Shown piece by piece: positions 1-64,000 of a DNA stretch of 64,000 bases. This stretch comes from Paecilomyces variotii (lineage: Eukaryota): assembly GCA_004022145.1 (NCBI GenBank), contig RCNU01000001.1, one strand, 5' to 3'. The stretch's first letter is position 1, and each line of letters starts with the position of its first letter. Under the pieces are notes generated by a model, which did not search any database, had not been told where the DNA came from, and was given only the letters and a program-made list of their open reading frames with translations. The position numbers were made by a program, and so were the translations under genes.

Positions 1-260
1 TATAGTCGACTGGGGCCACCGCAGTGGACACTTTATTATTTTTTTTTTTGGAAGATAGGTGGAGAGGTCAAAAAAACAATGCGGTTATACGGAGATATTG
101 TGCGGATACCAGAATGACAGCTTGACCCGCCGGTGTCACAAGAGGAACGAGGCCTCGAGCGAGTTGATATAGAACCAAAAAAAGATGACAGGCCAGACAG
201 CGGAGACAATGTAAGGAGATGGACGGGGGGCGAAAAGCATAGATAAATGTTTTGTGATTG
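1..260 (-). promoter_or_regulatory. Probable 5' UTR/core promoter of a minus-strand gene lying beyond the left edge
   Basis: The minus strand is pyrimidine-rich (CT tracts) as in fungal 5' leaders, with a possible UTR intron donor (CTG|GTATCC near 110). No CDS is recognisable in the window. Confidence 0.3.
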
Positions 261-825
261 CTGGCCCTACGAGGAACAAGCCCGTCCTAGGCATCCAAAC
301 CACTGGAGCAGAGCAACTGCGCAGCGCAGCATTAGCGTGCTGGCCTAGTTGGACGGTGGAGAGAGAACAGGGGGTGGAGACAGAGACCTGGTCGGTGGTG
401 GGCAGACTGGGGGGGCAGACGGTGGACTGTGGCAGGGTTCCCGGGAGGGCTTGCACTTTTCTGGCGGTGGCCCTGCGCTGCCCGTGGGTGATCTCGGGGC
501 GCGACGCTGGGATTGCTGGGCCCGCAGACCGCTGCGACGGCGCTGGGGGAAAACACCCATGCTAGCTTGCCCATCCCGCAGCACGACTCGACACCCACCG
601 GCACTGCCGCCGCCCCAAAACAGGCTAGCCCCGTATCGTACAACTCTACCCGGCTCCTGCCTTCCCCCGTCGGCCCAAACATCTCCCCCCCACCTCCGTC
701 CATTCTAATTTCTGTTGTATCTCCGTCCGTTCGGCCCTACGAGGGCGGCGCCGAGCGTTCCTGCATCGTGCCGTACCACCGCCGTATGGTATGCCGTATG
801 GTTATGGGTATTGTTACCGTCCCAT

Positions 826-882
826 GACAGAACAGGACAGGACACGACAGGACACGACAGGACAGGCCAGACCAGGACAGGA
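826..882 (+). repeat. Imperfect (GACAG)n pentanucleotide microsatellite
   Basis: gacagaacaggacaggacacgacaggacacgacaggacaggccagaccaggacagga read directly. Confidence 0.85.
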
Positions 883-899
883 CATGGTTCCCAGCAAAA

Positions 900-932
900 G
901 AAGATGATGAAGAAGAAGAAGAAGAAGAAGAG
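900..932 (+). repeat. (GAA/GAT)n trinucleotide microsatellite
   Basis: gaagatgatgaagaagaagaagaagaagaagaga. Confidence 0.9.
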
Positions 933-3900
933 ATTGTGTGAAGTGGAAGAATGCCATGGCCAGCACTTGCCGCTCCAGGCAATCATCGTCTCTGTCCGGG
1001 CGGCCAAGGAATGCCAGAGATCTCCGAGGGATCGATCGCGTCGGATAGCAGAGGATCGTAATGGCCCATCCGTCGCCTTACTCTGCCATACTGATTGTCG
1101 CTCCTCCTCCCGGAACTGCACTTTTGCATATCCGCCCGTCGGGCGTCGGTCAGTCCGTGTCCTCCTGTCAACATGATCCACTACTGCCAGCAACAGACAA
1201 GGAGAAACAAGATTATGATGTAAGCTGGCTGCTAGATAGTTAACTAAGTAGAGACCTCCTGCAATAATAATAATAATAATGGTCTTTCATGGTTCTAGAA
1301 AAGAATTGATGGCGCCAAAAGAGAACGGAGACTGCAGATAGTCCCACACCAGACTTTACCCCCTCCTTCAAGGAAGATAATTCATGCATTGCATAGAGTA
1401 TGTAATAATACATACATAGCCCTCGACGGGGAGTTTTGGTATAATCCTAAACCAGTCCCTACAATTTAAATACTCCGATAATAAAGTGAGTTTAGAAAGA
1501 GAGAGAAAAAAAAACAAAAAGGCCAACACGATGGCCTTAGCTAGTAGTCTAACAATAAGCCCAGCGACCGCCAGGGATGGTTCTCAAATAGACAAATGCA
1601 GATCCGGATTGGAAAATCAAATACACGGTTATGGGCGACCAGGGTTGATGGTGAGAAAGCGCCCGAAGCGTCCCGTCGATTTGGGTCAAGATTTGTGGGA
1701 GAGATCAGTGGTTGCACGGGCGAACAGGAGCCTCCCGCCGGCGCGCTGATTGCTTGGCCCCAGGAACCCCACCTGGGTTTACCCGTGGCTTGGGGCGATG
1801 ATCTCTGGCTGGAGAGAACTATAGCGCACTAGCAGCTTTGGGGCAAAGCGCAGTTGACCGGGTTCGTCGCATAACTGGCGGAGACTCCGTGCTGGGTAAA
1901 ATGAGTCCGGAAGGGATGTTCGATGCCTTCTCCCCAATCGAGAGCCTCAGATGGCCGTCAACAAGTTGCGCGTGCGGTACCACGGTCGACGTGGACGTGA
2001 AAATCTCCAGTTGCGACGCTTCTCCAGGAAAAAGGAGGGGGAACCTGTGGGACAGCGTTGTAAGCAAGCAGTGAATGCGATGGAGTGTACATTATTAGTT
2101 ATCCCATCGCAATGGCAGAGGACTCCGATCGGGACGGGTACATGACCGTACCGGACACCCGCCTGGCGAACAGGTTCACGCAAGGCTGCGACCTCGCAGA
2201 TGACTCGACCGCGACACTGGTGCAAAGCGGTGATGTCGATGCAATGGACCGGCGGCTCCACGATAGTAGTTAGTATCTACATGCTTGACGGACACGCCGG
2301 CCAAAGTCGATGATCGTGACTGGAGCCGTCATGTAATAGTTCGTTAGTTGTACTCTACTGCACATGGCAAGCAGCGCGACAGTTTTCCTCCCTCAAGGTC
2401 GGTGAGCAGTCGGTCTCCGACAAGCCTTAGCGCCACACTTTTCTTGGCCCACATGACTGAGCCACATCCGTTGACCAATAGCATGCGTTGTGGTCCGCCC
2501 TGCTGCCCTTCCATTGGCGCTCAGACTGTGGCCGGCACCGCCAAATGACGCGAACGAGGCGCAGCGGTTATTTTTACACCGCTCTCCCTTCTCCTCAATG
2601 TCGGACGTCAAGAGTCGACAACGGATGGCGGACCGCAACGCCTGTCTCCCCTCCATGCTGTCAAAGTCATAAAGTGCGCTCCACTGCAGACAGCAAACGG
2701 CGGCACCCGTCCGACGTCTGCTCGATCGAGTCATACAGTGTAGGCACAGTAGGCATGACGCATCCACGATGCAGAACGTATGGCACTTCTTGACCGATGC
2801 CTTTTGCCCTGTATGCCCATCACCAGCGGGCTCTACTGACGTACGGGCTTCAGTTCTTGCGGTGGAAGACCTTCCCTGCACCGCAGCCCTATCGCCCAGG
2901 CGGTGGAGTCCGTCACGGATCGTCCGAGTCTGGACCACGGAATGCATGCGCCCCCTGATTAGGAAGGCAATGACGAGCGTGTATCGTACCCAATGCCAAT
3001 AGCCTACCGCGATCGTGGAAGGGTGACGGGACCAGAAGATCTGGATCTTCATGGGGTAGTCTTGAGGCTCATTTTGGAATTTGTAACTCTTAAGTCACGA
3101 TGGAAATCACCCTTCATTTCCAGCAAGAATCATGAACTCGTGATGGACCGACTACTCTCTCATGGCTGTCCTCGGTATCAAATTAAATCAATCAATATTA
3201 CGGACTTTTCCGTACTCGTACAGTTAGCAGACCATGGAGTGGGCCCCTCAGCCAGAAGCGGGTAAGACTTGTCCCCGATGGCCCTGATCGGTGCTAGCGC
3301 GAGCCCCAGAGCCGGCAAGACGGACGCTTGTGCGTTTGTCGGGATTGTTTACACTTTACCTTTCTCAGGGGCCGCAACAAATGGCAGCAACAATAATGAA
3401 AAGATGAATCTTTGATAGTTGATTTCCTTTTCCCGCTGATATTGTGCTATACTATGACAACGAGGCTTATCTTTTCCAAGACTTCCAGCTCCATATCGTG
3501 GTTTGGTATATAGTGATGTGCTTTTCTCGCGTGTTGCTACCAACATAAGCTAGGATCATCCGCACTGTTTGCCGCCAGTTTCAACTTGAGAGCACTAGAG
3601 ATATAGCTTGCGGTTGACAGCTAGGTGGTCAAGAGCCCGCGCACGGCCACAGACGATCTGGTGCTTCTTTTCTTCGGATGTCAAATGTCAAAAAGGTCGG
3701 TCGGATTAAGCGAAGTAAATATGGATCCCTCATTGCCGGTTTCTATTCAATGGAGTAAACTCCTCATTTCTTCATAAAGATGCTAATGCATGTGTTTTTT
3801 TCTCGAATAGGATCATTATAAGTCCGGGAATCAGACGTCTCGCCACAGCTTTTCCTGCGGTGTATGCTGGAGAAATGGCTCCTGGGAAGAACATCGTCTC

Positions 3901-6900
3901 GCACTCGACTTACGGAGTATTATGCAGATCACGCAGTCTCACGGCTTCTCGTACACTGGATACCACGGACTGGAAATGAAGGTCTGAAGGTACGGCTACA
4001 AAGCCAGTCGTTGGTTGGTGCGCTCCGACGGAGCGGAGCCCGTATTGTAACGGACCTGGACAGGATGAACCCATAGTTAAGTCCACATCTTGACCATTCC
4101 CATGGCTAATTCCACGTGGATAGTCCCTTCGCCGGGACAGCAACGTGCTTACGCCTACGCACGGGGCTCTGATGTCCAGGAACCGAGAAAGACGGGTAAT
4201 GCTAGCTCGTGTCATATTCTCCAAGACTGTCTGTCCTCTAGACTCTAGTACTAGAGTAACTGAGACCTACGCTGTCCAAAGCCAAGGTTAGTTCGCCAAT
4301 GGTCTGATAATTTCAGGGATGCCTTTACTTGGCCTCATAGCTTTCCAAACCTGGCGCTTTGGCAGAAGATGAAACAGGACGATACTGGATGGTGCACAAC
4401 AGGAGCCTGTGTGCGATGTGATTGGGTGTGGTGGTTGAGCATATCGCTCATGTGTTCAAGGTTACCTAAGCTCCCCCAACTCGCAAGCCTAACTTACCCC
4501 GGAAGAAGATCGGCGATCTCATGATGCAGACGCTATTTTTACCAACCATGAGCGCTACACGACTACTGAAACAGCTTAGGCTGCCTTTTTCTCCTGCATC
4601 TTCCACGAGAAATCGGGCTCGAAGACGCATGATTGCACTTCACGCAAGTAATAATGACCTCGTTTATTCGTACCACTGCCGCTCTTGGCGCAGAGCCTGT
4701 TGATCCTGGGATTCCTGCCAATCTGGCATTCTCCCCGTCTTCCATTGTGCTAGCGCTAGCAGGGATGCTCTCTTCTCGCTCCCTATTTTTGGCTCCTATG
4801 GCAGACTCGCTACTACTAGCGTGGGAAGGTTTCTCGCTCATCCTAGATCGTTGCTTTTCCCTGCGAAATCTGAGAGACCCCATTGTCATTACCCCGGAGG
4901 TTTCATCTCTATAGTCAGACCTTATTTTATCGCCAGGCCATGTCTCATAAAATTACGATACGTATACTTCTATGCGGGCTGATTCGTATAGTTTCAGTCA
5001 CCACCGTTCTCACGTCGGCTGCAATTGTTATTGATGCGTACACGTGCCCGTGGACTGGCTATGAGAAGGGGCACTTATAACTATCAGATTTCATTTCCCG
5101 CCAGCGCTCGATCTAGACTCGTCGTTATCAATCAGCATTATGAAACTTTGTAGACCCACGGAAAAGTCTCCGCGCGAGTGCGGATAGCGTAAAAGAAGCC
5201 AATACTTGCAACAAGCGAAAACAAGAAAACGGACAGCTCGAATTTACCCTGTTTGTCGATCATTTTGTTGAAATTCACTCAAGGCCACGCCATCCTGCGG
5301 AGCGTCCGCGTCTTAGTTTCTGGTATCCGGATTTTCTATGTCGGAAACCGTTGTGGTTTCTGACTCTTCAGTCCGGCCGTTTATACCGTAGACGGAAGTC
5401 CTCCGATCTTCCCGAGCCATTTTCGCGGGGATAAGAAAAACCCACGGGTTCATCTCAAGCCGGCCCTCTCACCTCTACCATGGTAGCAGACACGACACGA
5501 CAATCAATCTAGGTAAACTAGTTTAGTTCACTAGTTACTGATTTGCGGGATGTTACTCATCCGTTTCTGAACCATGGTAGATAGCAAACCATCTCTCTCG
5601 CTTTCGCGTGGTTCCAGCAAAGAACTACGTAACTCTATATCACTACCGTACTACCGTGTCTCGGCATAAACCAGAGCGCAGCCCTACCGATTAACCATAA
5701 GCGGGGACGGAACAACCAGATTTCGCAGCTTCGGGAACAGCCCAGCTTGTAAGTACTAACTAATTACGGTTAATAGTCAACTTGTTATGAGTAATACTTT
5801 ATTCATCCTCCGTCGGGACCACCCAGCGGCTTCACAATAATGAGACATGACGGTCTTGTCACTTGTGCTTTTAGTTAGTTTAACTACTGGGCCCCAGATA
5901 ACTAAATCGCATTATTCCGAGCATGTCCGAGATTAGACCTTGAAGATGATCATCAAAATGAGAGTGTTCACGCTTTCATCAGACTACAGTACTACAACAA
6001 GTGAAAAGGGGGTCTGTTCATCCTTGCGCTGATCTTGAGATCATCCCCTTTCTCGTGATTTCCTAAATAGAGTATTATACTCATTTTATTTGTAGTATGT
6101 AGTGTAATTGTTCAGCCTCAGGATGGTTAATCACAGGTGTTGACAAGAAGGTCTATATCTCCAGTTCGAATCACAATGCTCAGTCTCTTACTTTCATTTT
6201 TTCTACTAGATATCCATCTAGCATAATTTCTCAACTCGAGCATTGTATTGCTCATTTACTCGTTTCACTTCTGTTTTCTCTATCTAGTAGTACTTTTGTG
6301 CTCCAAGCGCGTGTGCGTACCCGACCCTAAATGCCTCTCTCGACATCATACATACATGCATGCATGTAATCAATTTCATGCATTAACCTCTTCCAGTCTC
6401 GCGCACTCCTTTATCCCATCTTTCCGTACCCTAATACAGCCCTAGAAGGCTAGCATTTCTGCAGATTTCCTGATCCCTGTATCCGAGCGCTTGCGGTTAT
6501 TATTACCCTGTATGATTGGATGGGATACAGCGCAGCCAAAACTGGTGTCTTGGGGCATTCATTTTGCTTCTGGGAATTTTCAGGAGAAGTTGGTTTACTG
6601 TTGTACGGGATGGGATGGGATGGAATAGTATGCAGGTGGATTCTTACCTGTTGCTTACTTGCGTAGGGGTGCGACCGCATGGAAGGATTCTAGAATGAGG
6701 GGTTCAGGCGTCCCGGGGATTTTTGATTCGTGTAGGTAGGGAAGTGGGTGGAACGAGTAAATACGGTCTGCCAGAAGGAAGTTGGGGGCTGGTTGCGCCT
6801 TGCTTCTGCCTAGGCCATTCTGTATTATTATTCCAATCTAGAATCTCGGGGTGTAAGTTAGTTACCTAGTTAACTACCTACTGTCTGATGAGTGAAGTTC

Positions 6901-9900
6901 CAGATCCTTCAAGACATGCATAGATAACATCTTCACTGGCATCTAAGAATAGAATCGTCATTGTGGATAGTACATATCTCGGCTACGATTGCATGCAATG
7001 CAGAAATAAGCCCTTGCCGGTCTGCCTGTCTCATCGCAAGGTCGAATCGCGTGTCTGGAGAAACGACCCCCATTCATTACTGCATCTCCGCCACGTGGAT
7101 GCCACGAGGTGTGTGCATCAACATTATTTGTCGTTTCGGACCCCAACTTTGACTTCACGCATGGTGGGAATGAAAGTCTCTGTTTTAGAATCATGTTGTA
7201 TGCAGATATATGTGCATACGTTACTTGAGTTAAAGGGTCCCACAGGCTATATTCAGTATACTCTATGTATAAATATGCAACCCAATCAAGTCGTTCGACA
7301 ACATCATATACCGTCCTCTCCCTTCTCATCCAAGGAAATTCTCCTCTCGATTTCTTCTAGTGCCAGATAGGTACAGAGTACGACTCGCCACGTGGGGGCC
7401 AGCGCGAAGGATCAAAAAGAAAGAGACCGGCCCCATGTTTCACCCGCACCTGTCCGACAGGGCTATGAGAAAAGACTACGATGGAAGGACCTTCCATAAT
7501 AGTAGGCTTGAAGAAGGCCAGTTAGTTATCTTGGCAATGGAAAGACTAATGGTGCAAACGAAGTCAATGTTGCGCTATTGGCCCCCATATTGCTATTATA
7601 CCTTGCACCTTATGCAGGGTGAAATATAGATCCACATGTTGGGGGACATAGGGCAATTGACCAACCATATCCTGATTCCTGAGTCTGGAGGACGGAGATC
7701 TGCAGTAATCCCCCGGGTGCCACGTGTTGGGGGGAATTTTTTTTTCTCTTCATGACTATCTTGCAGGATTCTCATCTCTGGGGTTGGAGGATGTCATCGA
7801 GAAGGCCGGGGATATCTTTCTCGGGCGCTAGTAATAATGGGCGTAGGGCGATGATACCGGATTATAACGTACCCAAGGGGGTAATTTACTATATAGCGTA
7901 CAAGAGCTGTACAATCGGACTTGAGTAGAGATAGAAGACTTCTTGACCTGATACTTTCGAGGAAAAGTTATGTTTGGTCGCGGTTTTGGTACTCAGCCCA
8001 GTAATACCTAGTTCCAATACCTAGTTCTGACATGCACTTCTATGTACTGTATGTATGTATGTACATATATTGTTGACTTAGACTACTCCTGTTTCTCGTC
8101 TACATCGGGAATGCAAGCATGAAGGGACTACCGACATTCCGTACTTTTGCTGCGATATATTTCTTCACGTCTACAAGGATAGCGTTTTCCCTAAAGGGCT
8201 TCTCTTCTGTTCTTCAGGACTACTTAATTTCTAAGCCACATTTGTAAAATGTACGACATCCCCCCCGTAGATCCTCTACATTCCTAGATAGGCTGTTCTT
8301 GATGTTCTTGTCCTCTCCATACTGTACTCCCACCTCGAAGGTCTCCGATTGCCCTCTTTTGCAAATGCTGCTCGATGCATCTCGCTTATTAGCGTAGACC
8401 CGACCAATCACGCTCAGGACACCGCGATAGGGAAGGCAATAAAGGTTACTCCAGCCAGCGCGAGGCGTTGATCATGATATCGACTGAGCAATTGTCCCCG
8501 TCCACGTGAACAAGGTATGGACAGGGGCATCTCGCAGCGATGATGGGTCAAGCCACAGGCCGGACTACTTTGCGAGACGATCCGTCGTGGCATTCGGCCA
8601 GACCAGACAAGGAACAGGGATGATTCCCGCTTCCAGAGCCATGTAATCGGTAACGGAAGCCAAGGCTGCAAGGACCCTTGAAAAGGGGGTCAAGAGGAGA
8701 GAGTCGAGCGGATAAAGAAAAAAAAGCAAAAGCAAAAAGAAGGTCTGGAATTATTCACTTCCCCCTTCGGCCTTGCAGCCGGTGTTATCTGTCAGCACTG
8801 CGCCGCGTCGGGTGCTGCCATGCCGCTGCTAGATTGTCCAAATCACACGTTAGTTGAAAGTTTGCTCGTCAAGACAGAGGAAGACAGCTTTACCTCCGTA
8901 CAGTGTTAGCTTCATGATTCTCGAGCCCAAGCCACAGCAGATCAGCGACAGGATCAGCCCTGCTCGGCGCTAGTTAAGTAAGTGAAAAGTGGCAGAAGCA
9001 CAGGCATCGAACGAGAAGAAATGACAAAAAAGAAAAGAATCTATCTAACTAGTCTAGTCTAGGGAGTAACTAGCCCCAGCTAAATGCTCACGCAGAACCT
9101 CAGACTGGCGCTTTACCTCAGACGGAAAACGTTCGTCGGCATCGTGAGTGGTTGCGTATATGATACCCGAGAATCCGAACTCTTGCTTTCTTTTTCTGCG
9201 GAAGCGAAGAACGCGACAGAGAAAATATTGCATTTCAATTGAAATGTTTTTGGCTCCCAAAGATATCAATCAGGCTAAAGATGGTGAGACGACGGTAAGA
9301 TGTGACTGGCGGGACTGAAATGGAATCCGATCAATGAGACAAGTATCGAAAAACATGGTTAACTATTAACTACTATTCTGCTTACCTCCAGCTCGGGAAT
9401 CCCCAACTGTTGATTCTTCATGTGCTCTGCGAGTACAATATTCTGCAATACATGCTAGTCTAGTACAGTAATATTCTTCCGGTCACCGATCGTTGTCGTC
9501 AACACATCCATGCCAACTAATCGAGTAGCTCTGGCCGGCAATTACGGAGTACTCCGTACTTTTGTAGCGCCAGATCTTCTCCCCGACTTTTCGTGTAATT
9601 ATCCCGGCAATGACTAGGATGATTTCGTCCGTTCGACGATCAAATCTGCATATTCTCGGCTTCTTTACGGCCGACCAACTGATCGGGCTCATTAGTTAAC
9701 TAACTAACTAGTTAACTAGTTATTATACTTCTTGTCTTACAAAGCGATGCAAGGATCATGAAGAGACTACGTTGTCAACCGGCTAACTACTCCGTAGTAT
9801 CTATATGACAACTAACAGATCGTTGCACATGGAGGCTCTCTAAGTCCGACTTCCCCGGGGGCAAACCCCGGAGATAACAAGCCCCCATTAGTTATTAGGT

Positions 9901-10364
9901 ACGTTTTTATGCTGTACACACACTACAGTATTATTATTGAACCATACTGTAACGCCTGGCGAGACGAATAATACGGTGATGCCTTCTTTAAGAGGGGCTA
10001 GTTTTGGGGGCGCGCTCGTTTCACGTTCTGCATTGTTGTCTCTATTCTTGTTCTATCGCCGGATTCGCCACTGATTGTTGCGGGGGGAATGGGAGGTTAT
10101 TGGTTATTTCTCCAGGCGTTGCTCGAACCGTGGAGCAGTCTGACCACCCAAAACTAGAGTATTCCGTAATCACTTTCTTTTACACCAGATAATCATCTCC
10201 ACAGTGGCAAGAATCAATGTATGTAGAGCTAGATGCGATTTATAGATGCTATTTTAGAGTATTACTGTTCCCCTTCCTTGATCAGATGACTGCAGAAGTG
10301 GTGGAATCCGCCCGGTTTCGAGTATCGGTCTTTCACCCGTCTCTGGAGGCCTTGAGGGGATAAA

Positions 10365-10410
10365 ATAAATAAATATATATATATGTATATATATATATAC
10401 ATATATATAT
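10365..10410. repeat. (AT)n-rich microsatellite
   Basis: aataaataaatatatatatatgtatatatatatacatatatatat. Confidence 0.9.
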
Positions 10411-12738
10411 GAGGCTCAAACCATGTGCTTGAGGTAGATAGCATACATCGAATTATTAACGAAACAGTCATATTAGTGAACCCTCTAGCGAACTGCTAGT
10501 TAATTCAGTTTCGACTTAGATCTAGATGAGGAGGGGACGCTGAGGTTGTCTTTATCTGATAATTATACGCAGATTTTAGAGGTTAAGGATCTAATCGGTT
10601 TTATAGCAAATTAAAAGCTTTGATCTCATATATTGGGATATGATAGATCACTGGTAATGTCAAATATTGTGGGAACTAGTGTATACCGTGAGATATCAAG
10701 AAACGGACACAAAGAACTCGCCATGAGCAAATATAGTAACCTTTGCTATAAATGCTTTGTCAATGAGCACCTCCGCAGAACCAAGAGACTGCAAATATGC
10801 ATATACTCCATAGCGATCTCAAGATGCTGGAGTGGACGACGGTTGTAGTGGTGCCTGGACTTGACGATTTGTATACATATCTATTCTTCCCAAGCTTGTG
10901 AGGTGCGTAATAAAGACCTCTCGTTCTACTTCCTTTAGGTTGTTGACGTTTCCCTTCCAAGATCACTGTTTGCTTGCATTTATTTTCCACAACCGATGCC
11001 AGTATCAACTAGCAATCCGTACAGCCTCTATCCGAGAGCTCCGTGCAGACTTTTACATATTCCTTTCAGACTAACCTCAACGACACATTATTCAAAAGGA
11101 ACAATGGCGTTACGGTCGTGAGAAAAACCCTCGGAGAATTTTCTAAGCTCCACATTGATGCTTTTGTGGGCCACTTCCGGTTCACCGTACACTGAAGAAA
11201 AAAGGCCAACCATCTAACTAACTAATTGGAAAAGAGTGGAAAGTTCTCCGTTCTAAGCCACGAACCCGAAGCCAAAATGTCCACGCGAATATGATCTGAA
11301 ACGGTAGACCCTCCCACCGGGGCAGAAGAGGGGTAAGAGAACACATCTAGAATGGGGCTCGGAACAAAGCCTTTGTTTTGTTTACTCTGCTATGTATCCG
11401 TCTGCTCTTCAAGTTTCTGACAGCAACAGACCGCTAATGCATTGTGGAGTAGGACCAAAATTCCGGGACGGCGGATCGTTTAACGCGGAAATGTCCGGAC
11501 TGCAGTACAGAGACAGTAAGTGCGTTTCACTTGCTTCTTTGCGTGGGTTAGCCAGTGGAAAATCCACCCAAGAAGAGTTCAAGGAGTTTGATACGGAGTA
11601 GTTTCGCAACTAGCGTATCTTTGAAAGATACCTCGGCTGTAGCACTCGGTTGATGGTCGTTCTGCAAAGCTCCATGTCGAGAAAAGGAGTGAAAAGTTCG
11701 GATTTGTTTTCTCTTAAAGGTCACGAAGCTCTTGCACGGACGTGGAAGTTCCTGATAATGAAAAATAATAATGACACTAGAGACGCCGATCTTTCGGTCA
11801 AGCGGCCCGGCGCCGAGATTCCCCCTACTTAAGCCCTACGTGGTCGATGCAGTGTTTACCTGTGGATCTCATTGAGAGATCCCAGGTCTCACTTTTGGGT
11901 CGTGCTTGTAGCCTTGTTGGGAATGTGCTTTCCCGAACAACGGAACAATTAAATGTAGACTACAGTATGCCCCGTAAAAGGACAAAAGCGATGGTTAGAC
12001 GGCCGCCGGACTCGGATTGTGACCCACGAACCCATATTGTGTCTGCAATTGATACTTACGTTATTATTGACAGTTCTTTGCGGACTGCTTCTTCTCAGCA
12101 AACCACTGGTACCAGGGTGATGCAGACATAATCGTCTGTTAGTGTTGAATTGGGCAATAGATTCATCCCCTATCTTAGATAGCTTACATGCTGCACAGGC
12201 AATTAGTTACCATGTCCCCCTTCCATAGAAGTTTGTCTTCAGTGTAATTATTCGGCCGAGCGGATCATTTAAAGTGACGTCCACCGTACACAGACATTCC
12301 TCAAGCCTGTGCGTACTGCCATGAAAGTGGATGAGACGGCGGGGAAGCCGTGCAAAGCTTCGGGGTGCCCTACTTTAATAGACTAATAGCTTAGTCTGTT
12401 TGTCTGTGGCTTGTAGATTTCCCACCAAAATCCTACACGGTTCGTCCATCGATGCAAAACGCTAGGGACGAGACGGCGGAAGATGCGGCTGGGGAACCAC
12501 AGCCACGGCGTCGGCGACCCCGAGGAATTCTGCGGGGGTTCTGGCATCTGCAGACAACATAGCAATATTGCCCAGGGTAAAGCATAAGAGATCGACAGGC
12601 AACAAGCTCTTAAACACTCGGTTAGACGGTCTGGTCGCAGTGCGATTTGAGATCCGACGGGGTCAAGGTTTGTTTGGAGACGCCAGGCGCGCCGCTAACT
12701 ATCTCATCCGGTTCTGCTAGATTTCCATGTGAGAGGCA

Positions 12739-12795
12739 CTAATCGGCCCTTTGTCAGGACCGCGCTGCGCGCGGTCCTGACAAAGGGCCGATTAG
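12739..12795. repeat. Perfect inverted repeat, 27-bp arms, 3-nt loop
   Basis: CTAATCGGCCCTTTGTCAGGACCGCGC-TGC-GCGCGGTCCTGACAAAGGGCCGATTAG; the arms are exact reverse complements. Confidence 0.97.
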
Positions 12796-15700
12796 AGGAA
12801 ACTTCGTCTTTTCTGAAGACGGCGTGTTTGACTAGCTGTCGTTGGATATTGTTCATTGTAGCCTTTTGGCTTTTTTTTTTTTTTTTTTGTATTTCGGTTA
12901 TAGATATTTCCCCGTCGCAACAGCTAACCTTGAAGGCAATGGACCGTAACTACCAAATCTCTATTCTATATTGCCGCTTAAAGATTAAACCTTAGCAAGA
13001 GACTCTGGATCTCAATGGCTGGTATCCCTGACCGATACAAGTCGGCCGTCAAACGGCATCAGACTAGTTAGTTAGACGTGTATATGGCCATCCATGGATA
13101 AGAAGAGTATCTAGAAGGGCCAACCAAATGCGTCAGGGAATGAGTGTCAATTATCAACCAGCAACTCACCCGATGATTTTGTATAGGAGACAAAGGAAGC
13201 GTCCTAAATTCTGTGATTACGAAATAAAATACCGGTCCTGCCTGCAGCTACCTCCAGCGTCCTTATTCTGACTACTATTTTCTTACCCCTCACGGGGAGA
13301 TCGTAGTTTATGCCACCCCCGCGTTGGAATTCCAAAATAATGCATTATTCCAAATACACCTCTTAGCCTGTTGGACTGCTGTAGGTTCTTACATAACCTT
13401 GCATCTTCGACACCGGGACCCCGGACAGCAAGAGGCATGCAATACCCCATACCATGGTCCTGGTGAGATTATGTGTAGATAGTCTCATGCGACGCAGCAT
13501 CGCCAGTTCTCGTCACGCACTAACCGACAATTTGGTAATTGATTCCATGCCATGTCTTCCCTCAAAGCTCCTGCATCGAGGGTTACATTCTTGAGTTCCA
13601 GGGAAAAGGTAGGACTGCCACATACAAACCCGGATACTTATAATCTCACCCGGGATACCCCGGACATACGTCTCCCATTGATTATTCGAGGAGATAGCAG
13701 ATTCTATACTCTTAAATTGACAGCCGACACTCCGCCTAACAAGATGATGCCACCGCGCATAACGCGGGTCGGTCCAGATCGTCGGATACCCATGGTTGTT
13801 GAAGTTGTTGGGTCAGAAGCCATATCCCCGAAAGATGACTTGGATAACTAACAGCGGTAACCATGTCAGCAGTAGAAGGGATATTCAGAACCAAACGCTT
13901 GGGTCCTGCAGCGAAACCCAACCTAAATCAACTTTGTCATGCTAGAATGCGCAGAACGCGCCCCTAGTTACATGCTGCTATGCTGACATGCTTTACATCA
14001 TGGTGCTTACATGGGTCTTGCCCGAGCGGTCTAAACTGATCGATTCTCACCGTTTATTTCCCCGTGCATGTCGGATAGGCATCATGTTAAGGACCGGTCA
14101 GAGAAACGAGAGAGATTCTATGCCCATTTAGCCTGTAGATGCATCCCCGCCTACTAATGCGTAGAGATTGTTGCCTGTAGGTAGATGTGTGCCAATACTT
14201 GCCTTTTATTCGTACGCTAGATACACATATTGCAGTCGGCAAGAAGACGACGACTAAGAGCCAATGTCTGATTCTTCAGAAAATGTATCTAAGGATGAGG
14301 AGGCAGCAATAATGGAGACGAAAGCGACAAAATTCAAGGAATGAAATGCAGGACGCCATGGAGCTCTCCGATGATCAAGTCCCAAAGGGAAATGATAAGT
14401 TTTTAGGACAGTTTATAGCTTGTAGCCAGCCAAATCACTAATATCCGTCACAATGAACGGAGGGGCAAGTATCGACATCATGCTGTAAAAGAATTCTCTA
14501 CTAGTAGTAGCTGGGCGGGACCATTCTGAATAGGTGTTTGTTTCCAACGAACTCAATATTAGCTTAGACGCTATATCCCTTTATATATATCAGGGACCGC
14601 GAGACAGAATTTGAAAAGAGTATACGGGCTGTTATCTTTGGGTTATTAACTACCGTGTCGATCTATATCAATAGATAATCTAGAAGGCAGCCCATATCTT
14701 TCCACTTGAAAAGGAAGGCTATAAGGTTAAAAATAAATGATTCCAGTCGATAGATTGTTGATATAGATACAGGAAACACTTCTATTCTTATTATTTCGAT
14801 TCAGAATAGCTTTCTCCTTCAAGCAAATATATAACTATTAGATATTCGATGACTAAGTAGACCTAGATGTAAGGGGTATTTTGTCAATTTATCTAGAGGA
14901 CAGCTACAAAATTACTTGATATATTCCTGATAGATAGGGGTTAAATAACCATATGTAGAAAAACCTACCGATTCAAATCGCTTCTTAAATAATCCAAGAA
15001 CCTTCTTCTATAAGGGCACTTTAAACAGAGTATTCTTGGAAAGACAAGGGGAGCTAGGAAGCTTTTGTTTAGATATAACTTCCAACTAGTGTTTAATATA
15101 TTAGGAAAGATTCTAGAGGGGCCATTCCCGATTCAATAGTCCAAAACGGAACTTTCGGCTAGACTATGGGGGTGGCCATAAGATCAGGGCCTGCTCTGGT
15201 AATGTGATACGGAGGGATAGAAGACCAAAAGAAGGGATATGGATGGCACAAGTAATGCGAGACGAACAGTAGGTTTCCATTCTGTCTCTTATATTATGGT
15301 TTCCTGATATGATAGCATGTTTGCACATAGTAGTCGGGGTCATACGGATTGAGATACGAGATTCCTTGCAAGAATATATAACGTATAGCCGGCGAGAGAA
15401 TGAGAGCTGGGAGGGAAAGCAAAAGGATGTAAGTAGGCTCAAACATGCTTTCTTTAACTTCGCAATAAATAAATATCATATACAAAGTTCACTAGCTCAT
15501 TGCATCATGATATTGTCTGGACTGAGGACCTATCTCAAAATCTCGACGTATACTTCCAGGTGTTACCCGAGAATGAAGCGACCGGATGCAGCTGCGTATA
15601 CTTAGTTGAGAGAGGGGGAAGTTATCATAGCCGAAGAAAAATTGAAAAAACGGATACTACAAATTCGTGGAAAGAAGGAAATGATGGAAGATGGTTGGAC

Positions 15701-17889
15701 AACTTAGGTATTTGCTTTCGTCTCTGGTGCTGCTAACCCAAACCGGACCAACGCAGAAGTAGGCAGCTATTTCCTACATTTAAACATCGAAAGCAATTAA
15801 AAAGAGAATCAAGAGCGACGAGCTAAATGCTGGCAATATTGTTATAGTGTGTATTTTGCATGATTAGCGAGATATCCGCGTCGAATTCTGTCACCGCTCC
15901 CTCGTTCCCATCATGCTGGCTTTCCCATACTTCGAGGTGAAAACTGGAGCAGATAGTTGTTGTACTGTACATACGTTTGAGCCTCTAGACTAATTTCACC
16001 CAGTTTCCGCTCTTTTGTCGATTGACCTTATTTATGACTCAAGCTCAGACATGCTGATTGCTGATACGAGGAGAACAGTTCAGTGGAGATCCTCAGCCCT
16101 ATGGCACTAAGATGCGGCCTGGATGAGCACGAACGTCGTGACCGCCAATCGCCCTGAACACGAGACACCCATTGGCCAAAAGGCGGCGAACGTTATATAT
16201 GCAGATAGAAGCTAACTTCATCATATACTTTCGGAGTGACCATTATCAAACGGCTGTGCAGCCTGTCTATCCGTGTCACTGTTGATTGCCTGAGAATTGT
16301 GGCGAGCTGAGAGTCGGAACCATGTAGCCTGAGGCAGTGCTGGCTCACCGTTCCCACAAGCGCTACAGAATCCATCTGAGCCCGGATCTGGAGGGGATAC
16401 TATCGGGATATGATAGTGAATGGGTCCTGCAAGTAAGGAATCATTTACATACAGCGGAAATTCTCCGCTTGCTGACCGATACCGCTCTCAAGGTTCCCAC
16501 AGGAACAACGGGAGAAGACTGCCTAATGGTACTCCACAGTACAGTGCACGGCTCTCACTGGATTACAAGAGAGTAATATCACCGGGAAGGCTTCCGTAAG
16601 GCTGAGCAAGGATGGTGGGCAGCGGAAAGATGTCCCTCGTGCATTAGCAATGGAGAAGTGACCCAAGAGAAACCACAAGAGATATTGGGATCAGCAGAAT
16701 AGGGGAGCAACATGATATTATCGACTTTCTTTCATGTCTGCAGGGGCATAGCAGCTGAAACCGACATTAGTCTACTTCAAACCACCGCCAGGACCGTCGA
16801 GAGGAATAACTGTATGGACACCATCATTGGACTTCGTTCAAGCCATGGTGTCCCTGTCAGTTTCTAAGTCTACATCCAATCGTGATTTTACAAGGACTCG
16901 ATATATTCAACGTCGCCGAGGATATTTAGCCCCTTCCAGGGTCTCTGGCCGTCATCAGCAACCTTTCCACTTCCATCGACGGGCAGAACGCCACGGCCAT
17001 TCGTGAAAACAATGCCTACCACTTGTCTTTGACTCGGAGATTTCGCGTATGCAGGAAGCAAAACACCCTAACCAATGGCCGGATCAAGTCAGGGATGATA
17101 CTCTGAAAGACATCGGCTGTTGAAACCTAGAGACCCACCATCCGAAATCCTTCTAGGACCGGGATAACCGCCTCTAGAATGGTTATGGCCCCCTTTCCGC
17201 GTGGCAAATGTTGCAGAAACATCCGAGACTGTGTAACTATTCAAAGCACTGGATACTGGAGCTAGGTCACGAGGCGTACCGCAGATATAGCAGCCCATTG
17301 GCATGTTGTTTATACGAGAGACCTTGCGCTAATGGGGAGTAGGATTCAAAATTCCGCGTTGATGAGGCGTAAATTCTGTCTGAACGGAGATTTATAATAA
17401 TCAAGCTAGAGAAACTCATGCGGGAACCTCGATTCCGTAGATAGCACATGTGATGCCAAATATAGCAGTAGCAATATATTTCATCCCGCTGAGCTTACCC
17501 CGCGGATATAGCTTCGTTACATTGAGAATAATTTGATCATAGAGAGATATGTCTATGCCCTTCATTACAGCAGCGGAGAATCCCACAGCTCATACTTGGA
17601 AATCCATAGTTCCGCTGCAGATTAAGGCCCGGCGATGTGACTTGACGTTTAAAAACTACTCCGGTTTTGAGCCGCGTCTATAGATTAACATGGAACTTTA
17701 ACTTGTTTTACTTCTAGCATGTCTATATAGAAGTATTAGCGCCTTAGAGAAGTGCGTTACTACAACTACGAACGTTTTCAATGAAAGAAATTCTAAAGTT
17801 CTAGAGTCCCTTTGAAGATAAGTAGTCAAATGTATAGAAACACTCTGTGCAGATTTACAGATCCGTCTCCACAGTTGTATATGTACTGA

Positions 17890-18849
17890 TCTCATTTGCG
17901 AAGCCTTTCTAAACGACAACTGCTGATCCATGACCTCAGTTACCTGCTTCTCAAAGGACCTCCACTTAGTTCCGAGCTCTCTTTCTGCCTTGGTCGTATC
18001 AACGTCCCAAGCATGTCCGGGTGTATCTCGAGTTAGGCCGAACCCGACAGTGGGATATCATTTCTTCAGGAGGGCTACAACATCAATCCATGTGTGTTTC
18101 CCAGCTGTGAGAATATATTTCGAGCCATTGGCTACCTTGTCATCGAGGGTTCTGATGTGTGCCTCTGCCACGTCTAAGATGTGGACTGAGAGTAGACTCA
18201 CGACAGGGTTTCCGGTCATGATCGTACCGAATAATAATCCATCTGCACCATTCGCGACTTCTTCGGTGGTAATTTGTAGCGGATTATGTCAATAAACAAA
18301 AGAATGATGTATAGTGACGAGGAACAATGCTGAAGAGGCTGTTTTCTTGAATTTCCAAGAAGCATTGTTAGCAACGATCTTGGAAGGATGATACATGTTC
18401 ATTGCAGTTGAGAAATCGTGAAGGGTTTCTCCATTCGGTACACCGGACATAGGAACCAAAGCAAGAATCGATGATGTGACAATGACTTTATTGATGCTGG
18501 GGATTTTTGCTGCTGCCTTCAATATAGCGATTGTGCCATTAGCTGCGGGTTTGAAGTATGTCTCCTTATTGGTAGCATCCGGACCTGGCGCTGCAATAGG
18601 GGAGGCCATATGGAGGACATAATATACTCCATTGAGCTTCCCAGAAAAAGAAGATTCGTGTGTGAAGTCAGACATCAAAACGAACTATAGCTGGTCGACA
18701 TACTCGGGCAAGAACTTCTTCAGTTTTTCGATCTGACTTTATCTTCGGCCGCTGATCCTAAGACGATATCCTGCTTTGACTGCCTCACGAGTAGTCACAC
18801 TGCCAATAAAGCCAATTGCCCCGGTGATGAAAATTAGACTTGATGGCAT
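17890..18849 (-). pseudogene. NAD-dependent epimerase/dehydratase (aldehyde reductase II/GRE2-like extended SDR) pseudogene
   Basis: ATG at 18849 gives MPSSLIFITGAIGFIGS (Rossmann motif), then VLHMASP, VIVTSS, catalytic YHPSK, VHILDVAEAHI and DTTKAERELG. All lie in one frame, interrupted by stops at 18739-41 (TAA), 18685-87 (TAG), 18289-91 (TGA) and 18058-60 (TGA). The 3' end is approximate. Confidence 0.85.
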
Positions 18850-19354
18850 TTTGAGATTTTCCTTAAATAATGAATTCTATTAATTGGCTTTTGAAGATTT
18901 TGAAATAATGTGTCTCCAGGTGGTATAAATATAAATTATCTCAAGATTCTCAGTAAAGATGTTCAGTAATCAACAATTCTTGTTCTAATTGCGGCTACAC
19001 TGAGTTACTACTTATACAGTTATGTCTTTGTTATCCCAGCTCAACAGCATGATGGCGATTACTGATGAAAGCATAACAGTCCCTAACTTCTAATTCCTCT
19101 GAACCCGATTTATGTTCATCCAAGCCATATTTAATGCCGTCGACACTACAGATTAGGAGATGGTTTCCTATGTTTTCCTGTATAATGTGGTATCGTACAC
19201 GCCAAATCCAAAACTCATTACTCCAGCGTAATAATGTCCATCCGATTCCGAACCCTCCTAGCCCAGCTTGTCGTACAGTAAGAAACTCCAAGGAAAGTTA
19301 ACTAATTCCCTTCTATCGCAAGCAGAGTAGCGAAGACGGCGAATATCTCTAAAG

Positions 19355-21503
19355 TCACACTGAATGCGATGAACCAGGTACCATATCTGGTGATTGGAAC
19401 GACGTGACATGCTGCTCTCCGGACAGATTATTTACAAGGTGGCCATGAGCGACAGACATGTGAGATGAGTGAGATGACAAATTCCGCAGAGGTATTGTAT
19501 TGGATGGCATCGGTTTCGAACCGCTTTCACTACCTTCCATATGGCCTGGTCGCGTCTGCTCCCTGGTGGAAAGCCAATCGAAAAGCCTATCGAGTAAGAG
19601 AACTAAAGAGTCAGTATACTGGAGGCGTAGTGACAAGTGTCGCACGAACCGGTGAATAGTACCAGAGTGACAGTGAAAAGTATCATAGGGCTGGTCATGA
19701 AATGGTATGCAAGCTTGAATTCCAGCGCGAATAAGATTAACCCAGCCAGAAGAAGCGCAAGGACAATGCGTGTTCCGACAGCTAGATATCTGTACAGCCT
19801 GCGATGATGACGCCGCGTGAGGAAGGTGAACACCGAAAAGGAAGCCATGGTTAGGGATGCCACGACAAAGAAGTACACGTAGACAAAACTGAGAAGTTGA
19901 AGGTACATGATTAAGAACTTGTTCTTGTCAAGCTGACTCGTGTCATTTCCCTTCGAGGGAGCTATTCCCATACTCGAAAACAAGGCCGCAGTCACGTTTC
20001 TCATTAGATTCTCGGCTCGATCTTGAGTTAGAGAATAATGAGCAGAGTGGCTTGAAGGGCAAAGAGGCTGGTCTGCCAGCGCATTGATGATTGAATCTAT
20101 TGATTCTTTTTCCTTCAACGCCCCCCGAGAATAATCGATTTCCATGTCCACAATTGTACTATTCAGAAGCCTCACTGCGCGGGCAGGGTCAGGACGAGGC
20201 CTCTCGCACACGAACAAAATTGTCTCTCCAAGGTATCTCAATTTGAGTGAGATGTCTAGGGTCAGAGCAAGGATTTGAGACCCTTCGAGGAGAAGAATGA
20301 GAACAATATGAAAAGGGAAATGCAGCTGAGTCCATATCTGTTGACGGATCTTCCCATACTTCATCCGCGGGGATAGATCAAAATATGACTGCCACACGAG
20401 ATACTGTGAAGAAAGAATTAGACTCCCTGAATCATATAGAAGACGAGAGACTTACAACTGTGGTCGTCACACCGAGGATATGGACGAATGACCATTTAGT
20501 CCAGCCTCCTCCTCCAACAGTCTTGTTAACGATCCTAGTGACAGAGATCACACCTTCTCCGATAATGATCAATGTCAGGAGCCCCATCCTCACATTGAGA
20601 TGCGTATCCTCAAATCCTATGCCCGGTGTCTCGCCGGAGATTCCCATGATGACGACCATCTCAACAGCAAATAAGGCGAACCATACGATCCAGACGTATG
20701 ATCGACTGCTTCTTGGAGTGCCGAAAGCAAAGTATAGCTTCAACTAGTCAGCAAATGCCTGTCGCAAAATAAGGTAATATATCTTTCGACTCACCCCAGT
20801 ATAGATGGCGCTTGTAATCAACAGTACCGCGATTATAACGACCATACCCTTAAATGCAGTCCTCATTTTCTTACGCATGAACCTCAGATTTATGGAATAC
20901 TGAACTGCCAGCATCAGCCTACTAACGGCGAGAAGAACAGTGAGCGCTTTGAATGCCCAGACATTTTCGTCTCGTATCCTTGTGGTGAAGCGGGACCCGG
21001 CAGAGGCAAAGCCGACCATTGTCCCAAGCTGAACAACTTTGCATATCCTTTCGAATACGGAGTCGCGTGCGAACCGAATGTCGAATAGAGTCACTTGTAG
21101 CCACGTAAACCATATCACCCCAAGAAAGCCAACGTAAGCCCAGAGAGCTGTTTGTAAGGTCAGACCGAATAGCGTCCTGGAAGCAGGTAGAAATGATACC
21201 TTCTACATTGTTTATCTCATGCGTGGCGGTAAAGGTTGATAAGTTTGCGACTAAAGCTAAATCATAAAAGAGCTCTGTCGGAGTTGCATCTGAATGGCGA
21301 TAGAGATGAGGTGGATTCCCGTCTTTTTCGTCTATAGGACTCTCGAACCAGGGAATGACATCGCGCTGCGTGCTAGAACAACATCAGAAACGGTAGAACG
21401 TGACGTGAGAAGATAGAGAGAGGATCAAATGTTCTTACTATGGCTTTTGTGCTATCCTACGTAACGGTTCCCGGAAGAACGATAGAAATGGCTGGCGGCC
21501 CAT
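19355..21503 (-). CDS. LtrA-like (low-temperature-requirement A family) multi-pass membrane protein, multi-exon
   Basis: Spliced exons give ATPTELFYDLALVANL, WFTWLQVTLFDIRFARDSVFERICK, HLNVRMGLLTLIIIGEGVI and QQIWTQLHFPFH, with many TM segments. Joins ORFs 20744-21118, 20432-20743, 19603-20397 and 19355-19645 through GT-AG introns. Confidence 0.75.
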
Positions 21504-21716
21504 GCTGCAGAGAAGATCTGTAGTGTAATATATATTCTAACTGGGTATCATAATATCGTAGGAAGACGAGAATAGTCAAGGACATGAATATAATACATGG
21601 AGAATAGGAGCAGGAGATTGAAGAGGCAAATGAAAGACTATGTGTATCTGAAGGAAGGTGCCATTTCCAGCCCGAGTGATAGCCTTTCCAACGGAGAGAT
21701 TGAGGACCGTCCAGTA

Positions 21717-23001
21717 TTATGATGATGCCTCACTTGGGGAAGCTGCATTAGGCGTCGCCATCGATGTCCCGAGACTCTCGAGACCGCGGTAGTTCTGGAT
21801 ATCGTCACCTGGTAGACCCCCTTCAGCACTGGGACTGAGACCTGCCTCCGATCTGAGTCTCTCATAGTTATCCCCTGCTTCTTTGATCAAAGCTTGAATT
21901 TCCACTTCGCGAGTGGCTATATCCGCCTTTTCCTTCCGTAACTCCTCCATCCTGTTGATTAGTTCTGATTTTGACACTTCCATCGCGGCTAATGATGCAC
22001 GCAGGCGGCTCAGGCTATCTGAGAGACGAGGCAGTGATGTGATCTTAGGAGGCGTTTTCGGCCTCTCAGGATGATCAGCACGGTCGTGCCCCATCGCCGC
22101 CTGCCTCTGCGCAGCTTCATAAGCGGCCTTGCGCTCAGCATCGGAATCGTCCTCATCAGACGTATCCTCGGCCTCTTCGATCAGGTCGCGCATCTCTGCG
22201 CGTTTCCTTCGTTGCTGTTCCCGTTCAGACTTCTTTCCCAATGAGATTCTACCATCCTCAACGTATTCGTCGAAGCCTTCTGCGAAGTCTTCATCGTCAC
22301 GCACAAGCCTAGTTTCCTCTTTCTCCCTCTTAGGATCCAGAGACAAATAGTCCTCCTCTTCCTCAATGCCTTTATCCAGAGAAATGAAATCCTGCTCCCT
22401 CGCTAACCGAGCCCTCCTAGCCTTTTTCTCCCGGATTTCTGCTTCGCTTGGAATAGAAGTGGGCCTAGATATTTCCATCACCTCTCCAAATTTAGCAGCT
22501 ACATCCACGCCTTGGTTTAGCTCCTCGTCGCTCTGTACGGAACTCTGCTGTTTTGGTGTTGATGGGGTGGAATCGCGCAATTCCTTGAGATAATCTTGAT
22601 TGTAAACGGGGCGATCCTGATCTTGCCCGACTCGAATTGGGAGATGGTCCGACGATCCGGAAGGAGACCATGAACGCTGGAGAGCGCTTTTCTCTAGGGC
22701 CCGTCTTCCCAGTCCGGGTCGTTTAGGCGTTACGACTTCACTTTGGTCTTCATCTTCGGCCATAGACGTCTCACCTGGACCGAAAGAAAGACGCAGCTTT
22801 GACTTCTGTTTTGACTTCGCCGGTCTCTTGACGACAGGTTCTGCATCTGTATGAGAATTGGTTAGATCGACCCTACCCATACCAAGCATGATGACATCTT
22901 AAGTGGCGGAGAAGCTCACCTTGTACGGTGCTGTTTTCCTCATCTTCTTCAACGGGACCTACCCTGCGCGCTTTGTTACGATTCTTGAAGAGAGAACTCA
23001 T
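21717..23001 (-). CDS. ntr2: Nineteen-complex-related protein 2 (Ntr2-domain spliceosome disassembly factor)
   Basis: MSSLFKNRNKARRVG start, intron 22847-22919, KSKLRLSFG, IPSEAEIREKKARRARLA, EDFAEGFDEYVEDGRISLG and a C-terminal coiled coil, as in fungal NTR2-domain proteins. Confidence 0.75.
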
Positions 23002-23205
23002 TATTGTCAGGCTAAAGACAACTGGAACAGAGACTGTGTTGCGGTATCCAGGCAGTGCAACAGTTGCTCTTCCGCGCTTTTGAAGCTGCGCCGGATCATT
23101 GTTGTTCCAGCGCAGCTCTCCCATTTGGTCGCCAAGCAAGTCACGGCCGCTTCTTCACAACGCGGAGACATCAGGAGAGGAAGACAACATCACAGGCTTG
23201 ACAAG

Positions 23206-23722
23206 ATGCCTCAAGCTCAGCCTGAACTCAAGAAGGTACGTTGGATAATTACTATACAATACCAGTGCCTGTGAACTGACTAGTTGGTTGTCTGTAGTAC
23301 ATGGAAAAGCGGTTGTTCGTTCAACTGAACGGCAACCGCAAAGTCATCGGTATCCTCCGTGGCTACGATGTACGACCCATTTCCCCGCTTATATCTCCCA
23401 GGCATACTTGATTACTGCTATCCGAGTGCACTTCAGACATAATTGACTGACTTGCGTGCTGCGTAGGTCTTCATGAACATTGTCCTTGACGAGGCCGTCG
23501 AAGAGAAGAGCGGCGGCGAGAAAGCGAGACTCGGCATGGTGGTAAGGAGCACAAATATCTCCAGGAATCACTTTCTTTCATCGTTGCTGATCATGAGTTT
23601 AGGTCATTCGTGGTAACTCGGTCGTCATGTTGGAGGTTTGTAATCCCTGTTACCGGATAGCGATAAGAGATTGATTGCTAACATTTGCAATACAGGCGCT
23701 CGAACGGATAAGCGACAAATGA
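23206..23722 (+). CDS. smG: Small nuclear ribonucleoprotein Sm G, 5 exons (missed by the ORF track)
   Basis: Spliced product [78 protein letters not shown], with Sm1/Sm2 motifs and four canonical introns. Confidence 0.95.
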
Positions 23723-24303
23723 TCAAACTAGCAGACTACCCAGATTTCAGATACAGAACTGATTTGAGAATGACGATACCTTGTATGGCGGGGGTTACAT
23801 GTTTACTATAACCAGGGAGTTCATGGGCCGGTTATTCGCGACTAAGGGAAAAGAAAAAAGCAACTATTCCATAGATACAACTACGGATGTCACAATAGTG
23901 CACTTGCAAACTTGATTATATCTCACTTTATATTGAGTCTGCCTTCCTCTGATAGCCATGTAATATCTTCGATTAGCATGTCATTGTAATCGAGTGGTTT
24001 CGCTGGAAGCAGGTACGCCTCATGCTCGAATTGACGACTTCATCCGAACATAGGAAGGGGGCAAAAGAAAGCAAGAAGGAAAGAAACTCCACGCCTTCAA
24101 GGCACGCCAAAGTTGACCCCCTTTCCTTCCCACCCATAATTCACGAAACAAACAGGTATGAGAATACACTTCGATCAAAAATAGCACATAGAATGCCCCA
24201 AATATATTTTTGATGAAAAAACGAAAAAGGAAAATGCAATAGAACGGGGAATGAATACCAGTGATATCAGCAGCACGGTATTCATGCGGGTAATCTCTTG
24301 CGA

Positions 24304-27300
24304 TTATTGATTGAGTTTCAATTTCAGCTTTAGCGGCCCACCGCCTGGTGTGGATGGCGTTGTGCCCCCTCCGCCAGGTGTTGGCGGTTGAGACTTAGGT
24401 GTACCGAAAGCTGGGATGTGGATTTTCATGGGAGGTTGTGGGTTTGCTGGGCTGGATGTTGATCCTAGTTTCGATGACTTGAAAGTGATTCTGGGAGCTG
24501 GAGGAGGCATTCCTTGATCGTCGCGTTTGCGTTTGCCCTGGCTGGTGGTAGGTTCTTTGGATAGAGGCCTTGTGCGGTACTTGGCCGTCTTGTAGAAACG
24601 TAGCTGACCCTTCGTGGAAGTTAGTGGCGGGTTTGCAGTAATGGTTGGGGAAGAGAGTGGGAAACGGCTCACCTTGCCAAGATGTTGTACACCCCAGTAG
24701 CGGGGGAATTTCAATGAGACCATCTTCGAATAGACGGGGTCGTACAGAACCTTACATAGGTCGAGGAACTCGGACATCTCCAGGACACTGATAACTGGGG
24801 AGTTGCATGCGGCCCAGAGTGACTCCTTCAGCGTGATATTCGCGGATATTTCCTGCTTCAGGGCATCAATGGCACCTGTTATAGTTTGTCGCCGTGCTAG
24901 ATCCGCCTGCCGGACTTCCGTTGACGACTCTTGTTCGATAATAAGACCGTCACCTTGTTGCGGATGAGTGTCATTCTGCTGCCCTTCACCAAAGGCAACT
25001 GGTGCAAGCGCTCTGCCGAAAAGACGATGGAGCTGCCATCGTAGCCAAGGCGATGGGTCAGCAGACATGGTGTAGATGAGCCATCTCAGCAACTCTGGAC
25101 TTCGGAAAACATCCAAATCTAGTAGACACTCGAAAGCGTCCAGTCGAAGACGATCGTAGGTACCGGCTCGCGTGTACTGGAGGAACTGCATGACGTCGAG
25201 CTCAATAAGCTTAGCTTGCATGAACTTGAGCTGGCACTTCAGCGCAGTCCTCGAGTAAATATTCTGGAACGAACTGGACCATTCGTCCATCCTGCGGTAT
25301 CTGTCAATTTCGGCAATGGAATCCTTTTCGATCTGTTCTTCCGCCTGGTTCTCTAGCTCGCGTTCCATGTCGAAATCGAGAACTGACGGATCGTCAGTCC
25401 CCCTCTTTTCAACTTTTCCGAGCAGAGCATTACATAATGACTGCATTAAAGTTGCGACATAGAAATTATCGGAAAACTCGTTGTTAGAGTTGTCGTTGAA
25501 CTTCAGTTTGTCGTAAAGAAACCGCTTGACTTTGAGTGGCGTCTTTCCCGAATTATCGCGAACCTGGGAAATCGCTTCGGGGATTACTAGCTGGAGCTTG
25601 TAGTTGGCCTGGTCCGAAAAATCATTCGATCGTGTCATTGGCGATCCCGGGATACAAAACAGCTCCTGGAAGGCCCTCTCCAAGTGATATAAGCCGAGCC
25701 AGTCAATGTCTTCCTTGGCGTGCTTCACCAAGGCCATTGCTGCTGTCGTGCGGATCCCATGGAAATACCTTCGATCCATCAATGTCCGTACAAATATCGT
25801 GGAGATCAGGGGATGTGGTCGCTGGGCTGCCATGTATTGTAGGGACTCCAGTTGCGCGACCACGTCCCTGTCCTGTTGCAATTGCGACAGGTACATATAC
25901 CCCGGCATCACGAGTGAGAGCTTGCAAATCCACTCGAAATCGGCATCCATACGGATCCATTCGTACGACTCCTGGCCCATACGTTCTTCATCCTCCTTGC
26001 TCCAATCCACCAGCTTCCAGTCTTGCACCTCTTCTTCGGTTTGTAGAACATCACCAAGGCAGTACAAAAGCACGTCGTCCTGCGCTTCAGAATTAGGATC
26101 CCCAGTGGAAGCAGCTGCGCGCTCTTTTTGCCTCTTGTTCCTTTTTAACCGTTTATATTTGGTATTGTATGGGATGTCGAACTTAGTTACGCCTTCCTTT
26201 ATCTCAACGATGTGCTCGTAAGGTGTGCCATCTGCCTCGTGGATGCGAATGGTCATCGAACCAGAAAACACCGGCTGTATTGTCCCTGCATAGATACCTC
26301 TGATCTCCTCCTTGACGTCGCGCATAAACGTGGATTTGTCGAGGTCCCGGTTGGTAGGCTGTTCAGACTGGACTTGCTTGATCATCATCTCGACCACCAG
26401 CTTCTTCTTGTTGAATCGTTGCGTTGCCTGGAAGCGTGGGCACCCAGCACCATACACCCATTGCTGGAAGAAGGTGTCTAGCTTAGCATGTCCGAAACGC
26501 TCACAAGTTTTCTGGAAGAAGGCACTTGTGACGGCCCCATTTGGCAGGTCACCCATTCGAGCATTGAGGAATATTCTTGAGATGATTCGAGACACGGTCG
26601 GTTTGCCACTCGCCTTGGTTAGCCTTCTTTCAAGGATAAACAGGACGAGGGGTGCTTTCAAAGCGATGAAATCGATCTCTGATGGGTCCAATTTCAAAAT
26701 ATTGCCCATGTCGAATATGGACGGACGCTCAAAGTCCAAGTCACAGACCCTGTCCGACATCTTTTTCAGTCGGAATCGGTATTCATTATTACCGCAAAGC
26801 TTTTTCATAAACGTATCCGTGATATAATATGCGATGCCGACAATCACCCACGTGTCCCCTGGTTCCTTAGGGACTATGTTGACGCCGATCCACTGTGATG
26901 CCAAGGCGTGAACCAACGTCCTCGTAGAGTCATACATGGGATCAAGGATTTCCTCCGGGAAAAGAAGGTGGTTGTTGCAGATCGACAACGACGCGACCGG
27001 GTTCGTATCGGTGCCAATCTCATCCACGAAACATATCTTGTAGCTGGAGAAGGGATAAGAACCGTAACTCAAAGAGAAGAAATCGATCGCCTTTGCCATA
27101 GGGAAGCATGTGTTTCTAACTTCATCTGCTCTTCCAGGCAAACAGAATGCATGGACAGGAATGGCGTTCTGTCCAAGCTGATCGTCTTGGTCGCTTTCAC
27201 GAAACTCGGATAGGTTCACGTATTCAAAAGGCCCAATCGCAAACCCTATCTGCTGAGCAGATAATGGCGAACTACACGCAAAAGATACTGTTTTCCTGCC

Positions 27301-28152
27301 AGGATCTCGGGGATCCGTAATCTCATCCGTCATATCACCAGAACAAGCAACCGTAATGTCCAGTGTTTCGTCATCAGCAGCTAGATAAGGACTGCGTGAG
27401 GCAGTGGACTTGTTGTTTTGCGTCTCCTTCGTTTTGCGATCGAACAGATCACCAAGCGTGGACGGACATTTGATTGAAATCTCCCACGTACATCGAGATG
27501 ACGGGTCATCGACACACGGAAATAAACATGATCCTGCGCCCAACCCCGTGCTATTGGTCGTAAATGCGTGTGGGTAACGTCTGTCACCGTTATTCAGCCC
27601 CACAAAATGCAAGCCTTCTCGGATATTGTCGATAGCAAATTCTGCGTAGACTGTCAAGGCCGTAAAGCGCGGAAGTGCCGTCTCTGCTGTTTTCGAGCTC
27701 AAGGGGCCATCCGCATCCTCCCCACTCCCAGTCGCACGCAGCGCCATCTGATTCTGCGCCTCGATGGAGAACGGATCCAACTCTTCTATACGGACGCTTT
27801 TGGGGATCATAACAACCAGTTCAGGGTCCGGCTGAGTTTTCAGGAGGGGATCAATCTTCGCAGCGAGGCGCTGGTGGTAGTGAGGCCCATAGAGGTTCAG
27901 CGAGTCATAGGGGTCTGTATATTTGGTCGTTGGAGCTTTGCCGCTCACGTTCAACCGCTTGAGGTCGCCTTGACGAAAGTTCAGTCGGATGAGCCTGAGG
28001 TCCTTATAATGAGGATGGATCGTGATCTCCGTCTTCCCCTTGAGACTCTTGTTCACAAAATCTATTTCCAGCTCCACCTTCTGATGCGCGACACTGTATC
28101 CAAGCCCTGGCCACGCGGGGCCTGCCGCCGGGGTTTCGACCACACCCGGCAT
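24304..28152 (-). CDS. taf2: Transcription initiation factor TFIID subunit 2 (M1-aminopeptidase-like fold)
   Basis: 1282-aa ORF with HQKVELEIDF, LFPCVDD, GSYPFSSYKICFV, LKAPLVLFIL, IRIHEADGTPYEHIV, EWIRMDADFEWIC and QLQQDRDVVAQLE; probable in-frame 63-nt intron 24610-24672. Confidence 0.95.
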   Translation of the reverse strand: MPGVVETPAAGPAWPGLGYSVAHQKVELEIDFVNKSLKGKTEITIHPHYKDLRLIRLNFRQGDLKRLNVSGKAPTTKYTDPYDSLNLYGPHYHQRLAAKIDPLLKTQPDPELVVMIPKSVRIEELDPFSIEAQNQMALRATGSGEDADGPLSSKTAETALPRFTALTVYAEFAIDNIREGLHFVGLNNGDRRYPHAFTTNSTGLGAGSCLFPCVDDPSSRCTWEISIKCPSTLGDLFDRKTKETQNNKSTASRSPYLAADDETLDITVACSGDMTDEITDPRDPGRKTVSFACSSPLSAQQIGFAIGPFEYVNLSEFRESDQDDQLGQNAIPVHAFCLPGRADEVRNTCFPMAKAIDFFSLSYGSYPFSSYKICFVDEIGTDTNPVASLSICNNHLLFPEEILDPMYDSTRTLVHALASQWIGVNIVPKEPGDTWVIVGIAYYITDTFMKKLCGNNEYRFRLKKMSDRVCDLDFERPSIFDMGNILKLDPSEIDFIALKAPLVLFILERRLTKASGKPTVSRIISRIFLNARMGDLPNGAVTSAFFQKTCERFGHAKLDTFFQQWVYGAGCPRFQATQRFNKKKLVVEMMIKQVQSEQPTNRDLDKSTFMRDVKEEIRGIYAGTIQPVFSGSMTIRIHEADGTPYEHIVEIKEGVTKFDIPYNTKYKRLKRNKRQKERAAASTGDPNSEAQDDVLLYCLGDVLQTEEEVQDWKLVDWSKEDEERMGQESYEWIRMDADFEWICKLSLVMPGYMYLSQLQQDRDVVAQLESLQYMAAQRPHPLISTIFVRTLMDRRYFHGIRTTAAMALVKHAKEDIDWLGLYHLERAFQELFCIPGSPMTRSNDFSDQANYKLQLVIPEAISQVRDNSGKTPLKVKRFLYDKLKFNDNSNNEFSDNFYVATLMQSLCNALLGKVEKRGTDDPSVLDFDMERELENQAEEQIEKDSIAEIDRYRRMDEWSSSFQNIYSRTALKCQLKFMQAKLIELDVMQFLQYTRAGTYDRLRLDAFECLLDLDVFRSPELLRWLIYTMSADPSPWLRWQLHRLFGRALAPVAFGEGQQNDTHPQQGDGLIIEQESSTEVRQADLARRQTITGAIDALKQEISANITLKESLWAACNSPVISVLEMSEFLDLCKVLYDPVYSKMVSLKFPRYWGVQHLGKVSRFPLSSPTITANPPLTSTKGQLRFYKTAKYRTRPLSKEPTTSQGKRKRDDQGMPPPAPRITFKSSKLGSTSSPANPQPPMKIHIPAFGTPKSQPPTPGGGGTTPSTPGGGPLKLKLKLNQ

Positions 28153-28806
28153 CGCGATGAGCGTTTAATCGTAGGTTGCGCCGGGTGCGCTATATGTGAC
28201 ATCCACCTTCATCTCCAGGCCGCCATATCATGTCAGATCGTCTTCTATAAAGCGCAAGTCGTAGAGAAGATCTGGAACTGTCAGAAGAGATGTGACTGTG
28301 ATCGTAACACCTGTTGCGCGACTCGTGCGGCGGGAGCAAGCTGGCGACGTCGTAGCTTCTTTCACAGTCGACAGAAGGTGGTGAGCGGCAAGTGGTGAAT
28401 AGCGCGCTTCACCAGCCACGCCAATAGAGACAATGGAAACGCCGCTCAAGGGCAACAAGGAGGACTGGAGAGCTGTTCGTTGCTCTCGACGCTGACGCTG
28501 ACGGAATCGAAGAAGCCGCAGATCGCGAAGCTCGGGCCATGGAGCAGGTGACACGTGATTTCTCAACTCCGCTACTCTAAACTCCGAGGCTGCCAATGCT
28601 CCTTTTCCTCTTCATTCCGCTCTTTTGTATAGCCCATCTCTCATCCATCCGGCCATTCGACAAGTTCTCTGCCGGTCTCTCTTCCGTTGCCAAATCGCTG
28701 TTGTGTGGCCCCACCTGGGTTGCTTTTCCCCGCAGGTGTCGCACCGGAGGTCGTCCACTTTCTCTCGCAGTTTATAAGTGTGTGAATAAAGAACCGCAGT
28801 GAAGAG

Positions 28807-30351
28807 ATGAGTGCGTTATTCAGGATGGTGCAAGGTAACTAACATCTCTTGACTCTGCCCACCATATAGTCGCCATTTTTCTCCTACTAACAAGATGTAT
28901 TCCAACCACACAGCGACGCAGGACTCGCTCTCCGATGAACATCTGGTGCACCTGAAGTCGTATAAATACTCCAGCGTCGACAAGTCCCCTATCTCGCGGT
29001 ACATATTGAAACACTACGTATTTCTCCCAATGCGCCATCGTACGTGATGATGTAACTGACTCGGACCTATACGCCTTAGTGGAATGCATTCGTCGAGCTG
29101 CTGCCGCTATGGATCGCTCCCAATATGGTCACCCTGTTGGGTTTCTTTTTCATTGTAGCCAATGTCATCTTTGTCGAGCTGTTCATGCCTGACCTAGTAG
29201 GGCCGGTACGTACATATATAATGCCTCCGACTAGTCCACAGCTAAGTCTGTCCATGATTATAGGGTCCTACCTGGCTTTACTACAGCTTTGCTTTCGGTG
29301 TTTGGATGTACTCGACTCTTGATAACGTTGACGGCAAGCAGGCCAGACGTACAGGGACTTCTAGTGGACTGGGGGAACTGTTCGAGTTCGTACATATACA
29401 CTACGCCGGTTCTGGGTTGGGAAGCTGACTGCTACAAGCCATGGAATCGATTCCCTGAACTGTACACTGGCAAGTCTGTTGGAAACAGCCGCCATGGGTC
29501 TCGGTGCCACCAAGATCGGTGCGTTTACGGCTCTCATTCCATGCCTGGCCATGTTCTTTTCGACCTGGGAAACATACCATACGCATACGCTCTACCTTGG
29601 ATATGTCAACGGTCCTACCGAAGGTCTCCTCATTGCTATTGCAGTCATGATCGCTTCAGGTCATTATGGACCCCAGATCTGGACATACCGCGTCTCAGAT
29701 TATCTGGGCTACTCAAACATTTTTGGAAAGTCTACATTCCAGGAACTCTGGGTATACGTTGTCTTCGGCTCATTCCTCATTGGTCACCTGCCAGCCTGCG
29801 TCCTGAATGTCTATCAGGCTAGAAAACGCCAGGGTCTCCCCTTCTTGCCAGTCCTCAAGGAGTGGCTCCCCATTAGCGTTTTCACTGGCTGCGTTGTTGC
29901 TTGGCTCTTCTCCCCCTACTCAACCTTGCTGGCGGAAAACAGACTAGTTCTGTTCTGCGTGACTATGTCATTTGTTTTTGGCCGCATGACTACTAAGATC
30001 ATCCTGGCTCATCTTCTCAAGCAGCCATTCCCGTACTGGACTGTTCTTATTACTCCGCTGATTGGAGGCGCGCTCCTTGGCAATCTACCCCGATTTGGTC
30101 TCCCCCAGGTCAGTGCTACCATCGAAGTATGGTACTTGCGAGGTTACCTGGTATTCGCCTTCGTTGCCTACATGCACTGGGCGCTCTTGGTCATCAACAG
30201 AATCACCACGTACCTGGGCATCAACTGCCTGACTATCAGGGAAGACAAGTCCGCGGCCAGAGAGAAAGTGTACCGCGATTTTGGAGAGGGAAAGCTGAAC
30301 GTCAACAACATTCGAACGGATACCAGCAAGGCCGGATTGAAGCACCATTAA
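28807..30351 (+). CDS. Choline/ethanolamine phosphotransferase (CPT1/EPT1-type CDP-alcohol phosphotransferase), multi-exon
   Basis: [62 protein letters not shown] (CDP-alcohol phosphotransferase motif), [22 protein letters not shown]. The start could be 28807 or 28825. Confidence 0.92.
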
Positions 30352-31743
30352 GGCAAACCATATTTTCCGAAGACGATCTGTGCAAGTGGCTCGAATCTAC
30401 TGCGTCCATCAATACAGACCATCTTCGACACTTGATCGCATCTCCGCACAGCCTACCATTTACGCCTCCACGTAGACTATGTCAGCATGATTGTTTTAAC
30501 GCATGACGTCACATAACGATTGAAGGAACGAACGCCAGTGCAATAGAAGACCACCATATTTGACGTGCTCGCGGAACGTGCAATTTTGTCAGGTTCCTGC
30601 GTCATCTGTTGAGGCATATCATGAACCACTTGCAGACCATAGTAAGGAGTTCTAGATCTCTACCATCTCCGTACTTTTGGTTCTACAACAAGAGTATATC
30701 ATATCATATTGTAATTATCAGTTGGCTACCCAACGCCTCTGGGTCATCTGGGTTTTTCAGCTGCCATTACGCCTGTCTATTTTGGCTTGGACAAACCCAT
30801 CAGAGAGCTCATTGGATAATGTTGGTTGTATATAATAACGATTCCCCTATATGTTTTCCTTGCTATATCAGATAGAGATCGAAATGAAAATCGCCTGTAA
30901 TGTTAGATATTGCCGCGGTTCACTCGTATATTCATGCCAAATAAGAGGAAGATCCACTACAAATTTCAAAGGCTATGCCAGGGGAGAAAAGATAAAAAGA
31001 AAAAAAAAAGCATAAACCATTATCATTGCACGAAGAATAGCAATACGAGTCCTTTCCAATTAGGTCTTGCGATACCCTCGCGCACAGATATTTTGACAAT
31101 TATCCATGTTTAAACCGCACGAGATGTGCGAAGTCCTCAAGCTTTGACATTATGGATTCGAATCTTCGGTATTTCAATATCATAAAGATCTACTGAGCAA
31201 GATTACTTAAACAGGCTAAGTATTCGCGTGCAATTACTGTGGAATCCCTGTCAATGGCGTCAAACGATTCATTTGAGACCAGACTGGGATATTACCACAT
31301 CCCCACACTCTGGGACAGTATAGAAATAATGATGTTCCGCATCGTGCTCGTCACAATTGGGCCTTTCGTTCTATTTTTTAAGGCGGAGAAGTTAGTCATG
31401 ATCATCTGCAAGTCCTATGGCAGTGTGCTTGAGGAAGAGAAACAATAGTCATACTGTATCCCACGCTCCAGTCGGTAGCAAGTTGGGTCGAGTGAACATT
31501 TCTGTTAAAAACCTTGGATCAAATTATTTTAATAGAAGAAATACTATTTTGGAAATTAAGAACTAATTATATAATTTGATATCCTGCGCAAAAAGAAACA
31601 AAACAAACACAGAACATCACTGATAGTGCACAATAGGTAACCGAATCGTAAATATATATAACTGAACATTGACCGAGAGGTTTCCTTTCCCGCCACATGA
31701 CCATCATCATTCATCGTTTCTATTCACGAGTAGAGAGGCCAAT

Positions 31744-34700
31744 TTATTTCTTCTTGCTACCCAACCCCAACGCTTCCGTAATGGAGCCAAGTCCTAGACC
31801 CTGGAACAAGCGATCGATACCCAGTCCACCGAGTAGTCCGTGAACAAGGGGTCCGAGGCCCAGACCTTCGAGCAGTCTTCCAACCAGACCCAGTACACCG
31901 GTAAGAAGCAGTCCAACCGCCGCAATGATCTGGAAGAGCGGTTCGCTGAGCAGGGCCCAGAGAGGGTTCAGCTTCTTCTTGGCATGAGGCATATCGGCAA
32001 TGCGCTTGCGGGCGTTGTCAATGGTCTTGACGACTGTCTCAGTGAGTTCTTTGAGGACGTCCGCGAGCTGGTATTCTTCAGGAGTGGCATCGCGCTGGGC
32101 AGCTCGTGCTTTGGCGGTTGCGGCGATGCGGCCATCCGGGTCAAGAGCGCGGATGGCTCCGTTGCATTCTTGAAGCATGCGGCCGCCTTCTTCGATCAGG
32201 GGCTTGACTTCCTGGACGAGCTTTTCTTCGTCGAGCTCTTCCTTTGGTGTGCGGTCGGCTTTCTCGATGTGCTGCAGATACAGGATTAGTATATCGTAGA
32301 TATGGAAACATTAAAACGTAGAATAGAGCAAGCAACATACCTCTGTGATCATCTTACAGACAGGCTGGATCTGGGAGAGCGTTTGCTGGACAATGTTGGT
32401 CATCTTCTGTGCCAACTGCTTATCCTCTTCCGCTTTCTTCTGCTTCTCAAGCTCCTCTGGAGAAGGCCCTTCTTCTTCATCAGGCAGGTTTTCGATCAGA
32501 GTACATTCGCCGATCTTGTTGCCGTCGTTATCTACGACGTAGCCATTGTCATCAATCTCTTTGCCGATGAGGTTCTTCAGATTGCCCTCCGTCAACTTGC
32601 CGATGAGATTGCCGTCAGCATCACGGACCTCGCCTTCTTTGTTGACTTTGCGGCCAGACATAGGGTTGACGTTTCGCTTCTTCTCCTCAGGCTCCCAGCG
32701 CTCAGCTTTACCGATGCTGTTGCCGGATTTGTCCAGGATATCACCATCCTCGTCGACCTTGCGACCCTCGAGTTTCTTGCTGTCTCCCTGAGTGACACGG
32801 CCGACGATCTTGCTAGAGGCATCGGTGACCATGCCGTCCTTGCTGACGACTAGATTTTCGAAGCCGTAGAAAGGTCCTTCAGGTCTCTCCTGCTCGTCTC
32901 CTGGGATGAGCTCAGCCTTACCAATGACCTTGCCATCATCGCTCCAGATCTGACCTTGACCGTCGACTTTCTTGCCGGCAAGCTTCTTTGGGTCGCCGGA
33001 GGTGATACGGCCAAAGACGGTACCATGCTCATCAACCACGTTACCAGCCTTGTTGACCACCTTTCCAGCCAGGGCAGACAAGTTTTTTTCGGGAACTTCT
33101 TCCTCTGGGGGCTCGTAAGGCTCCACATGTCCCTTGACGTTACCGTGCTTGTCAACAATATCTCCGTCTTCGTCGACAGCGCGTCCGCGGAGCTTCTTGG
33201 GGTCTCCTTCCACGACCTTGCCCACAATGCTTCCCTCCTCATCTTCAACGAAGCCTTCTTTGTTCACCACAAGTCCCTCAAGTCCGGCGAAGGGACCCTC
33301 GGGATTGGTCTCTCGTTCATCCTCTGGGATGAGCTCAACACGTCCGATGACCTTCCCGGAGTCATTCCAAATTTGACCTTCTCCGTCGATTTTCTTACCG
33401 GCGAGTTCCTTCGGGTTCCCCTCGACAACGCGGGCAATAGGGACCTGATCGGGCCCAATGACATTACCAGCCTTGTTGGGAGTCAGACCATTAACAACTG
33501 ACAGGTCGGGCTTTTCTGGCTCTGGCTCTTCAGGCTCCTCCCAACGCTCAGCGTGGCCGACAACGTTACCGCGCTTGTCGAGAACGTCGCCATCCTCGTC
33601 CACAGCTCGACCAACGAGCTTCTTTGCGTCACCGTCAACGAGCTTGCCAACGCGGTGTTCATTTTCATCTTCGACCCATCCGTTATCGACAATAATCAGG
33701 CCATCCAGACCTGCGAAAGGTGCCTCGTCCTCAGGCTCTTCCACGGGAATGGTCTTAGCTTTGCCAATTACATTTCCACGGTTGTCCCAGAACTGGGCCT
33801 TGTCATCGAGTTGGACTCCAAGCTTTGACAACTTTTTGGGATCGCCTTCGATGAGCTCTCCCACTGGAGTTCCATCTTCCCTGACAATCTTTCCTTGCTT
33901 GTTGCACTTCATACCTTCGAGGGAGGAGAGCGGAGGGAGCTCTTCTTCAGCCTCCTGATCAGCATCTTCTGCTTCCTGCTCTGCATCCTCGGTAGCCTCT
34001 TCTGTCTTTCTAGCGGCATCAGCCAGACCGACCTTTCCAACAATGTTGCCGTCGTCATCCACGACTAGGCCTCTCTGGTTGACAACTTTTCCGGCTGCCT
34101 CACTAGCATTGCCGCTCTCGAGGGTACCCATGACATTGCCTTCGTCATCCAAGACCTGGCCCTGATCATTGACCTCGCGCTCATCGAAGATGCTCAGGTC
34201 GGGGCCTGAAGGAGCATATGCAGTTGATTCATCAGCGGTCTGTTCAGCATCCTCTTTGGCTTCGTCCGCTTTGTCTCTGGCACCTTGGGCTTGATCATCA
34301 ACGGTTTCCTTTGCTTCATCTGTCTTGTCCTCGACGGCTTTCTTCGCCTCTTGCCTAACGAGCTCGGCTCGGCCAATTGGGTCGCCATCCTCGTCCACAA
34401 TATCCCCTTCGCCGTTTAGTGTGTAGCCCTCGAGGTCTTCCGGGTCACCTTCAACGAGCTTTGCGAGGACGTTGCCTTTACTATCTTTGATCACTCCTCC
34501 GGGAGAGACAGGCAGACCCTCTAGGTCGGCCAGACTAGGCAGAGAATCTTTGGCCTTCTCAGTCGTGTCCTTTGCCTGTTCAGGAACCTCCTTGGCCTTG
34601 TCAGAGACACGCTGAGCTGCCTCTGGCAGGACTTCGACGCGGCCAACGAGGTCTCCATCTTCATCGAGGATCTCCCCGTTGTCACCAATGACCTGCCCAA

Positions 34701-35481
34701 CGAGGTCTTCTGGTTCTCCTTCGACGACGCGACCAAGCGGATTGCCGGCCTGGTCGAGAACCTTTCCACCTTCGCCGACCTCGAGACCTTTCAAAATTGA
34801 TAGGTCTACGGGCACATTGTCACCCACGATATATTTGCCTTTCTTGGCAGTATCCTGGACCGTATCCTTAACACCGCCAGCGAGACTCTGTGCACTTGAT
34901 GCTTTATTGGCAAGGCCCTTTGCCCGACCCAAGAAGGATCCGGAGCCTGAGCCCGATGCCTGCTGGTCTTCTTGTGGAACCTCGCGTTGTTCCTTCGGCT
35001 TAGGCTTTTGCTCCTCCTCAGACTCCTCCTCACTGACAGGTTCTGGCTCCGCTTCCTGCAAATCGCCCTCGTCCTGGTCCCCTTCGGACTCCTCTCCCTC
35101 TTCTTCTTCTCCGCCCTCATTGTCTTCCATCTCAATGCCCTGCTGTTGGGGCTGGTCTTCTTCCTCCTCGTTCTCATCCTCTTCCTCGGGTTCCTCTGGC
35201 TCCTCCTGGGGCGGCGGAGACTTTGGCACTCTTTGCTCGGATTGTCTGCCCTTCTTTCCTGACTTTGGGGTCTGCGGAGTAGCCTTGGGTGACTGCTCTG
35301 CCTTTTCCGTAGCCGGGCTTGCTTGCTCCTTTGCTTTCGAACCGACCTTGGGTGGAGTAGGCTTGGACGGGGTTCCTGGAGCCGGGCTACCTTTCGACGA
35401 AGATGTACCCTTCACACTCTTGGTTGGAGTAGAAGGGCCCTTCTGGGAGAGCTTGGGAGGTCGAGAAGTAGAAGCAGACAT
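31744..35481 (-). CDS. Large acidic repeat protein (DUF3659-type repeats, often annotated 'LEA domain protein')
   Basis: Disordered acidic N-terminus, about 10 repeats of G-x-V-x-D-x-x-G-x-x-I/V-G-x-V-x-E-G-D-P-K-K-L-x-G, intron 32272-32340, C-terminal helical and Gly/Leu-rich tail (LSEPLFQIIAAVGLLL). Confidence 0.85.
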
Positions 35482-38400
35482 TTTGTCGATGACTATTCCA
35501 ATTTTTGATGATAGTTCTGCAGGGCGTGCGGTCGGTAGATGAGCTCACGTAGATGCGAGCTCGTAGGGAATCAATCGTAAGAGTCGTAAACCGTAAGTAA
35601 AAGATAACAGATTAATTGACAGTGTTGCTGCTCGTGGTGCGTTTTAGATCAAGATCAATATATGAATACACAAGTTTGCTGTTCAGAGAATCGTAATGCA
35701 AACAGGATAATCGTTCCACATAGATGAAAGTGAAGAAATAATCATATACTTTGTCTGGTATCTGCGAAGGAAGAGCAAGAAATAGCATTCTTGAGAGTCC
35801 TTTATATTCTTCATAGTCATAAAGAATCCCAGATGCGATCGAGACTATACGTCATGACCAGCCAGCAAATATGGACAGTAAACATCACAGCCCTGTGACT
35901 ATCATATCAGTGGGTAGCGTACCGAAGTTCTCCCTGCAGGGCCACACCAAGCGGTAGCAGATGTTGCGTAAGAAGAAGCAGGGGAGTCCTCGAAGATGCG
36001 GCCTCAGCATCGTTATCTTGAATGGTTGAGCAAATGAGATGCCAGGGGCCATAAGGCAGGACTGGTTGCTCCGCATGGTAGCCGGGGCCTCCCTGATCCA
36101 TTACGCCTGGTATGTCGTCGATGGGCCTGCATGGGGGTGATCAAAGCTCTCTGGGTAGTCCACTGTATAGAGTATGCGATACTCAGAATAGGATGTTGGT
36201 CAATGCTTGAATTTGTCTCCGGTGCGTGGTGTGGGCTGCCCAGACATCGTGGATCATCATGGCGTCAAGGTTGCAGGATACGGGGTAGGTGTTTGTTTTT
36301 CTGGTAAGCCACTGAGCGGTCACGGTCCGTGGATAGGTACTGTACATGGTACAGTCCATGCCAGTGCCGTTCATACCCAGGCACATTTGCATGCAGACAT
36401 ATTGATGTTGAGATTAGAAAAATCGGAAAAAGTCGTCCGTGCTAGGAAATCATCAAAATGTAGCTAGTTTTCCTGGAATGATTCCATCATTATAGACCAG
36501 TGTATAGATTCAACGGCCAGGCCATCAGAACTTGTACACCAGCGCGGTCTATCAACCCAGAGCTGACTGGACTGTATGCCCGGGTGGAGCATCCGAATAA
36601 ACGTGCTTGACAGGACCCTGGCAAGCGAGCTGTGGCGCAGAAGTCTAGACGGAATGAAATCATTGACTGGGATAAAAGATCTTGGAGACTTTCTTCGTAA
36701 CCCCAGCAGGGCTAAACTGCTCAACTGTCGCGGGGCATTATCGGTGATATCATCGGCTTCCCGGCGCGCTCATAGCCGGTACTCATATCTGATGCTAGTG
36801 GCGTGGCAGATCAAGGTGATTGTTGCGACCCTTCTCCACATATGACCGTTGAAAAATTCTCCGGTGGAATTATGTACTGGATCCGCTAGTAGAGCGTATG
36901 AGTACCATACTCTATCCATAGTGTGTGACTAGTCCTGGACCAAGTACGTAGTAGATGTGCAACATCACACGCGGGGATAGATCTCGCATCCTGATAACAG
37001 CCCTAGGGGCCCCTCCTATGTAACTTTGTCTGTCTAGCTGCTCTCGAAAGCTGAAGTTAGTGGACTTCTAGGAGAGCCATTGTATTATAGTAGATAATAG
37101 TCGACATACCGTCTCCAAGACAAGATTATGCTGACGAGGATGAACGCGAAGCGATGAATTCTCTATCCACAGGATCTGTCTGGATATTTGACGTAATGCC
37201 ACCTGGCGACCATAATGTCTGACAGGAAATTACCAACCAATGTTGTGGCGATTGAGACGGCACATCTTCCATGGGGAAGACCAGTGATAAGCGATAAACT
37301 GGGATGTGAGGAGGGTATGTCGCCTAGCGTTCGCTTCTCGATGGGGAGTTGAGCCTGTCGTGAGTTTGAGATCCAGCCACTGCCTGGTGGGGCTACCATA
37401 AGTACCTCCTACTCGGGAGTAGTATACGAGTATCAACGACTTCTCGCATAGTACATAGCATCCCCTTTCTACTCCAAGACCTTGTTTGAGTTCGAATTTA
37501 ACTGCTGGGAATATATCGAATGAGACAGATAACAAACAAAAGATCATTGAGAAAGGAGGCAACTATACCGCACCATACAGCGTCTCCACCATCGTGCCTG
37601 AGTCTCTCACTCGATCCATGGTTCCTCTTGTGTCAGATTCGGATGCTGACTTGATGACAGCCGACGATCACAATATACAGGTTCTGAGACGTCATAAATG
37701 CAGTTGAAACTGCGAAGCAGACACCCAGTACGAATGTGTATGTAATATTCACATGGCTTTCTCGGCAACAGCAGCGATATATTATCAGCGTCTGGACTGA
37801 AAGCATATTTATTTTCGAGTCATAAGCGGAGAAGGAGAAAGAAATAAGAGAAGCGGCTAGCAAACTCTTCTACTATGTTATCATAATCAGCTAGAATGGC
37901 GTATAAACCTTCTCAATCACAGTTGCAGAGCTCTTTCCCACAAACGTCCATATATGAGCAGTAATCATTCCGAAACACATATTGATTTCGAATCCGTATC
38001 CGCGATCCCGTTGACCCGCAAGGCTTTTGCGTTCGGCATGATGCAGATTTCCTATTGTTCTCCATCTATATTATAGCATCTCTTTTCCGCTCGAACCGAT
38101 GATAACTGTCTCTGGCGCATACTTCGCCCACATGATGAGAGCGATAAGAGAAACCCCGTGTAGGTGGCGGCGTTCATGGATTCGGAAAGCGCATTTGCGC
38201 AGTCAAAGTTTTTTGTGACTTCTTTTGCATGCATATTTCCCACGTTTGTTTGTCATGTTCTGATCTTTAAAAGACATCACCAGTCAATGCTGACCCGATT
38301 GCTCTTATAAGGGACTGTTATTGAATCAGAAATCTCACTGATATGTAATGGACATTATGTCTGTCAGTATAGCTACCCACTGGGTTGGTTTATGATGGAT

Positions 38401-39098
38401 ATAGATTATCCCCGTCGACAGCCCCGACGCACATCAGATCAGTTAATGGAGGGTCGATTAGACCTGCAAACTCTTCTAGGCCAATAATGAATGCAGTCCC
38501 AATCAATCCCCGCCATTTTAAGGCCCATATCCTGCACGTTATTGGCAGATAAGTTGGTATTCCAACGGTCGGATCTTCAGGGTCTTGCTGCCATGTTCCG
38601 AACCTAAGATATATTTAGACAACACGACTTGAAACATGTACAGATTTAAAAGGTAGCAAAACTAGCAGAATAGGTTAAAGCTAGAGGGGTATATAGATTA
38701 ATAATATTTAATAGGGTTGATAAAGCTAGCAAATTAGTAGAGCAGATAAACTAAATAAAACCGATAGATTAGTAAAGTCAGTGAAGTAGTTATAACTACT
38801 AGGTAGGTATATATGACGCGAGAAGCGTAGAAAATGGTGTTTGTTTTAAATCGGGAAAGGGTCACCTGATTTTACCAAAACGTGCGACATTTGTAAGGAA
38901 TGGATTAATAAGGAGGGGTGCGGAGAAGTCAGTAACTAGCATAAAAGGCAACGTCCAGGTAATTTGTAATTGATCGCCCCGCTAGGTAGCGCTCAGCGAT
39001 ACTTAGATCAATAGCTCTTGAACTCACAGTTGGGAGCTCAACCGAACGGTTCATTTTCCACGTATAACTACCTAATCCTTGCTATTAAATCCACCGCA

Positions 39099-40075
39099 AT
39101 GGCTGCTAAGGCAATCGCGATTGTCGCTGGTGTCGGCTCCGGCACCGTAAGTTGTTTTATCCCGTTCTGTTTTTGAGCAATCTGCTGACCAATGCTGAAG
39201 GGAGCGTCCATTGCCAGGAAGTTTGCCAAGTCGTATCCAGTTGTGCTGCTTTCCAGGAACCCAACTAACTATCAGCCTATTGTTGAGGAGATCAATGCTG
39301 CTGGCGGCAAGGCGGTTGGATTCAGCACCGATCTAGCGGACCTCAAGAGCGTTCAGAGCACCTTCGACAAGATTGCAAAAGAGTTCCCCAGTGCTCTGCT
39401 TGCTGCTGCTATCTTTAACCCTGGTGGAGGCTTTGTACGCAAGCCATTCTTGGAGTTGACGGAAGAGGAATTTCTGTCCGGATTTGAGAGCCAAGGGTGA
39501 GATAATCAATGCCGTTCCGATACATAGCATGGATGATATTGTAGCTGATAAACTGTCTCTTCTCTGATAATAGAAAGGGCGCATTCAACTTTTCGCAGGC
39601 CACTCTTCCGTTGCTCCTCAAAGCTACGTCTCTGGAACACCCACCGTCGCTGATCTTCACTGGTGAGTCTTAACTGCGGACTGTTTGAAGAGGAGAGACT
39701 CATAGCTTCGAAAGGTGCTACCGCTAGTGTCCGAGGCTCTGCCAACTGTTCTGGATTTGCCAGTGGAAAGTTCGCGCTTCGAGCGCTTTCTCAGAGTCTA
39801 GCTCGAGAGTTCGGACCGCAAGGTGTCCATGTTAGCCACGTCATCGTGGACGGAGTCATTGATATTCCCAGGACCAAGTCCTGGAAGTTCGACCATCCCG
39901 ATGCCAAGATTAGTCCGGATGCTGTAAGTGACTTTTTGCTGCTTATTATACCTATGGTATGACAAATGCTCACGTTCCTGTCTAGATCGCCGATTCATAC
40001 TGGTTCTTGCACACCCAGCCCAGGACGACGTTCGCATTCGAAGTCGACTTGCGTCCTTACGTTGAAAAATGGTAA
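39099..40075 (+). CDS. Short-chain dehydrogenase/reductase (atypical active site), multi-exon
   Basis: MAAKAIAIVAGVGSGTGASIARKF (NAD(P)-binding), LIFTGATASVRG, FASGKFALRALSQSLAREFGPQGVHVSHVIVDGVIDIP, EVDLRPYVEKW*; four GT-AG introns. Confidence 0.9.
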
Positions 40076-41262
40076 GAGAGCATGGAGAGAATGAAATTGG
40101 TCAGTTATACATCGAGGAAATGGACAACAAGTATGGAAATAATACTAGGTTAATATCCTATATAAGTCCTACAGGATAGGCCAACCCTTCTACTTTAGTG
40201 TCGATAACTACGTATGCCCATGGTCTCGTGATAGACGAAGCTTTGGCCGAAAAGCTTTACTATTATTGTTACTTCACCGTGGAATCACAGGAAATAAAGC
40301 TGTACAGAACTTTCGCTGCGCTAGACTGTATGTCAGACGAAACATCTTGGTTGTTCACTGAAATCAGTTCTAGGCTTCCTGAGCTGCATGCTGGGATGGT
40401 ATTAGTACCCACAGGCGCAAATACCTTGAAGTAGATGACCGACGCAACTTTGAATATCCCTCAATCCCACCGTATTAGGTTTCCCGGCGTCCCCAGACCA
40501 GATGCTGTCTCCACGGACTCTATTTGGAAACATTATCTCCACTCTGTCATATATCCATTATGAATTCTCTGAACTATTCGACTGCAAAATAGAACTCCGC
40601 AGTTCGATCTTCCCGGACCCGATATTCATATTTTCCTCACTGATAGCCACATGGCGCTCAAGTTGAGTTCAAGCAAGCCTTAATATTGCTTCAGATCTAC
40701 ATATCCAGAATTTGTCTCTTTTCTCACTTTCCAAAGATTGTTTCTGAGTGAATTATACTTGACCTACTTTAGACTATTTTTTTCTGTGGATTCTTACACT
40801 GTCACGTCATGCTTCAGCCTTTCATACTCCTCATCTGCTTCACTTCCGAAGCGGCCAATACAAATCCTATGGCTTCAACTAAGAGGCTGCGGCTCGGCCA
40901 GATTTTCTTGCCATTGAACATATGACGAGACATACGATGCGAAAAGACCCAGAACAAATGACCAGTCCGTACATCTCACGGGTTGATCTCATTGGGAAGC
41001 TCTTACTTTATTTTGAAGACATTGTTGCCTGTTTCCGGTACAGGGAAAGGACGATGTTCTAATATTGGGAAGTTCCAACTTCTTTCGCACTCTGCCTCTT
41101 TCAAAAGGCTACGTCTGCATATTCCGAAGCTGAAGCCGAACATCCTCTCCGTTGGTTATGGGCCGTCACTGCTGAGACACAAGTTATCAGCATAACTGGG
41201 TCGTTGATCGCCTCACATTCGCCATTTGGATATCCTATCATCAACACTGCCTCTCCCTCAGG

Positions 41263-42599
41263 ATGTCTTCAGACAACCTCCACCGTACCCAGACTGTATC
41301 TGACCTAGAGACTGGTACCTCCGAGGCAATCCGTCGCCATGCGTATAGGCATGTCTTAGCAGCGAAGTCGATCTCTCAGCGGATCTTGCACTTTGAACGG
41401 ATAACGCCAGACCAGCTCAGCTGCATTGCAGAGGCTACTGGTGCCTTCTTCTATGTGTATGTACCCCAGGATGCATGCGATCTTTTCTGTTCGAATCGAC
41501 CAGATGGAATCACGGCATCTCCCTCGGGTACCGGTAGTATTGCTAACATATCTTACGCAGCTTTCCAGGTCTCGCATCCATTACAACTTTCGTGCTCAAT
41601 ACTCAAAAAGAGCTTCGTGCTACTGCATACGGTAGCTTCTTTCAGATTTTCTTCGCATTTACCGTAGGCTCGTTTATCGCCCTGTTCGTCAGGATCTTGT
41701 CTTTGGGGCATATGTACCCTGCCATTACCATCGCTTCTGCAATGTGGTAAGGAGACTTTCGAAACCTACAACTGTATCTTTTCGTTACTGAACAGTCTTT
41801 AAGGCGGGATTTTCCTTGGAAGACAGTCCCACGGTGTAAGTTTATCGATCCACCACGACATGTTTCTCCAGCTGACTTTATTGGTTTTCAGACATTCTTT
41901 CCCAAATACTCGGAGCGACGGTTGCTGGGTTGCTGGTCGTGGTCATCTATTGGAACCAGATCCGAGCTTTAAAGGAAGCAATGCTAGCTGCAAATCAGCC
42001 CCTCGTATCTCCATTAGGACCTGCGGGCATCTTCCTTTCACTTCCAGGAACTTCCAGGAACTTCACAGCGATTTGGCTACCTGTTCATGTAGGTCCATGG
42101 ACTATTAGATCCGTCAACAATGTCCACGCTGACTATAGAACAGGGTTGAATTCTTTGTTGACTCCCTCATTGTATGTGAAGGTTCCCTGTCTTCTTGGAT
42201 ATTGACTTGGGTCATCTGACACAGTGATAGGGTGTTCTTATCTGGACAGCAATTGAGGCTACCGTGATTGTCGGTATCACGTATGGAGCTATGGTATGGG
42301 GCTTTGCTCCGGCTACTACTGTCAAGGATTTTGCCAGATATATTGCGAGGAGTGTTGATCAACGTATTTTTGCGACACTGTTCCTTTGCGGGGGAACTTT
42401 CTCCTACCGCTTATACTTCTGGGTAGCGATTCTGGTGCATTTTCCAGTTGTGCTTTTTGCGGCTGCGACCTGGGAGTTGTTTCTGCGAGAGCGGTTTGAG
42501 AAAAAGTTACGTACAGGTACGAAGAAGATGGTCAGAGAAGACGAGCTCGGAGGGAGGACTAGCAGTGAGCATGTTGGATTTATCAGAACTGTCTCGTGA
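41263..42599 (+). pseudogene. MIP/aquaporin-family channel, frameshifted and degenerate
   Basis: Spliced exons give CIAEATGAFFYVFPGLAS, SLGHMYPAITI (first NPA site reads YPA), FPWKTVPRYILSQILGA, EFFVDSLI and YGAMVWGFAP. A 10-bp tandem duplication at 42041-42060 shifts the frame. Confidence 0.75.
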
Positions 42600-42993
42600 A
42601 GTACAAGAATTTCATGATGCGGTCTCCTCGGTGGCCGACTGTCTGTGAAAAGCCCCAAGATGATCCAATCAGACTGGACTTCGGACCCAGAAAGAATTGC
42701 AGTCAGTCGATGAAGATACCAAATGAGGAGCCACAAGTGTCATAATGAATACAGGATGTTGTTTCTTTTTATGTTTTGGATAGTTATTTCATAGTTGCTT
42801 AACGCCGGACGTTGTCTCCGATGACTAAGCGGTACGTCACCGGACAGCTCCAGGAACAGCTAGCTCGAGCTTCGGATTCCCCTCTGTGCAACGCAATTGC
42901 AATCTCAACTTGATACTTTATCATTAGAGAGCATACTCATCAACGGCTCTGTTTTCCAGAGGCAGTAGACTCGAGTCTCTGCTACTGGACACA

Positions 42994-44241
42994 ATGGTCC
43001 TCGACGACGCCTCGCCGCAGGCGGATGGCTTCCAGAGCGACAATGCCTCTTCAGACCCTTTCAGTCGCTCAGTCGACCCGAATTCGCCCTTTGCAAAGTA
43101 CTATCCACTACAAGTTCGACAAGATCTCATCTACCAACCCGGCCTCCTTGGCATGTACCTGACGTTCTTCGGAAGACGAAACTGGGAGCGTCGATTCTCT
43201 GAGGGGCTCATTGAGCGGATCGAAAATACGAAATTGGTTATACAGCGATACCCGACACAGCAGGAGTTGGATTGCTTTGTCGAATCGAGCAGTCGAGGCC
43301 TCTATCTGTCTCGGCTGGGTCTCCCGTTCGGTCTCGCCGCAGGAGTCGCACATACGTTGTATCAGTTTCGGGAGGTCAAGGCCAGTCCGCACCGACGAAT
43401 CGATCTCAGGGCCATCACTGAATATTTCAGACTTCTCGCCAAGTCAGACCCTGCTTTCATGCGTCAATTCGCATTCGCCTCGGCAGTCAGACTGTTCGGG
43501 TGGTCTATTACGGGCTTGATATTTTCGTCTATCTATGCTTCTTACAAATCGACCTCGCAGATGCTGGTAGACCCACGACTGGAGCGACTACGAGAGGAAA
43601 TCCGACAGCAGAAACCGGAGGATATTCAAAGGAGGAAAATTGAGCGGGTCACTGACCGTCACCAGCAGGCCCAACGGGCCCAACGGGCCAGAGAGGGAAT
43701 GAAGCAGGGCGCCCTTGCAGAGAGCCAGGAACAGCAGAGCAGTGAGGGAGACTTGAGCGCGGACTCTCCGGGTAATAATACATACTACGGCACGGGAACG
43801 ACGGATATCAGAGAGTCGATACCGACGCCATCTCAGCCGAATCGCCAAGTATACGGCGACCAAGCTACCACTAGCAGCAGCAATGGCAGCTCTGACTTCT
43901 TTGATGACGATAACGCCAGCCCCACGAACCCCGACTACCGAATGGATGACTCGTCCTCAAGCGGCGCTATTGGCGGCAGTACCTGGGAGCGCATCCGTCA
44001 GCAGAATATCTCGGGCAATGCAGAACAGCGACGACCGCAGCAGACCTACCGCTCCCCGCAACAACCGAACCAGACGTCATCTGATGCTTCCGATTCATAT
44101 TCCTCAGAAGAGCGGAACCGCCAACGCGAACGAGAACTAGCCCAGCGAGAATTCGACCGCATGGTCGAAGCGGAACGCAAAGCCGGAGAAGATTCCCCCA
44201 ACACAGGCAGCCAGAATCGCGGATGGGGAAGTTGGCGATAA
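42994..44241 (+). CDS. Hypothetical protein with two hydrophobic segments and a disordered Q/S-rich C-terminus
   Basis: Intronless 415-aa ORF with two hydrophobic stretches, MLVDPRLERL, TWERIRQQ and AQREFDRMVEAERK; no catalytic motif is recognisable. Confidence 0.75.
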   Translation: MVLDDASPQADGFQSDNASSDPFSRSVDPNSPFAKYYPLQVRQDLIYQPGLLGMYLTFFGRRNWERRFSEGLIERIENTKLVIQRYPTQQELDCFVESSSRGLYLSRLGLPFGLAAGVAHTLYQFREVKASPHRRIDLRAITEYFRLLAKSDPAFMRQFAFASAVRLFGWSITGLIFSSIYASYKSTSQMLVDPRLERLREEIRQQKPEDIQRRKIERVTDRHQQAQRAQRAREGMKQGALAESQEQQSSEGDLSADSPGNNTYYGTGTTDIRESIPTPSQPNRQVYGDQATTSSSNGSSDFFDDDNASPTNPDYRMDDSSSSGAIGGSTWERIRQQNISGNAEQRRPQQTYRSPQQPNQTSSDASDSYSSEERNRQRERELAQREFDRMVEAERKAGEDSPNTGSQNRGWGSWR

Positions 44242-44314
44242 AGCAAAAAGCACAGTCTTATTATTCTTTTCTTTTCTTTTCTGTTTTTTACCAGCAACTC
44301 TACTCTACTCTACA

Positions 44315-44349
44315 CATGACATGACATGACATGACACAGAGAGAGAGAG
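44315..44349 (+). repeat. (CATGA)n plus (GA)n microsatellite in 3' flank
   Basis: catgacatgacatgacatgacacagagagagagag. Confidence 0.85.
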
Positions 44350-44641
44350 CAGAGATAGGAGTTCCCCCCTTCGAATGGAATGAAATGAGTTGAATAACCC
44401 AGTCACCTACCTATTATTCTGCTTGAAAGAGAAAACAAAAAGGGAATGTGTACCCGCAGGTCCTTTCTTAAGCGAAAACTTTCCTTTTGAACTCTACTTT
44501 CATATTCTTTTTTTTTCGGGGGGGTTTTTTTTTTTTCTTTGCCCATATTCTTCCTATGTATGTACTTGACGGATCTCTGGGAACGGGGAGTTATTATAGA
44601 ATTCTACTAAATCTGCTTTTCTTGGCTGGACAACTCTAGAG

Positions 44642-44676
<35 letters not shown>
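44642..44676 (+). repeat. Poly(A) tract of about 35 nt between convergent genes
   Basis: Uninterrupted A run; shorter T runs at about 44508-44536. Confidence 0.9.
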
Positions 44677-44677
<1 letters not shown>

Positions 44678-45466
44678 ATTAATGACGAGTAATGTAGATC
44701 TAAAGTAGATAAAAGGCTATAACGAATATACAGCCAGTGTGCTGTGTGCTGGACCATGCCAGCATTCACATGAGCCCCGTTTATGATAGGTGCTGAGATT
44801 CTGTAGCTAGCTCATTCAATTTTATCCCCATAGGTGGAAATAGCGTGGGGAAACCTCTGCCAGCCCATCGAGACAAGAAGTCTCAAGAGATGATCTATAG
44901 ATAGATGGACTGTGTACCTTGAAATCACTACTTGGAGTTTAGATAAAAAAAAAGAAAGACTCTTGGAAATAACTCAATCATTGTTATTATGCCCTCGCGG
45001 GCTACGGTGTAGGTTGGAACTGCAGTAAAACGCTAAATAATAATGGCAGATAAATAGCAGGCACCGTGTGATATGTGCTTCTTCCAGTCATTGTAATGTA
45101 CGGTGCTCTACCCCCTGTTAGGCGCTCGCGAGTTGAAATTGACATGTATTAGAGTTCCAGTTCCGGATGGTAAGAAAAGTAAGAGTTGAAATTCCAATAT
45201 CGAAAAGACAAAGGCCATAATGGTATGGAGCGAACAGAAGTTGGGTATGTTGCATAGCAAAGAAGACAATACTAAAAGGGAACGGCATAATGATACCGGA
45301 AAGGATGTAGACAAAACTATGCTCGAGACCGAACAGGTGGTCTGAACAAGTCATAGGCCGTGAGAAGATAAAAGAACAACGCTAAAGGACTTAGACAAGA
45401 AGAGAAAGATCCCAATCCTTGTTACTGAAATGGAGAACAGCATCAGGAATGGTCGATGACAGCTCT

Positions 45467-48400
45467 CTAAAGCCGGTTGTCATACGAGGTGATCTGTATA
45501 CTTTCATAAGGAGACACTTGCTCTGACGAGTCGACTGGCGGTGATCGTGCATAGCGGTTTCGACTCGTGCTGCGCATCCGGTCCGTAAAGTTGCGAATCT
45601 TGCTCGCGAAACTTTCATTGATACTTCTGCCCCGGCGATGGTCGAAGGACATGCGGCGCTGTTCACGCGTAGGTTTACTATCCGCAGTCATCGTTGGTGC
45701 TGCAGTCATAGCACGGGGAAATGACTTGGCCAGGATGTCATTATCAATGGCGATGTCGATCGTACCAGTGGAATTCTGGGGTGACTGTCCCTCTCGGGAA
45801 CCCGGCGCTGGGGGTGGAGGGAGAGGCTGATTCAGGTGCTGTAGCTCGGGAATGAGAGGAGGATTTTGGGCATCGGTTGATCCTGCTTCCTGCATGGAGT
45901 TTGCAAGAGTCTCTTCAATGCTGACGGTAACGGAGGGAGAAGACCCATATGTTGGACTGCCATGGACTCCCCAATCTCTGGAGTTCTGGCGGTAATGCCC
46001 AGGGAATCTTGTTCTGCTAGTGGACCTGCTGCGGGGAATCTCCGGTTTATAATATGGATGCGCGGGGAGATCCGCGGGAATGCCAATCTCGAACTTCTCG
46101 CTAGGAGCGTATCTGGAGCGCCCGAGCCTTTCTGGCTGGTCCGGGGAAGTTGGACCAGGAGAAGTGGCTGCATCATCGGAAATCTCGGGGACTGCAGGTG
46201 CATCAGGTGGGAGATCACTGCTGTATTTCGGTAGTCGCATTGCTTTCGGGGTAGCAGGTAATCCAATGGGAACTCCAGAGCTTCTCTTCGACGAGCCGGA
46301 ATCTGAACTGTTGGGGTACTCAGGGGAGCTATTGTTTGTCCCCGTCCTACTCTTCGCCTGAGCACGCTGATTGAAGGAGCCGGCCGTGAAGGGAGGACTA
46401 TCAGAGGCGCTCTTAGTATGGTGGATCTCTCCCGGGAGGGGGATGTTGGGTGCAGAAGGTCGACGAGCGAGCGAGAGACGTCTGGCCTCTAATTCCGCCG
46501 CAGCCAGCTCTTTCCTTGTCCGTTCCAGAGCACTTCCTTTAGCGGTCCGCGGAGCAGGAGTTGGTCTGCGAGATTCACCACCACTGACTCCATCCGAAGG
46601 GATTTGCCAGCGGCTATCAACCGACCTCTCCCTAGTACGTCGATCCAAGTCTCTTCGAATGCTAGCATCACGCTCTCGTGGCTGGGGGCTGCCAGATCTC
46701 GGTATCGGCAGTCTTCTATCTGGAGACGTCTCTCTGCGAGCGCTCGTACCCCGTTCAGGACGACGACTGGAACTTCGATGTCGAGATTGTCGACGTTCCC
46801 TGTCGATACTTACCAGACGGAGACTCTCCTCGAAATGGGGTTCAAGCCGCGCATTGCTATCTTGCACGGAAGGCGATGTTGGACGCGCTGGAAGTGTAAA
46901 GGCGAACGCATCCCTCTCGGAACTGCGATTGCGACCGGGAGGATCCCGACTGCTTTGACGGCTCCTGTTACGGCTTGATCCCTTGTTCTTGGATGGGTAA
47001 CGGTGGCGTCTCTCTGCTGTAGAAGAAGTCCGTATCCGCGAACTTCCATTCCTTAATCTGCTTCTGCTCCTGGGCTTGCTGATGTCGCTTCTGGCGCCAT
47101 ATGTACCCTCGAAGCTGTCAGTGCTCGTGTTATATCGAGAGAACTTATCCAGTGACATGAAGACCGGGGAGGATGGAGATCTCGGTGGGGGTAGGACGGG
47201 TCGATCATCAGTCCGTCCCCGAGCTTCACGAGAAGCAGACCGCTGCCTTCCTGGAACACGACTAGAACCATCGGCATCCGTATTCCGTCTGCCGCGAGGA
47301 GTTTGGGCCCTGTGTCTTGCGTGATAATTTGCTTCATCGAGACTGCTGATGTATTGGTCCAGACTCCGGCCGCTGATGCTTGGGCTCTTCATAGATCTGT
47401 AGCTATGCAGTGTGGAAGCAGGGCTCCTCGCGTCACTGGTGGCATCAGACTGGTATTGGAATGGGGTCTGGGAGTGAGGGACGCCAGTATCTGCAGAGCT
47501 GTAATCAACTTGTCGGAATGGCTCATTGCTCTGGAGGTCACTTTGCGACTGGAAGTCATTACTGTTTTCTGGTGACTCGATCTGGATGTCCAAAACAGCC
47601 ACTGGGGGAGATGATGAGCGCTCCATGGTTCCACTTTCTTTGGCGGTCGTTTGCACAGCTGTTTGGGGACTTCTTTCAATTGTCTCTTTACCGGGTTCAT
47701 ATCTCACCGAGGGTAGCAGGAGCAAGGGCTCCTCTTGGGGTTTCTTGTCTTGTTGGGAACCTTCTTTGACCTGGTTTTTCCGTAATCCATCGTCACCATC
47801 AGATTTGTCAGCTTTCTCCTTGTCAGAGCCAGAATCAACGGGTGTCGGGAGCGATTTTGGCGGAGGGAAAGCTGGGGGCTGGACATCAATAGGTGTTTCG
47901 CCGATTGAAGGAAGACGCCGTCTCGCGTAGCCACCGGGAGTAACTGTCCTTGCTGACAATGTAGCATCCAGGCTTCGGGCACTTTTCGGTATGAAATGGC
48001 CAAGGCCTCCCGGAGAAAAGGCCGATTCTCCAACAGCAGACTCCGCTATAGGAGTGATCCCAGGTGCATTTGTGGGGGTTCCATCGTCGGATTTCAGGCC
48101 CGGAAACCTGAATGATGAATTTCCCTGAGGGCCAAAAGACGTAATCAGCTTAAGAGGAGAATTCTTCACTGTCAATCTGCTGTTATTTTCGGATGGTGTC
48201 TGTGTCTTGCTGGGCGGTCCGTTCTTGTCTGTCGCCGTTTCTATCGATAGCTTCTGTTCATGAAGGTTGGGAAAGGTGTCGACTTGAGGTGCCGATGGCG
48301 ATGTCCAAGGGTCTGACGGTTCTACGCCAGTACACATGAAGCAGCGGATTGCCAGTTGTCGGGAGTCCTGGACGACGTGTTCTCCCCATCGGCGGACGAG

Positions 48401-50641
48401 GTACGACTGCCGTTGCCAATCTGAAGGCATCAACAAACAAGTCATCAAGATCGCTTCCAGGAACCTGTTGCGGGACACATAGACCTCAATGGCGTCGTTT
48501 CTGTCTCCCAGGCCCAGTAGTATAGTAGCGGACGTATGTATGTCTCCCGATTCGAGCAACCTTTGGACGAACGCCTGTCCTATTTTGTTGCTTTGTGCTT
48601 GGCCACTCATCTGGCTGAGAGCCAACAGCATCCAGTCAGTCGCTGATATCGATCCGCTACTCATCATGGATGTCGTCTGGTCCGGGTCGACGTTTCCGAG
48701 CCAACGGGACAAGAGAATTGCGTTCCGGCTATTGGGAACATGTTGATCCACTGATAGACAATAGTTAGTATCCCCAGAGCCAACTTTTCACGAGACATGA
48801 AATGCTGTACCTACATTCAGCACGTATTAGCTCCTCGATATCATTATCCCACCCAAACACCAGACTTAGCATCCGCTTGCGCAGATCGTCTGCGGTAAGA
48901 TGAGCCTCGTCAAGAGCGGGTTGCTGTTTGTAGGGGACATCATTAAGCCGTGCGCGGATAAAGGGGAACAGATCGTCGAGCGGCTGATCAACAGGGCTTC
49001 GGAAGACTTCATTCTTCAAACGAGACCCAGATCTGTTGCCTGTTGCTGAGGACGTTGAAACGGAGGATGTGTAAGCGATCGACGTCGAGGTCTGTCGAGG
49101 TATCGGGCCATTACCACCTGAGGTCAACGAGAATGTTGTACCGCTACGCCCAGATTTGCTGATTGGCGAGAAAGCTCCACGGCCTGCTCCGGAAGAGGCC
49201 CCGGAACTCATGGAGTTCGTTCGACTTTTGGTCGATCCTGGACTCGCGGTTTGTGCGCGTTTCTCGGGTGCCCCGATAATGGGATCCACTTCATGTTGTT
49301 TCTGTCTGGTGTTGGGTATATCTTCCTTTATGTCTGCAGGGGCCTGCAAACTAGGGTTCGAATTCGAGGCTTGTCGCGGTACTTCCAGCGGCGGTGGCAT
49401 CTCAATGGGCACATGTTGTACACTAGCCACCATCGCCAAATACTCGAGATCATATTGTTGGACGGTATGGTTCGGTCCAAGTGTGAACAACGACGCCGTT
49501 GGGCCATAGTTAGCCACTCCACGAATGTCGTCTATGGTTGGAATAGGTTCGTAGGTGACGCGTTTCGTCCTGACATCCCAGGCCCAGATTTCTCTATAAA
49601 TTTGTATTCCTATCAGTGAACCGGTCCATTTATGGTTCCAAGCTAGATGAGGAAGGGAACATGGGGTACAGGGAAATGGAGGGGTGCTGCTGAGTTAGCT
49701 TGGGGGCCACGCACCTGTCCATATACTGTACAACCCTCCCATTTTTGGACCACGCGATCCATTTCGGACCCAGAGAATAAATCTCTGATCTCCTGAGAGC
49801 TCGAATTACTCTTGGGGCATCGTTTCCCGGTGGCTTGGATACGCTCCAAATCCTCAGATCTCCGTCGTCGGTTTGGGTCGCGAGCATGTCGGACTTCTGC
49901 TTCGACGAAGAAGCATGCCACGCCAACCCGACCACTGGTGATGGATCTCTTGGAATAGTTAACGCATGCAAGATGGCAAACTTAGGCTGCAGCGTTGCTA
50001 AAAGAATCGAACCGTTTTGATACCTGAAGATGTCAGTCAAAGAATGCAAGTTCTCTGGGTTTCGACCTACCCAATCGCATGCGTCTGACAATCTGCCAAT
50101 GGCGCCAGAGCCGTTATGGGATCAGAGATTGTGGAAATTGATTTGTGCTCCGAGGTGGAAGGCTCGAATAAGATGATCTCTCCCTTTCCGTTGCCTATCC
50201 ATAGGTCAGTAGCTGGGCGTTGAATATATGAAGATATATGTACAACTCACCAAATGCTACCGTTCCGTTGCGCATCCATGCTGCGACACGCAGATGCTCG
50301 AATGATGCGAACCTCGCAATCTCAGAGCCTGTGAACAGATCCCAGACGATGGCCGTTTGGCCAACATCATAGCTGACCACCAATCTGCCCGCACCCCTCT
50401 CACTCACGTTGTCCACCGAAATAAAATCGATGTTTTCGCCATGTTGCGTGAAGCGACGTTCAACTGCCAAGGTGTCATGATGGAGAGATAGTATTACTGG
50501 ACCCTGCGCGTATAGAAACAGAGAGGCGGTGGATGCACACGGTTCAAACGGGTCGGAGATTTGTGACTGAGGGGTCATTGGGATACTCGTTGAGGATACC
50601 GAGTCCGACGGTAGAACCTCCTGCAGGGAAACGCCTGCCAT
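45467..50641 (-). CDS. Large WD-repeat protein with N-terminal beta-propeller, helical/TPR-like (Gemin5-like) middle and long R/S-rich disordered tail; multi-exon
   Basis: Joins ORFs 50195-50641, 49630-50091, 48765-49517 and 45467-48751. WD-like segments (AIVWDLFTG, DGDLRIWSV) and GDIHTSATILLGLGDRNDAIEVYVSRNRFLEAILMTCL. The start may lie further upstream (50780). Confidence 0.75.
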
Positions 50642-51621
50642 GCTGTGGAATATCGATCTGTGCCTCCACGGAGGGTCTATCTATTGTCAGTACATTTTCG
50701 TTGAGGTTGGTTTCCAGAGTCAGTTTTGTCGAATTTACCAACTGAGGGGTAGGTGAGATGAGGAGGGCAGCAGCCATCATGCAGTATATCTATGTAGGGG
50801 GGTATAAAACGCAGGAATTAATGACTTTCACTGACCCTATGAGACGACGCTAGGCCAAGTCACCGGGTGGTGACTCTGTACCAGCGTGGCGAGCAGAACC
50901 TATCCAGGATGTCGCACAAGCGCCAGATCCAGTTCAGGTACCATGTAGGAATCTTGTGCTTCGAACGAGAACGAAACCTTCAGTCAGTCCCAGACGGGGA
51001 GAGCCTTGTGTGACGGCGCGTGAACATCTACTGGAAAGAGCGTCTGGCTGTGGAATCTCGATTTAGGATATATCGACCGCAGTTAGACCTTCGGGAGAGA
51101 TTGAGGTTGAACACAACGCAGTCTATACGGACTAGAGAGCGCAGAGTTGGAGAAGAAGAAGACTCAGGACGCGCATGCATATGGAAGATGAGATGATATC
51201 GGGGGGGATGGGGGGATAGAGTAGAGCAGGGGTGTTCTTCTCTCATGTACCCAATGGAGCTCACATCCACTGGGGGGGAAAGGCTTCATTCTCCCAGGTT
51301 GCTTCCCAGCGGTTATAGGAAGAATGAGCGATGGAGATACTCTAGTGCCGCTGACCTTCGAGACGCTCAGTGGAGACGGACGATCACAGGTAGAGCTTCG
51401 ATCGAGATAGCTGGAGGAGGGCTTTCCACTGCTGCTACTTGCTCTGCCCACGACGCCGTCTCGTTGACAGCGGCTGCACTGCCGGTTGATCCATCTAGCT
51501 ATGTAGCTACCTGATCGGGATCTTACCTGAGTGGACAAGGACCCGGTCACGCGGAATCCAGTGACCAGCCGTGACTGTACAATAGTACAGTTGCAATCCC
51601 CTCTCATTGCACAGCACAGTC

Positions 51622-51664
51622 CAGATTCACTGGATTCACTGGATTGACTGGATTCACTTGAATC
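51622..51664 (+). repeat. 9-bp tandem repeat (CTGGATTCA), about 4.5 copies
   Basis: cagattcactggattcactggattgactggattcacttgaatc. Confidence 0.8.
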
Positions 51665-54167
51665 CCTAGACTAATTAACACCATCTGCGACATGCTATCC
51701 GGCCACAGGTATTGGCTATAGCGAAGCCATTCAACGAGCTGCGAGGGCGGACAGACGAAGCGATACAGAGCAATGGAAGCCCAGCCCGGGCGGGGGGCAG
51801 GGCGGGCACCGGGACTCGGCGCGGAGATGGCCCGTGAGTGGCTCCCGCGTGCGATCCAGGAACCGCAGGCGGAAGGCCAGTGGAAGAATTGATTGGCTGC
51901 TCAGCCTGCAGGGCGTTTCTTCACGCTGCAAGCCCCATCACCTGCACTGGCCAATCCGATCCTCCAACACGCCTCTCCGCCAGCACCAGATCCTGGTCGG
52001 CGCGTATATCACGCTCTTCATTTGCACAGAGAGGCCACACCTTCCCAGCAATGGCAGCACGCTTTCTAGATGGGGCACCCATGTCCCTCTCGCTCTTCGC
52101 TTTCCTTTCTACCATACACACCGTTGCTTCTCGCGAAAGAGATCAGACCATGCGGGAGTAGCAGTTTTACTGTCGATGCCACAGGAATTACCATGATGAT
52201 TCTTGAATAATGCCCAGTTGGGAGACAATTGACTCCTGATTTATTATTTATGACATAGCCACAGGAGAAAACACGAGCCCTACTGCACTGCAATCCTGCA
52301 GAGTCCCGCTCGGGCGTTAGGTAGGGAACTGCCTAAAGCGATTGCAATTAGGTAGCATGTGCCCGCAGTCGGAGGAACCGGAGAGCCAGCATCACGGCTT
52401 CTCGCAGTCTGCAAACGGGACGCAGCGGGCTTGGTGGCTTCATCCACATAGATTTTGTAGTCAGGGAACCAGGCTGATTGATATGTGATTTATGTGATAT
52501 CACATCCATTGCCTCTGAGCGTTGTCGCTATAACCGGGTGGCAGGCGGATTGGATCAACTATATTATTTCCTGGAAGTGATGCCCCGATTTTGACCTCGC
52601 CCAGCGACATTCGAGACCGAGCCACAAGAGATGGCAATGGCAGAGAAGGTGCAACAAGGAGCGGCACGCAGAAGGGCTGGCCATCGCGTGAATTAGGTGG
52701 TAATGATGGCTGAAATATGGTCACATCCTATCACATCCCATTCAACTTAATCTACCCTCGTTGGCACATACTGGCTGCTGGACTTCTTAGCCGCGTATTT
52801 CACATAATTATCACTCCGCACCTCGTTTGTGATCACCAGGAACAGATTGTAGGATGATAATATCTCCTATCTCTGAACAGTATTGTTTGATATTGTTATC
52901 CGCGCCGGATGATGGGAGATTCATCTCCCACGAGGTTTCCACGACTCTCAGAACCTCGACAGTGGGCTCTTTATGTGCCATGCAAGACCTTCAGCCACCA
53001 AAGCCTTCCCTTCTCTTAAGGTTCGGCTTCTTCTTCTCGTTAAACTTCGTGGTGCGCATCCTTGGAAGGTGGTCATGGTTCGAGTATTATTAGCGGGTGC
53101 GCATGTACAGCGGAAACGATCACCCCGCTCCTAGCGAGTGCTTTTGCATCGACAAATAATACAACTCCCTGCACCGTATATTTCCTATCATGGTTCTATG
53201 CGTCCGCGTCTCTGCTAGGCAGCGGAACAACCGTTCCGAAAGTGATAAGCTAACTCGACCTGAAGAAATGCACTTGCAGGATGGACCGCATTCCCACGTT
53301 CCCGTGTCATACGAATGTTGACCCAGATGTTCGGTCCGCCTGTTCGTAAGCTAATCCATACTTCAACCTTGGCGGTGTAGTCTCGATGAAGGCTCCTACA
53401 CTTTCACACCACATTCTAGTTAAGGCTAGAGCTAGTTTGGGGCTTACTGGCAAGTGTCCACCAGGGGCCGCATGCTAGGATATCCCCTATACCAGCAAAA
53501 GTACTCCTCTTGACATCATCGACACTAGTTGCTGTTCTGATCTATCGGACTAGGGTTATGCAGCGATCACTCGATTCTGTACGCCTGATCGTCATGTCGA
53601 TCCCGCACCTTCCGGGGGCAGATAATGAGGCTCTCTCTCGTTTCGTTTCAAGCTAAGCTTCCTCTCCCAGTAGATCGCCAGAGTCATTATAAATCTTTAC
53701 CCCGTGCTTATTGCTATTTTTACGTCTGTAGTCTTGATCGAGCTCCCAGTGCACGTCGATCAGGCATCTCTATAATGGATTAATGCGTCTCTGATTTCTG
53801 GCCGTTGAGTTCCTTTTTGGTAACGGGTCAGGGAAACGAGGGAATCACACCAGTACCCCAGCATCTCTAACCACGCGCATGCAAGACTCATGACAATGCT
53901 GGTCACTAGAGGCTACTATTATTAGCTAAATAATTTGTTAAGTACAAGCTCTTTTTATCTGCCCTGGAGATGACTATGTTAGCTTCAAGTTCCGCTCACC
54001 GTCAACATCAGCATGCCGATTCCGCATCGGGAAAGCACCCAATGACATCACCCGCACGATGCATCAAAAATCGCCAAAATGCTAAATTGGATTTATATAT
54101 CGCCATATAGAGACTCCAATGCTCAAATATATATCACTTAATAAAACATATCATATCAGCACCTACC

Positions 54168-55202
54168 ATGTCGAAACGAACCCTCCACGCCTTTTTCAAA
54201 CCATCATCATCACCACAAGCAAAGAAATCACGCACAGACACAACGTCTACACCGACTACAGAAGAAAGAACACCAACATCCCAAAAGCAAGAAGACGACC
54301 CAGCTGTTCCACCCAGCAGCATCCATCCCACATATCCATTCCCCATCGCAGCTCTCGACAGCTCTCTATCCACCTCATTATCACTCGACACCCCATCAAA
54401 CCCACCGAAACACATCAACAACCAGCCCCATCTCGACCTGCTCTACTTCCAACCCTACATTCCGCACAGGACTGCGCAACAGCTTTTCCTCTTCTTAAGA
54501 CGAAATCTACCCTTCTACCGTGTGAAATATACTATTCGTCGCGGATCCACTGAAACAATCATCAACACGCCTCGCTTCACAACTGTATTCGGCGTTGATG
54601 AGACGTCTTACTTCGCTTTGCCAGCGGATGTATCAAATACAAATACAAACACCACCGAGCGAATTCTAATAGATAGAAAAACAAAAACGCCCATCTCCAG
54701 GAACAAATATAAATGTACACCGCGACCAATACCCTCGTGTCTCGAAACGGTGCGCAAACAAATCGAATCCGTCTGCGGCGCAACGTTTAATTTCTGTCTG
54801 ATTAATTATTACGCTTCGGGCGAGGATAGTATTTCGTATCATTCGGATGATGAGCGGTTCTTGGGACCAGAGCCCACTATTGCATCGTTGTCGTTGGGTG
54901 CGAGGAGGGATTTTCTCATGAGGCATAAGCCTTTTCAGTCTGGTGGTGAGAGGGGTACGTTGAAGCTTCCGCTCGGGTCGGGAGATATGGTGGTTATGAG
55001 AGGTGAGACGCAGGCGAATTGGCTACATTCTATACCGAAGCGGAAAGCGGGAGGGGAGGCGGACCGAGGGAGGATCAACATTACGTTTAGAAAGGCGGTC
55101 GTGCCGGGTGGGACGGAGAATTATTATCGGTATAATGTGGGGGATGGGGAGGTGTATAGATGGGATGAAGAAAGGGGGGAGATGGTGAAATGGAAGGGGT
55201 AG
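54168..55202 (+). CDS. AlkB-family Fe(II)/2-oxoglutarate dioxygenase (ALKBH2/3-like DNA/RNA repair)
   Basis: TPRFTTVFG, FNFCLINYYASGEDSISYHSDDE (HxD), IASLSLGARRDF, WLHSIPKRK (distal His), RINITFRK (RxxxxxR). Confidence 0.92.
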   Translation: MSKRTLHAFFKPSSSPQAKKSRTDTTSTPTTEERTPTSQKQEDDPAVPPSSIHPTYPFPIAALDSSLSTSLSLDTPSNPPKHINNQPHLDLLYFQPYIPHRTAQQLFLFLRRNLPFYRVKYTIRRGSTETIINTPRFTTVFGVDETSYFALPADVSNTNTNTTERILIDRKTKTPISRNKYKCTPRPIPSCLETVRKQIESVCGATFNFCLINYYASGEDSISYHSDDERFLGPEPTIASLSLGARRDFLMRHKPFQSGGERGTLKLPLGSGDMVVMRGETQANWLHSIPKRKAGGEADRGRINITFRKAVVPGGTENYYRYNVGDGEVYRWDEERGEMVKWKG

Positions 55203-55362
55203 TTGTTTGGGATAGAGTTGGAACCATGTATATTTTTTGGATATGGATTTATTATCAGACTAGTTCTAATTGCATATACATACAATATAAAGGGAAAGAC
55301 TGGTGTATATTTGTGCGTGCTATACATACATATATATCCGCTCACAGCATCCAAGCTATTAC

Positions 55363-56603
55363 TTACCATTCCAATCCCCTCAACTTCAACGGAAGATGAA
55401 GCATCCGATGTCCTGATTCCGTCGGTTTGGGAAGTCTTCCTGCTCGTATATTCATCTGTAGTGATTGATGCAATAGTCTCGGCTCTGCCAGCTTCGCATC
55501 ACGTTCCTTACGGAAAGTTACGAATTCATCCTCCGTCACTTTGTCATTCAGATGCGTGTTCTTCTCCCTATGCGCCTTGACGCTTATCCAGGGAACAGGA
55601 CCACGGCCTTCCGGTGGGTAGTCATGACCCGGCCAGATTTTGACATGGTCCGGCAAGCTGAGCAGCTTGCGACCTGAGTCATAGAGATCGTTGGCGCTTC
55701 CACCGGGGAAGTCGCAACGTGCAGTGCCAATATCTACATGGAAGAGAGAGTCGCCGCAAAATACATTATCTAAAACATGTCAGCTGAGTCGTGTGACAGA
55801 ATAGTTATTTAATCAAGGTCCTTACCTCCAATTTTATACCCAAGATGATCAGGAGTATGACCAGGAAGGTGCATAGCCGTAGCCTGTATCTCACCAATAC
55901 TAAACGTCTCATCATCATCGAAAAGCTTCGAGAAAACATTCTCATATTCCTCTCTCGGAACGCTATATCTCTGACTGAACAGCTTCTGCACTTGACCAAT
56001 CCGCTTTCCAATACTGATAGGTGGCCGATGACCTTGTTCCGCAGCTAGTCGTTTCTGGAGATACGTTGCTGCGGTGATATGATCCGCATGGACGTGCGTT
56101 TCGAGGATTCTGTCAACCTTGTAGCTCTTCTCTTTGACTAACGAGAGCAATTGATCAGCTGAGCTGGTTGTTATGACTTGCGTGGCGGGATCGTAGTCCA
56201 GAACAGGGTCGATAATGACGGCGGTCAAAGTGGACGGGTCAGCCACCACGTATTGCCATGTACCTGTTTTGCTTTCGAAGACGTCGTGGATAATTGGCTC
56301 GTTGGTGGCGGTGCGTTGCGTACTATATGCAGCTCGAACTCGAGGTGTATGTTGTGGCAATTTGGACCTGACTGTCTGCATGCAGGGCTGTGAGAAGGTA
56401 CGCCGCCCAGAGACTAATAGACGCTTGCAAGATTCTTGATAAACCCCTCCGCTGCTAGAAGAACAGCTCCTTGGAAGGGTTTGGGCAGTGTATGTCGCAT
56501 TATGCGCAATGCGTTGATGGAAAGGAAGGGTGGCGGAGGTCCGTCCCCCAAGGAGACTAAGCGGTTGCCAGTTATTGATAAGATGAGGTCGAAGAGATTT
56601 CAT
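55363..56603 (-). CDS. Persulfide (sulfur) dioxygenase, metallo-beta-lactamase fold, 2 exons, with presequence-like N-terminus
   Basis: IIDPVLDYDP, LETHVHADH, PGHTPDH; intron 55770-55825; then GDNVFCGDSLF, GTARCDFPGG, IWPGHDYPP, RKERDAKLAEPRLLHQSLQMNIRAGRLP. Confidence 0.9.
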
Positions 56604-56713
56604 GATTTCATGATTTTACCAATTCACTAGACTTGCATGCAGCGATTCTTGAAGGTTAACAAAGAATGAAGAGAGTCGTTTTATACTTGTTGAAATCGAT
56701 CTTAAACCCCAGT

Positions 56714-56796
56714 CGGGTCGCCGAACTATCTCGGGTCGACTCATACATAGTTCGGCGACCCGGGCAGCTAGCTCGCCGACCAAACTGCGCTCGCCG
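56714..56796. promoter_or_regulatory. 16-bp perfect inverted repeat plus clustered TCGCCG motifs in the PDO/SQR divergent promoter
   Basis: CGGGTCGCCGAACTAT (56714-29), 17-nt spacer, ATAGTTCGGCGACCCG (56747-62); further TCGCCG at 56773 and 56791. A regulatory role is inferred. Confidence 0.55.
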
Positions 56797-57383
56797 TTTG
56801 ACGTTTCTCCATGGTTTATGATATACGCCAGGAGCTGATTGGCCGGCTAGGGGAGAGTGTCGTTATGTCAACTTGACGGCGTTCAACAGTTGACCATTCC
56901 CCGAGAACTGAATATTTTGAACCGTACGAATGTCGGGGAAAGTCTTGAATAATAGATGGACGATCAGCGAATCTTTCCTTGAACAGTAAGGCGAAATTCA
57001 AGTAGAATAGATCCAATTGCAAAAACACAAGAAGATTACACCGGAGTCGGCGGTTAAAAACTCAACTAGGAAGCTATCCATGAAAATTTCGCCACAGATA
57101 ACCCCAGTTTTACCCGAACCCCTCTGGTAATCACTAATCTTACAGTAAGCTTATGGTCCGTGCTTTTTTAGATTTCAGATGAACAAAATGAGAGCAAATT
57201 TCACACATCGTGAAACTCCCCCAGACATTTAAGATTGCACCAGTCTTAGCCTGTCCATTCATTAAGGTGTCGGCTCCTTTTTTTTTTTCTGATACATTTA
57301 TTTATCCTTCCCTTTATTTAGCGGGTCTCTTGTCATTTTTGCCCTTGTTACTTTGATCTCATTATTGTAAACCGCACTATCAT

Positions 57384-58736
57384 ATGTTCAAGATGTTCGC
57401 CAACCGTGCAACATCAGCGGCTGGTGCTACTGCCCGAACGGCTCTAAAAGCCCGCAGCTTTGCAACTGCTTCGCCTGTGGGCTCTACCACTCGCAGCCAC
57501 AAGGTTGTCGTTGTGGGTGGCGGCTCTGCTGGCCTGACTATCAGTCACCAGCTCCTTCGCTCTGGCAAGTTTGCCAAAGATGACATTGCTATCGTCGACC
57601 CCTCCAAATGGCATAACTACCAGCCCGGCTGGACGCTGGTCGGAGGTGGCCTCAAGACCAAGGAGGAGCTGCGAAGACCCCTTGACAGCCTGGTTGACCC
57701 CAAGCTTAAGTTCTATAACGATAGCGTGAGCCAGTTTACGCCCGAAGAAAACATTGTCAAGCTAGGCAACGGCGAGCAGGTCAGCTACGAGCAGCTTGTC
57801 GTGGCCCCCGGAATCACCCTCAACATTGATAGCATCAAGGGACTCCCTGAGGCTCTTGCTAACCCGGACGCCCTTGTTGCTTCCATCTATAGCTATGACA
57901 CCTGCGACAGGGTCTTCGAAAATGTTAAGAAATTCCAAAAGGGTGACGCCCTGTTCACCCAACCTACTGGTGTGATCAAGTGTGCTGGTGCTCCTCAGAA
58001 GATCATGTGGCTCGCGCTGGACCACTGGAAGCGAGCAGGCCTTTACAATCCTAGCAACCCTTCCAGTGGATCGATTCAGATCAGCTTTGCCACGGGTCTA
58101 CCTGGCATGTTTGGTGTGCCCAAGTACAGCAAGACACTCGAGGAGCTACGAAAGGAGAGGGGTGTTGAAGGTCTGTTCCAGCACGATCTCGTTGCCATTG
58201 AGGGCAACACCGCCGTTTTTGCTCGCCCGGACGGACAGGAGCAGGTCAAGAAGCACTTTGACTTCCTGCATGTCACGCCCAAGATGGGACCCCATGCGTT
58301 TGTCAAGAACAGTCCCCTGGCGGATGCTGCTGGTTTCGTTGCAGTGGACCAGGCCACCACTCGCCACACGAAGTACTCGAACGTCTGGTCTGCTGGCGAT
58401 GCCTCCAGCCTTCCTACTTCCAAGACGGCAGCCGCCATCACTTCTGAGGCGCCGGTTCTCGTTCGCAATCTGCTGCAAACCATGGAGGGCAAGGAGCTTG
58501 ACGCAGCGTACGATGGTTACACCTCATGCCCGCTTCTTACCGAGTACGGCAAGGTCCTCCTTGCTGAGTTCAAGTACGGCGGAGAGCCCAAGGAGACCTT
58601 TGGCAAGATGTTCGGAATTGACCAGGCCGTTCCTCGTCGCGCCTTCTACCATCTGAAGAAGGACTTCTTCCCGTGGGTGTACTATCAGGCTATGGTTAAG
58701 GGTACCTGGGGTGGTCCCAAGGGCTGGCTCAACTAA
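57384..58736 (+). CDS. sqr: Mitochondrial sulfide:quinone oxidoreductase (Hmt2/SQOR-like), intronless
   Basis: VVVVGGGSAG FAD-binding motif, HNYQPGWTLVGGG, catalytic Cys in IKCAGAPQK and YDGYTSCPL, LPTSKTAAA, LAEFKYG; Arg/Ala/Thr-rich presequence-like N-terminus. Confidence 0.96.
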   Translation: MFKMFANRATSAAGATARTALKARSFATASPVGSTTRSHKVVVVGGGSAGLTISHQLLRSGKFAKDDIAIVDPSKWHNYQPGWTLVGGGLKTKEELRRPLDSLVDPKLKFYNDSVSQFTPEENIVKLGNGEQVSYEQLVVAPGITLNIDSIKGLPEALANPDALVASIYSYDTCDRVFENVKKFQKGDALFTQPTGVIKCAGAPQKIMWLALDHWKRAGLYNPSNPSSGSIQISFATGLPGMFGVPKYSKTLEELRKERGVEGLFQHDLVAIEGNTAVFARPDGQEQVKKHFDFLHVTPKMGPHAFVKNSPLADAAGFVAVDQATTRHTKYSNVWSAGDASSLPTSKTAAAITSEAPVLVRNLLQTMEGKELDAAYDGYTSCPLLTEYGKVLLAEFKYGGEPKETFGKMFGIDQAVPRRAFYHLKKDFFPWVYYQAMVKGTWGGPKGWLN

Positions 58737-59901
58737 AACAAAATTTCAACCGCTTGTATTTTAGAGGCAATAAAATAATAGAATCATAAGGGCTCAGAAA
58801 GACAACAACGACGACAACAACTAACTCGATCAGTAGCTAGTATTGAATACCATCAATACAATAGACGATGGCCTTCCAAAAACGACAGAAGCCTGAATTG
58901 ATGGAGAAAGATCCACTTTTCTGGGAGTACAGTACATCAGAAAACGCATGCAAACCACCCACTGCAACAAGCACGCAACTCAACTAGGCCAAACAGGTCT
59001 AGTCCAACGTCTCTGAATCTCCCGGCACTTAATTCAACCCATAAGTAACTAGTAGGTTTAAATGTCATTACACTCTTAGCAAACAAACCACACGTAGATA
59101 TACACTCTCGTCCAAGTATCTACATCCCGCTCCCTCCAGTTTCACGTCCCTTATCCCCTTGTAAGATCCATTCCTGTCCTGTATACAGATCATACGATCC
59201 TATCGTCCGAATACCTTTCTCGTCCGAAAAAGTACCTATTGAGCCCGAAATCAGTTCGGCCGAGAAAACATACGTAATTCCTCTTGGCATCGAGTATGCG
59301 AAGATCGGAAGACAATATATGCATTTTCAAAGGATGTCTTTGGTTGTCTTATAATCTATCCATCTTGATCAGATAAGTTAAAGATCGGTAGCACTAAGCC
59401 CTGCAATAGGCTATGGACCAAGCAGGAGAGAGAGATATTCGGTCGAGAACAGCGAATGGGGCCCACTAAATAGTGGATTGGATTGGATTGGTTTGGTTTG
59501 GTACCGCTAAACTTACATGGGTAATTTTGCGGTTCTTTTAAGTAGATACTGCAGGCATGCTTTCCCATGTCTGTCTTCCTGATATTGCCGAATGATAGGA
59601 CTGCTCTAATATATGCCACAGAATTACGCAAGGATAATATCGCAGGTTTTTCTTGCGACAGCGCTTCAAATCGAGATTTCAAGGAAGGCATTGTTCTAGC
59701 CGAACAATGCGTATGGTACTCGTCGCTTTCGTTGCCTCCATCTTTGCACGAAACGATCGAACAACTTGCAGGATGGTCCGGTAAGTTTCAATTCCTGCAT
59801 CGGATATCACAATCATCAAGCTTGAATCTACAGTGCTCGCGTGCGGTATGGTCATTGGAAATCATAAGTCTCAAAAGAAAGACAAAGTGGAGGATGTCCG
59901 G

Positions 59902-60597
59902 TTATTCTGAAGGTTCGCGATCAGCCAAAAGTCTGACTTGGTCCTTCAGAAATTCTAGAGTTACACTCGTCTCTTTCCCTCGCTCCAACAAGTATTTTGA
60001 ATGGCCCGCGGAGAACTCCACGCACCCAATTTGAGGCGCAATTGCAATGCGCCAAGCTAAGAGATACCCAGCGACATTCCACGCCACTTCCTCCGAAACA
60101 GTGGAGAAGACATTGGCTGAATAATCTTGAGTGTCCTCGCATCTTTTCTTGAAGTTGTCCGTATACTGTTGCACCCATGCGTCGTAGAGGTCAAGGACCG
60201 AGGAGGGAAATGAGGAGAGAACTTCTTCCGACTCTACGTGAGAGTCTTCGTCATGTGTAATGTCATCCAGACTCCGCCATATAAAGTCCGTACCATAGTC
60301 TGCAAAGATACGGTAATGTCGGACAGATTTTATCTGTGCGGGCGATTCAAGGGATGACGGTGCCTCAGATGTGGTCATCTCAACTAATATTGATTCTGAT
60401 TCCGCCACTGCATTGGCGATTTTCATGGTGAAGTCAAATTGCGTTTCGATCACAGCAGAGTTCCGATCCGACTCCGCCGCAGCCTCCTCGGAAAGTGTGC
60501 GCCATGCATCACCCAGGTTCCTAATCTTCTTGATGTATTTCTGAGATTGAGATTGACTGCAGAAGACAGCCAAAGGCTTGAGGATACCGGGGGCCAT
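59902..60597 (-). CDS. Hypothetical protein (start may be ATG at 60378)
   Basis: 231-aa ORF whose C-terminal part looks globular (HYRIFADYGTDFIWR, LYDAWVQQY, VAWNVAGYLLAWRIA). Confidence 0.65.
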   Translation of the reverse strand: MAPGILKPLAVFCSQSQSQKYIKKIRNLGDAWRTLSEEAAAESDRNSAVIETQFDFTMKIANAVAESESILVEMTTSEAPSSLESPAQIKSVRHYRIFADYGTDFIWRSLDDITHDEDSHVESEEVLSSFPSSVLDLYDAWVQQYTDNFKKRCEDTQDYSANVFSTVSEEVAWNVAGYLLAWRIAIAPQIGCVEFSAGHSKYLLERGKETSVTLEFLKDQVRLLADREPSE

Positions 60598-61461
60598 TTT
60601 TGGGAATGGAGGGCCAAGGGTGAACTGAAATGCGACACAGTATAAATTTCACTGGAAAAAGGTCGGGCAGATGCGGTGTTACTTTAAAAGCATTCCTTGG
60701 GCGCTAGTTAACCACGCCTGTTATCTACTATTCGATAGGCAGTAGCGACTGAGGGGACCAATTCATGGCCCGTCCCTGTACTTGACCACGCGCAAAATTT
60801 CTAAAACAAGAAAAAAGAAGTGTATCTAACACTTGCCCTGCATAAAACACATATTACTTCAAGTCCTCATCTGAGGAGTTTCAAAGGTCACTTGCCTATG
60901 CTTCCAACTCTGTATCCGAAGAACACTGCTTCGATCTGAAAGCAAGGCTGTATGATATAGCCAGATGTCTTCTGCTTCTGCATTTTGGTTGCATCCCGGG
61001 GTAGCATGGCTATGTCGAGAGAGTCGCTATAGCCCAACAAGGCTTGTTCTAATTAACGCCAAATTGTTCACAATCCTTATCGATGAACTCGGACAAACCA
61101 CGGTTCAATTATCAGATGTCTTTGGATGTCAGAATATCAGGCTACTAGATGAACTTGACCTAGAGACGTTTCCTCGTTGTTCGCAAGGGGGACCCCTATA
61201 TCATCTTCTGAGTTACACTGGTAGAGTAGAGATGTCATGATATCTCAAAGCAGACTTTGATCGGACAGTGAAGGAGCTAGTAAGACGAGACAGAGGAAAT
61301 AATTGTCAACAGTTAGTCCTATATTTGAAATCGCATGAACGTCGATTTAATAAGATAGTCTCTATACGCCCTAATCCTAGTAACGAGGGCATTTTCCAAT
61401 CCTTCTAAAAACGAGAGTTGATTGTTACCGCAGATTCGCCGCTACAACCATATCGCATCCC

Positions 61462-62354
61462 TCAATTACTCGATGTAAGCTCGCCCGTAGGACTGCTGAG
61501 GAACCACGCAATAAGGAAATCCAGAAGCCCGGAATTCTTATGTCGACAGTCATAGAGCTTGCTCTTCTGTATGACCAACGTGGAGCTATCCATATAAGCC
61601 TGGAGTATTCGCACGTGCTGTACGCCCATCATCGAAAACAGCAATACCTATAAAGGTTTGAGGATCAGCATTGGATAAAGTCCCTGTCATAATAATAACT
61701 CACTGGATAGTTTGAGTAATGGGCAACAGATTTAGTTGCTAATCGTCCTCTGATTAATCTAATCAGAGCTAGAAGTTCCCCACGAAATAATGTTCCATCA
61801 TTACCCTCATGATCGGAAATCATAGTTGCTTTGACGTGGGGGTATTTCGAATTGTGGCAGTAAACTGATTCGACATACCACTGCGACACTTTATACTCCC
61901 AAAGTACTTTATATTTGGAGACACTGGTGACATTAACAGGGAGAATAAACATTCGTAAACAAGAGACCACGTACTCTAGACTATTCCATCCCAGCTCGTC
62001 GAGTCCACAGTCGATCACACAGCAGGATAGATAACGTTCAAGTGAGCGTGCCCTTTCCCATGATTTCTCCCCATACCTCTCCTCTCTTGTTGCATCGTAT
62101 TCAGGGAACTCCAGGAACTCCTCCGCAAGGTCTTGTTCATCAGGCGCAGATAAAACGTTAGAAGTAGTTGGTATGAAGAAACACAACTTAAGCTCTATAT
62201 CTTCGCTAGTTCGAGCAAAGGAGGCAGGGCGCACAATGACATTCATCTCTTGAAGATCATCGGCGCCGAACTGAAGATATTCAGCACTTGAAATACGATC
62301 GTCCAAGAGCCGAAGAGTACGACGAAATGCTTCGTTGCCATTAGAGCTCGCCAT
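61462..62354 (-). CDS. Hypothetical protein, 2 exons
   Basis: ORF 61665-62354 joins 61462-61647 through GT-AG intron 61648-61703 (PHVKATM...LFRGELLALIRLIRGRL...YP|VLLFSMMG...RILQAYMD). Confidence 0.7.
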
Positions 62355-62646
62355 CTTCCGTTTCGTGAAATACCAAAGTGAGCAAAATGCAAGAACGTTT
62401 TCATGTACGATTGGAGAAGTACTGCGTTGTATAAACGATAATCATATTACCGTGTCTCGTCTGTTTGTTGTCAGTTTCTGCGGACAGCGGAAAGCCCCGC
62501 GACTACTTAAGTACTTACTAGAAAGGCTGAGTCGGAACCCCCGCATCCACCTCTCTTAGCATATTGCTCACAGCTGATCATCTACATCTTTGGCATTCCG
62601 AACTAAATCCTTCTCAGACTACCATTACACGGAAGACATTGATAAA

Positions 62647-63818
62647 ATGGGCGACAAAGAGACAATTGTCGTGATTGGGTAAACTACGTACTGTCCAGTT
62701 CATCCTAGATCACCTCGAAACGCTAACTGGCGAATAGTGCGGGGGTCGTCGGTCTATCCACAGCTCTTCAAATTCAACAACATCTGACTGCATCTCAATC
62801 CATCTTGATAGTGGCACGGGAATTCCCCAATACCACTTCTATCAACTACACCTCTCCTTGGGCTGGTGCTCATTATCGTCCATCCCCTGGTACTTCCGCA
62901 CAAGCCATCCGTGAGGCAGACCAATGCCGGCGCACGTATGATAGATTCAAGCGCATAGCTGCAGAGGAGCCTGCTTCGAGTATTAAATTTCTCGAGGGTA
63001 TTGAACACCTGGAGGCTCCCCCTCCTGAGTATCTGGATGCTACCTCAAGAAAAGTTGCTTATGGACATCTGGAGAGATACCGTGAGCTGTCGAGAGATGA
63101 GTTGCCTGAAGGAGTCAAATGGGGAACGCGTTATTGGAGTTGGACTCTCAATTCACCGGTTTATTGCGCGCATCTGCTCCGAAAATTTATTTTGAAGGGT
63201 GGCCAGACGAAAGAATATACAGTCACGAATCTCCTGGAAGCGTTTGAACTGGCAAGCAATGTGAAGACCGTGGTCAATTGCTCTGGCACGGGATTCAACG
63301 ATCCGAAGTCCTTTATAATTCGAGGTGCGTCGAGCTCCTCGGTACGATCTCAGGTTGTTGTTCATTCTGACAGTATCTTAGGACAAACGTGTCTCGTCCG
63401 TAACCCTTGCTCTGTGACCTTGACCAGACAGCTAGCGGACGGCTCCTGGTCCTTTTGCATTCCTCGACCACTAGACGGGGGCACGGTCATCGGTGGTACT
63501 AAGCAGCCGCATAACTGGGATCCGATTCCGTCGCCGGAGACGAGAGCTCAGCTGCTGGAAAATGCATCGAAGTGGTTCCTATTTACCCCAGAAAGTGGAG
63601 GGAAGTTCGATGTCATCCGCGACATCGTGGGCCGCCGACCAGCCCGAGAAGGAGGAATGAGAATCGAAGTCGAGAAAGTAGGAAAAGACAGCAATAAGAC
63701 CATTGTCCATGCATACGGAGCAGGTGGACGTGGATTCGAGCTCTCGTGGGGTGTTGCTGAAGATGTTACGCTGTTAATGCTGGAGAACAGGCTATTGCAT
63801 GCAAGGGCATCGCTATAG
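62647..63818 (+). CDS. dao: D-amino-acid oxidase family flavoprotein, 3 exons
   Basis: MGDKETIVVIG|AGVVGL (intron 62679-62737), YTSPWAGAHYRP, VVNCSGTG, RG|QT (in-frame intron 63325-63381), GGTKQ, VGRRPAREGG, HAYGAGGRGFELSWG. Confidence 0.92.
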
Positions 63819-64000
63819 CATTCGTCTTTTTGATTGCTAGTTAGTAGATGGCAAGCGTTGTGTGTGCACTACAAATGATATAATTGACTGGAGGAGCTAT
63901 GCACAGAAACCCCCAATTCTCTTTGTCCTACTCGACGCGAAGCTAGTGGCAGATTATCAAATTACATTGGTTTCAGTACCCCGGACTGCGCTAAGTTATC

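What the first reader, a model, noticed from the sequence alone, without database searches (positions are those of the whole stretch)
55363..58736. Divergent persulfide dioxygenase and sulfide:quinone oxidoreductase pair: an operon-like fungal H2S-oxidation module
Seen: PDO (minus, ATG 56603) and SQR (plus, ATG 57384) are head-to-head with about 780 bp between starts. Both have Arg/Ser/Ala-rich, acid-poor N-termini resembling mitochondrial presequences. Established: SQR oxidises H2S to persulfide and PDO oxidises glutathione persulfide to sulfite. These are consecutive steps, and sqr-pdo clustering is typical of heterotrophic bacteria. Inference: the PDO motifs (DPVLDYD, ARCDFPGG, LQMNIRAGRLP) look closer to bacterial type II/Blh-like PDOs than to human ETHE1, and the SQR is intronless. 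This suggests a co-regulated mini-cluster for sulfide detoxification or sulfur oxidation, possibly involving lateral transfer. I cannot tell from the sequence whether this linkage has been described in fungi.
Basis: partly seen in the sequence, partly recalled or inferred. Interest (0 to 1): 0.75.

Follow-up and report, generated by a model that had tools for sequence, protein, structure and literature searches.

The report
Conserved fungal sulfide-oxidation gene pair
Many moulds keep two genes side by side whose enzymes most likely burn toxic hydrogen sulfide step by step in the mitochondrion, an arrangement that resembles bacterial sulfide operons but appears to have been assembled from old fungal genes rather than imported.

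Summary
Observation confirmed. The window is Paecilomyces variotii. An intronless eukaryote-type SQR (57384-58736, +) and a two-exon metallo-beta-lactamase-fold gene (56603-55363, -; intron spliced in 4 of 4 runs laid) sit head to head, 780 bp apart. The second protein is closest to solved type II persulfide dioxygenases by sequence and fold, keeps the Fe triad and glutathione-pocket residues, and is far from ETHE1 and glyoxalase II. Both carry basic, acid-poor N-terminal extensions, as do their orthologues. Adjacency recurs in 22 named species of six genera in three Pezizomycotina classes, with some apparent exceptions. A. nidulans AN1825/AN1826 fall together in a napA mutant. Lateral transfer of the pair is not supported: fungal PDOs from four phyla form one clade apart from the sampled proteobacterial ones, and fungal SQRs also fall outside them. 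Best reading: a mitochondrial H2S to persulfide to sulfite module, linked in fungi independently of bacterial operons, to limit toxic sulfane sulfur. Activity, location and sulfide induction are untested. Ten literature searches found no description of the pair or of fungal type II PDO. New variant of a known pathway; interest 0.58.

The parts
57384..58736 (+). Sulfide:quinone oxidoreductase, eukaryotic type II (SQOR/Hmt2-like), 450 aa, intronless; Cys200 and Cys382; alternative start 57393
   Evidence: PF07992; best PDB hit human SQOR E 1.5e-93 over residues 39-446; C200 and C382 invariant in 42 of 42 aligned fungal SQRs; covered by RNA-run contigs
57384..57497 (+). Presequence-like N-terminus of SQR (about 38 aa)
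   Evidence: 0 acidic, 7 basic in the first 45 aa; 90 of 90 measurable homologues have at most 1 acidic residue there. Localisation not tested
55826..56603 (-). PDO exon 1: 100-aa presequence-like extension, HxHxDH motif (H170, D174), H249
   Evidence: PF00753; NF040641 Blh dioxygenase part; PDB 9G8T/4YSK/4EFZ E 1e-31 to 1e-25; residue numbers
55770..55825 (-). 56-nt intron (GTAAGG ... CTGAC ... TAG)
   Evidence: Predicted; skipped in contigs of 4 of 4 runs
55363..55769 (-). PDO exon 2: D266 (third Fe ligand), R277, H308, Y310, R346, R349 (glutathione pocket)
   Evidence: PDB 4EFZ/4YSK/9G8T E 9e-34 to 7e-28; mapping to PpPDO2 pocket residues
56604..57383 (.). Shared 780-bp intergenic region, candidate bidirectional promoter
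   Evidence: no contig cover at 56814-57215 in 3 of 4 runs while both genes are covered (weak hint only)
56714..56762 (.). Perfect 16-bp inverted repeat with 17-nt spacer, holding two of six C[CG]CCGA words in the intergenic region; candidate regulator site
   Evidence: six words against 0.67 expected (pattern chosen after seeing the data); function untested

Best explanation
A two-gene mitochondrial sulfide-oxidation module conserved in many Pezizomycotina. SQR oxidises H2S, passes electrons to ubiquinone and the sulfur to glutathione (directly or via polysulfide), giving GSSH; a type II-like mononuclear-iron persulfide dioxygenase oxidises GSSH with O2 to sulfite, which reacts with sulfane sulfur to give thiosulfate. 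The genes share a short divergent promoter region so that the enzyme that makes toxic sulfane sulfur is expressed with the one that removes it. Both genes are old fungal genes; the linkage arose within fungi, in parallel with bacterial sqr-pdo operons. Shown here: gene structures, transcription and splicing, family assignment, catalytic residues, conserved adjacency, tree positions. Inferred: activity, mitochondrial location, direction of flux, selective reason for linkage.
For: Family and residues: SQR; PDO; 14 of 17 usable PpPDO2 pocket residues listed in PMC9163753 are identical; Fe triad invariant in 42 of 42. Presequences: 54 of 62 PDO homologues with a long extension have over three times more basic than acidic residues; 90 of 90 SQRs have at most one acidic. 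The four window neighbours tested hit none of 160 loci. Co-regulation hint: AN1825 and AN1826 both down in napA-deleted conidia, logFC 2.3 and 2.1. Trees. Pathway and toxicity of sulfane sulfur: passages of PMC9163753, PMC9774590; toxic-intermediate gene pairs: passages of PMC6785257.
Against: No activity, localisation or sulfide-induction data. Three pocket residues differ from PpPDO2 (Y177 to I273, M259 to E355, V261 to R357). Linkage is not universal: no PDO in 4.7 and 6.0 kb upstream of SQR in L004 and L011 (downstream not seen); Neonectria punicea and Xylogone hits lie on different contigs (paralogues not ruled out); A. nomiae accessions are 3 apart and A. oryzae 3.042 accessions 88 apart. 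The L002 PDO looks broken by frameshifts. Consecutive accessions give adjacency, not orientation. AN1826 was not checked by sequence, and it is one of many genes down in that mutant; no canonical Yap1-type site is in the P. variotii intergenic region. No rhodanese hit among the 9 ORFs scanned.
Confidence: 0.78

Rival explanations
1. Same enzymes, different main job: the pair tunes mitochondrial sulfane-sulfur levels (for cysteine synthesis, protein persulfidation, redox balance in spores) rather than detoxifying sulfide. Not exclusive of the best reading.
For: S. pombe Sqr is reported as the main producer of reactive sulfur species and needed for cysteine synthesis and mitochondrial health (PMC8577491, title, listing and passages); the A. 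nidulans pair depends on the redox regulator NapA in conidia.
Against: S. pombe is stated to lack Pdo; adding a PDO drains sulfane sulfur to sulfite, which fits removal. Bacterial pairs are described as detoxifying.
Confidence: 0.3
2. The linkage is inherited inertia of a shared bidirectional promoter, not selection on pathway coupling.
For: All 3 linked metagenome loci and the window are divergent with 0.4-0.8 kb between genes; some fungi seem to have the genes apart.
Against: Inertia does not explain why two consecutive pathway enzymes became neighbours; in T. atroroseus they stay adjacent on one strand; flanking genes differ among loci.
Confidence: 0.15
3. The pair was transferred together from a proteobacterial sqr-pdo operon into Pezizomycotina.
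For: PDO is type II-like, a type reported only from Proteobacteria in a prokaryote survey (PMC5702731 passages); 17 of 80 nearest GTDB PDO loci have an sqr within 5 kb; SQR is intronless.
Against: Pezizomycotina PDOs nest among basidiomycete, mucoralean and chytrid PDOs, not among the 29 proteobacterial rows; bacterial identity is only 41-47%; fungal SQRs form a 99-support clade away from the operon SQRs and match human SQOR over the full length.
Confidence: 0.04
4. The metallo-beta-lactamase-fold protein is a hydrolase (glyoxalase II or beta-lactamase, as some annotations and the NapA paper suggest) unrelated to sulfur.
For: Public names such as 'Glyoxylase B2' and 'beta-lactamase-like'; AN1826 called a putative beta-lactamase; full HxHxDH motif kept.
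Against: PDB E 4.5e-69 to 1.9e-62 for type II PDO-like chains against 1e-8 or weaker for GloB/glyoxalase II; Foldseek 1e-29 against 1e-11; PpPDO2 keeps the same HxHxDH; conserved adjacency to SQR.
Confidence: 0.04

Closest known systems
Animal mitochondrial sulfide-oxidation pathway (SQOR + ETHE1 + rhodanese)
   Same: Orthologous-type SQR with both catalytic cysteines; PDO partner; presequence-like N-termini
   Different: The PDO is type II-like (ETHE1 match E 3e-14 against 1e-62 for PpPDO2); the two genes are neighbours; no rhodanese gene seen beside them
Proteobacterial sqr-pdo2 operons (Cupriavidus pinatubonensis, Pseudomonas putida SdoA/PpPDO2, P. aeruginosa PA2915; Blh)
   Same: Type II SQR beside a type II PDO; same Fe triad and most glutathione-pocket residues; same fold (TM 0.78-0.80)
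   Different: Divergent monocistronic genes, an intron, N-terminal presequences, no DUF442/rhodanese domain; separate clades in both trees
Schizosaccharomyces pombe Hmt2/Sqr
   Same: Fungal mitochondrial SQR of the same kind (from PMC8577491 passages; not aligned here)
   Different: S. pombe is stated to have no Pdo
Fungal metabolic gene pairs flanking a toxic intermediate (GAL1-GAL10; McGary et al. 2013, seen only as cited in PMC6785257)
   Same: Consecutive enzymes, chromosomal neighbours, divergent with under 1 kb between starts, toxic intermediate
   Different: Inorganic sulfur pathway in the mitochondrion; whether this pair was in that survey's tables could not be checked

Membership tests
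Eukaryotic type II SQR (SQOR/Hmt2) | FAD-binding flavoprotein disulfide reductase fold with full-length similarity to SQOR | tested here: met
   PF07992; human SQOR E 1.5e-93 over 39-446
Eukaryotic type II SQR (SQOR/Hmt2) | Two active-site cysteines (KCAG and TSCP motifs; their catalytic role in human SQOR is recalled) | tested here: met
   C200 and C382 align with the human cysteines; invariant in 42 of 42
Eukaryotic type II SQR (SQOR/Hmt2) | Mitochondrial location | tested here: inconclusive
   Composition fits a presequence; no targeting predictor or microscopy available
Eukaryotic type II SQR (SQOR/Hmt2) | Sulfide-dependent quinone reduction | not testable with these tools
   Needs an assay
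Type II persulfide dioxygenase (SdoA/PpPDO2) | 2-His-1-Asp mononuclear iron site | tested here: met
   H170, H249, D266 match PpPDO2 H74, H149, D170; invariant in 42 of 42
Type II persulfide dioxygenase (SdoA/PpPDO2) | Glutathione-persulfide pocket (D78, R181, H212, Y214, R250, R253 and others) | tested here: met
   14 of 17 usable residues listed in PMC9163753 identical (one listed residue repeats a number and was dropped); Y177, M259, V261 differ
Type II persulfide dioxygenase (SdoA/PpPDO2) | Groups with type II rather than type I, type III or glyoxalase II | tested here: met
   Top sequence and fold matches are PA2915 PDO, SdoA and 4EFZ; the trees used six unnamed distant metagenome PDO-like rows as outgroup, not characterised type I/III references
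Type II persulfide dioxygenase (SdoA/PpPDO2) | Reported range limited to Proteobacteria (prokaryote survey) | tested here: not met
   A fungal clade with named members in four phyla; so 'fungal type II-like PDO' rather than the bacterial family as published
Type II persulfide dioxygenase (SdoA/PpPDO2) | GSSH dioxygenase activity | not testable with these tools
   Needs an assay
Blh (sulfurtransferase-dioxygenase fusion) | N-terminal DUF442 sulfurtransferase domain | tested here: not met
   Only profile positions 133-421 of NF040641 matched, scores far under the cut-off
Glyoxalase II | GloB family score and closest fold | tested here: not met
   TIGR03413 39 and 25 bits against cut-off 200.8; Foldseek ranks 24 and lower
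Bacterial sqr-pdo operon | Co-directional, co-transcribed genes, usually with a rhodanese domain or gene | tested here: not met
   Divergent genes on separate RNA-run contigs; no rhodanese hit in the 9 ORFs scanned
Horizontally transferred bacterial cluster | Both genes nested in one bacterial donor clade | tested here: not met
Fungal metabolic gene pair | Adjacency conserved across distant taxa while flanking genes change | tested here: met
   exceptions listed in the Against line
Fungal metabolic gene pair | Co-regulation | tested here: inconclusive
   One table in PMC5371717; contig depths cannot rank expression

The most novel reading that the evidence does not exclude
Fungi have kept, since before the chytrid/Mucoromycota/Dikarya split, their own type II persulfide dioxygenase lineage in the role ETHE1 plays in animals, and Pezizomycotina have independently rebuilt the bacterial sqr-pdo gene pair from it. 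The pair would be the missing genetic basis of H2S and elemental-sulfur oxidation by moulds, feeding sulfide electrons into respiration and switched by a dedicated regulator at the C[CG]CCGA inverted repeat.
Probability: 0.3. Interest if true: 0.8.

Novelty: new variant of a known kind. Interest (0 to 1): 0.58.

Why it matters
It names a concrete, knock-out-ready candidate for how filamentous fungi dispose of H2S and sulfane sulfur; that moulds oxidise reduced sulfur in soil without a known gene set is recalled, not checked here. It re-annotates a widespread fungal gene now called beta-lactamase-like or glyoxalase as a probable persulfide dioxygenase, extends type II PDOs beyond Proteobacteria, and offers a case of convergent clustering of the same two enzymes in bacteria and fungi, on which the toxic-intermediate model of gene linkage can be tested in A. 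nidulans (AN1825/AN1826).

Tried and rejected
No whole genome is held for this window, so a second SQR, an ETHE1-type PDO or a rhodanese elsewhere in P. variotii stayed unchecked. Fungus-to-fungus transfer of SQR, suggested by Diplodia and Lipomyces ranking high: the Pezizomycotina SQR tree is mostly unresolved and AU tests did not reject Pezizomycotina without Lipomyces (p 0.57) or Eurotiales (p 0.23) as clades (three long metagenome rows left out). Known-type promoter words (Yap1-, CYS3/MetR-like; patterns recalled): none in the four linked intergenic regions. C[CG]CCGA: 6 vs 0.67 expected in the window and 5 vs 0.41 in L003, but 2 vs 1.33 in L008, 3 vs 1.5 in L002 and 4 vs 0.65 in control L010; chosen after the fact, so only a lead. 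The 16-bp inverted repeat is not seen in the other three linked loci. L010 dropped from the linkage count because its SQR is split and inverted, probably a misassembly; L001, L005, L006, L007, L009 and L039 dropped for too little upstream DNA. Trichoderma clusters shared no assembly. ESM Atlas added nothing beyond Ascomycota and Pseudomonadota clusters and did not place the rhodanese fusion. Lack of contig cover in the intergenic region is a weak hint only. Literature: 9 answered searches of 10 used plus one syntax error (answered; one search failed) gave no paper on a fungal sqr-pdo pair or fungal type II PDO; most hits were seen as listings only. Passages read: PMC5371717 (its 11 text supplements had no hit), PMC3589345, PMC9774590, PMC11507549, PMC9163753, PMC5610705 (fungal lactamase review: no 'dioxygenase', 'persulfide' or 'sulfide'), PMC6785257, PMC5702731, PMC8577491, PMC2657799, PMC5584763. 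Sattler et al. 2015 was not available. Three look-ups in earlier scan findings returned nothing. No complex prediction was run, since binding is not claimed.
Full report
What is there. The SQR-like ORF runs 57384-58736 on the plus strand without an intron (450 aa), and the second gene runs 56603-55363 on the minus strand with one 56-nt intron, giving 394 aa; the start codons are 780 bp apart. The SQR is 99-100% identical to Paecilomyces variotii proteins, which names the organism. Contigs of 4 of 4 public runs laid (one recorded as RNA, three guessed) skip exactly 55770-55825; PDO contigs pass the ATG at 56603 in 3 of 4; the two genes lie on separate contigs in all four.

The SQR. Best solved match is human mitochondrial SQOR (E 1.5e-93, residues 39-446), far above bacterial SQRs in the PDB (1e-15). 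Cys200 and Cys382 align with the human cysteines and are invariant in 42 of 42 fungal homologues aligned. The 120 best homologues listed are 69-100% identical and, where named, come from Eurotiomycetes, Dothideomycetes, Sordariomycetes, Leotiomycetes and Lipomyces. It is an ordinary fungal SQR.

The partner. P0121, the stored P. variotii protein lacking the first 74 residues, matches 9G8T, 4YSK and 4EFZ at E 4.5e-69 to 1.9e-62, human ETHE1 at 3e-14 and GloB/glyoxalase II at 1e-8 or weaker. An AlphaFold model (pLDDT 80.5) finds P. aeruginosa PA2915 persulfide dioxygenase and P. putida SdoA first (E 1e-29, TM 0.78-0.80), type I PDOs next (1e-17) and glyoxalase II at 1e-11. Of the PpPDO2 pocket residues listed in PMC9163753 (passage), 14 of 17 usable ones are identical, including the Fe triad H170/H249/D266 and R277, Y310, R346, R349; Y177, M259 and V261 differ. 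It has no DUF442 domain, so it is not Blh. It works like, and by sequence groups with, type II PDOs; activity is untested.

Targeting. The PDO has a 100-residue extension with 14 basic and 1 acidic residues; 54 of 62 homologues with an extension of 50 or more residues show the same bias, many ending in an R-A-x-Y-S-T-like stretch. All 90 measurable SQR N-termini have at most one acidic residue. This fits mitochondrial presequences; no predictor was available.

Linkage. In one search, 5 of 5 SQR/PDO pairs had consecutive accessions (A. clavatus, A. alliaceus, Paecilomyces No. In one search, five cluster pairs were picked by taxonomy only: four gave consecutive accessions (Aspergillus sections Fumigati and Flavi, A. 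ochraceoroseus/rambellii, Colletotrichum acutatum complex) and Trichoderma was untestable. With A. hancockii and a single PDO+SQR gene model in Talaromyces atroroseus, adjacency is seen in 22 named species of six genera in three classes; the 14 Aspergillus species are not independent. Among 12 clearly fungal metagenome SQR loci (L001-L011, L039), five had usable upstream DNA: L002, L003 and L008 carry a divergent PDO, L004 and L011 do not. Against: Neonectria punicea and Xylogone hits lie on different contigs, A. nomiae accessions are 3 apart, several DDBJ Aspergillus assemblies 2-4 apart, and A. oryzae 3.042 88 apart. Four window neighbours (AlkB-like, DAO-like, two unknown) hit none of the 160 loci, and L008 has other neighbours, so the pair, not the block, is conserved. 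In T. atroroseus the order is same-strand PDO then SQR, and the SQR part still begins with its own presequence-like stretch, so it is probably two tandem genes merged by annotation: linkage kept across a change of orientation.

Co-regulation. In PMC5371717 (table rows and one passage) A. nidulans AN1825 (sulfide:quinone oxidoreductase) and AN1826 (metallo-beta-lactamase domain) are both lower in napA-deleted conidia, logFC 2.3 and 2.1; the authors read AN1826 as a possible beta-lactamase and did not link the two. The locus numbers were a recalled lead, and AN1826 was not verified by sequence. The P. variotii intergenic region has a perfect 16-bp inverted repeat at 56714-56762 and six C[CG]CCGA words against 0.67 expected, but this pattern was chosen afterwards and is enriched in only one of three other linked loci and in one control.

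Origin. The 80 nearest GTDB PDO loci are 41-47% identical and, where the title names them, Pseudomonadota; 17 of 80 have an sqr within the 5 kb fetched. More distant relatives found by full HMMER search include named proteins of Phlyctochytrium, Vanrija, Postia and Rhodosporidiobolus (4 of 10 looked up had an organism name), and longer forms from Mycena, Sporodiniella (with rhodanese) and a second Phlyctochytrium. In an 85-row IQ-TREE mixture-model tree, 14 named fungal PDOs and 29 GTDB rows fall on opposite sides of a 99/99 branch, with Dikarya 99/99 and Pezizomycotina 100/99 nested inside (bootstrap not fully settled; 36 unnamed rows, 18 of them inside the fungal side). Adding five more named rows keeps this (96). 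Fungal SQRs form a 99-support clade outside the 17 GTDB SQRs (midpoint root, no named animal or plant rows). So neither gene looks recently imported, and the pair was not transferred as an operon. Because type II PDOs were reported only from Proteobacteria in a prokaryote survey (PMC5702731 passages), the fungal lineage may descend from the mitochondrial ancestor or from a very early transfer; this was not resolved.

Mechanism. From established chemistry (passages of PMC9774590, PMC9163753, PMC11507549): SQR oxidises H2S to sulfane sulfur and reduces quinone; sulfane sulfur forms GSSH; PDO turns GSSH and O2 into GSH and sulfite; sulfite and sulfane sulfur give thiosulfate. Excess sulfane sulfur is toxic. 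[quoted passage not shown] The most likely reading (0.78) is a mitochondrial sulfide-oxidation module whose linkage keeps producer and remover of sulfane sulfur in step. A role in sulfane-sulfur homeostasis, as reported for S. pombe Sqr, which has no Pdo, is a compatible rival.

Novelty. The pathway is known from animal mitochondria and bacteria. Ten answered searches found no description of the fungal pair or of fungal type II PDOs, and a review of fungal lactamases does not mention them. The library lacks most subscription journals, and genome-wide cluster surveys may list the pair in supplements I could not see, so I put the chance that the linkage is already in print at about one in four (judgement). 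Verdict: real, conserved, a new variant of a known kind; interest 0.58.

Noticed in passing
window 12739-12795: Perfect 27-bp inverted repeat with a 3-nt loop, the longest found in the window scan; context not examined.
   Followed up: no
window 59364-59516: A 153-nt minus-strand intron-like skip (CT..AC on plus) in one run, with a matching loose end in a second, in DNA downstream of SQR that has no clear ORF: an unannotated spliced transcript or long UTR.
   Followed up: no
window 54168-55202: AlkB-like 2OG-Fe(II) dioxygenase (PF13532) tail to tail with PDO; a poly(A)-like loose end for the PDO transcript lies at 55218 in one contig.
   Followed up: partly
window 62727-63818; 59902-60648; 61665-62441: A DAO-family FAD oxidoreductase and two ORFs without Pfam hit downstream of SQR; none is conserved beside the pair in fetched loci.
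   Followed up: partly
P0517 (Talaromyces atroroseus UA08_04245); P0525 (unnamed, bacterial clade): Single predicted proteins holding PDO then SQR; the fungal one may be a merged model, the other looks like a bacterial PDO-SQR fusion.
   Followed up: partly
P0524 (Sporodiniella), P0376, P0374, P0384, P0411, P0427: Rhodanese-like domain fused in front of the type II-like PDO in early-branching members of the fungal-side clade; Dikarya members lack it.
   Followed up: partly
P0518, P0520 (Colletotrichum); P0515 (Phlyctochytrium planicorne): A second PDO paralogue modelled together with a zinc-binding dehydrogenase (cluster of 56 members), and a tandem PDO-PDO protein in a chytrid.
   Followed up: no
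L002:1009-1863: The PDO beside this fungal SQR appears broken by frameshifts (assembly error or decay).
   Followed up: no
P0037, P0038 (Lipomyces): Yeast SQRs 76% identical to the P. variotii protein and placed among Pezizomycotina; transfer not shown by AU test.
   Followed up: yes
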